A DNA stretch of 64,000 nucleotides from assembly GCF_030028105.1 (NCBI RefSeq), contig NC_092389.1, positions 7,675,180 through 7,739,179 of the forward strand, read 5' to 3'. Positions 1 through 64,000 of the stretch are shown in pieces. Source of the stretch: Mobula birostris. Taxonomy: Eukaryota. The first letter of the stretch is position 1, and the number at the start of each line of letters is the position of its first letter. The notes beneath the pieces were generated by a model. The model made no database searches. It was not told where the DNA came from and saw only the letters and a program-made list of their open reading frames with translations. A program made the position numbers and the translations under genes.

Positions 1-1712
1 GGAAAAGGAAATGAAGGACCAACTGAACAAGTACTACGCATCAGCCTTCACTGTGCAAGACACTAGTAGTATGGTGAAATTTCCAGATGTCAGGGTCATG
101 AAGTGTGTGAAGTTACCATTACTGGGGAGAAGGTTCTTGGGGAATTGAAAGGTCTGAAGGTAGATAAGTCACCTGGACCAGATGGTGTACACCCCAGTGT
201 TCTAAAAGAGGTGGCTGAAGCGATTGTGGAGGTATTAGTAATGATCTTTAAAGAATCACTAGATTCTGGAATGGCTCAGGAAGAATGGAAAATTGCAAAT
301 GCCACTCCACTCTTCAAAAATGCAGAGAAAGAGAAGAAAGGAAATTATAGACCAGTTACCCTGACTTCAGTGGTTGGGAAAATGCTGGAGCTGATTCTTA
401 AGGATGAGGTCTCAGAGTACTTGGAGGCACATCATAAAATAGGTCATAGTTGCTATGGTTTCCTCAAGGGAAAATCTTGCCAGACAAATCTGTTGGAATA
501 CTACGAAGAAACAAGAAGCAGGATAGACAAAAGAGAATTGGTTGATGTTGTGTATTTGGATTTTCAGAAAGCCTTTGACAAGGTGCCACACATGAGGCTG
601 CTTAACAAGCTATGAGCCCATGGTACTACAGGGAAGATTCTAGTATATATAAAGCAGTGACTGACTAGCAAGAAGCAAAGGATGGGAATAAAGGGAGCCT
701 TTTCTGGCTGGCTGCCAGTGACTAGTGGTGTTCTACAGGGTAGATCTTTTTACATTATATGTTAATAACTTGGATGATGGAATTGATGGCTTTGTTGCAA
801 AGTTTGTAGATGATATGAAGATGGGTGGAGGGGCAGGTAGTTTGGAGGAAGTAGAGAGGCTACAGAAGGACTTGGACAGATTATGAGAATGGGCAAAGAA
901 GTGGCAGATAGAATACAGTGTCGGGAAGTGTTTGGTCATGCACTTTGGCAGAAGATATGAAAGGGTAGACTATTTTCTAAATGGGGAGAAAATACAAAAA
1001 AAGGGGCACAAAGGGACTTGGCAGTGCTTGTGCAGGATTCGCTAAAAGTTAATTTGAAGGTTGAGTCTCTGGTAAGGAAGGCAAATGTGATGTTAGCATT
1101 CATTTCTGGAAGATTGGATATAATGTTGAGACTTTATAAAGCACTGGTAAGGCCTCACAGAGTATTGTGAGCAGCTTTGGGCCTCTTATCTTAGAAAGGA
1201 TGTGCTGAAACTGGAGAGGGTTCAAAGGAGGTTCACAAAAATGATTCCAGGATTGAATGGCTTGTCATATGAAGAATGTCTGATGGCTCTGGGCCTGTAC
1301 TCACTGGAATTCAGAAGAATGAGGGGTGACCTCATTGAAACCTATGAAATGGTGAAAGGCCTTGATACAGTGGATGTGGAGAGGATGTTTCCTATGGTGG
1401 GAGAGTCTAAAACCAGGGGACACAGCCTCAAAATAGAGGGACATCCTTTTAGAACGGAGATATGGAGGAATTTCTTGAGCCAGAGAGAGGTGAATCTGTT
1501 GAATTCTTTGTCACGGGTAGCTGTGGAGGCCAAGTCTGTATGTATACTAAGGCAGAGGGTGATAGATTTTTGATTGATCAGGGCATGAAGGGATACAGGG
1601 AGAAAGCAGGGAACTGGGGCAGGGAGGAAAATTGGATCAGCCATGATTGAATAGTGGAGCAGACTCGATGGGCCAAACGGCCTAATTCTGCTCCTATATC
1701 TTATGGTCTTAT
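1..1712 (+). mobile_element. CR1-family (HER1-like) LINE, degenerate ORF2 RT and 3' end, in SCN2B intron 2
   Basis: ORFs 103-615 and 1202-1573 carry CR1 ORF2 motifs (KSPGPDG, NYRPVTLTS, VYLDFQKAFDKVPH, LERVQRRFTKMIPGL, RMRGDLIE), with stops and frameshifts between them. It ends in a ttatggtcttat tail. Confidence 0.92.
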
Positions 1713-1833
1713 TTATTTTATATTTTTATTGTAGCTTATAGTAATTTTTGATATGTTGCACTGTACTGATGCCACGAAGAAACAGATTTCATGACATGTG
1801 CCTGCGATAATAATCCTGATTCTCACTCTGATT
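1713..1833 (+). mobile_element. 3' tail of a Rex1/Babar-type LINE abutting the SCN2B exon 3 acceptor
   Basis: tttcatgacatgtgcctgcgataataatcctgattctcactctgatt matches the tail family that follows the minus-strand RT ORF at 63592-63975, with further copies near 12110, 15180 and 58630. Confidence 0.75.
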
Positions 1834-1839
1834 TTATAG

Positions 1840-2050
1840 TTTGTCCAATTCCGCCGCCGGGTCATCATCTCCAAAACAGACCGCTTTTTGGGTCGTGTGG
1901 AGTGGTCCGGCAACCTGGCAAGGAAAGATGTCTCCGTCACTATTCATGACATCCAGACTAGTGATGAGGGCATTTACAAGTGTTACGTCTTAAACCCTCC
2001 TGACCGACATAAAGGATTGGGAACCATTCATCTCAGCGTGGTCACAGAAG
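1840..2050 (+). CDS. SCN2B: Sodium channel beta-2 subunit, exon 3 (second half of Ig V domain)
   Basis: Bounded by ttttatag| and |gtatc; 211 nt (phase 0 to 1). Translates FVQFRRRVIISKTDRFLGRVEWSGNLARKDVSVTIHDIQTSDEGIYKCYVLNPPDRHKGLGTIHLSVVTE, with the DxGxYxC Ig motif and the NPPDRH motif of beta-2. Confidence 0.96.
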
Positions 2051-2174
2051 GTATCATCAAAAAAACCTCTCACCCGTCAGTACCAATATCCCTCCACCTT
2101 TCCCCATTAACCATTTGTCGTAGCACAAAGCCAGGCTCTTTGGCCTGCCGAGTGCACAACAACAACCCAGCACC

Positions 2175-2713
2175 TACAGCGCTGTGTCTTACGCACATGT
2201 ATATAGCTAGGGTGACAAAGGCTTTTGTATAGTACTTCAGCAATTTTATGTATTGCACTGCACTGCTGCAAAAAAAAATCATGACATATGTGAGTGATGA
2301 TAAACCTGATTCTGATATGGGTCTCTATTGTGGACTGAGAGTGGGAAGGGGGCAGGGAGAGGGGAATCATGGTTGGGAAAAGATGAGGGGAGAATGGAGG
2401 GAGCAGGAAGCACCAGAGGGACATTCTGTAATGATCAATAAATCAATTGTTTGGAATCAAATGACCTTGCCTGGTGTCTCAGGGTTGGGTGTGTCTGCAT
2501 CCATGCCACCCCGTACCCCTAGCACTCCTTCTCTGCCACCCATCCCATACCCAACCCACGGCACTGCACCCTCACCATTCTTAACATCGTTTGCTCCCGT
2601 CAAATTTACAAACTTGCTCTCTGCTCCACATTGACAAATACAGTACTGGGAAGAAGTCTAAGGATCCTAATTATATACAGTATATATGCCTGAGACTTTT
2701 GCATAGTATTGTA
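2175..2713. mobile_element. Tc1/mariner-type MITE with palindromic termini (SCN2B intron 3)
   Basis: Terminal tacagtactgggaagaagtctaagg...gcctgagacttttgcatagtattgta hairpin. A second copy at 43131-43637 is inserted at a TA. Confidence 0.6.
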
Positions 2714-3086
2714 TCTACACTAATCTTACGCTAATCCCACTTTATCCTTTCCACAGAAAGAGGGAGACCCATACATCTGCCTGTGGGGTGGGGCGAGCGG
2801 TGGGTATTTACAAACTCTAAAGCAGCTTCTTTCCCTGAAAAGATGCACGAGAAAATAGGAGTAGGAGTTAGCTACTTGATCCCTTAAATCTGTCCTGTCA
2901 TTCAATAAGAGCATGGCTGATCTACCATAGGCCTCAACTCCTTCTTCCAGCCATTTCCCCAAAATTCCATAAATTAAAAAATAATTATCCGCTTGCTTTT
3001 TAAATGCTTTTCACCTCCACCACCTTCTGTCTAGAGAGGAAATTCCACTGTTGCTGCCATTTTCATGCCCCATGCCTGAAGGAGTA

Positions 3087-3507
3087 GACCCACAAAAAGG
3101 TGGAGGAATTCCACCGGTCAGGCAGCAGCTATGGAGGAAAATTTTGTATGGAGTCAACGTTTTGGGGCAAGACCCTTCATCAGGACTGGAAATGAAAGAG
3201 GCAGAAGCCAGAATCAGAACATGGGGGAGGAGGGGGATACAAGATGGCAGGTAACAAATGAGACCAGATGAAAGGGAAGACGGCTGGGAGGGAGAGAGGG
3301 GATGATGTGAGAAACTGGGAGCTGATAGGTGGAAGAGGTAAAAGGCTGAAGAAGGAGGAATCTGATTGGAGAGTACGGTGGACCACGGAAGAAAGGGAAG
3401 GGGGAGGGGAACCAGAGGGAGGTGATGGACATGAAAGTGGGAGAAGGAAAGCGAAGGATAAGGGGGTATCCAGGTTGGGAAGTGTCCGCATCTGCAGAAT
3501 CTCTTGT
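3087..3507 (-). mobile_element. Penelope-like element terminal repeat (pLTR) fragment
   Basis: Reverse copy of the pLTR family at 30416-30896 and 49940-50360, with a degenerate hammerhead-like core at 3151-3189. Confidence 0.75.
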
Positions 3508-3550
3508 AACTCTGTGGTAGACAGTTACTAACAGGTGCTCTCTCTTTCAG

Positions 3551-3750
3551 TGGCTCCTGAGCGTGACTCCACCGTCGCTGTAATCATTGGCGCCTCCGTT
3601 GGTGGATTCCTTGCTGTCGTCATTCTGATTTTAGTAATAGTGAAGTGCGTGAGGAGGAAAAAGAAACAAGATAACCAATCCGAAGATCAGAAAACTGAAG
3701 AAGAAGGAAAAACAGACGGGGAAGGCAATCAGGAAGAAGAGGAAAAGTAA
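3551..3750 (+). CDS. SCN2B: Sodium channel beta-2 subunit, exon 4 (TM helix and cytoplasmic tail, stop codon)
   Basis: TACTAAC branch point at 3526-3532 and ctctctttcag| acceptor. The phase joins exon 3 (G|TG). Translates VAPERDSTVAVIIGASVGGFLAVVILILVIVKCVRRKKKQDNQSEDQKTEEEGKTDGEGNQEEEEK*, the typical beta-2 C-terminus. Confidence 0.97.
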
Positions 3751-3969
3751 GGCTCATGGAGTCAGCTGGGACTCAGGTTCAACAGCCTCTCCAAGTATTG
3801 TATTTTATTTATTTTATTGGATGTAGGGTGGTTGCTAAGGTTAATGTTTACTGCTCATCCCTAATTGCTCTTCAGAAGGTGGTGGTGAGCTGCCCTGTTC
3901 AACCACCTCAGTCCTTCTGATGATACCCTCTTAGGCATTGAGGTCCTGAATCTGGACCCACCAACAATG

Positions 3970-4271
3970 TAACACACACAAAATGTTGGAGGAGCTCAAC
4001 AGGTCAGGCAGCTTCCATGGAAAGGAATAAACCATCGACATTTCAGGCCGAGACCCTTCATCAGGACTGGAAAGGAAGGGGGAGATGCCAGAATAAGAAG
4101 TTGGGGTGGGGGGGGGCATCAAGCTCCGCTTCCTTTCCGGTCCTGATGAAGGTTCTCGGACCGATATGTTGACGTTTTATTCATTTCATGGATGCCGTCT
4201 GACCTGCTGAGTCCCTCCAGCATTTTTTGTGTGTTGCTCTGGATTTCCAGCACCTGCAGAATCTCTTGAGT
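3970..4271. mobile_element. Palindromic mini Penelope-derived element with a hammerhead-like motif on each arm
   Basis: Left arm is the reverse complement of the right arm. Cores lie at 4031-4070 (-) and 4136-4174 (+). Flanked by a short caatg/aatg repeat inside an older LINE 3'UTR (about 3815-4310). Confidence 0.75.
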
Positions 4272-4426
4272 CAATGACAAAATGGTGCTCTGTTTCCAAG
4301 TCAGGACAGAGTACAACCAGAAGAGGAATCAGCAAATTATGTTATTCCCATGTCTTTGCTACCTTTGTCCTTGATAGTAGATTTCCCATGTTTAAGAAGT
4401 CTTGTTAGAGCAATTTAGCTAATCAT

Positions 4427-4908
4427 AGGGCAGCATGGTAGCGTAGTAGTCAGCGGATTGCTTTTCAGCATTTCCAATCAGGGTTTAATTTCCACCGTTG
4501 CCTGTAAGGAGTTCATATACTCTCATCGTGACCGCATGGATTTCCTCCAGGTGCGTGGAATGGGCTGCCGTCAATGGTGGTGGAGGTGGTTACGAGAGGG
4601 TCTTTTAAGATACTTTTGGATAGGTACATGGAGCTTAGAAAAATAGAGGGCTATGGGTAAGCCTAGTAATTTCTAAGGTAGGGACATGTTCGGCACAACT
4701 TTGTGGGCCGAAGGGCCTGTATTGTGCTGTAGGTTTTCTATGTTTTCTCCCACAGTCCAAGTGGTTAAGGTTGGTGAGTTGTTGGCGCCGGCAGTGTGGT
4801 GACACTTGCGGGCTGCCCAGTACAATTTCCGCTGATTTGATTTGATGCAAATGACGCAGTTCACTGTCTGTTTCAATGTACATGTGACAAATAAAGTTAA
4901 TCTTTTAG
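4427..4908 (+). mobile_element. tRNA-derived V-SINE (HE1-like) interrupted by a CR1 3' fragment (about 4555-4745)
   Basis: A/B-box-like head, a tctcccacagtccaa V-domain resuming after the CR1 piece, and an acaaataaagttaatc tail. Confidence 0.65.
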
Positions 4909-5516
4909 CTGAGCAAATGCAGAGCATCTTTGTCAATGTTACACTCTAAGCTATAATCTGCAAGCAGGGGCCAGAATGAGCAAACACGACGAAATCTGCA
5001 GATGCTGGAAATTCAAGCAACATACACAAAAAATGCTGGTGAAACAGCATTTTTTGTGTGTGTTGCCAGAATGAGCATTTCAGATGGGGGATGAGAGGCT
5101 AACACAGCCGGCTGCTTTGTCTTGGATGATGTCAAACTTCTTACTGGAATCTTAGGTGGTTGTAAAAGATCCCAGAACATTATTTTAATGAAAAGAGGAG
5201 AGGATCCCCCAATAACAGACCAACATACTGCATATTCCTCAAACAATATGACCAAAAAGCAAATGATCTGATTGTTATTATCATGCTGCTCTTAGGAGGT
5301 TGGTTTGAAAGATACGTCATTAAAGCTGGGGCAAATCAAAGTCATCAAACAAAGTTAATGTGGTTTTACAATTGATCTTTTCATTGAAAACCCAACGTCC
5401 ATAAGCGAGAAACAGTAGACGTACTATCCTTAGATTTTCAGAATGCATTTGATAGGACATTGCAGCAAACTTTAGTACAGAAAATAGAAGCGCATGGTGC
5501 AGGGGGTGACAGATTA

Positions 5517-5800
5517 AGGGGTGGCACTGTAGTGTAGCAGTTAGCGCAACGCTTTATGGCACCATCTGTGGTTTGATTCCCACCATGGTCTTATCCGGGT
5601 TCTCTGTTTTCCTCCCACTTTCCAGGAGATGTATTGTTAGGAATGGCGAGTTGTGGGCATGCTATGTTGGCACCAGAAACGTGGTGACACTCAAGAGCTG
5701 CCCAGCACAATCCTCGCTGACTCAATTTGAAACAAACAACACATTTCATTGCAAGTTTTGATGTACATGTGACAAATAAAGCTAATCGTTATCTAATCTT
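5517..5800 (+). mobile_element. tRNA-derived V-SINE
   Basis: Same head, V-domain and tgtgacaaataaagctaatc tail as copies at 14135-14430, 18810-19150 and 23015-23325. Confidence 0.7.
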
Positions 5801-5814
5801 TATCTTTCGATTCT

Positions 5815-6075
5815 TCCCCTTCTTCTTCTTCTTCTTAAGCCCATCACCCTTTTTTGGGTCAGAGGCTACTGACGGCAGCTCGCCAGAGTCCTCTGTCCTG
5901 GACCAGTCTCTCAAATCGTCCCTCGTCTTAGATCCTTTCTCTCCCAGGATGAGCTCTTTGAAGCTTCTGTTGCCGTTTCTGTAGCTCTGTGTTTTTACAG
6001 GATGGGATTGCTAGCCTCATGCCCAACCCTCCTCCTTTCACAGCGGGGCTTGGGACCATCCACGGTGGACTTTAT
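5815..6075 (-). mobile_element. RTE-related non-autonomous retroposon with (GAA)n tail
   Basis: The minus strand has gttgggcatgaggctagcaatcccatcctgtaaaaac (RTE 5'-like) and an aagaagaag tail. A second copy lies at 23813-24065. Confidence 0.55.
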
Positions 6076-6454
6076 CTTCAGATTGGTGCAGATAGAAAAT
6101 TGCTTGGAGTGTTGGCATAAAGAGGTCTTTTTTGCTATTTGACAAGATGTAATGAGTGCCAAGGGATTGATGCTAGGATTTTAATTTTTGTGATTTATCC
6201 AAGTGATTTTGATAAGGGCACAAAAGTTACAGTTGCTAAACTTCCTAATGACACTTGGATAGGTAGGAAAGTAAGCTGTAGAGAGGACATAGGGAGATTT
6301 CAAGGAATATAGATGGATTAAATGAGGCAATGATCTGGCAAATGAAGTATAATGAAGCAAAGAATTAAAAAAAGAACTATATTATATAAATGGTTGCAGA
6401 GGGATCTAGTCTGCGATTCAGTAAGCATGTAGGTACAGTAAGCATTTGTTTGTT

Positions 6455-7428
6455 TGTTTATTTTTTTCTATATAGAGATACAGCATAGAACAGGCCCTTC
6501 TGGCCCTTTGAGCCGCTGCACCTAGCAACCCCCCGATTTAATCTTGGCCTATCACAGGACAATTTACAATGACCAATTAACCCACCAGTCTGTAGATCTT
6601 TGGACTGTGGGAGAAAACCAGAGCACTGGAAGGAAACCCACATGGTCACAGTGGAAAATGTACAAACTTTTTACAGGCAGCGGTGGGAATTGAACCCGGG
6701 TTACTGGTACTGTAAAGCGTACCACTATACTACCGTCCCACCCCAAAAATTAGGAAAACTATCAGAATGTGATAGCTTATTGTTTTTGGAACTGCATACA
6801 AAAGTTAGGAGATTCTGCTTCAGTTATGTCAGACTTGAAAAAGACTACATCTGGAGTACTGTGCACAACATTGGACTTGTTATAGAAGGAAGAATATTAA
6901 TATGTTAGAAACTGTTCTGAGAAGGTAAACTGGACAAAGACCTGGAATGGGTGGACCTATTTATGAAGAAAGTTTGGATGGAATAAGATTGTTTCAGTTA
7001 ATTCCTCTCTAATTCTTCTACACTCGAGAAGTTGTTGCTGGGGTTTAGTAGAAATAAAGAGGAATTGACTGAAACAAAGATAATATTGAAGGGTCTTGAC
7101 AGGGTGAATGTGAAGATATTTTCTCTTTATTTTTTATTTTTATTTAGAGATACAGTGCATAAAAGGCATTTCCAGCCTAACAGGCTGTACGGCCCGGCAA
7201 CCCACCTATTTAACCCTAGCCTAATCATAGGACAATTTACGTGACCAATTAACTTGCTATCTGGTACGTCTTTGGACTGTGGGAGGAAATTGGAGCACCT
7301 GGAAGAAACCCACATGTTCACGGGAGGACGTACAAACTCCTTACAGACGGTGTCGGAATTAAACTCCAAACTCGGAAGCCCCTAGCTGTAATATTGTCGC
7401 ACTAACTGCTATGCTACCATGGCGCCCC
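6455..7428 (-). mobile_element. Two HE1-like SINEs (about 6455-6745 and 7125-7428) within degraded CR1 sequence
   Basis: Reverse V-domain (tctttggactgtgggag), reverse tRNA-like heads, and CR1-type tails with A-rich ends. Confidence 0.7.
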
Positions 7429-10400
7429 TTATGGGAGCATCTGGGACTAGGAGTCAAAGTTTACCAATAAGAATCACCCATTGAATAATGCAACTGTTTT
7501 TCTCTCAGATGATCATAAGTCTTTGGACCTTCTTCTGACAAGTCAATGGCTACTTTTAAGGCAGAGGAAGATAGATACTTCATAAGCAAAGAGGTGGAAG
7601 TTACCATAGGCAGATGAGAATACAATCAGTTCAGCCATAATTTAATGAACACATAGAGTGAGTTTGAGGACCAAGTTCTATATTGGTGCAAAAGCTTGTT
7701 CACTCCTTCCTGCTAATTGTAAAACAATGTGGAAGCAAAGAACCCAATTGTTTCTGGCATTGAGGTTGCAGTTCATTCGAGCTTTGTTCTAACTGAGTTT
7801 TGTGTTTGTAGGCAGCACTAGGGACAGTGAAACTTGGCTGAGGATGACCTGCCTCTGCTGACGACTGTTGATCTTCATGCTTCACGGGATGTTACCGATT
7901 CTCCTCCATGCTGCTTTACATTAAACACAAGTGCTGATGTGCCCACCTTCCACTGCGCCGCAAAACCGCGTTCGATTCATCGTGCATGCCGTCAACCTCC
8001 AAACTGCGCGCAAGTGATACCACTGAACATGGCAGTATTCAACGCGAGCACTAGCTTCACACCATCAGCTTAAATACAATGCGAATTATCATGCCAAGTG
8101 CCATATGAATGTGGTGAATTATAACTAGGGTGTTAATTGTGCACGCTTTAACTGAGCGTCAGTGAGTAGGTGGCACATTACAAGTAAAAATAATATGCAC
8201 CCTGCTTTGTTATTCATTCAGGGGAACGTAAATGTAGTTGTTTTGCTTATTCACTGTTTGGGAGGTTAGCATTGCCGGCAAGACCAGTATTTACTACCCT
8301 TCTCTAATTGCCCTTGAGAAGTTTTTGGTGACCTGCTTTCATGAACCACTATTGTCCCTCTGCTGTAGTTGATCCCGCACTGTTGTGGAGTAGGAGTCCC
8401 ACCAAAGAAGGTGGATTACCATCTTCATATTCCCACTTGACTCTGTCCCTCAGTAGTGAGTAAATCACATGTGATAGAAAAAAAACTAATGTTGCAACCA
8501 ATTCCGTACATTTTCCAGCAGGCAGGTTCAATTAAAATTGCTGAAGGCGTATGTATGTATTTGTTTTTAAGGAAAGAATAGCACCTCAAAATATCCATTG
8601 TAATGATTTGGAAGACTCCAATTTCTTGGTAGGGTGTGCCTAAGGAATCCTGAATATATCACAGGATACTTCTTGTCCAATTTATCCAAGATCAGGGGAA
8701 TTCTCAAAATGGAGGCTTTGACAGGACCATTCTGAAATATCTTCTTGTGTCTTTCCCTCAAGGAAGGAGGTAGTTACAACACATCTGCCAATCAGTGGCA
8801 GGGAACATTCCAGACACATTGGTTTTGTACAGCACAAAATGGCTTACTTTTTAAATCCAATTCCTGTGTGCTAAATGTGAGGTAATTTTGTGATTAGAAA
8901 TTGAGCTTGCTATGGACCGGAAGAGGATTTATTTTCATAAATAAAATAAAAACTTTATACATATGAGCACAAGCTGAAGTCCCACACTGCCAACAATGGA
9001 ATAAACATGTTATTCTAAACACTGGGGCTGACAAGAGGTTTCCTGGTAAGGTTCCTAACCTTCTCAAAACTAACCTGAAATTTTCAAATTGAGGATGTCT
9101 ATCCTGGGCAATATTTCCAATAACCCAGGGAACTGGTGATATAGGTCACTGACGTGGGCAACAAACACTGAGATAAAGCCCTGTGAATAATGGCTTGACT
9201 CGCAGCCATTGGAGTTAGAATTGGGCACTTATTAAAAGACCTTGGTGGCCTGGTGCCTCTCATCACCAGTGATCTGGGTTCATTTGTAATCTTTGGTGCT
9301 GTTTTTGTGGAGTTTATGGGCTCTCCCTGTGAATTCATGGGTTTCCTCTGGATGCTCTGGTTTCCCTCCACTTCACAATGACGTGTGGGTGGTTGGGTTA
9401 ATTAGCCAGAGTATGTGTGTGCGTGTGTGGAGCCTGGGGAGAGATGATAGGAAAGTCGAGAGAATAAAATGGGACTTGCATAGGATTAATGTAAGTATAT
9501 GTTTGACAGTACAGACTCGTAGGGTTGAAGAATCTGTTTCTGTGCTGTGTACCTCTCACTCCATGATTCTATGACTTTCCCAATCTGAGCCTCAGAACTA
9601 AGTTCGGGGAACAGTTCAGAGTTATCGCTCTGAGAGCCACAACTCTCTGGGAGGGTGGTAGGTTCTTTATTGGAGGAATGGAGTAAGAAGGGAAGGGAGG
9701 GAGACTTGGAAATTATAGCTTGGGGAAGAGAAAGAAGCCAATTGGTGTAAAAGAGAGAAGGGAAACAGGATCTTGGGGAGGTGTATCCGTGGAAATTGTT
9801 GCCACAGACAGCTGTGGAGGCCAAGTCTTTGAGTATATTTAAAGAAGAGTTGACAGCTTCTTGATTAGTAAGTGTGTCAAAGATTATGGGGAGGAAGCCT
9901 GAGTATGGGGTTGAGAGGGATAATATGGAATAGCAGGGAAAACTCAATGGGCTGAATGGCCTAACTCTGTTCCTGTGTCTTATGAGAATGTGAGTTTGTA
10001 GGAACTGGAAAGGGGACAATGAGAATTAAAAAACTGCAGATGCTGGAAATCTGAAGGGAAATCAAAAACTCAGCGAGTCAGGAAAAAGAATCAGAGTTAC
10101 TGTTTTAGGTCAGAGACCTTTCGTCAAATTCTGATTTTTTAGGATCAGAAGGAACAGGATGGTGAGTGAGAATAGCCCCCGGCGGGGAAGGCATGAAGGG
10201 GAGGAGTGAAACCCGATGATCTTCCCATGGATAAACAGTGAAAGGTAAGGAGTGAAGAAAGAGGGAACCAAAGATTCTGAGCTGGTTGAAATAAGAGGGC
10301 AATGAGGAGCTGGGTCCTTTAACCAAGATCTATTGAATCACAGGGCAGTGCACTACATATGGCTATTAAGGTGTAGACTAAAATACAATTTCAAAGTGAA

Positions 10401-12428
10401 TGAGTTAATATTTGATTATTTTGTAAATTATCATGGAATTGAAGATTACATTATCAGGTATTGTATGTAATCAAATGTGATCAGGATGCATTGTGATCAA
10501 ACCAGATATAGCAGCTCTGTGTTTCTGACCTCCACTGGGGTTTTAATACAGCCTAGCAACCTTCTGCTTTACCATGGCAACATCCCATCCCTTATGTCAA
10601 GCCAGCATGTCTAGATTAACACTGATGAGGTCCATTACTAGTCTATGGATCTTTCACCTTCCTTGCACTGCCCTACCTGCATTGTTCCTTCAAGGTTTAA
10701 CGCTTTAACTAATGCTTAAGCTTTCAACAACTAAGTTGCTTTGCTTAAGTCCCTATTATTAGTCTTCCTTGTCCAAGGACCTGAATTTATTCCTAGCTGG
10801 GCATTATTTTTTAAATGGGAATGCTCTCCTGTTTCAGCCTGCTGTTGTTCCAAGTCCACAGAGAACATGACCAGTGTGAAAGTAGCAAGAGATAATTTGG
10901 AGGCATATTGTATTGTGGGCTCAGCTTCCGACCCTGACATCAATCTGACAATTTAACTTCAGTTAGATTGCCAACTTTGCTTTTGCATATTTTAGGAGGT
11001 TTTGTCGCATGATCTATAAGTTGGCTAGCCCCTCCCTAGGTCCCCACCATTGGTGCCTCACACATCCATTGTCACAGTTGTCCACCTTTTATCCCATTGG
11101 AAAAAAAGGCCCTTCAAATTACCCACTATGAGACTGTTGGCCATTTAATACTGTAAAGCAGGTGAATCTGGAGGTCCCAGGACAAGCCTGGAGGAGCTGA
11201 CAAACACACACATTCGGCTAATCCAATGAACTTCTTCTGTCAGTGGTGTAACCCTCCTTGTTACTGGATCCATGATGCGCTACCTACCGTGATGAGATAC
11301 CTTTCCCCTCTGATTTCTAGCAGAAATATGAATGAGTTTCCACAGGGTGAGCATGTGATCACACGTGTAACAGTCACCTTCCTTAACGGACTGACCCACT
11401 ACAAATTATTTTGCTGGGCAAGTTGGGTTGCATTTGAGAATTGATGATGTTTTTTATATCTTTTTCATGGTATTTTCCCCTTTGGAGGTTTTCAGTATTG
11501 CCAGAAAGGATTGTCAGGGATTCTGGATACCTGTTAGTTGTAACATAGTTAAAAATAAAGTAAATGTGATTGAAATAAATCCTTGTGGTGTTGGAATTTA
11601 TTTTTATACTCACCCCTCACAGGCACTATCTGATCTTGGGTACAGTCACTGTCTAGATTTTGCACTTGTTTGCATTCCTCACTGATTCTCAACAGTGAGC
11701 GTCACAAGGGCTGCATGGGAATGCAAAGGGTTGCGAGCAATGGATCTGCAAAAAGCTACAGAGGGCTGTAGAGTTAGCCAGCTCCATCATGGGCACTAGC
11801 CTCCCCGGTATCAAGGACAACTTCAAACGGAGATCACTCAAAAAGGCAGCATCCATCATTAAGGGCATGCCCTCTTCTCATTACTACCATCAGGAAGGAG
11901 CTTTAAGAGCCTGATGACACAGATTCAACATTTTAGGAACAATGCAGTCAGATTTTTGACAGTTCGTGAACCCATGAACACATGTATTTTGCCCTCTTTT
12001 TGCATTATTTATATACATTGTAATATATCCTTATTGTAAATTATAGTAATTTATTTATGTATTGCACAGAACAGCTCCTGAAAAATAACAGATTTCAAGA
12101 CGTTTGTCAATGATAATAAACCTGATTCTGATTTTGGACCAGCCTGATCCTGCCTTCACCCAAGGTACGCACACTACGCATTTTATAAAGGGGATGAAAA
12201 ACTTGATCACAGGTGGCTTTTGTCCTCCTTTTGGAGAAACTGTTGTAGATGTTAGAATCATAGAGAGATGCGGCATGGAAACAAGCCATTTGGCCCATCA
12301 ACTCGATGCCAAACATCGGGTATCCATTTACCTACCCTACCTTAATCCATTTTATTCTTCCTGTGTTCCCATCAGCTCCCCATGGATTCCTCCACTCGCC
12401 TATACAAGGGAACAATTAACCTCTTAAC

Positions 12429-13241
12429 CAGTGTTCGCTCTAAGGTGTGCGCATGTGCACACGCACGCATCTTTTGCTGCTAGCGCACAAAGGAATTTAA
12501 ACTGCGCACAAAAGGTTGTCACCCTCTACCTCGTTGGCATATTAAGTATATTTCACAATCTTACACAATCACATTTCCTTTTCTGGTTTCTGATGCAGAC
12601 AGTGTTGACAACGTGGAGTTTGCGATGATTTGTCTGCAGATTTTAGAACAGGCTTATTTATACTGTTTTCTATTGAAGAAATTATTGATTCACTATGTCG
12701 AATTCCAAAGAAGCAAAGGGCATGAAGCGCAAAAGAACTGCGAGTTCATTTAAAGCGGAATGGCTTAATGAAACAGTAGAAACTGCTACCCTGAAAGCTC
12801 ATGAGGTCAGGAACGTACAGCTATGAGAAATATTTATGTACAATACAGAAACTGGTGTTGCCTGTGTGTGTTGTCGTGATGCAAAAGTTGTTCAAGAATT
12901 TGCAGGTGGTAAGAAGTGGAGTGATATTTAGAAACTTGACTTTTTAAAGCATCATTTAGCTAGCAAGTCACATATGGACAGTTTGCAAAAGCTCCGGTGA
13001 TAAAATATTTCATTACCTGCTACAGGCCTGCTATGTATATTTTGTGAGAGTGCAAATGAATGAAAGTGTAAACGATCAAACCCAGAGGAGATCAAAGTTC
13101 TTATTGACAGTGTTTTGCTAGCTATTAAAATGAATACCTCTGTATATAACATTCAGAGCACATGTTGTTGTCACTGGGCAAAAAATTGCACGGCACAAGA
13201 TTTTTGCGCATGCTGGTCATTACAAAATAGAGGGAACGTTG
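12429..13241 (+). mobile_element. Internally deleted hAT (Tip100/ZNF862-like) DNA transposon
   Basis: TIRs cagtgttcgctctaa and tagagggaacgttg; degenerate 8-bp TSD ctcttaac/cttccaac inside a SINE. Broken N-terminal transposase reads MSNSKEAKGMKRKK...AEWLNE...CVCCRDAK...DFLKHHLASKSH (zinc-finger-like). Confidence 0.75.
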
Positions 13242-13292
13242 CTTCCAACCTGCACATTTTTGGGACGTGGGAGGAAGCCACAGTAGAGGTTG

Positions 13293-13565
13293 GGGCACCA
13301 TGGCAGTGTAGCAGTTAGCGCAACGCTATTACAGCTCGAGGCTTCGTTGGAGTTTGGAGTTCAATTGCAATGTCGTCTGCAAGGAGTCTGTATGTACTCC
13401 CCAAGGATTGTGCCAGTTTCCTCCCACAGTTCAAAAACGTACTAGTTAGTAGGTTAATTGGTCGTGTAAATTGTCCCGTGATTAGGCTAGGGTTAATCGG
13501 GAGTTGCTGGGTGGCTCAAAGGGCCAGAAGAGCCTATTTCGTGTTGTATCTCAATAAAAAAAATA
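13293..13565 (+). mobile_element. HE1-like V-SINE
   Basis: tRNA-like head, gtttcctcccacagttcaaaaacg V-domain and tatctcaataaaaaaa tail. A near-equivalent copy lies at 33450-33740. Confidence 0.7.
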
Positions 13566-16386
13566 AATACCAGATCACCAGTGGAAATGCACGCAATCCC
13601 CCACATGGAGAACGTTCAAACTCCGCACAAACAGCACTAGAGCTCAGGCCTGAACCTGGATCACCACAGCTGTGAGGCAGCTCTACTAGCTGCACCACTG
13701 TGCTGTCCCTTTGTGAAATGCGTTGCAATTAGGTTTGAATCAGAATCAGATTCAGGTTTATTATCACTGACATATGTCATGAAATCTGGTGTTTTACAGC
13801 AACAGTACAGTACAGGACATAAAAATTACTAGAACTTACAAAAAAAATAAGTAACACCTCGACCACTTCCTCCATATACCGAACAACCTCTGTGTGAAAA
13901 TTTGCTCCTCAGCTTCCCTTTAAATCTTCCCTCTCATATTAAACCCATGCACGCTTGCTTAGATTCCCCTACCCTGGGGAAAACAAATAATTGATTTTAT
14001 AATTTATTTCTATTTTCTTTTGTCAGAGCTTGCTGTGTCCAAGCTGACAGCTAACATTACTGCATTACAATAGTAACAGAGATTTATTTCCTTTCATTGG
14101 CACAATGGAACATTATGATATTGTAAAAACATCAGAGGAAATGGCTGGCATATCGCTTTACAGCACCAGCAATCAGGGTTCAATGCCTGCCACGGGAGTT
14201 TGTACATTCTCCCCATGACTATGTGGCTTTCCTTCAGGTGCTCCGGTTTCCTCCCACGTCACAATGATGTACCGATTGGTAATTTTTGGGCATGCTATGG
14301 AGGCACTGGGAGCACGGCGACACTTGCAGGCTGCCCCCAGCACGTCCTTGGACTGTGTTGTTTGTTGATGCAAAACAACACATTTCACTGTATCTTTGGA
14401 TGTGTATGTCACAAATAAAGCTAATCTTTAAACAAGTAGAGAACAGAGAGAATAAGGAAAAAATACTGTATCAAGGAATCAAGACAATTACAGTGACATC
14501 GAACTTCCATGCAGTGATACTGTGATCGAAAGGTAATTTGATTTGAGTAGGCTTTGGATATTTTACAATAAGCTAGTACTGGAACACTGTCCTCATCAAC
14601 ACATCGGTAATGGAGCTGTCAAGATGGTTAACAGACTCGAGTATGATGCCAGCTATTCATTTCCGCCTGATAAAGATAGAAGGAAAAAAAGAAGTGAGAG
14701 AGAAAGGAGAAGGAGGAGAGAGAGAAAGAAAGAGGAAAAGAAAGCAAGTTGTTCTATATCACTTCCTCTGTATGAGCTGTAACACTTTCTCCATTAACTA
14801 ACTACTTTTAAAAAGCATTTTTGCCTCTGCTTAACTACTTCTCATTGCTACCATCAGGGAGGAGGCAGAGGAGCCTGAAGACACACACTCAGCGATTTGG
14901 GGACAGCTTCTTGCCTATCACCGAGGACATGCCCTCTTCTCAATGCTGCCATCAAGGAGGAGGTACAGGAGTGTGAAGACACACACTCAGCAACTCAGGA
15001 ACAGCTTCTTCCCCTTTGCCATCAGGTTTCTGAATGGACATTGAAGCCAAGAACACTACCTCACTACTTTTTTTCTCTTTTTGCACTATTTGATTTAACT
15101 TTTTAAATTTATATATATTATTACTGTGATTTACAGTTTTTTTATTATGTATTGCATATCAATAAATTTCATGACATATGCCGGTGATATTAAACCTGAC
15201 TCTGATTCTGACATCCTTCCCGATTTAGCCTTACTGAGGCACAAGCTGTGCTGCACTGAATGATCAGCGAGGCAACTCTTACAGTAACACAAGCCAATGC
15301 AAGCAAATAGAGCCGTATGAATGTCTAGAATTTAACATCTTCACCTTAAGACATAAGACCTGGGAGCAGAATTAGGCCACTCGGCCCATCGAGTCTGCCC
15401 CGCCATTCCATCATAGCCAATCTATTAACCCTCTCAACCCCATTCTCCTGCCTTCCCCTGGCAACCTTTGATGCCCTGGTGAATCAAGAACCTGTCAACC
15501 TCCACCCACTGATAGCCTGCAAGACCCCAGTTGTGATGATTATTCGTACCACTGGACCCAGATGTCTGAGGTCAAGAGAGTGGAACTTCCCTAATGCAAC
15601 AGCTCTTTCCACTTAAAGAACTCTCCCACATAGGTTTCCTGTCATCATCGAATACGTCGGACAACCAACAGCCTGCAAGCAGGTGCTCAGTGCTTAGTAA
15701 CGTGATTAATTATAACTTCTAGATTGGAGAATCCATTGAACATTGGTGACCATTTCCTCCATGCTGCAAGGGTGACAACAAGCTTCCAGTCACCTCTCAC
15801 TTTACTTCTGGCTTTCTGCACGGATCCAATGCTGCCCAATGTAAGCTCAAGCTACACCCCATCCTCCATAGGGGCATATTGCAATCCTTGTGTATCAATA
15901 CTGAATCCAATTATTTCAGATGAACAGCCATTTATATTTCAGTTTCAATGTCTTCCTTTGTTTCTCTTCTGTCTCTAACTGCTAGTATGTATTTAATGAT
16001 TCCCATGAAAATTGGTCTACACCCTACCATAGATATTCTCTCTGTCCTCTGCACCCTTTGCACTTTCTGCTATTTAAAACACAATGTTTTCTCACTTTTC
16101 CTCGCTCTATCTCTCCTTATCCCTCTCCTCTCCCCCCCTCTATTAGTCAGAATGGCAACCAGGATGTGAAAAGAAATATGGAAGAAGCAGATCTTCATGC
16201 CAGTTTGTGTAAATGTAAAATAAGTTATGTAATTTGAAAGGTGATCTAAGATCTCATCTTTGTGATAGTATGGAGAATCTGAATAACATTTATCTTACAA
16301 TTTCAGTAGAGGCCGTCACTCATAGAACATAGACTGTTACAGCACATTACCGGCCCCTCAGCTCATGATGTAAGATCAATCTAACC

Positions 16387-16467
16387 CAGGGGTTCCCAAC
16401 ATGGGGCCCACGGACCCCTTGCTGAATGGTATTGGTCCATGGCATAAAACGAGATTGAGAACCCCTG
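16387..16467. mobile_element. 81-bp hAT (Charlie-like) micro-MITE
   Basis: TIRs caggggttcccaac and gattgagaacccctg; 8-bp TSD atctaacc/acctaacc (7/8 identical). Confidence 0.8.
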
Positions 16468-19400
16468 ACCTAACCTTTTCCTTCCACATAGCCCTCCATT
16501 TTTCTATGAGTAACTGTATTCGTTCCAATCCCATTTATCCGAAATCCTCACTACTCTCCAGAGTTGTCAATATCTTTCAAGACATTTTCTGAGACTTAAA
16601 GAGTTTTGAAAGCTTGAAATATTTTTGAGGTTCAATCATCTTCAAGATCAGCATATATGTTGGAGTGATGACCCTCATCAGAGAGCACCATAAGAAAGCA
16701 AGAAGTGTTCAGCAAAAGAAAGTGATATAAATTAAGCCCCAAAACAAATGAAGGCATCAAAATTCCATTATCTGTGTAGTACTTAAGTCATACTTTCAAT
16801 TACAAGGCACATTAATAACCTGCATGACTATTCATTGATTCTACCTCCAATACATGCATTACCTAACATCTATTCACTGCACTGACAATGCAATTAAAGG
16901 AAAGTTGCCAAAGATTACTTCATGAAATTAACTCTGAATGCTTAGCATATACTGTAATTCAGAGATGATTATGAAGTGTAAAAATGTTTACAACACACTC
17001 AATCCTGTGTTTCTCAGCAAATGGTTTCAACACTGGGAGAGAATCTTTCCAAAGCAGCCCCACCTCTATGACAGAGCACAGACCCCTTCACATCCCCTTT
17101 CAGGCTAAACGGCCTGGTCTCCAATTAGTTTCCACCCATTGTAAATAAATGGCAAAAATGGAGTTGTGTTTATCTTGCCAACAAGCTTGACTACTTTGAC
17201 AAACTGACAACCAAATAGAAGTCCAATGATGTGTTGGACCAGCACTTAGTGAGGTCGATACAAAAGACTGCTGTGGATGTCGTGACAAGGCAAGGGGTAG
17301 ATAATGTGCCGTAAGCTAAGGCAAGAAAGGTCCTTGGGACAATAGCTCTTCTTTGCACAGCAGGAGACCAAAGCCATCTGACTTACCAATGCAAGAGTGC
17401 AAATGGAGGATTCTAGGACGCACTTTATTATTGGCCTTTACCATGTAGATTCTATTGGCTATTAATGCTTGTATTATTGTAGTGTGATTAGTGACCGATT
17501 ATGCAAATAAGGAATCTGAACATTCACAAGGTTAGTAATTGGTCAATATCTCTATCCAACTAGTCAATTTTTATATAAAAACGGCGGTTGTTTGTTCAAA
17601 CCTTAGACCAGCTTGGTGACAGGGGTCACACTGTTCTCCTTGTACACAAGTTAATAAAGTGTGATTGAGGAACAAGTATATGTTTTCAGAGCCCAATTAA
17701 GCAGTGACACTATAAATATTCTAGAGGTTCTTTCCAAGGTGACTACAGATTCAAGTTTAACATAAATGACCTTAATACTGCAACTCAATGGAAAGTGATC
17801 AAGTCTTCAAGGATACCAAACTTGAAGAAACATGACATCAGAACAGCATTTCTGAAATCAGCCTAATGCCTTCGGACAAGCGTAAACAATGCCCTTCAAT
17901 GTTATTTCAATTGCTTGTGATGTTGTTGGCCACAGGAATAACAGAGTTCTAATGGAACCATATGTGATGTGCAAGAGTTTTATCTCTGGGTTATGATGGA
18001 CAAAATTATGCCTTCTGTTCAACATGGAGGGCTATTAAAAGCTTACCTTTAATCACTTAACTTAAATTAACCTTATTCTAGTATCCATCCCATCAGTGAA
18101 ATAAATATTGTGAGAATAGGATGCATAACTTTAAAGGGAACAAGTTGTGAGCTCTTCCTCATCCCACTCACATAAAGCAAATTGCTGGGAATAAAAATAA
18201 ACCTCTACGGTTCCAGTTTACGAGAAATAATGATGGCAAGGGAAAAATTAACAAACCAGACTTAGAATCACTGGTAGAGAATTAGACCAGGAATCATAAA
18301 CATCTGCATTAGCAACTCTGAGATCATTCAATGTCATTACAAATGTTTGACATGGTACCGGCTATTCATGAATTTAAGGCTGAATGGTGTTAGCATTAGT
18401 TCTGAGCACAATAGAGAAAATGGGCTCTGATCCAGGAAGCTTATGATTTACATCATTTCTATAGTGTAACCATCCTTTGCTGGCTACATTTTGCTGGGTT
18501 AGTAAGATTAATCGATCAAACAATAGCCATATAACTTTGATCATGAATTCCATTTCAGCAGCTCATGGTGATCTTTCTGCTGTAAAGTGACAGGCTTGAT
18601 GTGACTCCTTCCTTTTCCATCAACATCAACAGTTATATGTTTTTATGTATTGCTCTGTGGGGGTGGTGTGGAGGACGAGCAGTCTATAGGATCCTACAGC
18701 CTCGGGGCATTGGGCCCTATGGAAGTTTCACAGTTTAAAGATCAACACAAGTGGTGTTAACAGAATGTATTCAATTGATGGTATAATGAAAGTAAAGAAA
18801 GACATTTTCCCTGGGCGACATGGTTGTGTAGAGGTTAACGTAACGCTTTACTGTACCAGTGATCGAAAGATCGAGGTTACCTCCCACTGCTGTCTGTAAG
18901 GAGTTTGTACGTTCTCCCCGTGACTGTGTGGGTTTTCTCTGAGTGTTCCAGTTTCCTCTCGCATTCCAAGGATATATGGCTAGGGTTAGTAAGTTGTGGG
19001 CATGCTATGTTGGTACCAAAAGCATGATGATACTTGCAGGCTGCCCCCAGCACATCCTCAGACCTTGTTGGTCGTTGATGCAAAACAACGCATTTCTCTA
19101 TATTTTGATAATTCAATATACATGTGAAAAAATAATGCTAATCTTTATCTTTATTTCCTGATTGTATTTACTATACATTATCAATAAAGTATATTTTAGA
19201 AAACAAATTGCAAGGCATCTCACAAGATTTGATCATGACACACACAAAGAGCTACTAGGATTGGTGTTTAAAACTTTGGTTAAAAGTTATTTATTTGAGG
19301 GACTATTTTTGCAGGAGGATCAAAAGATAGAGGTGGAGAGGTTTAGGATAAATTACCAGAGGTGAGAATTCAGACTGATGAAGATATAGCTGCCAATAGC

Positions 19401-20084
19401 ATGACAAAGTCAATCAGCTAAGTGCATGAAAACAGAATGAGGGAATGCAGACCCCCTGATAGTTGTAGGACAAGAGATATTTGAAGAGGGGTGAGGCTGG
19501 GAAGTGTCTTGAAAAGAAAAGAATCAATAAGTCCAGCTTGCAACTCATTGGTTGACATCAAGTGGTACCATCAAGTTAACTTACACCAAGCTGAGTGAGA
19601 TTTATTTTTATTCATTAACTTTGAATGAATTATTAGTTGGTTTTGATCATACTAGATAATTCTAATTCATTTTAAATGCAGAGTTTTGGTTCTTCAATGA
19701 CCATCAAGAAATGTTCTTGACTTACAGTAAAGATTTTGCAGATGCTGGAGATCTAGAGGGACACATGCAAATTGCTGGAGGACCTCAGCAGGTCAGGCAG
19801 CATCTATGGAATTGACACTTCAGATCCTTATGAAGGATCTTGGCCAGAAGTGTTGGCTCTTTATTCCTCTCCATAGATGCTGCCTGACCTGCTGAGGTCC
19901 TCCAGCATTTTGTGAATGTTATTAGCTATTTTGATTAACCAACAATATGTTAGTTCCTGACTGAAGGATGAGCCAGTCTAAAAGGCAGACCTTTGAGATC
20001 CTGCAGTCAATTGGCCAACATTTTGTATTTGATGCTTATTATTGGAAAGAAGCATTAAATTTCTAAAACCCATCACAGTCTTAG

Positions 20085-20400
20085 AATATCAAAGCACTTT
20101 ACAGTCAGTGATGGACTTTAGAAATGTATTTCCTGTCACAACACAGGGAACTTAATAGCCACTTTCAGCACAGCAAAGTGAGGAGGAGAATGGTGTTGCT
20201 TGGTTGAAGGATAAATAATTGTGAGGATTGTGAGAAGGTCTTCTTTGAATAGTTGCCCCAAGAGGGCTTCATTTGAATGTGTCATCTAAAAGATGGCATC
20301 CCTGACAATGTGACAATCTCTCAGTACTGCATGAGAGTCTTAACGTAGATATTTTACTCAAGTGGAATATGAACCTATGATTAAATATAAGATTCAGTGT
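20085..20400 (-). mobile_element. Deu-domain SINE (SacSINE1/AmnSINE-like), degraded
   Basis: Reverse Deu-type core and L2-type tail. Further copies lie at about 51003-51390 (-), 56773-56950 (+), 57380-57570 (-) and 62140-62440 (-). Confidence 0.6.
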
Positions 20401-21061
20401 TAGGGCATTTGTTTCTGACTGAGGAGATCGAGGGCTTTGGCCAGATTTCAGGACACCAGGGTTGACACTCCATACAAGCTAAGGTAATAGACTCAGTATT
20501 TTAACTTGAGCAAAACCGGTTGGTTGAAGGAGGTAAATTACTACCCAGGTTTGACGCTGAACATGGCACCCACTGGGTGTTTAGCAATGAAACATTTCCT
20601 TTTAAATCATGGCCTGGTGTGGTTACACCTCAATGAGTAAAATGTGATGAATGTACTCGAGAGTGACAAGTGCAGCTGCAGACTCACACTGACCTTTACA
20701 ACATGGCACACGAGGTGGACTCTGTGTCCAGTCATGTCACATTTGGTATGATGTTACATTGTCCTTTTAACTGGCACAAATTTCAACCAATTTGTTGGTA
20801 ATGAGCTCAACACTTCATCTCATCATTGACTTTGTGTTTTTTTGTTGGGGTGGGAGAGTGCAGTAATAAACACAACCACTGGTCCCTTTGCAGGGATGTG
20901 CACAACATAATGAATGGCAGTAAGCCATGTGTATATCATAGAGCAGGACAACACAGAAACAGGCCCTTCACCTACGTTGACCATGATGCCATTCCAAGCT
21001 AATTCCACCTGTCTGCACATGGTCTATATCCTGTCTGTTCACGTACCTTTCTAAATGCCTC

Positions 21062-21868
21062 TGAAGTACAGGGCTACGGTAGGAAACTTTGTCACATGGT
21101 GTGAGCAGAATTATCTGCAGCTTAATGTGAAAAAGACTAAGGAGCTGGTGGTAGACCTGAGCAGAGCTAAGGTACCGGTGACCCCTGTTTCCATCCAGGG
21201 GGTCAATGTGGACATGGTGGAGGATTACAAATACCTGGGGATACGAATTGACAATAAACTGGACTGGTCAAAGAACACTGAGGCTGTCTACAAGAAGGGT
21301 CAGAGCCGTCTCTATTTCCTGAGGAGACTGAGGTCCTTTAACATCTGTTGGACGATGCTGAGGATGTTCGATGAGTCTGTGGTGGCCAGTGCGATCATAT
21401 TTGCTGTTGTGTGCTGGGGCAGCAGGCTGAGGGTAGCAGACACCAACAGAATCAACAAACTCATTCGTAAGGCCAGTGATGTTGTGGGGATGGAACTGGA
21501 CTCTCTGACGGTGGTGTCTGAAAGGAGGATGCTGCCCAAGTTGCATGCCATCTTGGACAATGTCTCCCATCCACTACACAATGTACTGGGTGGGCACAGG
21601 AGTACATTCAGCCAGAGACTCATTCCACCGAGATGCAACACAGAGCGTCATAGGAAGTCATTCCTGCCTGTGGCCATCAAACTTTACAACTCCTCCCTTG
21701 GAGACTCAGACACCCTGAGCCAATAAGCTGGTCCTGGACTTATTTCCTGGCATAATTTACATATTACTATTTAATTATTTATGGTTTTATTACTATTTAA
21801 TTAATTATGGTGCAACTATAACAAAAACCAATTTCCCCCGGGATCAATAAAGTATGACAATGACTATG
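21062..21868 (+). mobile_element. Rex1/Babar LINE, 5'-truncated, with open RT C-terminus
   Basis: ORF 21055-21726 reads WCEQNYLQLNVKKTKELVVD...YKYLGIRIDNKLDW...RLYFLRRLRSF. It ends in gggatcaataaagtatgacaatgactatg. A close copy lies at 61233-61609 (-). Confidence 0.88.
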
Positions 21869-21884
21869 TAAGCATTACTATTGT

Positions 21885-22915
21885 ATCCGTTTCCTCCAGT
21901 TTCCCTGGCAGAGCATTCTAGGTATCTACCAATGTCTGTATTTTTAAAAAAACTTACCTTGTAAATCTCCTTTAAACTCTCCCCTCTCATCTTAAAGCTA
22001 TGCCCTCTAGTATTTTATATTTCAGTTCTGGGAAAAGGTCTCTATCTACCCTCTCTATATCTCTCAATTTTATAACTTCTACCAGATCTACCAGCCTCTG
22101 GTGCTCCAGAGAAAACAAGTTTGTCACTTGCTCCAGATTCCAGCATTCGTACTTTCTAGCATCTCCAAGTTTGGCCAGCCTCTCCTTATGGATAACCAGG
22201 CAACATCCTAATGAACCTTTGCTGCACCCTCTCCAAAGCCGGCACATAATCTAATGCAGCAACCAGAGGTACACGTAATACTTCAAAAGTGGCCTAACCA
22301 AAGTTTTATACAATTTTAGTGTGATACAGACTGACAAATGAGGGTAAGTATGTCGTACACATTCATTACCACCCTATCTGTTTACGTTGCCACCTTCAGA
22401 GAGCTATGGACTTTCACCCCAAGATCTCTCTGTACATCAATGCTCCCAATGCCAATTACCGCATACATTCCTCTTGTCTGTGACCTCCCAATGTACAACA
22501 TTTCCAACTGGTCTTTCTCCTGTTGAATCCTTTGACAACTTCCCTCATGATCCCCAACTCTGATCGTTTTTGTGTCACTTCAAATTTACTAATCAGCCCA
22601 CGTACTTTTTCATCCATATCATGGGGGTGTCATTTAGTCTGGACAGCAGTGTTGTTTGTGATGACCCTTGCAGAACCCTAATGTTGGTCATTGACTTCCA
22701 GACAGAATAACACCCCTCCACCACAACACTCTGTTTTCTGTAACCAAGCCAATTTTAAGACCTGTCTACTAAGTCTCCATGGATCCCATGTGTCTTAATC
22801 TTATGGATCAGCCTATCATAAGGAACCTTGTCAAAAGCTTTACTACCTGCCATGTATAAAATCCACTGCTCTACCTCCATCAATCACCTCCATCACCTTC
22901 TCAAAAACTTAGTCA
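21885..22915 (-). mobile_element. Degraded CR1 LINE ORF2 fragment
   Basis: Reverse-strand CR1-type RT and 3' sequence with many stops. Confidence 0.65.
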
Positions 22916-24192
22916 AGTCCTCAGCTGGAACTGAATCTTGGACTGGGTTTGTGTCTTTTAATTGACCAATATGTGTATTATCTCACAATTGGCCTGATAT
23001 GTGACTAATGCATCCTGGGGTGGTACAGTAGCATTGCGGTTAGCACAATTGCTTTATAGCGCCAGCGATCACCGATCAGGGTTCAATTCCCACTGCTGTC
23101 GGTGAGGAGTTTCCAACTTCTCCACGTGACTGCGTGAGTTTCCTCCCGCTTTTCAAAGATGTATGGTTAAGGGTAGTGAGTTGTGGGCACGCTATGTTGC
23201 CACCGGAAGTGCTGCAAACATTGTGGGCTGCCCCCAGCACAAGCCTATGCTGGTTGTTGATGCAAAATGGTGTATTCCACTGTATGTTTCAGTGTACATA
23301 TGACAAATAAAGCTAATCTTTAGTGTATAACTGGGTTAATGCACCATTCATTTCTCTACTTTAGTACAAGAGGATGATGGGCAAGCACATTAATGCTCTG
23401 TAGTACAGATGTACTGTTAAGCATATGTATTATTGAGGCAGAGTTTTTTAAAATGCAGCTGCTTGAAATCTTAAATAAGACCAGAAAATGCTGGAATCAT
23501 TCATCAAATCAAACTGCTGTAGAGGAAGGAGGAGCAGAGTTAACCACTCTTATTAGGTGCTCTTTGCGTCCAATTGAAATGGATTTTCTGTCCCAGGTGC
23601 TGCCTGAGTTGCTGAGCGTTTACTGCGTTTCCTGCTTTTCCTACACCATTGGGTTGGTGTACTATTGCGCCCGTGCACAACAGTGCGAGTGTGTGATTGT
23701 ACTAGTATACATTCCTAAAACTGCTTCAATAAACTGGACTGAAAGTCTTCAGCAAAAGTGGTTCAGTGAATCAAATTTCTTTTGTAAAGGAACAAGGTAA
23801 ATCAGGATTATTTACTTCAGCCCATCACCCCTACCAGGGCATAGGCCGCCAACAGCAGCTCACCAGAGTCCTCTATCCTGAGTCAGTCTGTCAGGTTGTC
23901 ACCAGATGTAATCCATCTTCTCCTTCCTCTCCCAGGGATGAAGCCTTTGGAGCTTCCGTTGGCATTTCTGTAGTACTGGGTTTTTATGGGATGGGGTTGC
24001 TACCCCATGCCCAACCCCTCCTCCTTTCACAGCCGAGCTTGAGACTGCCTTTGGTGGAGTTACTGTATGTCAGGATCCCTCCGCCTGAGTTCTGGAACAT
24101 CCTGGAATTCTACTGAGTTAAAGCAATATAAATTAGCGAGAGAGATGGAAAGCTCAGAGGGGTCTGACTTGAATGTGTGTTTATAATTTAAT

Positions 24193-24764
24193 AATAATGG
24201 GGTGTATGGGGTGTCAGGGAGGGGTAGCACCTCTGGTGGGGGAACATGTCGCGTCCTTTTCAAGGCAGTTAGTCCACCTTTGGTCCCCACCTGGCACTCA
24301 GCTCTCACCTGTGGCTCTCCGTAACTGTTTGCATGCGACAGCGGCCATACCCCGGGCAACGGCTTCGACAAGCCGGCTAAACCAGGTGAGGGTAGCCGAC
24401 GGGTCTCAAACCCTCGGTGAGATAGGGAGTTGTCTATCCCAGCATGTGAAGACAGACTCCGGCGGATTGAGCGGACGAGACCAATGGAAGGTCCAACGGT
24501 CAAGAAGGCGGTCTCTGCAAGCGTCGTGGAACGTGTAAAGCACGACAAGACACAGAAGACGTCCTGGTCATCCACTGCGCCTAGTCCCATCTCCAGCCGT
24601 CTAGACTCTGTCTTGCCACTGGATCCAGATGGGAATTGGGAAGAGAGAGTGAGGCTGACGCTGCGCAACTTTCCCTCACTTAAATCCAAATCACGCGCTA
24701 GTCTCGACACCATCATCATCATAATGGTGTCGAGGTCCTCATCGACGTCGACAATAGATGAACA
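24193..24764. mobile_element. 572-bp CpG-rich SINE-like retroposon, family unassigned
   Basis: Flanked by a perfect 10-bp direct repeat ataatttaat (24183-24192 and 24765-24774), with structured ends. A related 3' portion lies at about 15505-15670. Confidence 0.65.
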
Positions 24765-25324
24765 ATAATTTAATTATACGAGGCAGCAACAGTGTCTTTT
24801 CCTCTAATATGTTTTAATACCAAATTCAAAGACATCATTCTTTATGTTCTGGATGGATTGCAGCATTATTAAATTTAGGATGGACATTCTGAATAAACAC
24901 TTATTTTTATTCACCCTAAATGCTGTTTCAAATAAACTTGATAAAGCAGTGAGACTGTTATCTAGTTCAATCTTTTCTTGAATATTTTTCATTTCTGGTA
25001 TTTACTCTAAGAACTCTGCTGATGACCAGTGAAGATTAAATCTGCTCAGTCTGTTGACATCTGTTTATTGCATAGAATAAGAAAGAAAAATCTTGTTTCA
25101 TTACCTGAAGCAGGAAAGGAAATGCTATTAACTAATTTTCAGAATCTATTAGTAAAAATATACTTGATAGGCATCAAGAAATCTCTTGCAAACTTGCTTA
25201 TAATATTTTCCAGCAAAAATCTATGTTCTTCCACAATGCCATTTTAAATAAATTATTATTACTAATATTTTGCTTAAAATATGTATTTTGATACTCCTCC
25301 ATATGATTCATTCGGCAGCTATGG

Positions 25325-25578
25325 TCCATTCGGGTGGCATGGTGGAGTACGTGTCTACCAAAGGAGGTGTAGGTGCTCCCTTTCCTCTGCTAGCCTGCAG
25401 GTCAACCTTGGGCAAAGTGTAGCACCTGCTTAGTTTCCCACCCCCTCACCCCCCCCCCCCCCATCAGGGTCATGTGAAACCACGGGAGAAGATGACGGGT
25501 GATCGTATGAGCAGTTGGTGCATATCACAAGTCCTGGTTACGCAACCATTGACGCTAAGTGGACAATCTCTGAAAAGT
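25325..25578 (+). mobile_element. RTE/BovA-related SINE 5' fragment
   Basis: gctagcctgcaggtcaaccttgggcaa...gtgcatatcacaagtcctggttacgcaacc...acaatctctgaa recalls an RTE-partnered SINE family; identified from recall only. Confidence 0.45.
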
Positions 25579-25604
25579 TGTCATGAGTGACTCATTATCT
25601 GGTA

Positions 25605-25950
25605 CTCCACCCTCTTCATGGCACAAGTGAAAAGTGTATTGGAACATTCTCCACTTGCCCGGATCAATGCATCTCCAGCAACGCCACAGGAACTCCACAC
25701 CACCTGGGCCAAAGCAATCCACCTGATTAGGACTCCATCCACCCCATTAAACATTCATCTTATCTACTTCCAATGCACAGTGACTGTAGTTGCTATCATT
25801 TACAAAATGTGCTCTGGTTATTTACCGAGCTTTCTCCGACAGGACTCCCAGACCTGCAAGCTCTATTACAAAGAAAGGCAAGAACAGCGAGCATGTGGGA
25901 ATATAGTTATTGCCCTAGAGATGGTAGCTCACCAACTGACAATGACCACT
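25605..25950 (+). mobile_element. CR1/Jockey-group LINE 3' ORF2 fragment
   Basis: AQVKSVLEHSPLA...IIYKMC...LRQ resembles the RT thumb/C-terminal region of a common shark LINE. A matching 3'UTR type occurs reversed near 3815 and 8258. Confidence 0.55.
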
Positions 25951-26089
25951 GGCCTTGTCGGCAGCACCCACATCCCAGAAACGAATATATAAATGTTAAT
26001 GAATATAAAAACCAGCTAGATGCAACATCCAACCCACTGTTTATTATTTCTTGGGAATCAGTTAAATCAAAACATAATGCACAACTTAA

Positions 26090-26830
26090 GAGACCATAGA
26101 ACACTACAACACAGTACAGGCTTTTCAGCCCTTGATGTTGTGCTGACATTTCAACATACTCCAAGATTAAACTAACGCTTCCCTCCCACATAGACCTATC
26201 ATCCATTTGACTATCTAGGAGTTTCTTAAATGTCCCTAATGTATCAGCCTCAACCACCACCCCTGGCAATGTGTTCCACACAAGCAATACATTCTACGTA
26301 CAAAAAAAGTACTTCTGACATCCCCTCTACACATTTCTCCAATCACCTTAAAATTATGCCTCCTTGTATTAGTAATTTCCACCTTGGAAAAATGACTGGC
26401 TACCCACTGTGTATATACTTCTTATCATTTTATACACCTCTAGCAAGTCACTTCTCATCCTCCTTCACTCCGAAGAGAAAAGCCCTAGCTCACTCAGCCT
26501 ATCATCATAAGACATGCTCTCTAGTCCAGGCAGCATCCTGGTAAATCTCCTCTGCGCTCTCTTTCAACCTTCCACATCTTCCTGTAATGAGGCAACCAGA
26601 ACTGAACACAATATTCCAAGTGTGGTTTAACCACATTACCTGAGCTCTTAAGCTCAATCCCCTGACTAATGAAGGCCAACACAACATATGCCTTCTTAAC
26701 CACCCCATCAACTTGTGCGGCAACATGGAGGGATCTATGGATGTGGATCCCAAGATCCCTTTGTTCCTCCACACTGCTGAGAATCCTGTACTCTGCCTTC
26801 AAGTTCAATCTTCCACAGTGAATCACCTTA
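26090..26830 (-). mobile_element. CR1 LINE 3' fragments
   Basis: Minus ORFs contain RDLGIHIHRSL, VVKKAYVVLAFI and PHLEYCVQFW. Confidence 0.8.
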
Positions 26831-27501
26831 TACTTTTCTAGATTTAAATCTATCTGCAGGAATTGGTCAAACTGTTCCTCAAACCTGCTGCATCACTCAG
26901 TAAGACCATGCCTGAACTTCTCCTCAAAACCTACTTCTTGAGCTACCTCCAGATCTCATAGCACCCAAGAACTTATTGACCTTAGCAGCCAACAATTTGA
27001 TTAAACTTCCAAAGACTAACATTCGTCTGAGCAAAGGAGTTTCTTAAATTTTGCATGAACTCCTCACCCAGACATTTAGGGACTCTAGTGAGCACACTTG
27101 AGCTAAGGAAGGCAGAATCTAAATTGTTATTCCCTCCAAGAAATTCTATTTGAGGCCATTTCTCCTTATTCTAAACACAAGAAATTCTGCAGATGCTGGA
27201 AATCCAGAGTAACATGCACAAAATGCTGGAGGAGCTCAGCAGGTCAGACAGCAGTCCTGATGAAGGGCTCTCAGCCTGAAATGTTGACTCTTCATTCCTT
27301 TCCATAAATACTGCCTGACATGCTGAGCTCCTCCAGCATTTTGCGTGTGTTGCTCCTTATTTGAAGTCAGGAGAAGATAGGGCCATTCTACTCAATGTTT
27401 CCTCATAGGATACCCATTCCTACTTGGAATCAATCTATTGAATTTTTGTTGCTCTTCTCTATCCACGCTTTATATGAGATTCTAGGTTTTGTCAAAGCAT
27501 A

Positions 27502-28199
27502 TGTAAGGGGGTTTCGTCTTTTATGCTACTGCGTAGGCTAATTAAAATGGCTTCTTTGTTATGTTGTACTTGGGAATGCTTCTTTGTGATGTTAAACGCT
27601 GAGAAAGTTCTTGCGCTAGCAGATGTTTTGGGTTAGACTATGATAAGAAGATGTTACAAACCAATTGGGATAGTTGTTATGTTTTTTGTGTATCTGATGA
27701 TATTGTATGCGTGAGGTTTCGGGGCAGAAGGTGGGAGAGAGAGACAGAGGATGGACCGGGTGCTGTGAGTCTGCTAACGGGGTTGGACCCCGAGCAAGGT
27801 GTTTGGCAAGGAGAGGAGACGGAGACGGACTCGTGTGGAGCGTCTGGTCGACCACCGTTGTTGGTCCCAGGCGGCCGGTTGAGGTGGTCCGAGGGGTCAC
27901 AGGGTGAAGAAGAAGGGTCCTGAGCTCCAACTGTTTGTGCACGAAGAGATTGAACTTTGATAAGTGTGGCGCCTTTTATTTTCCTTTTATAGTTTATTCT
28001 CTATTAATTTTATAGTTCCGGTAATATCTATAAACTGTAAATCATTTAATCGTATCTGGTGTATTGTCTGTTATTTGAGCGGGGTGGGGTACCTCACACA
28101 GCATCCACACAAACTAATTACCCAGTTTGGCGGGGCCGAGGGCTGTTTCCCTAGACGACAGCGAGCTGAGCGACCCTGAGGCTGGCCAGGGGGGCTACA
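27502..28199. mobile_element. Solo LTR (Gypsy-like), 698 bp
   Basis: TGTA...TACA termini with a perfect 4-bp TSD cata (27498-27501 and 28200-28203); CpG-retaining interior. Confidence 0.85.
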
Positions 28200-28619
28200 C
28201 ATATCTAAGACCTTTCAGCGAAAGGAGATTGGGTTTAAATGCATACCTTCTCCCTCAACATACCTAACCAAAGATGTGTTGTGCTATGAATGATCTTCAA
28301 CCACTAGAGTAAAGCAAATGCAAATGCAAATGCAAAGATAAAATTTGGTCAGATGAGCAAAAAGCACCGGTTGATAAGCTTGATCCTGCACTATTGTTGA
28401 GAAGGTTTAAAATGAGTTGTGTAGAATAATGTGGACAGGGACCATTCCCAAAATTCCTGAAACTGATCCAACGTTCCTACATTAGGCCTGGGGATAGAAA
28501 CAGTCCTCCAAAGTCAGAAATTTCAGAGAGGATGCATGCAGGAGGTCATCACACAACAAGGCTTTGTTGGATCCAAAGGTTCTTCAGAAGTTAAGAATGA
28601 GGCATAAAACCTGTTTTAT

Positions 28620-29635
28620 TAAGACCATAAGGCCATAAGACATAGGAGCAGAATTCAGCCATTTGGCCCATCAAGTCTCACTGCTATTCCATCATGGCTG
28701 ATTTATTATTCCTTTCATACCCATCCTCCTGCCTTCTCCCTGTAACATTTGATTCCCTAACTAATGAAGAACCCATCAAACTCCTCTTTAAATATACTCA
28801 ACGACTTGGCTTCCACAGCTGTCTGTGGCAATGAATTCCATAGATTCACCATCCTCTGCCTAAAAAAATTCCAACTCATCTCTGCTAAATGGACGTCCCT
28901 CTATTCTGAGGTTGTGCCCCAGGGTCCTAGACTCACCCACAATAGGAACAATTCTCTGCATATCCACTCTATCTAGCCCTTTCAATATTTGGTAGGTTTC
29001 AATGAGATCTCCTCTCATTCTTCTGAACTCCAGCAAGTACAGGTCCAAAGCCATCCAATGTTCTTTACATCGTACATTAACTTTTTCATTCTCATGAACC
29101 TCCCCTGGACCCTCTCCAATGCCGGCATATTTTTACTTAGATAAGCAGCCCAGAACTGCTCACAATACTCCAAGTGTTTTCTTATAAAGCCTCAGCATCA
29201 CATCCCTGCTCTTGTATTCTATATCTCTTGAAATGAATGCTAACATTGCACTTGCCTTCCTCACCACTGACTCAACCTGCAAGTTAACCTTCAGGGAATC
29301 CTGCATGAGGACCCCAAGTCCCTTTAATTTTTTTAATTTTCTCCCCAATTAGAAAATAGTCTACACCTTTATTCCTTCTATGCATGACTATACATGACCT
29401 TGCATTATATTTATCTGCCACTTCTTTGCACATTCTCCCAATCTGTCCAAGTCCTTCTGCAGACTCCCTACATCCCCAACACTATGTGGACCTCCAACTA
29501 TCTTCATATCCTCTGCAAACTTGGCCACAAAGCCATCAATTCTGTCATCTAAATCATTGGCATGCAACGTAAGAAGAAGTGGTCCCAACACTGAACCCTG
29601 CAGAGCGCCACTAGTCACCTGCAGCCAATCTGAAA
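28620..29635 (-). mobile_element. CR1 LINE 3' portion
   Basis: Minus ORFs contain QGSVLGPLL, FVAKFAEDMK, LGVLMQDSLKVN and RMRGDLIETY; the tail is at the left. Confidence 0.9.
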
Positions 29636-29905
29636 GTGTAACAAGAACAAAGAAGACACTAGAGAGGAACATGCAGAGAGAGAATGAAGAAAGAGCATGC
29701 AGAGAAAGAGCCTAAGGAAAAGAGAGAGAGAACAAAGATGGTCTGGTCTTCTTATACTGGACCACCTTTGTTCAATTGATAACTGTAAATTCCATTGATA
29801 ATGTTAACCAATCGGATAGCCAGATTTATGTAATGTGAAACCAAGATGATTCCATAAAAATACAGAGGCAACTATAACCACCGAAAAACTCACTGAACAA
29901 TTAAA

Positions 29906-30896
29906 GCGACACACATCAAAGTTGCTGGTGAACGCAGCAGGCCAGGCAGCATCTCTAGGAAGAGGTACAGTCGACATTTCGGGCCAAGACCCTTCGTCAG
30001 GACTAACTGAAGGAAGAGCTAGTAAGAGATTTGAAAGTGGGAGGGGGAGGAGGAGATCCAAAATGATAGGAGAAGACAGGAGGGGGAGGGATGGAGCCAA
30101 GAGCTGGACAGGTGATTGGCAAAAGGGATATGAGAGGATCATGAGACAGGAGGCCCAGGGAGAAGGAAAAGGGGGAGGGGGGGGAAACCCAGAGGATGGG
30201 AAGGGGTATAGTCAGAGGGACAGAGGGAGAAAAAGGAGAGAGAGAGAAAGAATGTTTGTATATAAATAAATAAATAATGGATGGGGTACGAGGGGGAGGT
30301 TGGGCATTAGCCGAAGTTAGAGAAGTCAATGTTCATGCCATCAGGTTGGAGGCTACCCAGACGGAATACAAGGTGTTATTCCTCCAATCTGTGTGTGGCT
30401 TCTTGTTCCTCCAAACTTCTCTAACTTCCGTTAATGAACATTGATTTCTCTAACTTCCGCTAATACTCCACCTCCCCCTCATACCCCATCCGTTATTTAT
30501 TATATACACACATTCTTTCTCTCTCTCTCCTTTTTCTCCCTCGGTCCCTCTGACTATACCCCTTGCCCATCCTCTGGGTTTTTCCCCCCTCCCCCTTTTC
30601 CTTCTCCCTGGGCCTCCTGTCCCATGATCCTCTCGTATCCCCTTTTGCCAATCACCTGTCCAGCTCTTGGCTCCATCCCTCCCCCTCCTGTCTTCTCCTT
30701 TCATTTTGGATCTCCCCCTCCCCCTCCCACTTTCAAATCTCTTACTAGCTCTTCCTTCAGTTAGTCCTGACGAAGGGTCTTGGCCCGAAACGTCGACTAT
30801 ACCTCTTCCTAGAGATGCTACCTGGCCTGCTGCGTTCACCAGCAACTTTGATGTGTGTTGCTTGAATTTCCAGCATCTGCTGAATTCCTCGTGTTT
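29906..30896. mobile_element. Penelope-like element as a ~1-kb inverted repeat (two pLTR arms) with 14-bp TSD
   Basis: Arms about 29906-30392 (-) and 30416-30896 (+) are near-identical reverse complements. TSD actgaacaattaaa at 29892-29905 and 30897-30910. The minus arm holds the GIY-YIG C-terminal remnant HLVFRLGSLQPDGMNIDFSNF. Confidence 0.88.
30763..30798 (+). ncRNA. Minimal type I hammerhead-like ribozyme motif in a Penelope pLTR
   Basis: AGUC-CUGACGA-A-GGGU(CUUG)GCCC-GAAA-CG-UC-GACU: stem I, conserved core, stem II, GAAA, short palindromic stem III and a GUC cleavage triplet. Confidence 0.6.
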
Positions 30897-31216
30897 ACTG
30901 AACAATTAAATGTATGTACTGTAGGTGATTGCGTAAAAATACAAATAAGCATAAGAAAGTGAAACTACAAGAAAAATAACAATTCTACAGACCAATCCTA
31001 CTGCTTGTCACAGAGAAGTAGCTCATGGACACTCGAGACTCAATTTTAAATGGTGGCAAGCTGTCCAAACTGTGGTTGGTGCAGTGGTCAGAGAGCAGGG
31101 TAGGAGCAACAGGGATCTATGACTGTGTTGGTAGTGGGGAGATGGTAAGCTTTACGTGAGCTCAAGGCTCCTCTGCATATTTCAGATTCAGATTTATTTA
31201 TCACGTGTACATGAAA

Positions 31217-31902
31217 GGGGGAGGAAAAGATGGCGGTGCAACGCAATGCGCGCGGCCGCTCCGAATGATATCGTATGTGTTAACTAGGGGCTGTGCACAA
31301 TCCTGATTTGATGGAGACAGCTGTGAGAAACATGGAGGAACACCTGGAGAAACTTCTGAAATGCCTGCTTCGCTGCCGCTGCTACTGTGCGATCGAGAAT
31401 CTCCGGAGGGGAAGGCCCCAAATCCTTGGCTTTGCCTATTGCCTGTGGCCGGGGCCGGGGTCAAAGCGCTCAGCAGAGATAGTGCTCGGTGCTCGGTGTC
31501 GGAGGGCTGGTTGGAGGCTCGAAGTTTTCGGACGGACTCAAGAGTCGGCTGTGGTCGGGCGCTTCCAGGGTGCTGCATCAGCAAGTTTGCGGCGCTGGAG
31601 GTTCATGGCAGGGAGAGTTTTTTTTCTTCCTTCTACCGTCTGCATGAGATGATGGGACTTTCGAGAGACTTTGAGACTTTTTTTTACCGTGCCCATGGTC
31701 TGTTCTTTATCGAATTACGGTATTGCTTTGCACTGTTGTAACTATATGTTATAATTATGTGGTTTTTGTCAGTTTTTCAGTCGGTTTGTCTTGTGTTTCT
31801 GTGATATCATACTGGAGGAACATTGTATCATTTCTTAATGCATGCATTACTAAATGACAATAAAAGAGGACTGCGTGTCCTCATAACCTAAATCTAAATC
31901 TA
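31217..31902 (+). mobile_element. Non-autonomous LINE derivative (5' end joined to 3' end) inserted in a V-SINE
   Basis: Starts gggggaggaaaagatggcgg (YY1-like motif), has a CpG-rich 5' half, and ends aataaaag...(aatct)n. Approximate TSD acatgaa/acattgaa; the host SINE resumes at 31903-32110. Confidence 0.6.
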
Positions 31903-32660
31903 ACATTGAAGCATAACCAATACACCCAAGGATGTGCTGGGAGTAGCCCACAAGTGTTGTCACACGTTCTGCACCAACACAGCATGCCCACAATGCTCGG
32001 CAGAACAACACAAGCAACAACAACAGCAAAGCAAGCCACTTTCCCTCCCTCCCACCAACCCGCACTCACACGCAGGGATAGACTTCCAACACATTTAGAC
32101 TGGCATCCAGAGAACAGACTTCTGGTTAGCCTATTTACCAGCTCCAAAAAGTAGCTCAATGTCAGGTGAGCATTGGGAGGGGAATTAAACAATGCCCCTC
32201 ATTATAACTGTTCCCCCATCAAATCAGTCTGTGGCAAATCGGTTGGAGGGGAGAGACAGTGGAGTCTGCCAGTCTACTTGAGTGCATGACAAGTGGCCAG
32301 TTCACCACAATGCCAGATGATACCTGCAATATATTAACCCAATATATTAACTCAGGTAAGCAAGGAAGGAAAAAATAGATCTGCTGCATCTTAAAAGTAA
32401 TCTCATATCTTGTGGTGTTTTCCTGGAAGTTGAAAGATGAGATACTGGATATTTTGTGCGGCTTTCTATTTTAGCATGCTACTGAGATGCAAAGGACATT
32501 TAAGATTGTTACCTGATACTGTTAAAGTCTAAGATGTTCCCTCTCCAATCTGAAACCTGTTTGTAACTTCAAATAAAACACAGGGATTGCAGTCGGTTTC
32601 CCTCAGCTCATCTTGAAATACTTTATTTTCTTTTAACAACCTTAGCTGAAGTTAAAGAAA

Positions 32661-33240
32661 TACACTCGGTTAGAAAAGTACACGAGGTACCTAATAAAAT
32701 GGACAATGATTGTACGAACGTATGTTCGTGGTCTTCTGTTGCTGTAGCCCATCTACTTCAAGATTTGGTATGTTGTGCACTCAGACATGCTCTCCCGCAC
32801 ACCACTGTTGTAACGTGTGGTTATTTGAGTTACTGTCACCTTCCTGTCAGCTTGAACCAATCTGGCCATTCTCCTCTGATCTCTCTCATTAACAAGGCAT
32901 TTTCACCCACAGAACTGCTGCTCACTGGATGTTTTTTGTTTCTCATACCACTCTCTGTAAGCCCTAGAGACTGTTGTGCATGAAAATCCCAGGAGATCAG
33001 CAGTTTCTGAGATACTCAAACCACCCTTTCTGGCACCAAAAATCATTTCACGGTCAAAGTCACTTAGATGATACGTATTTATTCCCCATCCTGAAGTTTG
33101 ATGTGAATAACAACGGAACCTCTTGACCATGTCTGCATGTTTTTAATGCATCGAGTTGCTGCCATGTGATTGGCTGATTAGATATTTGCATAAATGAGCA
33201 GGTGTACAGGTGTGCCTAATAAAGTGGCCACCAAGTGTAT
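32661..33240 (-). mobile_element. Non-autonomous Tc1 element
   Basis: tacactc...cctaataaagtggccaccaagtgta termini. Minus ORF LSDFDREMIFGARKGGLSISETADLLGFSCTTVSRAYREW is a Tc1 paired-like HTH. Confidence 0.88.
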
Positions 33241-34124
33241 GAATCTTCTGATTTCCATAATCAACTGAAGTAAAAAGATAGAAGAGAGACTGGGACTGAT
33301 GGGATGACTCTGTTGTGAGTCAGCAGCACCCAATGGCCCGAATGGCCTTGTTCATATAATAATAAGTAATTGAGAAGAAAGATGCACTTGATCTAACTTT
33401 CAAAATAATATAATAACCTGGACTGTCCACATTTCCAAAGCTTACATCTAAAGATGTAGTGTAGCAGTTAGCACAACACTATTACAACTCATGACATTGG
33501 AGTTCAGAGTTCAATTCCAACGTCACCTGTAAGGAGTCTGTACATTCTCCCCATGATCACATGGTTTTCCTCCAGGTGCTCCGGTTTCCTCCCACAGTCC
33601 AAAGACGTACCACTTAGTAAGTTAATTGGGCATTATAAATTGTCCTGTGATCAGTCTAGGGTTAAATCGGGGGTTGCTGGGCGGTGTGCCTCGAAGGGCC
33701 ATAAAGCCTATTCTACACTGTATCTCAATAAATAAATAAACATTTGTATATTTCTGGAAACAATATTGATAACATAAGATAGCACATTTATGTTCTGTTG
33801 TTTCAGGAACATCACAAATCTGCAGTTATCCCAACCCAGCACAAATACCAAAAATGCACTACATGTCCAATTTTTCCCCATCAAAAGAATAAACAAGCTC
33901 TTTAACTTCTTCAATGTTTAAAAAAATGAAGGAATTCATCAAAACAGAAAAGGCAAGAAAATCATAAACCATCAATCTCTGTAAGGATTTTATCTTCTTT
34001 GAGATGATCTCTATTTTAAATCTGGAGAAGGTAGAATCATCCTTCTCAGTCTACCCAAAGAACATTCTCTCCTCCCTGGAACCAACCTATTGATTTTTTT
34101 TTCATTGTACTCCTCTATCATAAT

Positions 34125-34800
34125 CATTGAGAAGTATAGTACAGATTCAGGCCCTTCGGCCCATCTAGTTCATGCCAAAGTAATTTAAACTGCCTACTCC
34201 CAATGGCCTGCACCGGGACCACAGCTCTCCATATCTCTACTATAGATGTACTTATCCAAATTTCTCTTAAACGTTGAAATCGAGCTCACATGGACCACTT
34301 GAGATGGCAGTTCATTCCACACTGTCACAACCCTCTGAGTGAAGAAGTTTTCCCTCATGTTCCCCTTAACTTCTCACCTTTCACCCTTAAGTCATGATCT
34401 CTAGTTATAGTCCCACCCAACCTCAGTGGAAAAAGCTTGCTTGCATTTACCCTATCTATACCCCTCATAATCTTGCATACCTCTATCAAATCTCCTCTCA
34501 ATCTTCTATGCTCTAAACAATACAATTCTAACCTATTCAATCTTTCCTTATAACTCAGGTCCTCCAGAACCAGCAACATTCTTGTAAATTTTCTCTGCAC
34601 TCTTCTAACCTTGTTTACATCTTTCCTGAGGGTAAGTGAACAAAACTGCACACAATACTCCAAATTAGCCCTCACCAATGTCTTATACAACTTCAGCATA
34701 ACATCCCATCTTCTGTACTCAATGCATTGATTTGTGAAGCCCAATGTGCCAAAAGCTTTCTCTATGACCCTATCTACCTGTGATGCCTCTTTCAATGAAT
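34125..34800 (-). mobile_element. CR1 LINE 3' portion
   Basis: ORF 34355-34795 contains LYKTLVRANLEYCVQF, VQRKFTRML and RRLRGDLIEV. Confidence 0.9.
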
Positions 34801-35396
34801 TATGTATTCTATGCTTTATAAAAGATCATAGATATTGCCGTTATGACCACCATTAGCCTTCAGTCAATTTAGAATCTGAGCTGTCTTCTAGCTCTCCACA
34901 CATCCAAGAGTTTCAGTTGTTGGAGTTAACTTTGTTAGATTGAGTGGGTGGGGGTAATGCACAGAGGACTTCTGTGGATATTCATTTCAGAATTCTCTTC
35001 CATCATACATCAACCAGCTGATATCTGTTAACCATTGCTACTGTGAATGGAAGTCTTCCAGTAAGACGCTTGTTGGCTTTCCTAAGGGCTGCTTCACTTG
35101 CCATGACCATGACTCTACACATCTACCAATCCTTTATCAGATCAGCCTTTCTCAAACTAATTCTGGTTAAAAAAAAGTGTAGAAAGGCCATATCATGATA
35201 CACACACGGTTCTTATAGGTACATTCACACAAACATCATTATTCTCAACCACCCTTGACCTTAACTTGTTGCTTTTGTCCATTTTAAGTTTTACAAGAAC
35301 AAAGAACAAACAAAGAAAGAGGAGCTGAGAGTACAAAGAAAAGATAAAGGAAAAATCAGTCGTGGTTGTCTCAAACTCAGACTAGAGATAACAATT

Positions 35397-35430
35397 GTCC
35401 TGATGAAGGGTCTCGGCCTGAAACGTCGAC
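35397..35430 (+). ncRNA. Minimal type I hammerhead-like motif in a short pLTR fragment (35391-35530)
   Basis: GUC-CUGAUGA-AGG(GUCUCGG)CCU-GAAA-CG-UC-GAC with an intact core. Confidence 0.6.
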
Positions 35431-37136
35431 TGCACCTCTTCCTAGAGATGCTGCCTGGCCTGCTGCGTTCACCAGCAACTTTTATGTGTGTTGCTTGAAT
35501 TTCCAGCATTTGCAGAATTCCTGTTGTTTGACCTAAAAAATTGCCAGATTCAAGTGGCGTGGCACCTGCTACTGAAAACCAAGGAGCTTTTGGAAAAATA
35601 TAGAAGTAACTGTACTGTAACTGCCAGAAAATTCACTGAACAATTGCATGTAAATAGATGATTACACAAAAATACAAGCAAGCATAGAAAATACAAGAAA
35701 AATAACTATTCTACATCAGAATCCAACAGGTAGTGAATTCAAATACCTCTGACAATCTCAGAAACACTCGACAACTAGCCATATACTCAGATTGTCCTTG
35801 AAGAATGATTTAGGCAATGCCAGAATAAGGTTCAGTCAGGGGTGATTTTGCAATCATGTACCTCATCCGCTTCACATTAAAAGTCTCCTGGTAAGTGACT
35901 CACTGTTTCTATTGGGACCATCTCAACGAGATAACATTTCTGTTTTCTTGACAGTTTATGAAATCTCTTAGGTCAAATGTTTAGTGTCTTTAAAACTAAT
36001 GGATGATGATCTATTTAAATATTAATCAGCATCCAACCACAGATGCAGATCTATCAAGGCAAACAATATAGAAAGAAAGTTGCTTAGCCTGTGTGTATCT
36101 TGTTTCCAGCGCAATCAACGCTGTAATTGTTTGGCGTTTTGTAAAATTGCAGCTGCAATCCAGATTAAGATTCAGAGCCTTGTAGAATGATTTCACTCTT
36201 GAGACTAATTCATTTAAGAACATTAAATCTCTCAGTGATCTGCAATTCCACAATGTGAGTCTCAGGATGTCTCTTCTGGCAATGGAGAGTCAAGTTCACT
36301 CACAAGTTTACATTGTGCAATTGGCTACTTTTCGTACCAGTACTGAATAGATTAGAGCTGAACTTTATTTGTCACACATGCATTGAAATGCATCATTTGC
36401 ATCAATATCCAACACAGTCTGAGATGTGCTGGGGGCAGCCCGCAAATGTTGCATGCTTCTGGCATCAATATGGCATGCACATAACTTGGACCACAAGACC
36501 ATAAGACATAGGAGCAGAATTAGGCCATTGGCCCAACAAGTCTGCTCCACCATTCAATCATGGCTGATCCTATTTTTCTCCTCTTCGACCCCAGTTCCTG
36601 GCATCCTCCCTGTAACCTTTGATACCATGTCCAATCAAGAACCTATCAATCTCTGCCTTAAATACATCCAACGACCTGGCCTCCACAGCTGCCTGTGGCA
36701 ACAAATTCCACTAATTCACCACCCTTTGACTAAAGAATTTCTCCGTATCTCTGTTTTGAAAGAGCGCCCCTCTATCCTGAGGCTGTACCCTCTTGTCCTA
36801 GACCCTCCCATGGGAAACATCCTTTCCATATCTACTCTGTCTAGGCCTTTCAACATTCGAAAGGTTTCAATGAGATCCCCCCTCATCCTTTTGAATTCCA
36901 GCGAGTACAGACCCAGAGCCATCAAACGTTCCGCATATGATAACCTGGAACCATCTTTGTGAACGTCCTCTGGGACTCTCTCCAATGCCAGCACATCTTT
37001 TCCAAGATGAGGGGCCCAAAACTGTTTACAATACTCAAGGTGAGGCCTCACCGGTGCCTTATAAAGCCTCAGCATCACATCCTTGTTCTTATATTCCAGA
37101 CCCCTTGAAATGAATGCTAACATGATGCATTATATT

Positions 37137-37946
37137 TGTCATGATCTGCTCCGTGAAGATCGTATTCCAGTTCACGGTCTGGTCCGTCGATTCCTTATTT
37201 CGGGTTTTCCTGTTTTCCTTTGTTCCATTGGGTGCCTTAATTGAGGCACCTGGTTCTTGCTTTGGGCTGGCACATAAATACCTCTCAAACCAAGGATTCC
37301 CTGCTGGCCTGTTCCCTACCCTTCTGAAGCCTTGCGTGCATCTCTGTCAACTGCTGGAGTGAGGCTGGAGCCTTGCCATACCAAGATAAGGAACTATCTC
37401 TTTGTGTCCCTGTGTTTAGTGTCTGTGTCAAAGAAGAGTCCTGGCCCTAGGTCCTGCTCCCAAGGAGGGGTCCTAACCCTGTGTAAAGTCCTGTTCCCAA
37501 GGAGGGGATCTGGCTCTGTGTTGTGTGTTCCAAGTTCCAGGTGGTGTGTTCCAGTCCTGTCCAAGTCAAGGCTTTGTGTTCTTGTCCAGTCCAGGAGTCC
37601 CTTGTCAAGTCCTGTAGCCTAGCCATGTCCAGTCCTGTAGCCATGTCTTGTCCTTGCCCAGATCTGGGGTCTGAGCCTGAGTCAAGACCCAGGTTCTGGG
37701 TCCCTGTCCAGTCTCTGGCTCGGAGTCATAGCTCAGGCTCCTAGTTCCAAGTTCCTTGTCCTGGTCCTGCTTTCCTAGTCTTAGTCTTAGCCCAGGCCCA
37801 GTGTCCCTGTCTTGTCCAGGGCCTGTCTCAATGCCCAGTGTCATTTCTTCCTTACTCACCTTGCTATCTCAATAAACCTAGTCCTGTTCCTAGTACTTCA
37901 GTGTGTGTCTTGCATTTGGATCTGCTCCCAATGCCCCCTTATGACA
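37137..37946 (+). mobile_element. 5' LTR of a miniature Gypsy/chromovirus-type element
   Basis: TGTCA...TGACA termini, ataaata TATA-like box at 37274 and caataaa near 37870. Followed by gaacaacccagtcc...gacccag, which resembles an internal start. Confidence 0.82.
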
Positions 37947-38062
37947 GAACAACCCAGTCCTACATAGACCCAGTGATGCAGACACTGTCATTTAACTCTC
38001 GCCATCCTGTTGAATACCCCCCACCTGCCTAGGTCGTTCATAGTCCAGGAAAGCCTGTTAGG

Positions 38063-39199
38063 TGTCACAAGGTGTGTGCTGGGAATGGGCCCAAATGCAA
38101 GACGGACACTGAAGTACAAGGAACAGGACTAGGATGAAGGACCTGGGCTAGGACATGGACAAGAAACAGGGAATCTGGACAAGGAACTATGAACTCAGAG
38201 CCTGGCTTGAACTCCAAGCCAGAGACTGGACAAGGACCCAGAACCTGGGTCTTGCCTCGGGCTCGGACCCCAGAACTAGGCAAGGACATGACACGGCTAT
38301 GGGACTGGACGAGGCTGCAGGCTGGGGTCTTGGGATGCGGAGGCTGATAACTCCAAGACTGGAGCTTGGAGACATACTGGGAACTGTACATCAACATAGA
38401 GCCGAGACTTATCCTTTGAAAAGCCGGGACTCATCTTTAACACGACACCAACATGAGACTGGACAGTGCATAGACATAGAGCCGGGACTTATCCTTAGAC
38501 AAGCTAGGATTCAACTTTATCTCCACACCAAGGTGGGACAGGTCCATCCGTCGGGTAACAGCAGAACGGCAGGACTTACCCAACAGAGGCAAAGACAAGA
38601 CATCCCCCCACAGGGCAACAGCAGAATGACCTGACTTACCCCACAGAGGCGAGGACAAGAGGGGACAGATCCAACCGTAGGGTAATGGCAGAATGGCCTG
38701 ACCTACCCCATGGAGGCAAGGACAAGAAGAGACAAACACCAAAGAATGACAGACAGTTCCACATCTGCATTGGGGTTGCTCCAAGTCACAGTTACAGCTA
38801 GCAACCTCAGCTGGCTATGGAAACAGCCGGATCCCTACCTAGCTCAGAGTGGCTGACAGCCACTCAGCTGGCCCAGTAAACAGCCGAATCCATACCACAA
38901 AGACAGCTCCGACTACCGACAGCAAGGCTTCATGAAGCAATGGTTCTCCAACGCAGCCTAAGGATGGCAAGTGGCTGCTCTAGCCTTCCACCAGCAGGTT
39001 GCTCCCAGGGAAATCTTGACAAGACAAACTAGCCGCCCACACTCGACCCCAAGGCTACTTGTATTCCAAGCCCCAAGACAGGAATCAGGTGCCTATGATT
39101 AACCCAACGGAAACAAGGGACAGCTGGAAGACCTAGAGTCCTGAGTCTACGGACCGGACCGTGAACCAGATTGCAGACTTCACAGAATGGACTATGACA
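38063..39199 (-). mobile_element. Solo LTR of a related subfamily inserted antisense in the mini element, 5-bp TSD
   Basis: TGTCA...TGACA termini flanked by ttagg (38058-38062 and 39200-39204). Homologous to LTR1 in reverse, with three 60-67-bp tandem units at about 38536-38727. Confidence 0.85.
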
Positions 39200-39375
39200 T
39201 TAGGCCACCAGGAGGCTCCCATAGAGGGGGAGTACTGTCACAGTCCGGTCTGTCGATTCCTTATTCTGGGTTTTCCTGTTTTCCCTTGTTCCATTGGGTG
39301 GTTTAATTGAGGCATCTGATTCTTGTTTTGGGCTGGCACACAAATACCTCTCAAACCAAGGATTCCCTGCTGGAC

Positions 39376-40810
39376 GCCCTACAGGTAGAAATGGGAATAA
39401 TGCCTTTGGAACTAAGAAGGATGCAACTGATGGCAAACTACTGGGCTAACTTGCAGGGGCACAATGATTCTCACCCTACTAAAGGAGTGTTGCAGGAGTG
39501 CTGGGAAAATGGGAGATTTCAGAGGCATACCCTTAGTCGGGTAGGGAGTGATATGCGAAAGAATGTGGAGTATTTGATCTGAGGATAATTCCTTCAGTAG
39601 TTTATCTGGTTGTAGCTCCATGGAAGCTTGTATGGCCTGACATAGACTGGCATTTGTTAGAGGTAAAAAGGAAAGAAAGATATAAAACAGATTTGGTAAA
39701 TGCATTTAACTGTCATGTGATGGAAAAGTATAGTGATTATACTCACGTTTATACGGATGGTGCGAAGGAACCTGAAACAGGAGTGACAGGGTTTGGGGTG
39801 GTTATACCAGCAAAAGAAATTGAAATCAGCAGAAGAACATCTAATAAGTTAGGGGTGTTTACAGTGGAGATGCTGGCAGTGTTGGTTGCGTTGCAATGGG
39901 TGCAGAAAGCCAGACAAGCCAAAGTATTGATATGTTCAGATTCATCCTCAGTTCTAGCAAGTTTAAGGTCTTTTCACACAAACAGTCGGCAAGATGTACT
40001 TTATGAAGTCCTTCAGTTAGTTACAAGAATTGCAAATCAGGGAGGTCAGGTAAAATTTCTATGGGTTCCAGCACATGTAGGAGTGAAGGGGAATGAGAGG
40101 GTGGATGAGTTGGCAAAGAGGGTGTTAAAGAAAGAAAATGTGGAAATGCACATTAGTATCAGTAAAGCAGAGGTTAAGTGTGTAATCTGGGAAAAAGTCA
40201 ACCGAATGTGGCAAGAAAGATGGGACAGGGAGGGGAAAGGGAGGCACTTATATCAAATACAAAAGAGTGTTGCAGTTACTAGGGTAGGTAATGGAAACAG
40301 AAGAGAGGAAATTGTGTGGACTAGGTTAAGGCTGGGGCATTGTGCATTAAACAAAACATTGAAAATGATAGGGAAACACCAGACAGGATTGTGTGAGGAA
40401 TGTCAGGAAGAGGAGTCAGTAGAACATGTAGTTTTGTGTTGCAGGAAGTATGGGATACAGAGAGAGATGATGAGAAATAAATTAAGGGAGTTGGGGATGC
40501 AGGAATTCACATTAAAAGAGTTGCTGGGCATGGGTGAGAGAGCACAAGTCCGGGTATTTTTAGCGTTTTTAAGGGGTACAGGGGTTTTTTATAGAATATG
40601 ACGAATAAACAGGAATAGGATACTAGGATGGTCAAAGATGGGAGGGTGAAGTGTAGGGGTGTGTGTGTGTGTGTGTGCGCGCGCACGCACGCGTGCGCGA
40701 TTGGGTGAAGGGATTTAGAATGTATGTCTAGTGCACACTATGGAGCAGAGGGTGGCGGTAATGCACCATTAAGCTGGATTCCAACCGCCGTAAAACAAGA
40801 TACAGAGAGA
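39376..40810 (+). mobile_element. Nimb/I-clade LINE, 5'-truncated, encoding RNase H and a zinc knuckle
   Basis: Open frame 39552-40601 has YTDGAK, VEMLAV, ICSDS and WVPAHVGVKGNERVDELAK (RNase H) and CEEC-x7-H-x3-C. The 3'UTR has ggtggcggtaatgcacc...ccaaccgcc and an (AG)n tail. 15-bp TSD gattccctgctggac at 39361-39375 and 40811-40825. Confidence 0.85.
40659..40698. repeat. (GT)n/(GC)n alternating purine-pyrimidine tract
   Basis: gtgtgtgtgtgtgtgtgtgcgcgcgcacgcacgcgtgcgcg inside the Nimb 3'UTR. Confidence 0.9.
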
Positions 40811-42699
40811 GATTCCCTGCTGGACTGTTCCCTTCCCCTTCTGCCTGAAGCATTGCCTGCATCCCTGTCAAGTTCAACTGCTGGAGTGACACTGGAGCCT
40901 TGCCATGCCAAGATAAGGAACTATCTATTGTTGAGTTTAGAACTGTCTCTTTGTGCCCCTGTGCTTTAGTGTCTGTGTCAAAGAAGAGTCCTGGCCCTAG
41001 GTCCTGTTCCCAAGGAGGGGTCCTGACTCTGTGCAAAGCCTTGGCCCCAGGTCTTGTTCCCAAGGAGGGGTCACAATATCACAAGACAAAGGAGCAGAAG
41101 TAGGTCATTTGGCCCATCAAGTCTGCTCCACCACTCCACCATGAGCTAAACTATTCTCCCATCTAGTTCCAATTTCCGGCTTTTTCCCCATATCCCTTGA
41201 TACCTTGACTAATTAGATGTGTCCCTTGGGTCCCAGCTCTGTTCTGTGTTCCAGGTGCTGTGTTCCAGTCCTGTCCAAGTCAAGGCTTCATGTTCTCGTC
41301 CAGTCCGGGAGTCCCTTGTCCAGTCCTGTAGCCTAGCCACGTCCAGTCCTGTAGCCAAGTCTTGTCCTCGCCTAGATCCGGGGTCCGAGCCTGAGTCAAG
41401 ACCCAGGTTCCGGGTCCCTGTCCAGTCTCTGGCTTGGAGTCATAGCTCAGGCTCCTAGTTCCAGTTCCTTGTCCTGGTCCTGCTTTCCTAGTCTTAGTTG
41501 TAGCCCAGGCCCAGTGTCCTTGTCTCGTCCAGGGCCTGTGTCAATGTCCAGCGTCGTTTCTTCCTTGCTCACCTTGCTATCTCGATAAACCTAGTCCTGT
41601 TCCTAGTACTTCATTGTCTGTGTCTTGCATTTGGGTCTGCTCTCAACGCCTTCCTCACCACTGACTCAACCTGCAAGCTAACCTTCAGGGTGTTCTGCAC
41701 AATGACTCCCAAGTCCCTCTGCATCTCAGATTCCTGGACTTACTCCCCGTTTAGAAAATAGTCTGCACAGTTATTTCTACTACCAAAGTGCATGACCATG
41801 CATTTTCCAACATTGTATTTCATTTGCCACTTTCATGCCTATTCTCCTAATCTAAGTCCTTCTGCATCCTACCTGCCCCTCCACCAATCTTCGTATCATC
41901 TGCAAACTTGGCAACAAAGCCATCTATTCCATCATCTAAATCATTTATATACAACATAAAAAGTAGCGGTCCTAACACCGACCCCTGCAGAACACCACTA
42001 GTCACTGGAGATGGCTAATTTACTAACCTTCACTAATCCAGCACCCAGAGGAAACCCATGGTCAAGGGAAGAATGAACAAGCTCTTTGCAGACAGTGGCG
42101 GGAATAGAACCTCAATTGCTGATGCTATAAAGTGGTATGCTAACCACTGCACTACTGTTGTGTCCATACTGGGGCTCCTTGGGTTACAGATGACCTTCTG
42201 AAGGAAATCTGACAGAAAAATTCTTCCATAGCATTTATCAATAATAATAAAATGTTATAATAATAACATATTTATTGTGTTCATTAATGACTGAGTACAG
42301 TATATATTGCATTAGTTTAATTATGAGTGGTCTTCAGGTGATTATTCAATGAAATAAAGGAATTATAGCAGATCTATGTCAAGTGATGTGATCAGGATTA
42401 CTGTAGAAAACTAATGCTTCTGACTTATGGAAAAATCAATTAATAGACAGTTCTCAGGAACGGAACCATTATGTAATCTAGGGACTACCTGTATTTTCTC
42501 AGTGTCCTTAAGGCTAGCAAGTAATGTAACCTGATCATTTCATTTGCAAAAGAACTTGCATTCCTTCTTACACATCTAGTTCCTCTGGTTCTAACGGACC
42601 CGCTGCAGAGAATGGGGTGATTGTTCATGTCTCCAAAGATATTCTCATCGTCCCTTGGCCCAGAATATTATGCAAGGTTTGCACACTAAAATAAAGGTC

Positions 42700-44300
42700 T
42701 GTGATCTTTTACTCTTCATTATTGCTCAGCCATCTTCAATTCACTGCTTGCCATTTCCCAGACATCCTGCTCATCCTGTTGAGGTGCTCTGCATGTCCTG
42801 ACCTACCACCTCATGAGCCTCTGCATTCAACACATCATTCACTGCAAATTCCGTCCTCTTCAACAGGAACCTACCACCAAACACATCCCCTCCACTCTCT
42901 GTTTTATGAAGGGATTGCTCTCTTCATGATTCCATTGTCCATTCATCCCTCCCCACTAATCTTTCTCCTGGTACCTATCTCTGAAAGCACAGAAATGCTA
43001 CACCTGCCCATTCACCTCCTCCCTCACCTCAATTCAGGGCCCCAAACAGTACTTCAGATGAGGGAACACTTCACCTGTGAATCTGCTGGCATCATCTATT
43101 GTATCTGCTGATCCTGATGCAGCCTTCGTTATATATATATATAGTGCCTAAGACTTTAGCACAGTACTGTATGTGGTGATTTTATGTATTGCACTCTACT
43201 GCTGCCGCAAAACAAAAACAACAGGTTTCATAATATATGTGAGTGATGATAAACCTAATTCTGATATGGGTCTCTATTGTGGACTGTGTGTGGGAGGGGG
43301 GACATGGTTGGGAAAAGGGGAAGGGAGAGGGGAGGGAACGGGAAGCAACATTCTGGAATGACCAATAAGTCAATTGTTTGGAATCAAATGACCTTGGCTG
43401 GCATCTCAGGGCTGAGTGTGTTGACACCCACGCCACCCCCGACCCTAGCACTCTTTCTCTGCCACCTGTCTCACACAACCTTCCCTCGGTGCTCCACCCT
43501 CGCCATTCTCAATATCCTTTGTTCCCATCAGATTTACAGACTCCCTCTCCACTCCATGCTGACAAATACAGTACTGGGCAAAAGCCTCAGGAACCCTAGC
43601 TATATGTATACATGCCTGAGACTTTTGCACAGTACGATACATTGGTGAGACCAAATATAGGTTTGGAGGACTGCTTCGTCGAGCACCTCCGCTCCATCCC
43701 TAAAAAGCGGAATCTCCCGGTCGCCAACCATTTTACCTTCTATCCCCATTCCCCTTCTGACATGACAGTCCATGCTACTTCTGCTACAATGAGGCCATCC
43801 TCAGAGTGGAGGAACAACATCTATATTTCGTCTGGGAAGCCCCCAGCATGATGGCAGGAACGTCGATTTCTCCTTCCAGTCATTTTTTTTCTCTCTCCCT
43901 TCCCTCTTCTTCTATTCCACACCCTCGCCTCTTACCTCTTCTCCTCACCTGCCTATCACATCCCCTCAGTGCCCTTCCTCCTTCCCTTTCTCCTATGGTC
44001 CACCCTCCTCTCCTAATAGATCCCTTCATCTCTAGCCCTTTACCTTTCCCACCCATCTGGCTTCACATCACTTTCTAGCTATCCCCTCGCCATTTTATTC
44101 TGGTGCCTTTCCCGTCCCTTTCTAGACCTGAAGAAAGCTGCCTGAAACATCGACTGTTTATTCATTTCCATAGATGCTGCCTGAAACATCATTTGTTTAT
44201 TCATTTCCATAGATGCTGCCTGACCTGCTGAGTTCCTGCAGCAATGTGTGTCTGTGCTGCTCTGGATTTCCAGCATCTGAAGAATCTCTCGTGTTTATTA
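42700..44300 (+). mobile_element. Penelope-like element 3' portion (GIY-YIG remnant plus pLTR) split by a Tc1-type MITE at 43131-43637
   Basis: HFTCESAGIIYCIC before the MITE and IGET...FVEHLRSI...LPVANHF...EEQHL after it, then a pLTR with a ~45-bp tandem duplication near 44135-44220. Confidence 0.8.
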
Positions 44301-45499
44301 CTTGCGTTTCTGTCACTCTGTAAACAGGCTGGTGATGATGTCCGGCAAACAAACAGCCTGTCCTTTCAGAACCTCACAAAGTTGCCTGCAGTGACCACTT
44401 GGCCATGATCAGTAGCTCAGGGACACTCATCTAACATTCCTTAACAGTCTTTTGAGCTTACAGATGACTGACAAGTACTGTGCACATTCTCTTGGGTTTA
44501 TCTCCATGTTCCTGGCACACAAAGAATTGCTAAGTGTCAATGATTTGATTTCTGGCTGAGTGGTATTGCAGCTAATACATTCTCCAGGGTCAGAAGGCAC
44601 CATACTCTGCCTTTGTCACCAACCAGATACAGTACAGCAACTGCTCTATTTTATCCAACACAGCCAGTTTAATGTGTAGTGTGGCACTTGTACCCACTCT
44701 TCCCCATTATCTACACGAGTTGCTTGTCTAAGAATTCAGCAGCCATTCCCTTGTGTGCTATCGCAATTGAATCATGCAGTCACGGTCTCTTCGCACACAC
44801 CCACAAGTTACCTCACTGGGAGAGGTCATACCTGGTATATAGTGCCCCATTTCAAATTTGGACTCCATATTTCTTAGCTTCATTAACTATGACTTCTGTC
44901 ACCATGTGTCAGTATTTCTCTCCAAGGATGGCCAGTAACAACCTAACAAACGGGTATTCTATCTGTAAAAGAACTACGTGAAACAGCAGAATCGCCTTAT
45001 CTACAGAGACAATGCACTTCTGCAAACTTCCACAGAGGCGGGCAGCCTCTGCCATTGAAACAATGTAATTGTAACAGAGATCAGTTGGTCTCAATCATCC
45101 AGCTCAGAACCAGGCCCTTCAGCCCACAATGGCTATGCTAGCCATTGTACAGTATACTCGTCCCATTTACGTACCTGCATTTAGTCTGTCGCCTTCTCTG
45201 CCTTGGCACTTCAAGTGCTTGGTTGATGCTTCTGAAATGTCGGGAGTACCTGCCTCCTGGAGCAGCTACCAGCCAACACCCCAGACCTTCCAAGCATTTT
45301 TCATCCTGCAGCAATCCCTCTGCGTTGTTGTCAGGGGCCAAAAACTAAAAACACTGTCTTGCCTCTGCCTCCATCCACCATCTAGTCCAACACATCAGTG
45401 TCTTTCACACATTCCCTCCCCTAAATGCTGTGATTAATTGCCACTTTCTGCACTTTGGTAAAGCTTTCTGACAAGGCATGCTTACCAAATTACACTTGC

Positions 45500-47300
45500 A
45501 ATAGCAAATGCAACGGGGCAGCGAACGGGTACATGGTCAACTAGCCCTTAATCTTTAGGGAAACGCGCCTCTGTACATATTCACGGTGTCTGACTAAACT
45601 GCTCTTAGAGAAGCGGTTTGCATCTCAATATGTGCACACGCCCTGCGTACAAAGCTCTACCGCAGTACTCACACGGCTATTTCCTAGAGCAGAGATAACG
45701 GTTAGGCACTCTATCATCCTAGTGCGCACCCTAATTTCTAAACGAAAAAGGTGGTTTATACATTTCGCTGCAATGGCTCTTGATTTTAAAAATAGCTCCT
45801 GACTTGAGAGGGAGAGAGGGAATCAACATCTTCTTAAGCCTATGACATGGGTGAACAGAGTAACCCGAGTAACTCCAGATTGGACAAACTTCAAAGGAGT
45901 CACATTGCTCAGAACCCTCACACCTCCAGCAGAGCCGCGTCCCACAGCACATCAAGTTGCGAAAAAGTTCAGAAAGTTTTAGAACTTTAATAATCAATTA
46001 AAATCTCTCTCCCCTCCCCCCATCTCTTTGATGTGTTAGAAGTCAATATATTCCAATGAGTTAGGCAGAGTGTGTTTCTAATTTTTTTTCTTGTTAAGGT
46101 TTATATCAAGCTGCTGGCATGAGGGTTGTTGTTTTGCCGGGCCCCTCTGGGCGATGACGAAAGCAGTTTTGTGACTGCAATGCAGAATTGCAAAGGAAGG
46201 ATCCTGGAGTTGGCTGGTCCGGGCTCCCGGCTCAGTCCCGCAGTGTGCGCGGAGACTGGGGCAGTACAGACAGAACCTGCCGGCGGGGGAGCAAGGGAAG
46301 GAAGGGTAAGGAGCGAGAGGCAGCAAGCAAGAGTCCTCACTACTGTGCCCTGCTCAGTCAACCAATAACTGAAGATCCGCAGCTCCTCCTGGGCACCTTG
46401 TTTGCCGGCTCTGGATCTGGCTAAGTCATCTTCCTACGTCTGTGGGCGCTGAGAGAAACGCGCATCTCCCCAGAACCCTCAGCACCTCAACCCTCCCCAG
46501 TCCACTCACACAGCCAGTGATCTCAACTGCAGGCATCGAACTCCGTCCTCGGAATGGCCGCTGGCGATGCGCCCTTGAGCTTGCTCGGAGCCGAATCAGT
46601 AAAAACCTCCTTGAGTAGATTTTCGCTGGTAATTCTGCTGGGTAAGGAAGGAAACCAATATTTTCGCGAATTCCGCTGAGAGATCCATATACAACCTGCG
46701 TTCCCTGAGAATATTTCACATCTTAATGTTTAATAAGATTATTTGGCAGGGATGTTAAAACTATGTCTAATGTTGTTCGATTTCCCAATTATTGATTTTT
46801 TGTTTGTTTGTTTTGCTTTGTGGGTGTGAGCTTTGCTCGGTGTTCAGTGAGAAAATCTCACGAATTGATGAACTCAAATATCAGTAACTTTTACAAAAGT
46901 TCTAATTGGGACCGGATACCGGGGCCAGTCGCCGTGTTGCGTTTGCAGGAGCTAACTGCTTAAATCAGAATAGAGCCAAGGTGTCAGGACCGCGTCCTGC
47001 ACCACTTCCAAAAATAAAGCAAGATTAGCTCGGCATGCGGTGATTCGGCCTTCGTCTATCCCCACCCTTGACTTCGGGCTGAGCAGAACCCAACCAGGAT
47101 CTTTTTTTTTATTGCGTTTAGATAGAACTTTCAAGAGAAACGAGAAATCGGGAGTTAAAATAATCCGGGATAGGGGAAGGGGTGAGATTTGAGAAAAGCA
47201 TGATAACCAGACCGGGATCGGACCAGGACTTTTTACAGAGTGGTGGGTGACTGCTTCGGGATATGGTGGAAGCAGATATAGCAAAGCTCGAGGGGCGTTT
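45500..47300 (+). promoter_or_regulatory. CpG-rich promoter/first-exon region of the downstream gene
   Basis: Marked CpG retention relative to flanks and little repeat content. CCAAT near 46362; no ATG between there and the strong-Kozak ATG at 46554; MEF2-like ttaaaaatag at 45786-45795. Confidence 0.7.
46554..46641 (+). CDS. SCN4B: First coding exon (signal peptide) of sodium channel beta-4 subunit
   Basis: cggaATGG Kozak; MAAGDAPLSLLGAESVKTSLSRFSLVILLG; 88 nt ending in phase 1 at G|gtaagg. Human SCN4B exon 1 also ends LLG in phase 1, and SCN4B follows SCN2B on the same strand in vertebrate synteny. Exon 2 was not found in the window. Confidence 0.72.
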
Positions 47301-48419
47301 AGAAAGATACACAGAGTGGCAGAGACTGTGTACAAGCTTGCGTGCAGTTTAAATTGACCTCATGGTGGGCACTTACACTATGGGCCAAAGTGTTCGTTCC
47401 TGTGTGGTACTGTTCTATGTTCTATGACTGAGGTGAACTCAGGAAACGCACTGGGTGTGGAAGAACGTTTTCCAACTCCTGATTGTTCCCATTTGGTTAA
47501 AAATAATTTTTAGGAAATCCTGAATTTTCCTTCACTGTTCTGGTGAGAGTTCCTTGCACATTTGCATTTAATTTCCACGCACCCACTGCTATTTGGAAGA
47601 GGACGCATCCCTTGCTTTTTCATCAACTTGGTAAAAAAAGGATAAAGAAGATCAATTAGTTTTATAATGAAAGAAATGGATTTCAGGGAAAGGTGGTGAG
47701 TGCCATCTGCAGGAGTACGCCACTTCCCGCACGCTCATTTGCCCTGTGGTATATTAAGGTCTTTGATAATTTGCTTATTTTTTTGGTTGGTTTATTATTG
47801 CCTATGGTGATGCTTTTAGACATCTAAGACTTGAGAACTGAGGTGACTGACATTCAACCTAAGTCCTACGGGCTTGAGTAAATCAGTTCCTGCTCATCTT
47901 CAGCCCAACATCTCCATAGGATTCATAACTATTTTGTCTGTATTCAAATCCTTCCTAGGCCACTCCCTCCAAACCTCCAATCTAGATGAAGGGTCTTGAC
48001 CTGAAACATTGTCCACTTCCTTCCACAGAAGCTGCCAGTTAAGTAGAAGGTTATGGTAAAGTGATAGATAGGATTATAAGACATAGGATCAAAATTAGGC
48101 CATTCTGTCCATCGAAGCAGTCCAGCATTCCATCATGGCTGATTTATTATCCTGCTAATTCCCATTCTCCCCGTAACCTTTGATGCTCTGACTAATCAAG
48201 AACCTATCAACCTCTGCTTTAAGGATGTTCAGGGACTTGACCTTCCACAGCTGTCTGTGGCAATGAATTCCACAGACACACCACCCTCTGGCAAAAGACA
48301 TTTCCCCCTCATCTCTGTTCTAAAGGGACGTCCTTCTATTCTAAGGCTTTGTACTGTGGTCCTAGACTCCCCCAATTGTTATGCTATGCATGGACATTAG
48401 CGAGTTTATTTTTGTCCTA

Positions 48420-48785
48420 TATGCTAACATGTGTAGTCTTTGTGTCTCCATTTCCCCCTCCAAATCTCTATAATCTTCCATATCCCTGCAAGCCTGTAAT
48501 CCTCTGACTTCCATGTTCATCCAAGCCTGCCACCTTGAACATCTCTCATTTTGATTACCAAACCATTGGTGACCATGCACCCAGTTCTACATCCTGAATA
48601 CAGGAATTCCTTCTCTCGTTGACTTTCCTCTCTATCCTCCTTCAGGATGCTTCTCAAAAAAAAACTTACATTTGTGACCATACATGGCTTGCCATCAAAT
48701 TTTGTCTGACAATGCCCCAGTGAAAATGCCTTAGGAAGTGTTTCCAAAGAAAGCCATTAAATAAATGTAATTTCTTATTGTTAGT
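48420..48785 (+). mobile_element. L2 LINE 3' end
   Basis: Degraded L2 terminus (tcaaattttgtctgacaatgccccagtgaaaatgccttagg...taaataaatgtaatttcttattgtt), of the type shared with Deu-SINE tails. Confidence 0.55.
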
Positions 48786-48974
48786 ATTGATTGATCTTTG
48801 AGGACCAATAGTTTTGGAAAATGCCTTTGGTTTAGTGTCCAATAAATCCTAAATTGGGGATCATGATAAGTCAACACCAACAACATGCACATTTTTGTGA
48901 TTATAAGGAAGAGAGATTTTCACTGGTTGTGCTATTCAGTGATTCAAGTGCCATTGCTTAAATGTTAGAGTTAT

Positions 48975-49740
48975 AGAGACACAGGACCTTTGACCCATCT
49001 AGTTTGTACCAAAACGATCATCCTGCCTAGTTCCATCAACCTGCACCTGGACCATAGCTATCCATGCCATTCCCATCCATGCATTTATCCAAACTTCTCT
49101 TAAATGTTTGAATTGAACCCTCATTCACTGCTTACACTTTTATATTTCACTCTTAACATTTGACCTCTAGTTCTAATCTCACCCAAAGTCAATAAAAAAA
49201 GCCTGCTTGTATTTACCCTACCTATACCCCTCATAATTTTATATAGCTCTATCAAATCACCCCTCATTCTCCTATACTGCAGTGACTTGTGTGTACTTGG
49301 GTACTTGGTGTGTGAGTACAAGGAGGGATTCCATTGAGTAGCTCTTTATTCCCTGGAATGTAGAAGACTGAGAAGTGCACTGACAGAGATGCATAAAATC
49401 ATGGGGGGCATAGATAGGGTGGAGGTATATCGTCATTTTCTTAGGGAAGGGGTGCTAAAAAGAGAGAAGTGAGAGGGCTGCGTACATTTAAGATCCAAGG
49501 TGAGAGATTTAAAAGGGACGCCAGGGGCAGTTTCTTCATGCAAAGGGTGGTGCATATTTGGAATGAGCGGCCAGAAATAGTTGTTGAGCTTGGCAAATTA
49601 GCAATGTTTAAAGGCCACCTAGATAAGTACATGGATAGGAGAGAGTTTGAGGGCTGTGGATCAAATTCAGGCAGGAACAACAGAGGATTTGGACTGAAGG
49701 GTCTGATTCCCTGCTGTCTGACTCTATAACTCTAAAAAAA
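48975..49740. mobile_element. Two CR1 3' fragments back-to-back (- then +)
   Basis: Both encode RMRGDLIE-type ends and carry outward-facing ctctataactcta tails. Confidence 0.75.
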
Positions 49741-49939
49741 CGGGGTCATCTACACCAAGTCTTCCCTAACTTTCTGGACGGGGAGGGTGGAAATGGCTGA
49801 ATATGCTTAATTTCTGCCAGTCTGCAAAAGTACATGCAGTGAAATTAGTGGATTAAATGGGAAAAGAACAAAGAAATAAGGTAAGCATAAAAGGTCGATT
49901 TGCTTTCCACTGTATGAATTAAAACAGAGATGGAAGTAA

Positions 49940-50362
49940 ATGTATATTGCTCCACCCCTCTCACTTCTCTCTTTTTCCATTCCTCATTCTGGCTCCTTTC
50001 ATGTCTCTACTCTTCCCCTCAGCTACCTATCACTTCCCTTTGGTGCTCCTCTACCTTCCTCTTGTCCCATGGTCTTGCTTCCTATCAGATTCCTTCTTCT
50101 TCACCTCTTTACCTTTCCCACCCATCACCTGCCAGCTTCCCACTTCACACCCCCTCCCCACTCACCCACTTACACCCTCACCTGGTCTCACCTATCACCT
50201 GCCGGCTTGTGCTCTGTCCCCTCCCCCCACCTTCTTATTCTGGCTCCTTCCTCCTTTCTTTCCAGTCCTGATGAAGAGTCTCGGTCCAAAATGTCGACCG
50301 CCCATTCCCCTCCCTACATGCTGCCTAACCTGCTGAGCTCCCCCAGCATCTTGTGTGTGTTA
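49940..50362 (+). mobile_element. Penelope pLTR in SCN4B intron 1, degenerate hammerhead core (about 50262-50300)
   Basis: Same family as 30416-30896; the core GAAA is altered. Confidence 0.75.
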
Positions 50363-53175
50363 AGTAAATGAATATGTATTTTCTCAGTGAAAGTAAGGAG
50401 TGGCAAGGTGGTCTATTCTTTGCCCTTTCTTATGCAAATAACTGATGTTGACATCAGTGGAGCCAAACAGAGTGTTGGCACTTCTGGAGTCTGGGAGGTT
50501 TAAATTCTAAATGGAGGATCCACCAGGTGAGCCTGTCCTTGCCGGTGTTCTTTTCGGGGTGTTTTATAGAATATTAAGCAGATGGTTGCAGGTGTTTGAA
50601 TGGAACACGACTGAAGATAAGGTAGTGAGGCAATGCAAAGGGGTTGCAGGCTAAGGAAGGGAGGCAGAAAAGAAAGTGTGTTCCTGTCTCAGAATGGAAT
50701 ATGATGCAGGAGAGGACTGCTTGGTTGAATGTAGACGGTCAGATTTGTTGCAGTTTAGTGAGAGAGGCTCTTACAGCCTGTGGCTCCTGAATTTTTTAGC
50801 TGCAGAGGATTCATAACTCTCAGTGCAGACGTGGCTGGATCTCATCCAACTCCAGCACAGACCTGTATTAATGGGATAGGTCACTCCACAGTATCCTGTG
50901 TTAGGAAGGTGGAGGGATCAGAATGCTCCCTGTGAATTATCATCGACCAACCTTGAATTGTATTCTTATCTGTGCTATTGAAAAAAATACACATTTATAT
51001 GGCATGTTTCACAACCCCAGGATGAATCAAATTGCTTCCCATCCAGTGACATGTTCTTTTAATGTGTAGTCTCAGTTGTAATATCGGAAATGTAGCAGCC
51101 AAAACCACAGCAAACCAAGGAGATAATAATCAGATAATTTATATTTGTGACCTTGCTTAGGAATAAATGTAGACCAGAATACTGAGGAGAAATTCTCAGC
51201 TCTCCTTTGAGGTAACACCTTTGGGGTATTTTCCAGTCGACTGTAACAGCAGATGGGAATTGGAATGGATATTTCACCGAGTAGGAGGTGCTTCCTCTAG
51301 CTGTTAAAGGATGTATAGCACTGGAGTGCCAGTGCAGGTTTTGTGCTTAAGTTCTGAGAATGGGGCTTTAACCCTCAACTTTCCAACCCAACACTGAAAG
51401 ATGTATTTGTGCTCAATCATGATGCAAAGTCATAGGTCACATTTCCCTGTTGTCAAACTTTTGGGATTGGCATATTGTCAGCAGAAAAGCAAATTTGAAA
51501 CATACCATTATTCAATGAGGTTGCTCAAGTAAGAATATTTGCTGCCCTGACCAATCGATATTGGTGGCTCTTAATGGTCTTGGTGTTCTTAGTGACAGGA
51601 AACAAAGGTGGCTTTGCCTTGGTCAGTTTATAATAAATATATAAATGAAAATGAGCTCTAATCAGGTCAGTGCTATTTCTATTCTTATGAAGTGTCTAAT
51701 TCATGTTTAATTTGTGCTTTTCTTGTGGATGCTGCTTACCTGATATTATGTGCCTGTTATGTTGCTGTAGGTAAGTTTTTCATTCCAGCTGTGCACACAT
51801 GGACTTTTGCACGTGAGAGTAAACATGTCTTTGACTTTGAAGTGGCTTTGCCTGGCAAAGCTTGTGTTCACTGCTCATTTTACTTGCCTTGAGAAGTTGA
51901 AGGTAAATTATAAACACAAGAAAGTCTACAGATGCTGGAAATCCAAAGCAACACACACAAAAAGTTGGTGGAACTCAGCTGATCTTCTTGATTCTTCTTG
52001 ATCCTTTGTGAACAGTGGCCACAATTTGGTAAGTTTTAATGTAGTTATGGTAAAGGATAAGCTTGGACCTAGTCTTACATTGGGGGAGCGCTGACTTCAA
52101 TAGTATAAGACAAAACTTGGTGCAAACAGATCGGGAACAGATGCTAAAGGGGAAAATTATATCCATAAGTGTAGGTCTTTTAAAAGTGATATAGGAAGAG
52201 TTTGGAGTCAGCGCATGGCTAAACAGGTAGGAAGAAAGAATGGTAAGAGCAGGGAACAACAAACAAAATGCTGAGAGAGCTCAGCTGGTCAGACAGCATC
52301 TGTGGAGGGAAATGAGCTGCCAACTTTTCAGGTCGGGACCCTTCATCTAGACTCAGGTGACAGAGCCTTGGTTAGCAAAGAAAAAAAAAAGAATGAAGGG
52401 TATATCAAGTATAGAAAATTGTTATCAAGTGAGTCCTTCGAGATTATAGACAATATATGAGCGATCTTGAATACAATTAGGAAGGTGAACAGGAACATGG
52501 CCAAAAAGAATTAAAGAGAATTCCAAAATCTATTTCAAACATATTAGAAGTAAGAGGTTAGCTAAGGAAAGGGCAGAACCGTTGTTTGTCACATATGTAA
52601 ATGACTTGGAGGTGAATGTATGTGGTCGGGTAAGTAAATGTACTGATGACATGAAGGTTGGTGAAGTTATTTATAGCAAGATATAGAAGGATATATGTAG
52701 ACCAGCTGGAAAGTTGGGCATAGTGGCTGTAGATGAACCTTAATCCAGTCCAAAGTTCAAAGTGAATGTTATTACCAAAGTACATATATGTCACCATATA
52801 CAACCCTGAGATTCATTTTCTTGTGGGCATACTCAATAAATCTATAGACTACTAACTATAACAGAATCCATGAAAGACCGCCCAACTTGGGTGTCCAACC
52901 AGAGTGCAGAAGACAGCAAACTGTGCAAATGTAAATATACTTAAATACCAATAAATAACGAGAATATAAGATGAAGAGTCATTGAAAGTGAGTGCAGAGG
53001 TGGTGGGAACATATCAATGACAGGGCAAGTGAAGTTATCCCCTTTTGTTCAAGAGCCTGATAGTTGAGAGGTATTAACTGTTCCTGAACCTGGTAGTGAG
53101 ATCAAAGATCTGGGGCCATTTAATCCTAGTCAGACAAATACTGTAAATGACAGGGACCTTAGAAGCACCGATGTA

Positions 53176-53326
53176 NNNNNNNNNNNNNNNNNNNNNNNNN
53201 NNNNNNNNNNNNNNNNNNNNNNNNNNNNNNNNNNNNNNNNNNNNNNNNNNNNNNNNNNNNNNNNNNNNNNNNNNNNNNNNNNNNNNNNNNNNNNNNNNNN
53301 NNNNNNNNNNNNNNNNNNNNNNNNNN
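53176..53326. other. Assembly gap (151 N)
   Basis: Run of N flanked by Rex1-type LINE tail sequence. Confidence 0.99.
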
Positions 53327-54599
53327 TTCTTTTGCATAATGGCTGGGTGTCAGTCTTTTTTGAGTGTAGTTTTTCATTGACCCTATTGTATTTCTTCGTT
53401 CTACTGCGAATGCAAGAAAATGAATCCTTGGTAGTATATGGTGACATCTACATACTTTGGTAATAAATTTACTTTGAACTTGAGTGCAAGTTCATTGCTT
53501 CCTGAAAATGGTGACACAGATGGTTAGGGGTGGAGAAGGAGCTTAGCTTGCTTGTGTTCACAGGCAGAGGTACTTGGGACATTAAGTTGTAGCTATACAA
53601 GTCATTGATTAGGCAACACCTGGAATATTGTGTGCATTTCTGGTCACCTCACTGGAGAAAGAATATGGCAGTGCTAAAAAGAGTAGAGAAGGGATTCACT
53701 AGGATGTTGCCTGGAATAGAGAGCGTCAGTTACAAGGAGAAATTGGATAGGCTAGGGTTGTTCTCACGGGACTGCAAAGGCTGAGGGGTGACATTATAGA
53801 GAACTATCTTAAAAGACTATGAGTGGCAACTTCCGGTGAACTGCTCTGCCATTAAAGCACACACAAAATGCTGGAGGAACTCAGTGAGTTCTCAACTCGA
53901 GCTCACCAAGATGCTTAGGTTTCGGCCTGAAACTGTTCATTTTCTTCCGTAGATTCTGCTTGATCCACTGAGTTTTTCCAGCACTTTGTGTGTGTTTTGA
54001 TCGAGATTTCCAGCATCAGCATCTCTTTTGCCATTATCATACTTGCGTCCCTTTCTCATCCCTTTCTTTAAGCTCTCTTGCTTATGATGAGTACTCAAAT
54101 TCCTCATTACCTGATCACTCTTAACCTATCTCCACATGGGCTTTTGTCTTAACACATTGGTCGTGCCCTCGCCTCTGCTTTCAAACTGCAAACCCTCGCC
54201 TCTCCCCCCAACCAGCTCTGAGGAAAAGGTGCTGACTGATTCTGTTTCCATATTCAGCATCTGCTTGACAGGCTGAGTTCTACCAGCATTTCTGTTTTTG
54301 TCTCATGTGGAACTCTTGGCTGCTCTAGTCCATGGTTTAATCACAATGCAACAATGAAGAGAGAAATTGTGCTGACATGGAGTAAGGCACTTTGCTCCAT
54401 AGTGACTGTCTCTGATGATAATTTGGATGTAGATGACCCATATTCTCAGAATCTGCATCATAAAAAAGGCAAGGAGGGGTACCAGCATAGTCCTGTCCAT
54501 TATCACTTCTCTAACCCTCCACTTTATAAAATCTGTTCTGTAACCATTACTTTATCACAGAAACAAAGCTCTTCCATTTACACAATGAGTCATCCTTAG

Positions 54600-55680
54600 A
54601 GGAATCTGAATCCAAATAAGAATCACGTTTAATGTCACTGACATATGTTGTGAAATACATTAACTTAGCGGCAGCAGAACAATGCAATACACAATAATAT
54701 AGAAATAAATAAATCAATCAATTACAGCAAGTATATATATGTATATTAAATAGATTATACTTTATACTTTATTGTCACCGAACAATTGATACTAGAACAT
54801 ACAATCATCACAGTGATATTTGATTCTGCGCTTCCTGCTCCCTGGATTACAAATCGATAATAAATATTAAAAATTTAAATTATAAATCATAAATAGAAAA
54901 TAGAAAAATGGAAAGTAAGGTAGTGCAAAGAAACCGAGAGGCAGGTCCGGGTATTTGGAGGGCACGGCCCAGATCCAGGTCAGGATCCGTTCAGCAGTCT
55001 TATCACAATAGAAAAAATTATTAAAAATAGTGCAAAGCAGAAATAATAAAAAAGTCAGGTAGTGTTCATGGGTTCAATGTCCATTTAGGAATCAGGTGGT
55101 AGAGGGGAAGAAGCTGTTCCTGAATCATTGAGTGTGTGCCTTCAGGCTTCTGTACTTCTTCCCTGACGATAACAATGAGAAGAGGGCAAGTCCTGGATGG
55201 TGAGGGTCCTTAGTAGTAGGCGCTGCCTTCCTGATGCACCTCTCCTTGAAGATGTCTTGGATTCTACGGAAGCTAGTACTCAAGAAGGAGCTGACTAATT
55301 TTATAACTCTCTGTAGCTTCTTTCAATCCTGTGCACTAGCCCCCCCCCCCCACCACCACCCCACGCCAGACAGTGATGCAGCCTGTCAGAATGCTCTCCA
55401 CGGTACATCTGTAGAAGTTTTTGAGTGTTTTAGTGACAAACCAAATCTCTTCGAACTCCCAATGAAGTATAGCCACTGTCTTGCCTGCTTTCTAGATGCA
55501 TCGATATGTTGACGCCAGGTTAGTCATCAGAAATCTTGACACTCAAGAACTAGAAATTGCTCACTCTCTCTGCTTCTGATCCCTCTATGAGGATTGGTTT
55601 TTGCTCCCTCATCTTACCCTTCCTGAAGTCCACACTCAGCTCTTTAGTCTTACTGATGTTGAGTGCTCCTGTATGCCCTC
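54600..55680 (-). mobile_element. Rex1/Babar-type LINE 3' portion with a nested tail of another family (about 54760-55010)
   Basis: Homologous to 63114-64000 and about 57940-58610. Confidence 0.75.
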
Positions 55681-58600
55681 TCACCTCCATCTGAGATTCT
55701 GCCAACAATAGTTTTTGCTGAAAGATCAGAAGCGTTGGGTTAACACCTCAGTAAATAACATAAAACTACATCATCCCTCCCCACCTACCTACCCTCCTCC
55801 TCACCTGGTCTCACCTATCACCTGCCAGCTGGTACTCCTTCCCTCACCCCCACCTTCTACTTCTGGCTTCTTCCCCTTTCTTTTCCAGTCCTGATGAAGT
55901 GTCTCAGCCTGAGACATCAACTGTTATTCCTCTCCATAGATGCTGCTGAGTTTCTCCAGCATTTTGTGTGTGTTGCCCTGGATATCCAACACCTACAGTA
56001 TATCCAGGGGTACACACACCCAAAATTGCGGAATTAAAACAAAACTGCATTCCACTTACACAGCAAATAATCCTTACACACCTAAAGTATCTGGAGGTGT
56101 GTGTTGTTAGCAGAATTTGTGATCCTTATTGTACTGAAATGTGGAACAAATGACTATTGCATGGGAATGATTCTTACCTTTGACATGACCTGTAGATCTT
56201 TTGTGTCTGCACAGTGGGTCTATTCCTTATCTTGCTAATTTGGAATTTAGCTGATCTTTACCCAGCTAAATAATTGGAACCTGCACGCTGTTATCACAGA
56301 CAGTTAATTCATCTGAACTGTACACTCTCTTCATAGTGGGTCACATCAGATTGCTCCCGACTTCCTCTCCCCTACATTGCCACAAGAGAAAAAACCTGCA
56401 GGTCAGACACCAGCACATTTGGCTGGCCACCCACAAGCTCACAGATGCTAAGATGAGGGGCTGAATGCCCTTAGTGTTAAACCAGCCATTCCTGGTGTAT
56501 ATAACACAACTGTGTTCATTTGAATAGGGTCACTGACCTGGATTGAAAAAGTAAGCATGGGTCTGGATTTTTTCAGTGCTGTACTGATCTATGTCCTGTA
56601 ATATTTTTAATAATATGGATTTATTTAACTGTTGTTGAATGCCTCTGACTGTCAAAGACAGAGAGGGTTGTTTTACTATGCTGCATCAGCGTCATCAAGG
56701 CCTGTGAATGCAGCAAACTTGGTACAACTGAGAGATTGTTATTACAGCGTCTCATGTCTTCCTTAGTCATTCCAGCTGTGGCTCAGTGGGTGGTAGTCTT
56801 GCTTCAGAATCAGAAGGGTATAAATTTGATTCTTGTTCTGATGATTTCAGCACCATCTCCTTACCGTACTCATAGGTGTACCGCACCATTTGAGTGAAAT
56901 GTTAAATTGTCTGCCCTCTCAAGTGGACGTATGGTTCCATGGCATTAGTTACACGAGCAAAAACAATTTAGACCATAAGACCATTAAAAAGTAGGGGTAG
57001 AATTTGGCCATTCAAGTCTGTTCCGCCATTCGATCCTGACTGATTTATTCTCCCTCTCAACTCCCTTCTCCCCTTAACCTTTGATACCCTTACTAATCAA
57101 GAATCTATCAAGTCAATGTTTTCCTGTTTACACTGTAAATACATGCTGATATTTATGAATTGAGGCACATTTTATTCCTTATCTCTACTTTAACCTCCAA
57201 TTTATTTTATATAATTAATTATTATTTATAACTATTGAATGTTATTTATTGTTGCATGTCGTGCCACAAACCACAGCAAATTCCTAATATATGGCCAATA
57301 AAGTTGACCTTTGATGATTTAGTCATCTTCATGTTGCAGTTTGTGGTTTGATGCCTTGCTCAACTTAACATGTTGTTATGCAAATCTAGCTACTTTTCAG
57401 AAATACTTCATTGGCTATAGAGTACTTTGGGATGTTTGCAAAGAAAAACTTTGTTGCTTTTTTTTGATGAACAGGCTTTACATCCATATAAGCGGATAGA
57501 CAGAGCTTCAGTTAACATCTCATTAGAAGTCCAACCCTAGTTTCTGGAGTGGGACCTTTATTCTCAGATTCTGGGATCACTCTGGCATCTTGCAAGGACT
57601 CAGTCGGCCAAATGTTGAAAGAAAATGTGATATGAGAGTTGACCTGGAGGGAAGAGTGCTTCTCATTGAGTTGAGGAACTATCACAGGCTTCACAATTCC
57701 CAGTGTGAGGAGATAGAAAGAATTGGCCATTGTTTGGTATTTGAAAAGATGAATATGTGTTTGCAAGCTACTGGCATTATTGAGGAATACTCATGAAGGA
57801 ATGACCTCCGCCATCAAATTTCTGAATGGACAATGAACCCATGAACACTACCTCACTACTTTTGTCCTCTTCTTGCACTAATTGGTTGTATTTATTTCTT
57901 ATTCAAATTTATAGTATATTTTATGTTCTGCACTGTTTTGCTGTCACAAACCCACAAATTTCAGAATCAGTTTTAAAATCACTGGCATATTTTGTGAAAT
58001 TTGTTGTTTTTGTGACAGCAGTACAGTGCAATATATAAATAATAAAAAAGTATATATATATTTAAATAGTCAAAATAAATATGTAGTGCAAAAATAAAAA
58101 TAAAAAATGTAGTGAGGTATTGTTCATGGGTTCAATGTCCATTTAGGAATTGGATGGCAGAGGGGAAGAAGCTGTTCCTGAGTCACTGAGTGTGTGCCTT
58201 CAGGCTTCTGTACCTCCTACCTGATGGTAACAGTGAGAAAAGGGCATGTCCTGGGTGATGGGGGCCCTTAATGATGGATGCTGCCTTTCTGAGCCATTGC
58301 TCCTTGAAGAAGTCCTACATACTACGGAGGCTAGTGCCTATGATGGAGCTGACTGAGTTTATAACTCACTGCAGCTATTTCGATCCTGTACAGTAGCTCC
58401 CCCCACCCCCGTACCAGACGGTGATGCAGCCAGTTAGAATGATCTCCATGTAGAAATTTGCGAGAGTCTTTGGTAACAAACCAAGTCTCCTCAAACTCCC
58501 GATGAAATATAGCTGCAGTCATGCCTTCTTTGTAACTGCGTCGATGTGTTGGGCCCAGGATAGATCCTCAGAGATGCTGACACCCAGGAACTTGAAATTG

Positions 58601-58682
58601 CTCACTCTTTATATATTTCATGACATATGTCAGTGATATTAAGCCTGATTCTGATTTTGAGTGATGCAATTACTGATCAATA

Positions 58683-58890
58683 GCCAGCTGGTGGTGTAGT
58701 GGCATCAGCACTGGACTCGGAATCAAGTGGTCCCGGGTTCGAATCCAGCCAGCTCCTTGGACGCTTTCCATCCATGCTGGGTTGAGTGTTGAGCTAGCAA
58801 CTCGGCCTCATTAAAAAAACAGATAAAAATGCAAAAGAACTGACAAGGTTGCTTCCCAATGCGCCACAAGGCGTGAAGAGGAACAACAAA
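58683..58890 (+). mobile_element. tRNA-derived SINE with RTE-type 3' end
   Basis: A box tggtgtagtgg and B box ggttcgaatcc, followed by a non-tRNA body and a gcgccacaaggcgtgaagaggaacaacaa tail. Confidence 0.7.
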
Positions 58891-59959
58891 GTGACTGATC
58901 AAGTTCAATGGGCATTTACTGAATTTGATCCATCATATTGGAATTGGTTTGTTATCGCCACATGTACCCAGATGTAGTGAAAAACTTTATTTTGCAGATC
59001 ATTTCAAAACTAAGTGCATTGAAGTAATACAAAGGGCAAAGCAATAACATGATGCAGAATGTAGTGTCACAGTCCCAGTTACAGAGAGAGTGCAACCCAG
59101 GCAGACAAGAAGGTGCTAGGCCATGACGAGATAGATTGTAAGGTCAATAGTCCATCTTTATCATCCCAGAGATAAATCAGGAGCACTGGGTACACAGGGC
59201 CCTTAGCATTGTCATTGATTCCTCCCACTTGTCCAACAATCTCTCTGACCCCCTACCATCCGCAGGAGGCACCATAGCATTAGGACAAGGACTGCTAGGA
59301 TGAGAAGCAGCTTCTAGAATGACTGCTGAGCTCCCTCCCACCACCCAGGTCTCATCATGCATGGAATGCCAGTAGTGTTCCACCGTTGACTTTTTAACCT
59401 ATTGTCATGGTGGCCGCTCGCAGGGCCGGACCCAGGTGAGGAGAAGTGGCAGAGAAGGTAACAAGACATTTGACAAAGGGACACCAACAGAACATTGAGC
59501 GACACTGCAAGACGAATCATTCTCTTCAAACATACAGGGACTCCACTCAATACTAAACAAGAGTCACCTTTAAATAATTATAGAGTGCAGGAGACTCATG
59601 CCAGTCACAATTAACTTGACAAGATTAAACAGAAAGCACCAGGGCTTAACGACTCTAACAATTAGTAAATACAGGTGGTCAAGAAACTTAGAAGCCCAAC
59701 GCTCTACAGCAAGCCACATCCTGGCCAATGCCTATCCTTAAATCAGTATTGATACTAATACTGCCAGTTTATGTTCGCATTGTCGTTTGTGGGAGGTTGC
59801 TGCACAGAGATTGGTTGCTGTGTTTTCTATAGTGCAAGTTGGCCAACTATGTGCATGACAACATTCAAATTTAATTTTTTTAAGTGTATATCCTGAACAA
59901 GATGGAAGGTAACTAAAAACTATCAAGTCTACATTTTAAAAGTTCTTCATTGATGCAGT

Positions 59960-60380
59960 ATCCTGAAATCTTGAAAGTTTCTATAATTTTTTTCTCTATA
60001 TACCATTATGTGAAACGGTTTAATAAATGACCCTGATTCCCTTGTGAAACAGCTGCATGAGGTAAGACAGTGATAAATTAACGTGAGAAATGTGGAGATG
60101 TCTTTGTCAGCAGTTCCCACCAGTGTTGCTGCAGTGAACTCATTTATCAGAGTTGGCACGAGCCTATAAAGATGTAGAAAGGTACGACAAATCTATAAAG
60201 CTGGAAAATGAGGTCAGCCAATATGCCATTGATCAGCAACTGAAGAGTAGTGCTTTTGATTCATTGGAAGGTGTACTGCAACTGTTGTGGACATATCAGT
60301 GGCTTGAACCCATCCTGTTGTTCAATTGGATCATTGATTCAATGGCTGAATGGTTCAACTTAATATCAGGAAATGTATAC
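59960..60380 (+). mobile_element. Possible degenerate Academ-type transposase fragment
   Basis: Broken frames give AA*GKTV, SLSAV/HQ..SELI, YDKSIKLENE and H*FNG*MVQ, recalling the order of Academ motifs; from recall only. Confidence 0.35.
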
Positions 60381-61232
60381 AAGATACAACCTGAAATTCT
60401 TACTCTTCGCAGACATTCACAAAACAGAGAGGGGGAAAAACCCAAAGAATGAATGACAGAAAACATTAGAACCCCTAAGCCCCCCTCCCTCCTTCCATGC
60501 ATTCCTAAAATTTGTTCCAGAACCCTTTATCCTTAAACCCCAAAAAGTCTGAAAATAGCAGCTCCTCCTTGGTTTAAGTAAAAATGGCTTCCGATTTTCA
60601 CTTTTTTTTCACTAATTTCCTGACTCGTATATCTTGTAGCATTTATGCCCCGTGGGCAAGGAACGTGAGGAATATTGTTTGGCTGAAATAGGAATTAGAC
60701 TCATTCTTCATGTTTTATGCCCCAGACCTGATTATCTTCAGACCTGGAAAATAAATGAACTGTAGATACTGGAATCTGAACCAAAAGTAGACCTGTGCTG
60801 TTAACAAGTATCCAAAACTCAAACATTGTTTGAAAATCTCTCAGATGAAAACTTCCAAAATACAAACGTAGAATCAAAATCAGAATCGGGTTTAATATCA
60901 CCAGTATATGTCGTGAAATTTGTTGTTATGCAGCAGTAGTACAATGTAATACATAATAAAAATTGGAAATACACTAAGTGTATATATATATTAAAAAAGT
61001 TAAATTAAATATGTAGTGCAAAAGTAATGTAGTGAGGTAGCATTAATGGGCTCGGTGCCCATTCAGAAATCTGATGCAGAGGGGAAGAATCTATTCCTGA
61101 ATCATTGAGTGTGTGTCTTCAGGCTCCTGTAACTCCTCCTTGTTGGTAACAATGAGAAGAGAGCATGTCCTGGGTGATAGGGTCCTTAGTAGTGAATGCT
61201 GCCTTTTCAAACCATCGCTCCTTGAAGATGTC

Positions 61233-61609
61233 ATATAGTCATATTCATAGTCATACTTTATTGATCCCGGGGGAAATTGGTTTTCGTTACAGTTGCACCA
61301 TAAATAATTAAATAGTAATAAAACCATAAATAATTAAATAGTAATATGTAAATTATGCCAGGAAATAAGTCCAGGACCAGCCTATTGGTTCAGGGTGTCT
61401 GACCCTCCAAGGGAGGAGTTGTAAAGTTTGATGGCCGCAGGCAGGAATGACTTCCTATGACGCTCTGTGTTGCATCTCGGTGGAATGAGTCTCTGGCTGA
61501 ATATACTCCTGTGCCCAACCAGTACATTATGTAGTGGATGGGAGACATTGACCAAGATGGCATGCAACTTGGACAGCATCCTCTTTTCAGGCACCACCGT
61601 CAGAGAGTC
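61233..61609 (-). mobile_element. Young Rex1/Babar LINE 3' end nested in an older Rex1-type element
   Basis: Near-identical to 21500-21868; minus ORF RMLSKLHAILVNVSHPLH...RHRKSFLPAAIKLYNS. Confidence 0.88.
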
Positions 61610-61962
61610 ACACGTATGATCGCATCACAGTTTAATCTGTTAGAACATGTTTATTCATTGAGGAATAAGTGTCTGAAAACCAGATTAGGAAGAAAGGACA
61701 GCCTAGGATGAATAGATATTGCAAGGAAATAATGTTTCCTCAGCTTCTTTGATTAAAGGTATTTGTGGATGAGTGTTTGTTGGACATAGTAAATTTGACA
61801 GCAGGCGAAAAGAACATCCTAGACAGGACTCTTCATTCAACAATAGCACTTCATTTAAAAACATCGTAAAAAGATCCCAAATGTCACTTTATCATTTCCT
61901 ATCAGAGTTGCCTTATGTACAGACACTCCTGCACCCAGCATCATTTTATGCATATACATTCA

Positions 61963-61967
<5 letters not shown>

Positions 61968-61993
<26 letters not shown>
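61968..61993. repeat. (TA)n microsatellite
   Basis: Direct read. Confidence 0.95.
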
Positions 61994-62449
61994 CTATTCT
62001 TATGTACATACGCCCACACTCAACTGTTATTTGTACATTGTGTTTCATAGGATTGCTTTTATATTTATACTTATCGTGCTTTTCATGCTTATTGTGTTTA
62101 TTTAATGCTGTGTCAGATCTGTGTTCTCCTTTACACTTGTGTACTGAAGAATTTTGAAATATTTCACAGGAATATTACCAAACAAATTGGGCAACTTAAC
62201 ACGATGTGGGGACAGATAACTGAAAGTTTGGTTAGTAAGACAGATTCTAAGGAGCACTGTGGATGTGCAGAGGTTTGGGAAGGTAAATTTGAGACTTGAG
62301 GGTCAAGGCATCCAAAGGTATCGCTCCCAAAGGTGTACTAATAGTAACCAGGGATGCATGAGAAGTCAGAAACGGATGAGGATTGAAATCTGACAGATGA
62401 GGGTGGAAGATGTGAGACATTGATATCAGGGCTGAATAATTTAAAACCA

Positions 62450-63113
62450 ACTCATTGCTGGAATGGACAGCCAGAGACTCTTTCCTGGGGTGGGAATGGC
62501 TAATACAAAGAGGGCATAATTTTAAGGTGATTTAAGGAAAGTATAGGGGGGATATCGGAGGTAGATTTTTTACAGAGAGCGGTAAGTGTGTGGAAAGCAC
62601 TGCCAGGGGTGGCGGTAGAGGCAGATACATTAGGGCATTTAAGAAACTCTTAGATATGTACACGGATGATAGAAAAAGGGAGGAAATGATTGTAGGAGGG
62701 AAGAGCAAGGCAGCATAACATCGTGTCTGAAATGCCTGTACTATGCTGTATTAGAAGGCAGTAAGACATAGGAGCAGAATTAGGCCATTCGGTCCATCTT
62801 TCCATCATGGCTGATGTATTATCCCTCTCAAATCTATTCTCCTGCTTTCTCCACATAACCTTGGATACTCTAATTAAGCAAGAACCTTTCAACCACCCTC
62901 TTAAATATACCCATTGATTTGGCCTGCACAACCATCTGTGGCAATGAATTCCACAGATTCACCACCTTCTGGCAAAAGAAATTTTCCCTCAGCTTTGTTT
63001 TAAATGGATGGCCCTCTATTCTGAGGCTGTGCCCTTTGGTCCTAGATTTCCCCTCTATAGGAAACATCCTCTTCACATACACTCGACCTAGGCCTTACAA
63101 TATTTGATAGGTT
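62450..63113. mobile_element. Two CR1 3' ends tail-to-tail (+ then -)
   Basis: The plus piece ends near 62760; the minus piece encodes RMFPIEGKSRTKGHSLRIEG. Confidence 0.75.
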
Positions 63114-64000
63114 TCAGAATCAGAATCAGGTTTATTATCACCGGCATGTATCGTGAAATTTGTTAACTTAGTAGCAGCAGTTCAATGCAATACATAATCT
63201 AGCAGAGAGAAAAAATAATAAATAAAATAAAACATAATAATAAATAAATAAATAAATACAGTATACATATATTGAATAGATTAAAAATTGTGCAAAAAAC
63301 AAAAATACTATATATTAAAAAAGTGAGGTAGTGTCCAAGGGTTCAATGTCCATTTAGGGATCAGATTGCAGAGGGGAAGAAGCTGTTCCGGAATCGCTGA
63401 GTATGTGCCTTCAGACTTCTGTACCTCCTACCTAATGGTAACAGTGAGAAAAGGGCATGCCCTCGGTGCTGGAGGTACTTAATAATGGACGCTGCCTTTC
63501 TGAGACACCGCTTCCTAAAGATGTCCTGGGTACTTTGTAGGCTAGTGCCCAAGATGGAGCTGACTAGATTTACAACCCTCTGCAGCTTCTTTCAGTCCTG
63601 TGCAGTAGCCCCTCCGTACCAGACAGTGATGCAGCCTGTCAGAATGCTCTCCATAGTACAACTATAGAAGTTTTTGAGTGTATTTGTTGATATACCAAAT
63701 TTCTTCAAACTGCTAAAGAAGTATAGCCATTGTCTTGCCTTCTTTATAACTGCATCAGTATGTTGGAACCAGGTTAGATCCTCAGAGATCTTGACACCCA
63801 GGAACTTGAAGCTGCTCACTCTCTCCAGCTCTGACCCCTCTGTGAGGATTGGTATGTGTTCCTTCATCTTACCCTTCCTGAAGTCCACAATCAGCTCTTT
63901 TGTCTTACTGACGTTGAGTGCCAGGTTGTTGCTGTGACACCACTCCACTAGTTGGCATATCTCACTCCTGTACACCCTCTCGTCACCACCTGAGATCCTA
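63114..64000 (-). mobile_element. Rex1/Babar-type LINE 3' portion (runs off the window)
   Basis: ORF 63592-63975 reads WCHSNNLALNVSKTKELIVDFRK...FKFLGVKISEDLTW, followed by an aataaacctgattctgattctg tail. Confidence 0.88.

What the first reader, a model, noticed from the sequence alone, without database searches (positions are those of the whole stretch)
37137..41650. Miniature LTR retroelement with a self-priming signature (TRIM-like Tf1/sushi derivative)
Seen: two ~810-bp LTRs. With the nested insertions removed, only ~147 bp separate them (37947-38062 plus 39205-39235), ending in a PPT (agagggggagtac|TGT). There is no tRNA-type TGG PBS. Instead, the 12 nt after the 5' LTR (gaacaacccagt, 37947-37958) pair 10/12, including one G-U, with gctggcctgttc (37303-37314). 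That site lies 29 nt downstream of the TATA-like ataaata, where the transcript should start. Established: Tf1/sushi chromoviruses prime reverse transcription by annealing the first ~11 nt of their RNA to the PBS. Inference: this is a non-coding, self-priming mini element that kept its cis signals, possibly an undescribed non-autonomous family in elasmobranchs. The LTRs differ by roughly 10% plus indels, so it is not very young.
Basis: partly seen in the sequence, partly recalled or inferred. Interest (0 to 1): 0.7.

Follow-up and report, generated by a model that had tools for sequence, protein, structure and literature searches.

The report
Decayed protein-less two-LTR retroelement in a ray
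This is an old, broken copy of a jumping element made of two 810-base repeats around only 147 non-coding bases. It lacks the usual tRNA primer site and may instead prime its own copying, but in this copy that signal is imperfect and unproven.

Summary
Two direct LTRs (TGTCA...TGACA, 91% identical, K2P 0.094) flank a 147-bp non-coding core that ends in a polypurine tract. Three later insertions interrupt the element: an inverted related solo LTR, a LINE 3' piece and a repeat fragment. Both outer flanks join into one continuous LINE copy, so the pair arrived in a single insertion.

The core contains no TGG, so there is no tRNA-type primer site. The 10/12 complementarity exists and is the best such site in the LTR. 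It is weak in itself: 39% of shuffled LTRs give an equal match somewhere. Its position is more telling. It starts 30 nt after the only TATA-like motif in the LTR, which random genomic 12-mers achieve only 1.8% of the time.

The two central mismatches cannot be explained by a single recent mutation, and the transcript start is unmapped. Public contigs of three coded species hold the LTR at very high copy number and the core at roughly 4-5 copies. No second short-core copy could be read.

TRIM membership fails on size. Tf1/sushi membership is untestable because there is no coding sequence. Earlier notes on this genome report similar mini-elements.

Verdict: partly supported, moderate interest.

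The parts
37137..37946 (+). 5' LTR, 810 bp, termini TGTCA...TGACA
   Evidence: It aligns to the 3' LTR at 91.2% identity. Its 3' boundary is confirmed by the related inverted LTR. It is also confirmed by public contigs that end ...TGACA and then diverge (loose end at 37938).
37273..37280 (+). Only TATA-like motif in the LTR (CATAAATA)
   Evidence: It is the single match to TATAWAW with at most 1 mismatch in the 810 bp. In the inverted related LTR, the majority letter in public contigs (39061 G>A, about 99% of depth) turns the corresponding motif into TATAAG. The correspondence rests on the three-way alignment.
37303..37314 (+). Putative transcript start and self-primer (GCTGGCCTGTTC)
   Evidence: It pairs 10/12 with 37947-37958. 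It is the only site of 10/12 or better in the LTR and the most stable 12-mer duplex, at -11.3 to -12.3 kcal/mol. The start of transcription is inferred, not mapped.
37871..37876 (+). AATAAA, putative polyadenylation signal
   Evidence: Read directly from the sequence. It is GATAAA in the 3' LTR and absent from the aligned part of the related LTR, so its role is an inference.
37947..37958 (+). PBS-like 12 nt directly after the 5' LTR (GAACAACCCAGT)
   Evidence: There is no TGG here or anywhere in the core.
37947..38062 (+). Core, first part (116 bp)
   Evidence: It is unique within the window. Its fold is not more stable than shuffles, z = 0.43. Public contigs cover it at low multiples of single-copy depth, with at least 2 variants.
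38063..39199 (-). Nested solo LTR of a related, very abundant family, in inverted orientation
   Evidence: Termini are TGTCA...TGACA, flanked by TTAGG at 38058-38062 and 39200-39204. It is 63% identical overall to the host LTR, with blocks of 83-93%. Contig depth over it is very high.
39205..39235 (+). Core, second part (31 bp), with the polypurine tract AGAGGGGGAG at 39223-39232
   Evidence: The tract lies 3 nt before the start of the 3' LTR.
39236..39375 (+). 3' LTR, first piece (U3 with the TATA-like motif mutated to ACAAATA; 33-nt deletion after TGTCA)
39376..40810 (+). Nested 3' fragment of a LINE with an RNase H domain
   Evidence: Pfam RNase_H, E = 6.8e-17, in an open 315-aa frame. A 15-bp duplication lies at 39361-39375 and 40811-40825.
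40811..41072 (+). 3' LTR, second piece
41073..41229 (+). Nested fragment (~157 bp, boundaries approximate) of a dispersed repeat
   Evidence: Similar pieces occur at 36492, 1578, 15363, 28634 and other places in the window.
41230..41648 (+). 3' LTR, third piece, lacking the last ~11 nt
   Evidence: The junction with the flank is shown.
36716..37136 (-). Left flank: the LINE copy into which the element inserted. The right flank continues from about 41649.
   Evidence: The joined flanks align continuously to an empty paralogue at 29181-29323.

Best explanation
This is an old copy of a protein-less, non-autonomous LTR retroelement. It consists of two 810-bp LTRs around a 147-bp core that keeps only the two cis signals next to the LTRs: a primer-site-like 12-mer and a polypurine tract. 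It inserted once into a LINE.

Afterwards it received three nested insertions and lost about 33 nt at the start and about 11 nt at the end of its 3' LTR. Its LTR belongs to a superfamily that is very abundant in at least three related species. Its own core is low-copy.

Inferred mechanism:
- RNA polymerase II starts about 30 nt after the LTR's single TATA-like box.
- The transcript is packaged and reverse-transcribed by the proteins of an unidentified autonomous LTR retrotransposon.
- First-strand synthesis is primed not by a tRNA but by the transcript's own first ~12 nt folding back on the site just after the 5' LTR, as in Tf1/sushi elements.
- In this copy the pairing is interrupted by two central mismatches.
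For: Shown:
- LTR pair at 91.2% identity, K2P 0.094.
- One insertion event, because the joined flanks match an empty paralogue.
- The core is 147 bp with a PPT and no TGG, and no ORF of note.
- The nested inserts have their own duplications.
- The LTRs are very high copy in contigs of three coded organisms. Core place 38016 carries 251, 43 and 24 depth units in the three DNA runs, with 2 variants in two of them. Single-copy depth is about 54 in the first run, estimated at place 37336.

For self-priming:
- There is only one site of 10/12 or better in the LTR. It starts 30 nt after the only TATA-like motif, and 1.8% of random genomic 12-mers do as well.
- The TATA position is kept in the related family's majority sequence.
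- The minimum-energy fold of the putative R-U5-PBS RNA contains the pairing.

Established knowledge: Tf1/sushi elements, including vertebrate ones, are held to self-prime (PMC4600332, PMC6317226).

Leads, not tested here: an earlier follow-up on this genome (s1-145316) reports exact 12/12 complementarity at TATA+30 in the majority sequence of an abundant mini-element. About ten further notes describe similar elements.
Against: - The pairing itself is weak. 39% of shuffled LTRs hold a 10/12 site somewhere, and 61% hold an equally stable duplex.
- The two mismatches are adjacent and central. One partner base is C in both LTRs. The other differs between the LTRs (C or A), and neither pairs. Restoring a perfect duplex therefore needs at least 3 changes in 36 bases at about 4.7% divergence per lineage.
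- The transcript start, the poly(A) site and an R region of about 590 nt are inferred only.
- The own target-site duplication is unreadable.
- No second copy with the same short core was seen. The joint skipping the nested LTR is not among the listed joints (407 unlisted).
- No autonomous partner was found.
Confidence: 0.55

Rival explanations
1. This is a one-off remnant. A full-length LTR retrotransposon or endogenous retrovirus inserted here and later lost nearly all of its interior in a single deletion. The leader and PPT stubs were left by accident. The complementarity is a coincidence.
For: - The locus has suffered other deletions: 33 nt at the start of the 3' LTR and about 11 nt at its end.
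- No second short-core copy was read.
- The core's multi-copy signal would also be produced by leaders of full-length elements.
- The duplex strength is at chance level.
Against: - The deletion would have had to spare exactly the PBS side and 31 nt with the PPT.
- The nested solo LTR has a clean 5-bp duplication inside the already short core.
- The position-specific match has p about 0.02.
- Several untested notes describe two-LTR elements with 150-177-bp interiors elsewhere in this genome.
Confidence: 0.2
2. It is a real non-autonomous mini-element, but it is not self-primed. The primer is something else, such as an internal or half tRNA or another small RNA, or the primer site has decayed. 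The match at TATA+30 is chance.
For: - There are two central mismatches and only 5 contiguous pairs on each side.
- Animal TRIMs without a recognisable PBS are on record (PMC6934838).
- Half-tRNA priming is known in other LTR elements (PMC6317226).
Against: - There is no TGG anywhere in the core, and no complementarity to the one tRNA in the window.
- The best site in the whole LTR coincides with the expected transcript start.
Confidence: 0.2

Closest known systems
TRIM (terminal-repeat retrotransposons in miniature), including animal and fish families such as biv-TRIM and Helenus
   Same: Two direct terminal repeats, a short non-coding interior ending in a PPT, and dependence on another element's proteins. 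Solo repeats are frequent. Some animal TRIMs also lack a recognisable tRNA primer site (PMC6934838, PMC10886601).
   Different: - TRIMs are under 1 kb with repeats of 100-250 bp. Here the repeats are 810 bp and the element is 1.77 kb, so nearly all of it is LTR.
- Vertebrate Helenus uses tRNA primers and carries a tRNA-like pol III promoter in its repeats. Rfam finds no small-RNA-like part here.
Tf1/sushi group of Ty3/Gypsy chromoviruses (Tf1, Tj1, sushi-ichi)
   Same: There is no tRNA primer site. The sequence just after the 5' LTR is complementary to the presumed first bases of the transcript (PMC4600332, PMC6317226).
   Different: - Those elements are autonomous, with gag-pol and an integrase chromodomain. 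Here nothing is coded, so relatedness cannot be judged.
- The pairing here is 10/12 with a 2-nt internal mismatch.
- The presumed R+U5 is about 640 nt long.
Mini two-LTR elements with giant LTRs noted elsewhere in this genome by this scan (s1-145316 and others)
   Same: Same genome and same layout: long LTRs, an interior of about 150 bp, no tRNA site, and complementarity starting about 30 nt after a TATA box.
   Different: Sequence relationship to those copies could not be checked here. In this copy the complementarity is imperfect.

Membership tests
LTR retrotransposon (general) | Two direct LTRs with TG...CA termini, arising from one insertion | tested here: met
   TGTCA...TGACA termini, 91.2% identity, and flanks that join into one LINE copy.
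LTR retrotransposon (general) | Target-site duplication flanking the element | tested here: inconclusive
   The 3' junction is deleted. The nested related solo LTR does have a 5-bp duplication, TTAGG.
LTR retrotransposon (general) | Polypurine tract directly upstream of the 3' LTR | tested here: met
   AGAGGGGGAG at 39223-39232, 3 nt before the LTR.
LTR retrotransposon (general) | Primer site complementary to the 3' end of a tRNA (TGG...) | tested here: not met
   No TGG in the 147-bp core.
TRIM | Total length under 1 kb with terminal repeats of 100-250 bp (PMC6934838) | tested here: not met
   LTRs of 810 bp. The element is 1,767 bp without the nested inserts.
TRIM | Short non-coding interior bounded by a PBS and a PPT | tested here: inconclusive
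   The 147-bp interior and the PPT are present. The PBS is not of the tRNA type.
TRIM / non-autonomous LTR family | Many dispersed copies sharing the same short interior | tested here: inconclusive
   The core is covered at about 4-5 times single-copy depth with 2 variants in public contigs, but no second short copy was read. No further copy lies in the window.
Tf1/sushi chromoviruses | Reverse transcriptase and integrase (chromodomain) that group with Tf1/sushi | not testable with these tools
   The element has no coding sequence, and no autonomous partner is in the window.
Tf1/sushi chromoviruses | The first ~11 nt of the transcript are fully complementary to the site after the 5' LTR | tested here: inconclusive
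   10/12 with two central mismatches. The position fits TATA+30 with p about 0.02. The transcript start is not mapped.

The most novel reading that the evidence does not exclude
Rays may carry a superfamily of protein-less retroelements that are almost entirely LTR and that prime reverse transcription with their own 5' end. In that case the primer site would be re-copied from the primer in each cycle, so it would co-vary with the transcript start between subfamilies. This copy would represent a second LTR subfamily with the same TATA+30 geometry. It would be the first non-autonomous self-priming LTR element family described in vertebrates.
Probability: 0.4. Interest if true: 0.6.

Novelty: new variant of a known kind. 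Interest (0 to 1): 0.4.

Why it matters
Self-priming is known from autonomous Tf1/sushi elements, and miniature LTR elements are known mostly from plants and a few animals. A vertebrate mini-element that combines the two would show that the cis requirements for self-primed reverse transcription fit into about 150 bp plus the LTR. It would also give natural co-variation data on that RNA duplex. This particular copy is decayed and adds only supporting evidence of moderate strength.

Tried and rejected
- Fetching other copies through predicted proteins: the 64-aa ORF across the LTR end and core found no candidate.
- Exact 19-mer across the LTR/core junction in metagenome contigs: two hits, both without any extended similarity, so they are chance matches.
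- Rfam scan of 36900-41900: nothing near any family threshold, so no tRNA-like, 5S-like or ribozyme part.
- Fold of the core: not more stable than shuffles.
- A second LTR pair in the window for an independent test: none found.
- Complementarity of the core to the window's one tRNA (Pro-CGG): none.
- Earlier findings searched by sequence and by nearby place: blank.
- Reverse orientation of the element: rejected. The purine tract, AATAAA and the TATA-like motif fit only the + strand.
- Contig depths of the possible RNA run: no usable pattern. They cannot show a transcript start.
Full report
**Observation**

The region was read directly and compared with itself.

- The 5' LTR is 37137-37946.
- The 3' LTR begins at 39236 and runs to about 41648 in three pieces.
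- The two LTRs align over 765 positions at 91.2% identity, with 50 transitions, 17 transversions, K2P 0.094 and 12 gap runs.
- Both LTRs begin TGTCA, and the 5' LTR ends TGACA.
- A third, related LTR lies inverted inside the element at 38063-39199. It has the same termini and is flanked by TTAGG on both sides (38058-38062 and 39200-39204). It is therefore a later solo-LTR insertion.
- The core ends in AGAGGGGGAG, then TAC, directly before the 3' LTR.

The 3' LTR carries two further insertions:

- A LINE 3' fragment at 39376-40810. It has an open 315-aa frame, a Pfam RNase H domain with E = 6.8e-17, and a 15-bp duplication.
- A fragment of about 157 bp of a dispersed repeat, at about 41073-41229.

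**One insertion event**

The sequence left of 37137 and right of about 41648 aligns as one continuous stretch to an empty paralogue of the same LINE at 29181-29323. The two LTRs therefore arrived together.

The end of the 3' LTR (about 11 nt) and whatever duplication followed it are missing. The element's own target-site duplication cannot be read.

**Copy number elsewhere**

No other copy of the LTR or core lies in the window. Public runs were found for the stretch, and contigs of four runs were laid on 37290-39373 at 80% likeness. The three DNA runs come from three coded organisms.

- Both LTR families are very highly repeated in all three. One 70-nt block at 38200-38269 reaches a summed depth above two million in one run.
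- Contigs that reach the LTR end read ...TGACA and then diverge (agreement 0.4). This confirms the LTR boundary and suggests that most copies are solo LTRs.
- The core has the lowest depth of the stretch.
- At place 37336 the window's own letter accounts for about 54 depth units of 726 in the best run. I take 54 as roughly single-copy depth.
- On that scale, core place 38016 (251 units, two variants) corresponds to about 4-5 copies. The subfamily-specific start of R corresponds to about 13 copies.

These are rough figures; the tool warns that summed depth is not a copy number. They speak against 'the core occurs only here', but they do not show that the other copies are short. The joint that would skip the nested LTR is not among the joints listed, and 407 joints were not shown.

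**Primer site**

The core contains no TGG at all, so there is no canonical tRNA 3'-end site, not even a displaced one.

The 12 nt after the LTR (GAACAACCCAGT) pair 10/12 with GCTGGCCTGTTC at 37303-37314. That is two blocks of five pairs, the outermost pair of one block being G-U, separated by two mismatches. It is the only site of 10/12 or better in the LTR and the most stable 12-mer duplex.

As a bare match it is unremarkable. 39% of dinucleotide-preserving shuffles of the LTR contain such a site, and 61% contain an equally stable duplex.

The mechanistic claim is narrower, because the site must lie at the transcript start.

- The LTR has exactly one match to TATAWAW with at most one mismatch, at 37273.
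- In the related inverted LTR, the majority letter of public contigs at 39061 turns the corresponding motif into TATAAG. This supports that position as a promoter element.
- With the start window fixed at 25-35 nt after the motif, only 1.8% of 118,450 genomic 12-mers from the rest of the window pair 10/12 or better there.
- The real site starts at +30.

This is moderate evidence in favour.

Against it:

- The two mismatches are adjacent and central.
- One R position is C in both LTRs. The other is C in one and A in the other, and neither pairs.
- A once-perfect duplex therefore needs at least three changes in the 36 bases concerned, at about 4.7% divergence per lineage. That is possible but not expected.
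- The poly(A) signal AATAAA (37871-37876) is not kept in the related LTR.
- The implied R of about 590 nt is long.
- All of U3/R/U5 is inference.

**Earlier notes of this scan**

After my first reading, look-ups showed about a dozen notes on this same genome describing miniature two-LTR elements with interiors of 150-177 bp and a self-priming signature.

One follow-up (s1-145316) states that, in the majority sequence of an abundant protein-less element, the 12 nt after the 5' LTR are exactly complementary to 12 nt starting 30 nt after the TATA box. This made me run the position-specific test and raised my estimate.

I could not see those sequences, so they remain leads. The only part tested here is the geometry in this copy, which agrees.

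**What it is**

The most likely reading is a decayed copy of a non-autonomous, protein-less LTR retroelement. Its interior keeps only the primer-site side and the PPT, and an unidentified autonomous element would have mobilised it in trans. Priming by the transcript's own 5' end is plausible but not shown.

There are two rivals:

- A one-off internal deletion of a full-length element.
- A real mini-element that uses some other primer.

**Comparison with known kinds**

- TRIM: the layout is TRIM-like, but the size criteria are not met (PMC6934838). Fish TRIMs of the Helenus type use tRNA primers and tRNA-like promoters (PMC10886601), and nothing of that kind is found here.
- Tf1/sushi: these elements, including vertebrate ones, are held to self-prime (PMC4600332, PMC6317226). 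Membership cannot be tested without coding sequence.

I therefore file it as a new variant of a known kind, with moderate interest. The family-level idea is the interesting part, and this copy is a weak, degraded witness to it.

**Limits**

- The 151 N in the window lie outside the region and were not touched.

Noticed in passing
window 39376-40810: LINE 3' fragment with an uninterrupted 315-aa frame holding an RNase H domain, a (TG)n/(GC)n tract in its tail and a 15-bp target duplication. It sits exactly inside the 12-nt putative transcript-start site of the 3' LTR.
   Followed up: partly
window 38200-38316 and 37621-37726: A ~100-nt block shared by the two LTR families reaches far higher summed contig depth than the rest of either LTR (over 2 million in one run). 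It may be shared by many LTR families or by a separate repeat.
   Followed up: no
window 29899-30336 and 30434-30868: A 440-bp inverted repeat at 94% identity with a ~100-bp spacer. A 105-133-bp part of it is repeated at 35397-35529. It could be a foldback or a terminal-inverted-repeat element.
   Followed up: no
window 58685-58756: A tRNA-Pro(CGG)-like gene called by ARAGORN. It lies inside a region with three ~600-bp repeats at 55043, 58030 and 63239 (77-81% identity). It may be a tRNA-derived SINE head rather than a working gene.
   Followed up: no
window 36716-37123 (-) and 34355-34795 (-): Two ORFs resembling the tail of a LINE reverse transcriptase (motif ...LEYC.QFW...), with no Pfam hit. 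They belong to the abundant LINE family that hosts the element. An empty paralogue of the insertion site is at 29181-29323.
   Followed up: partly
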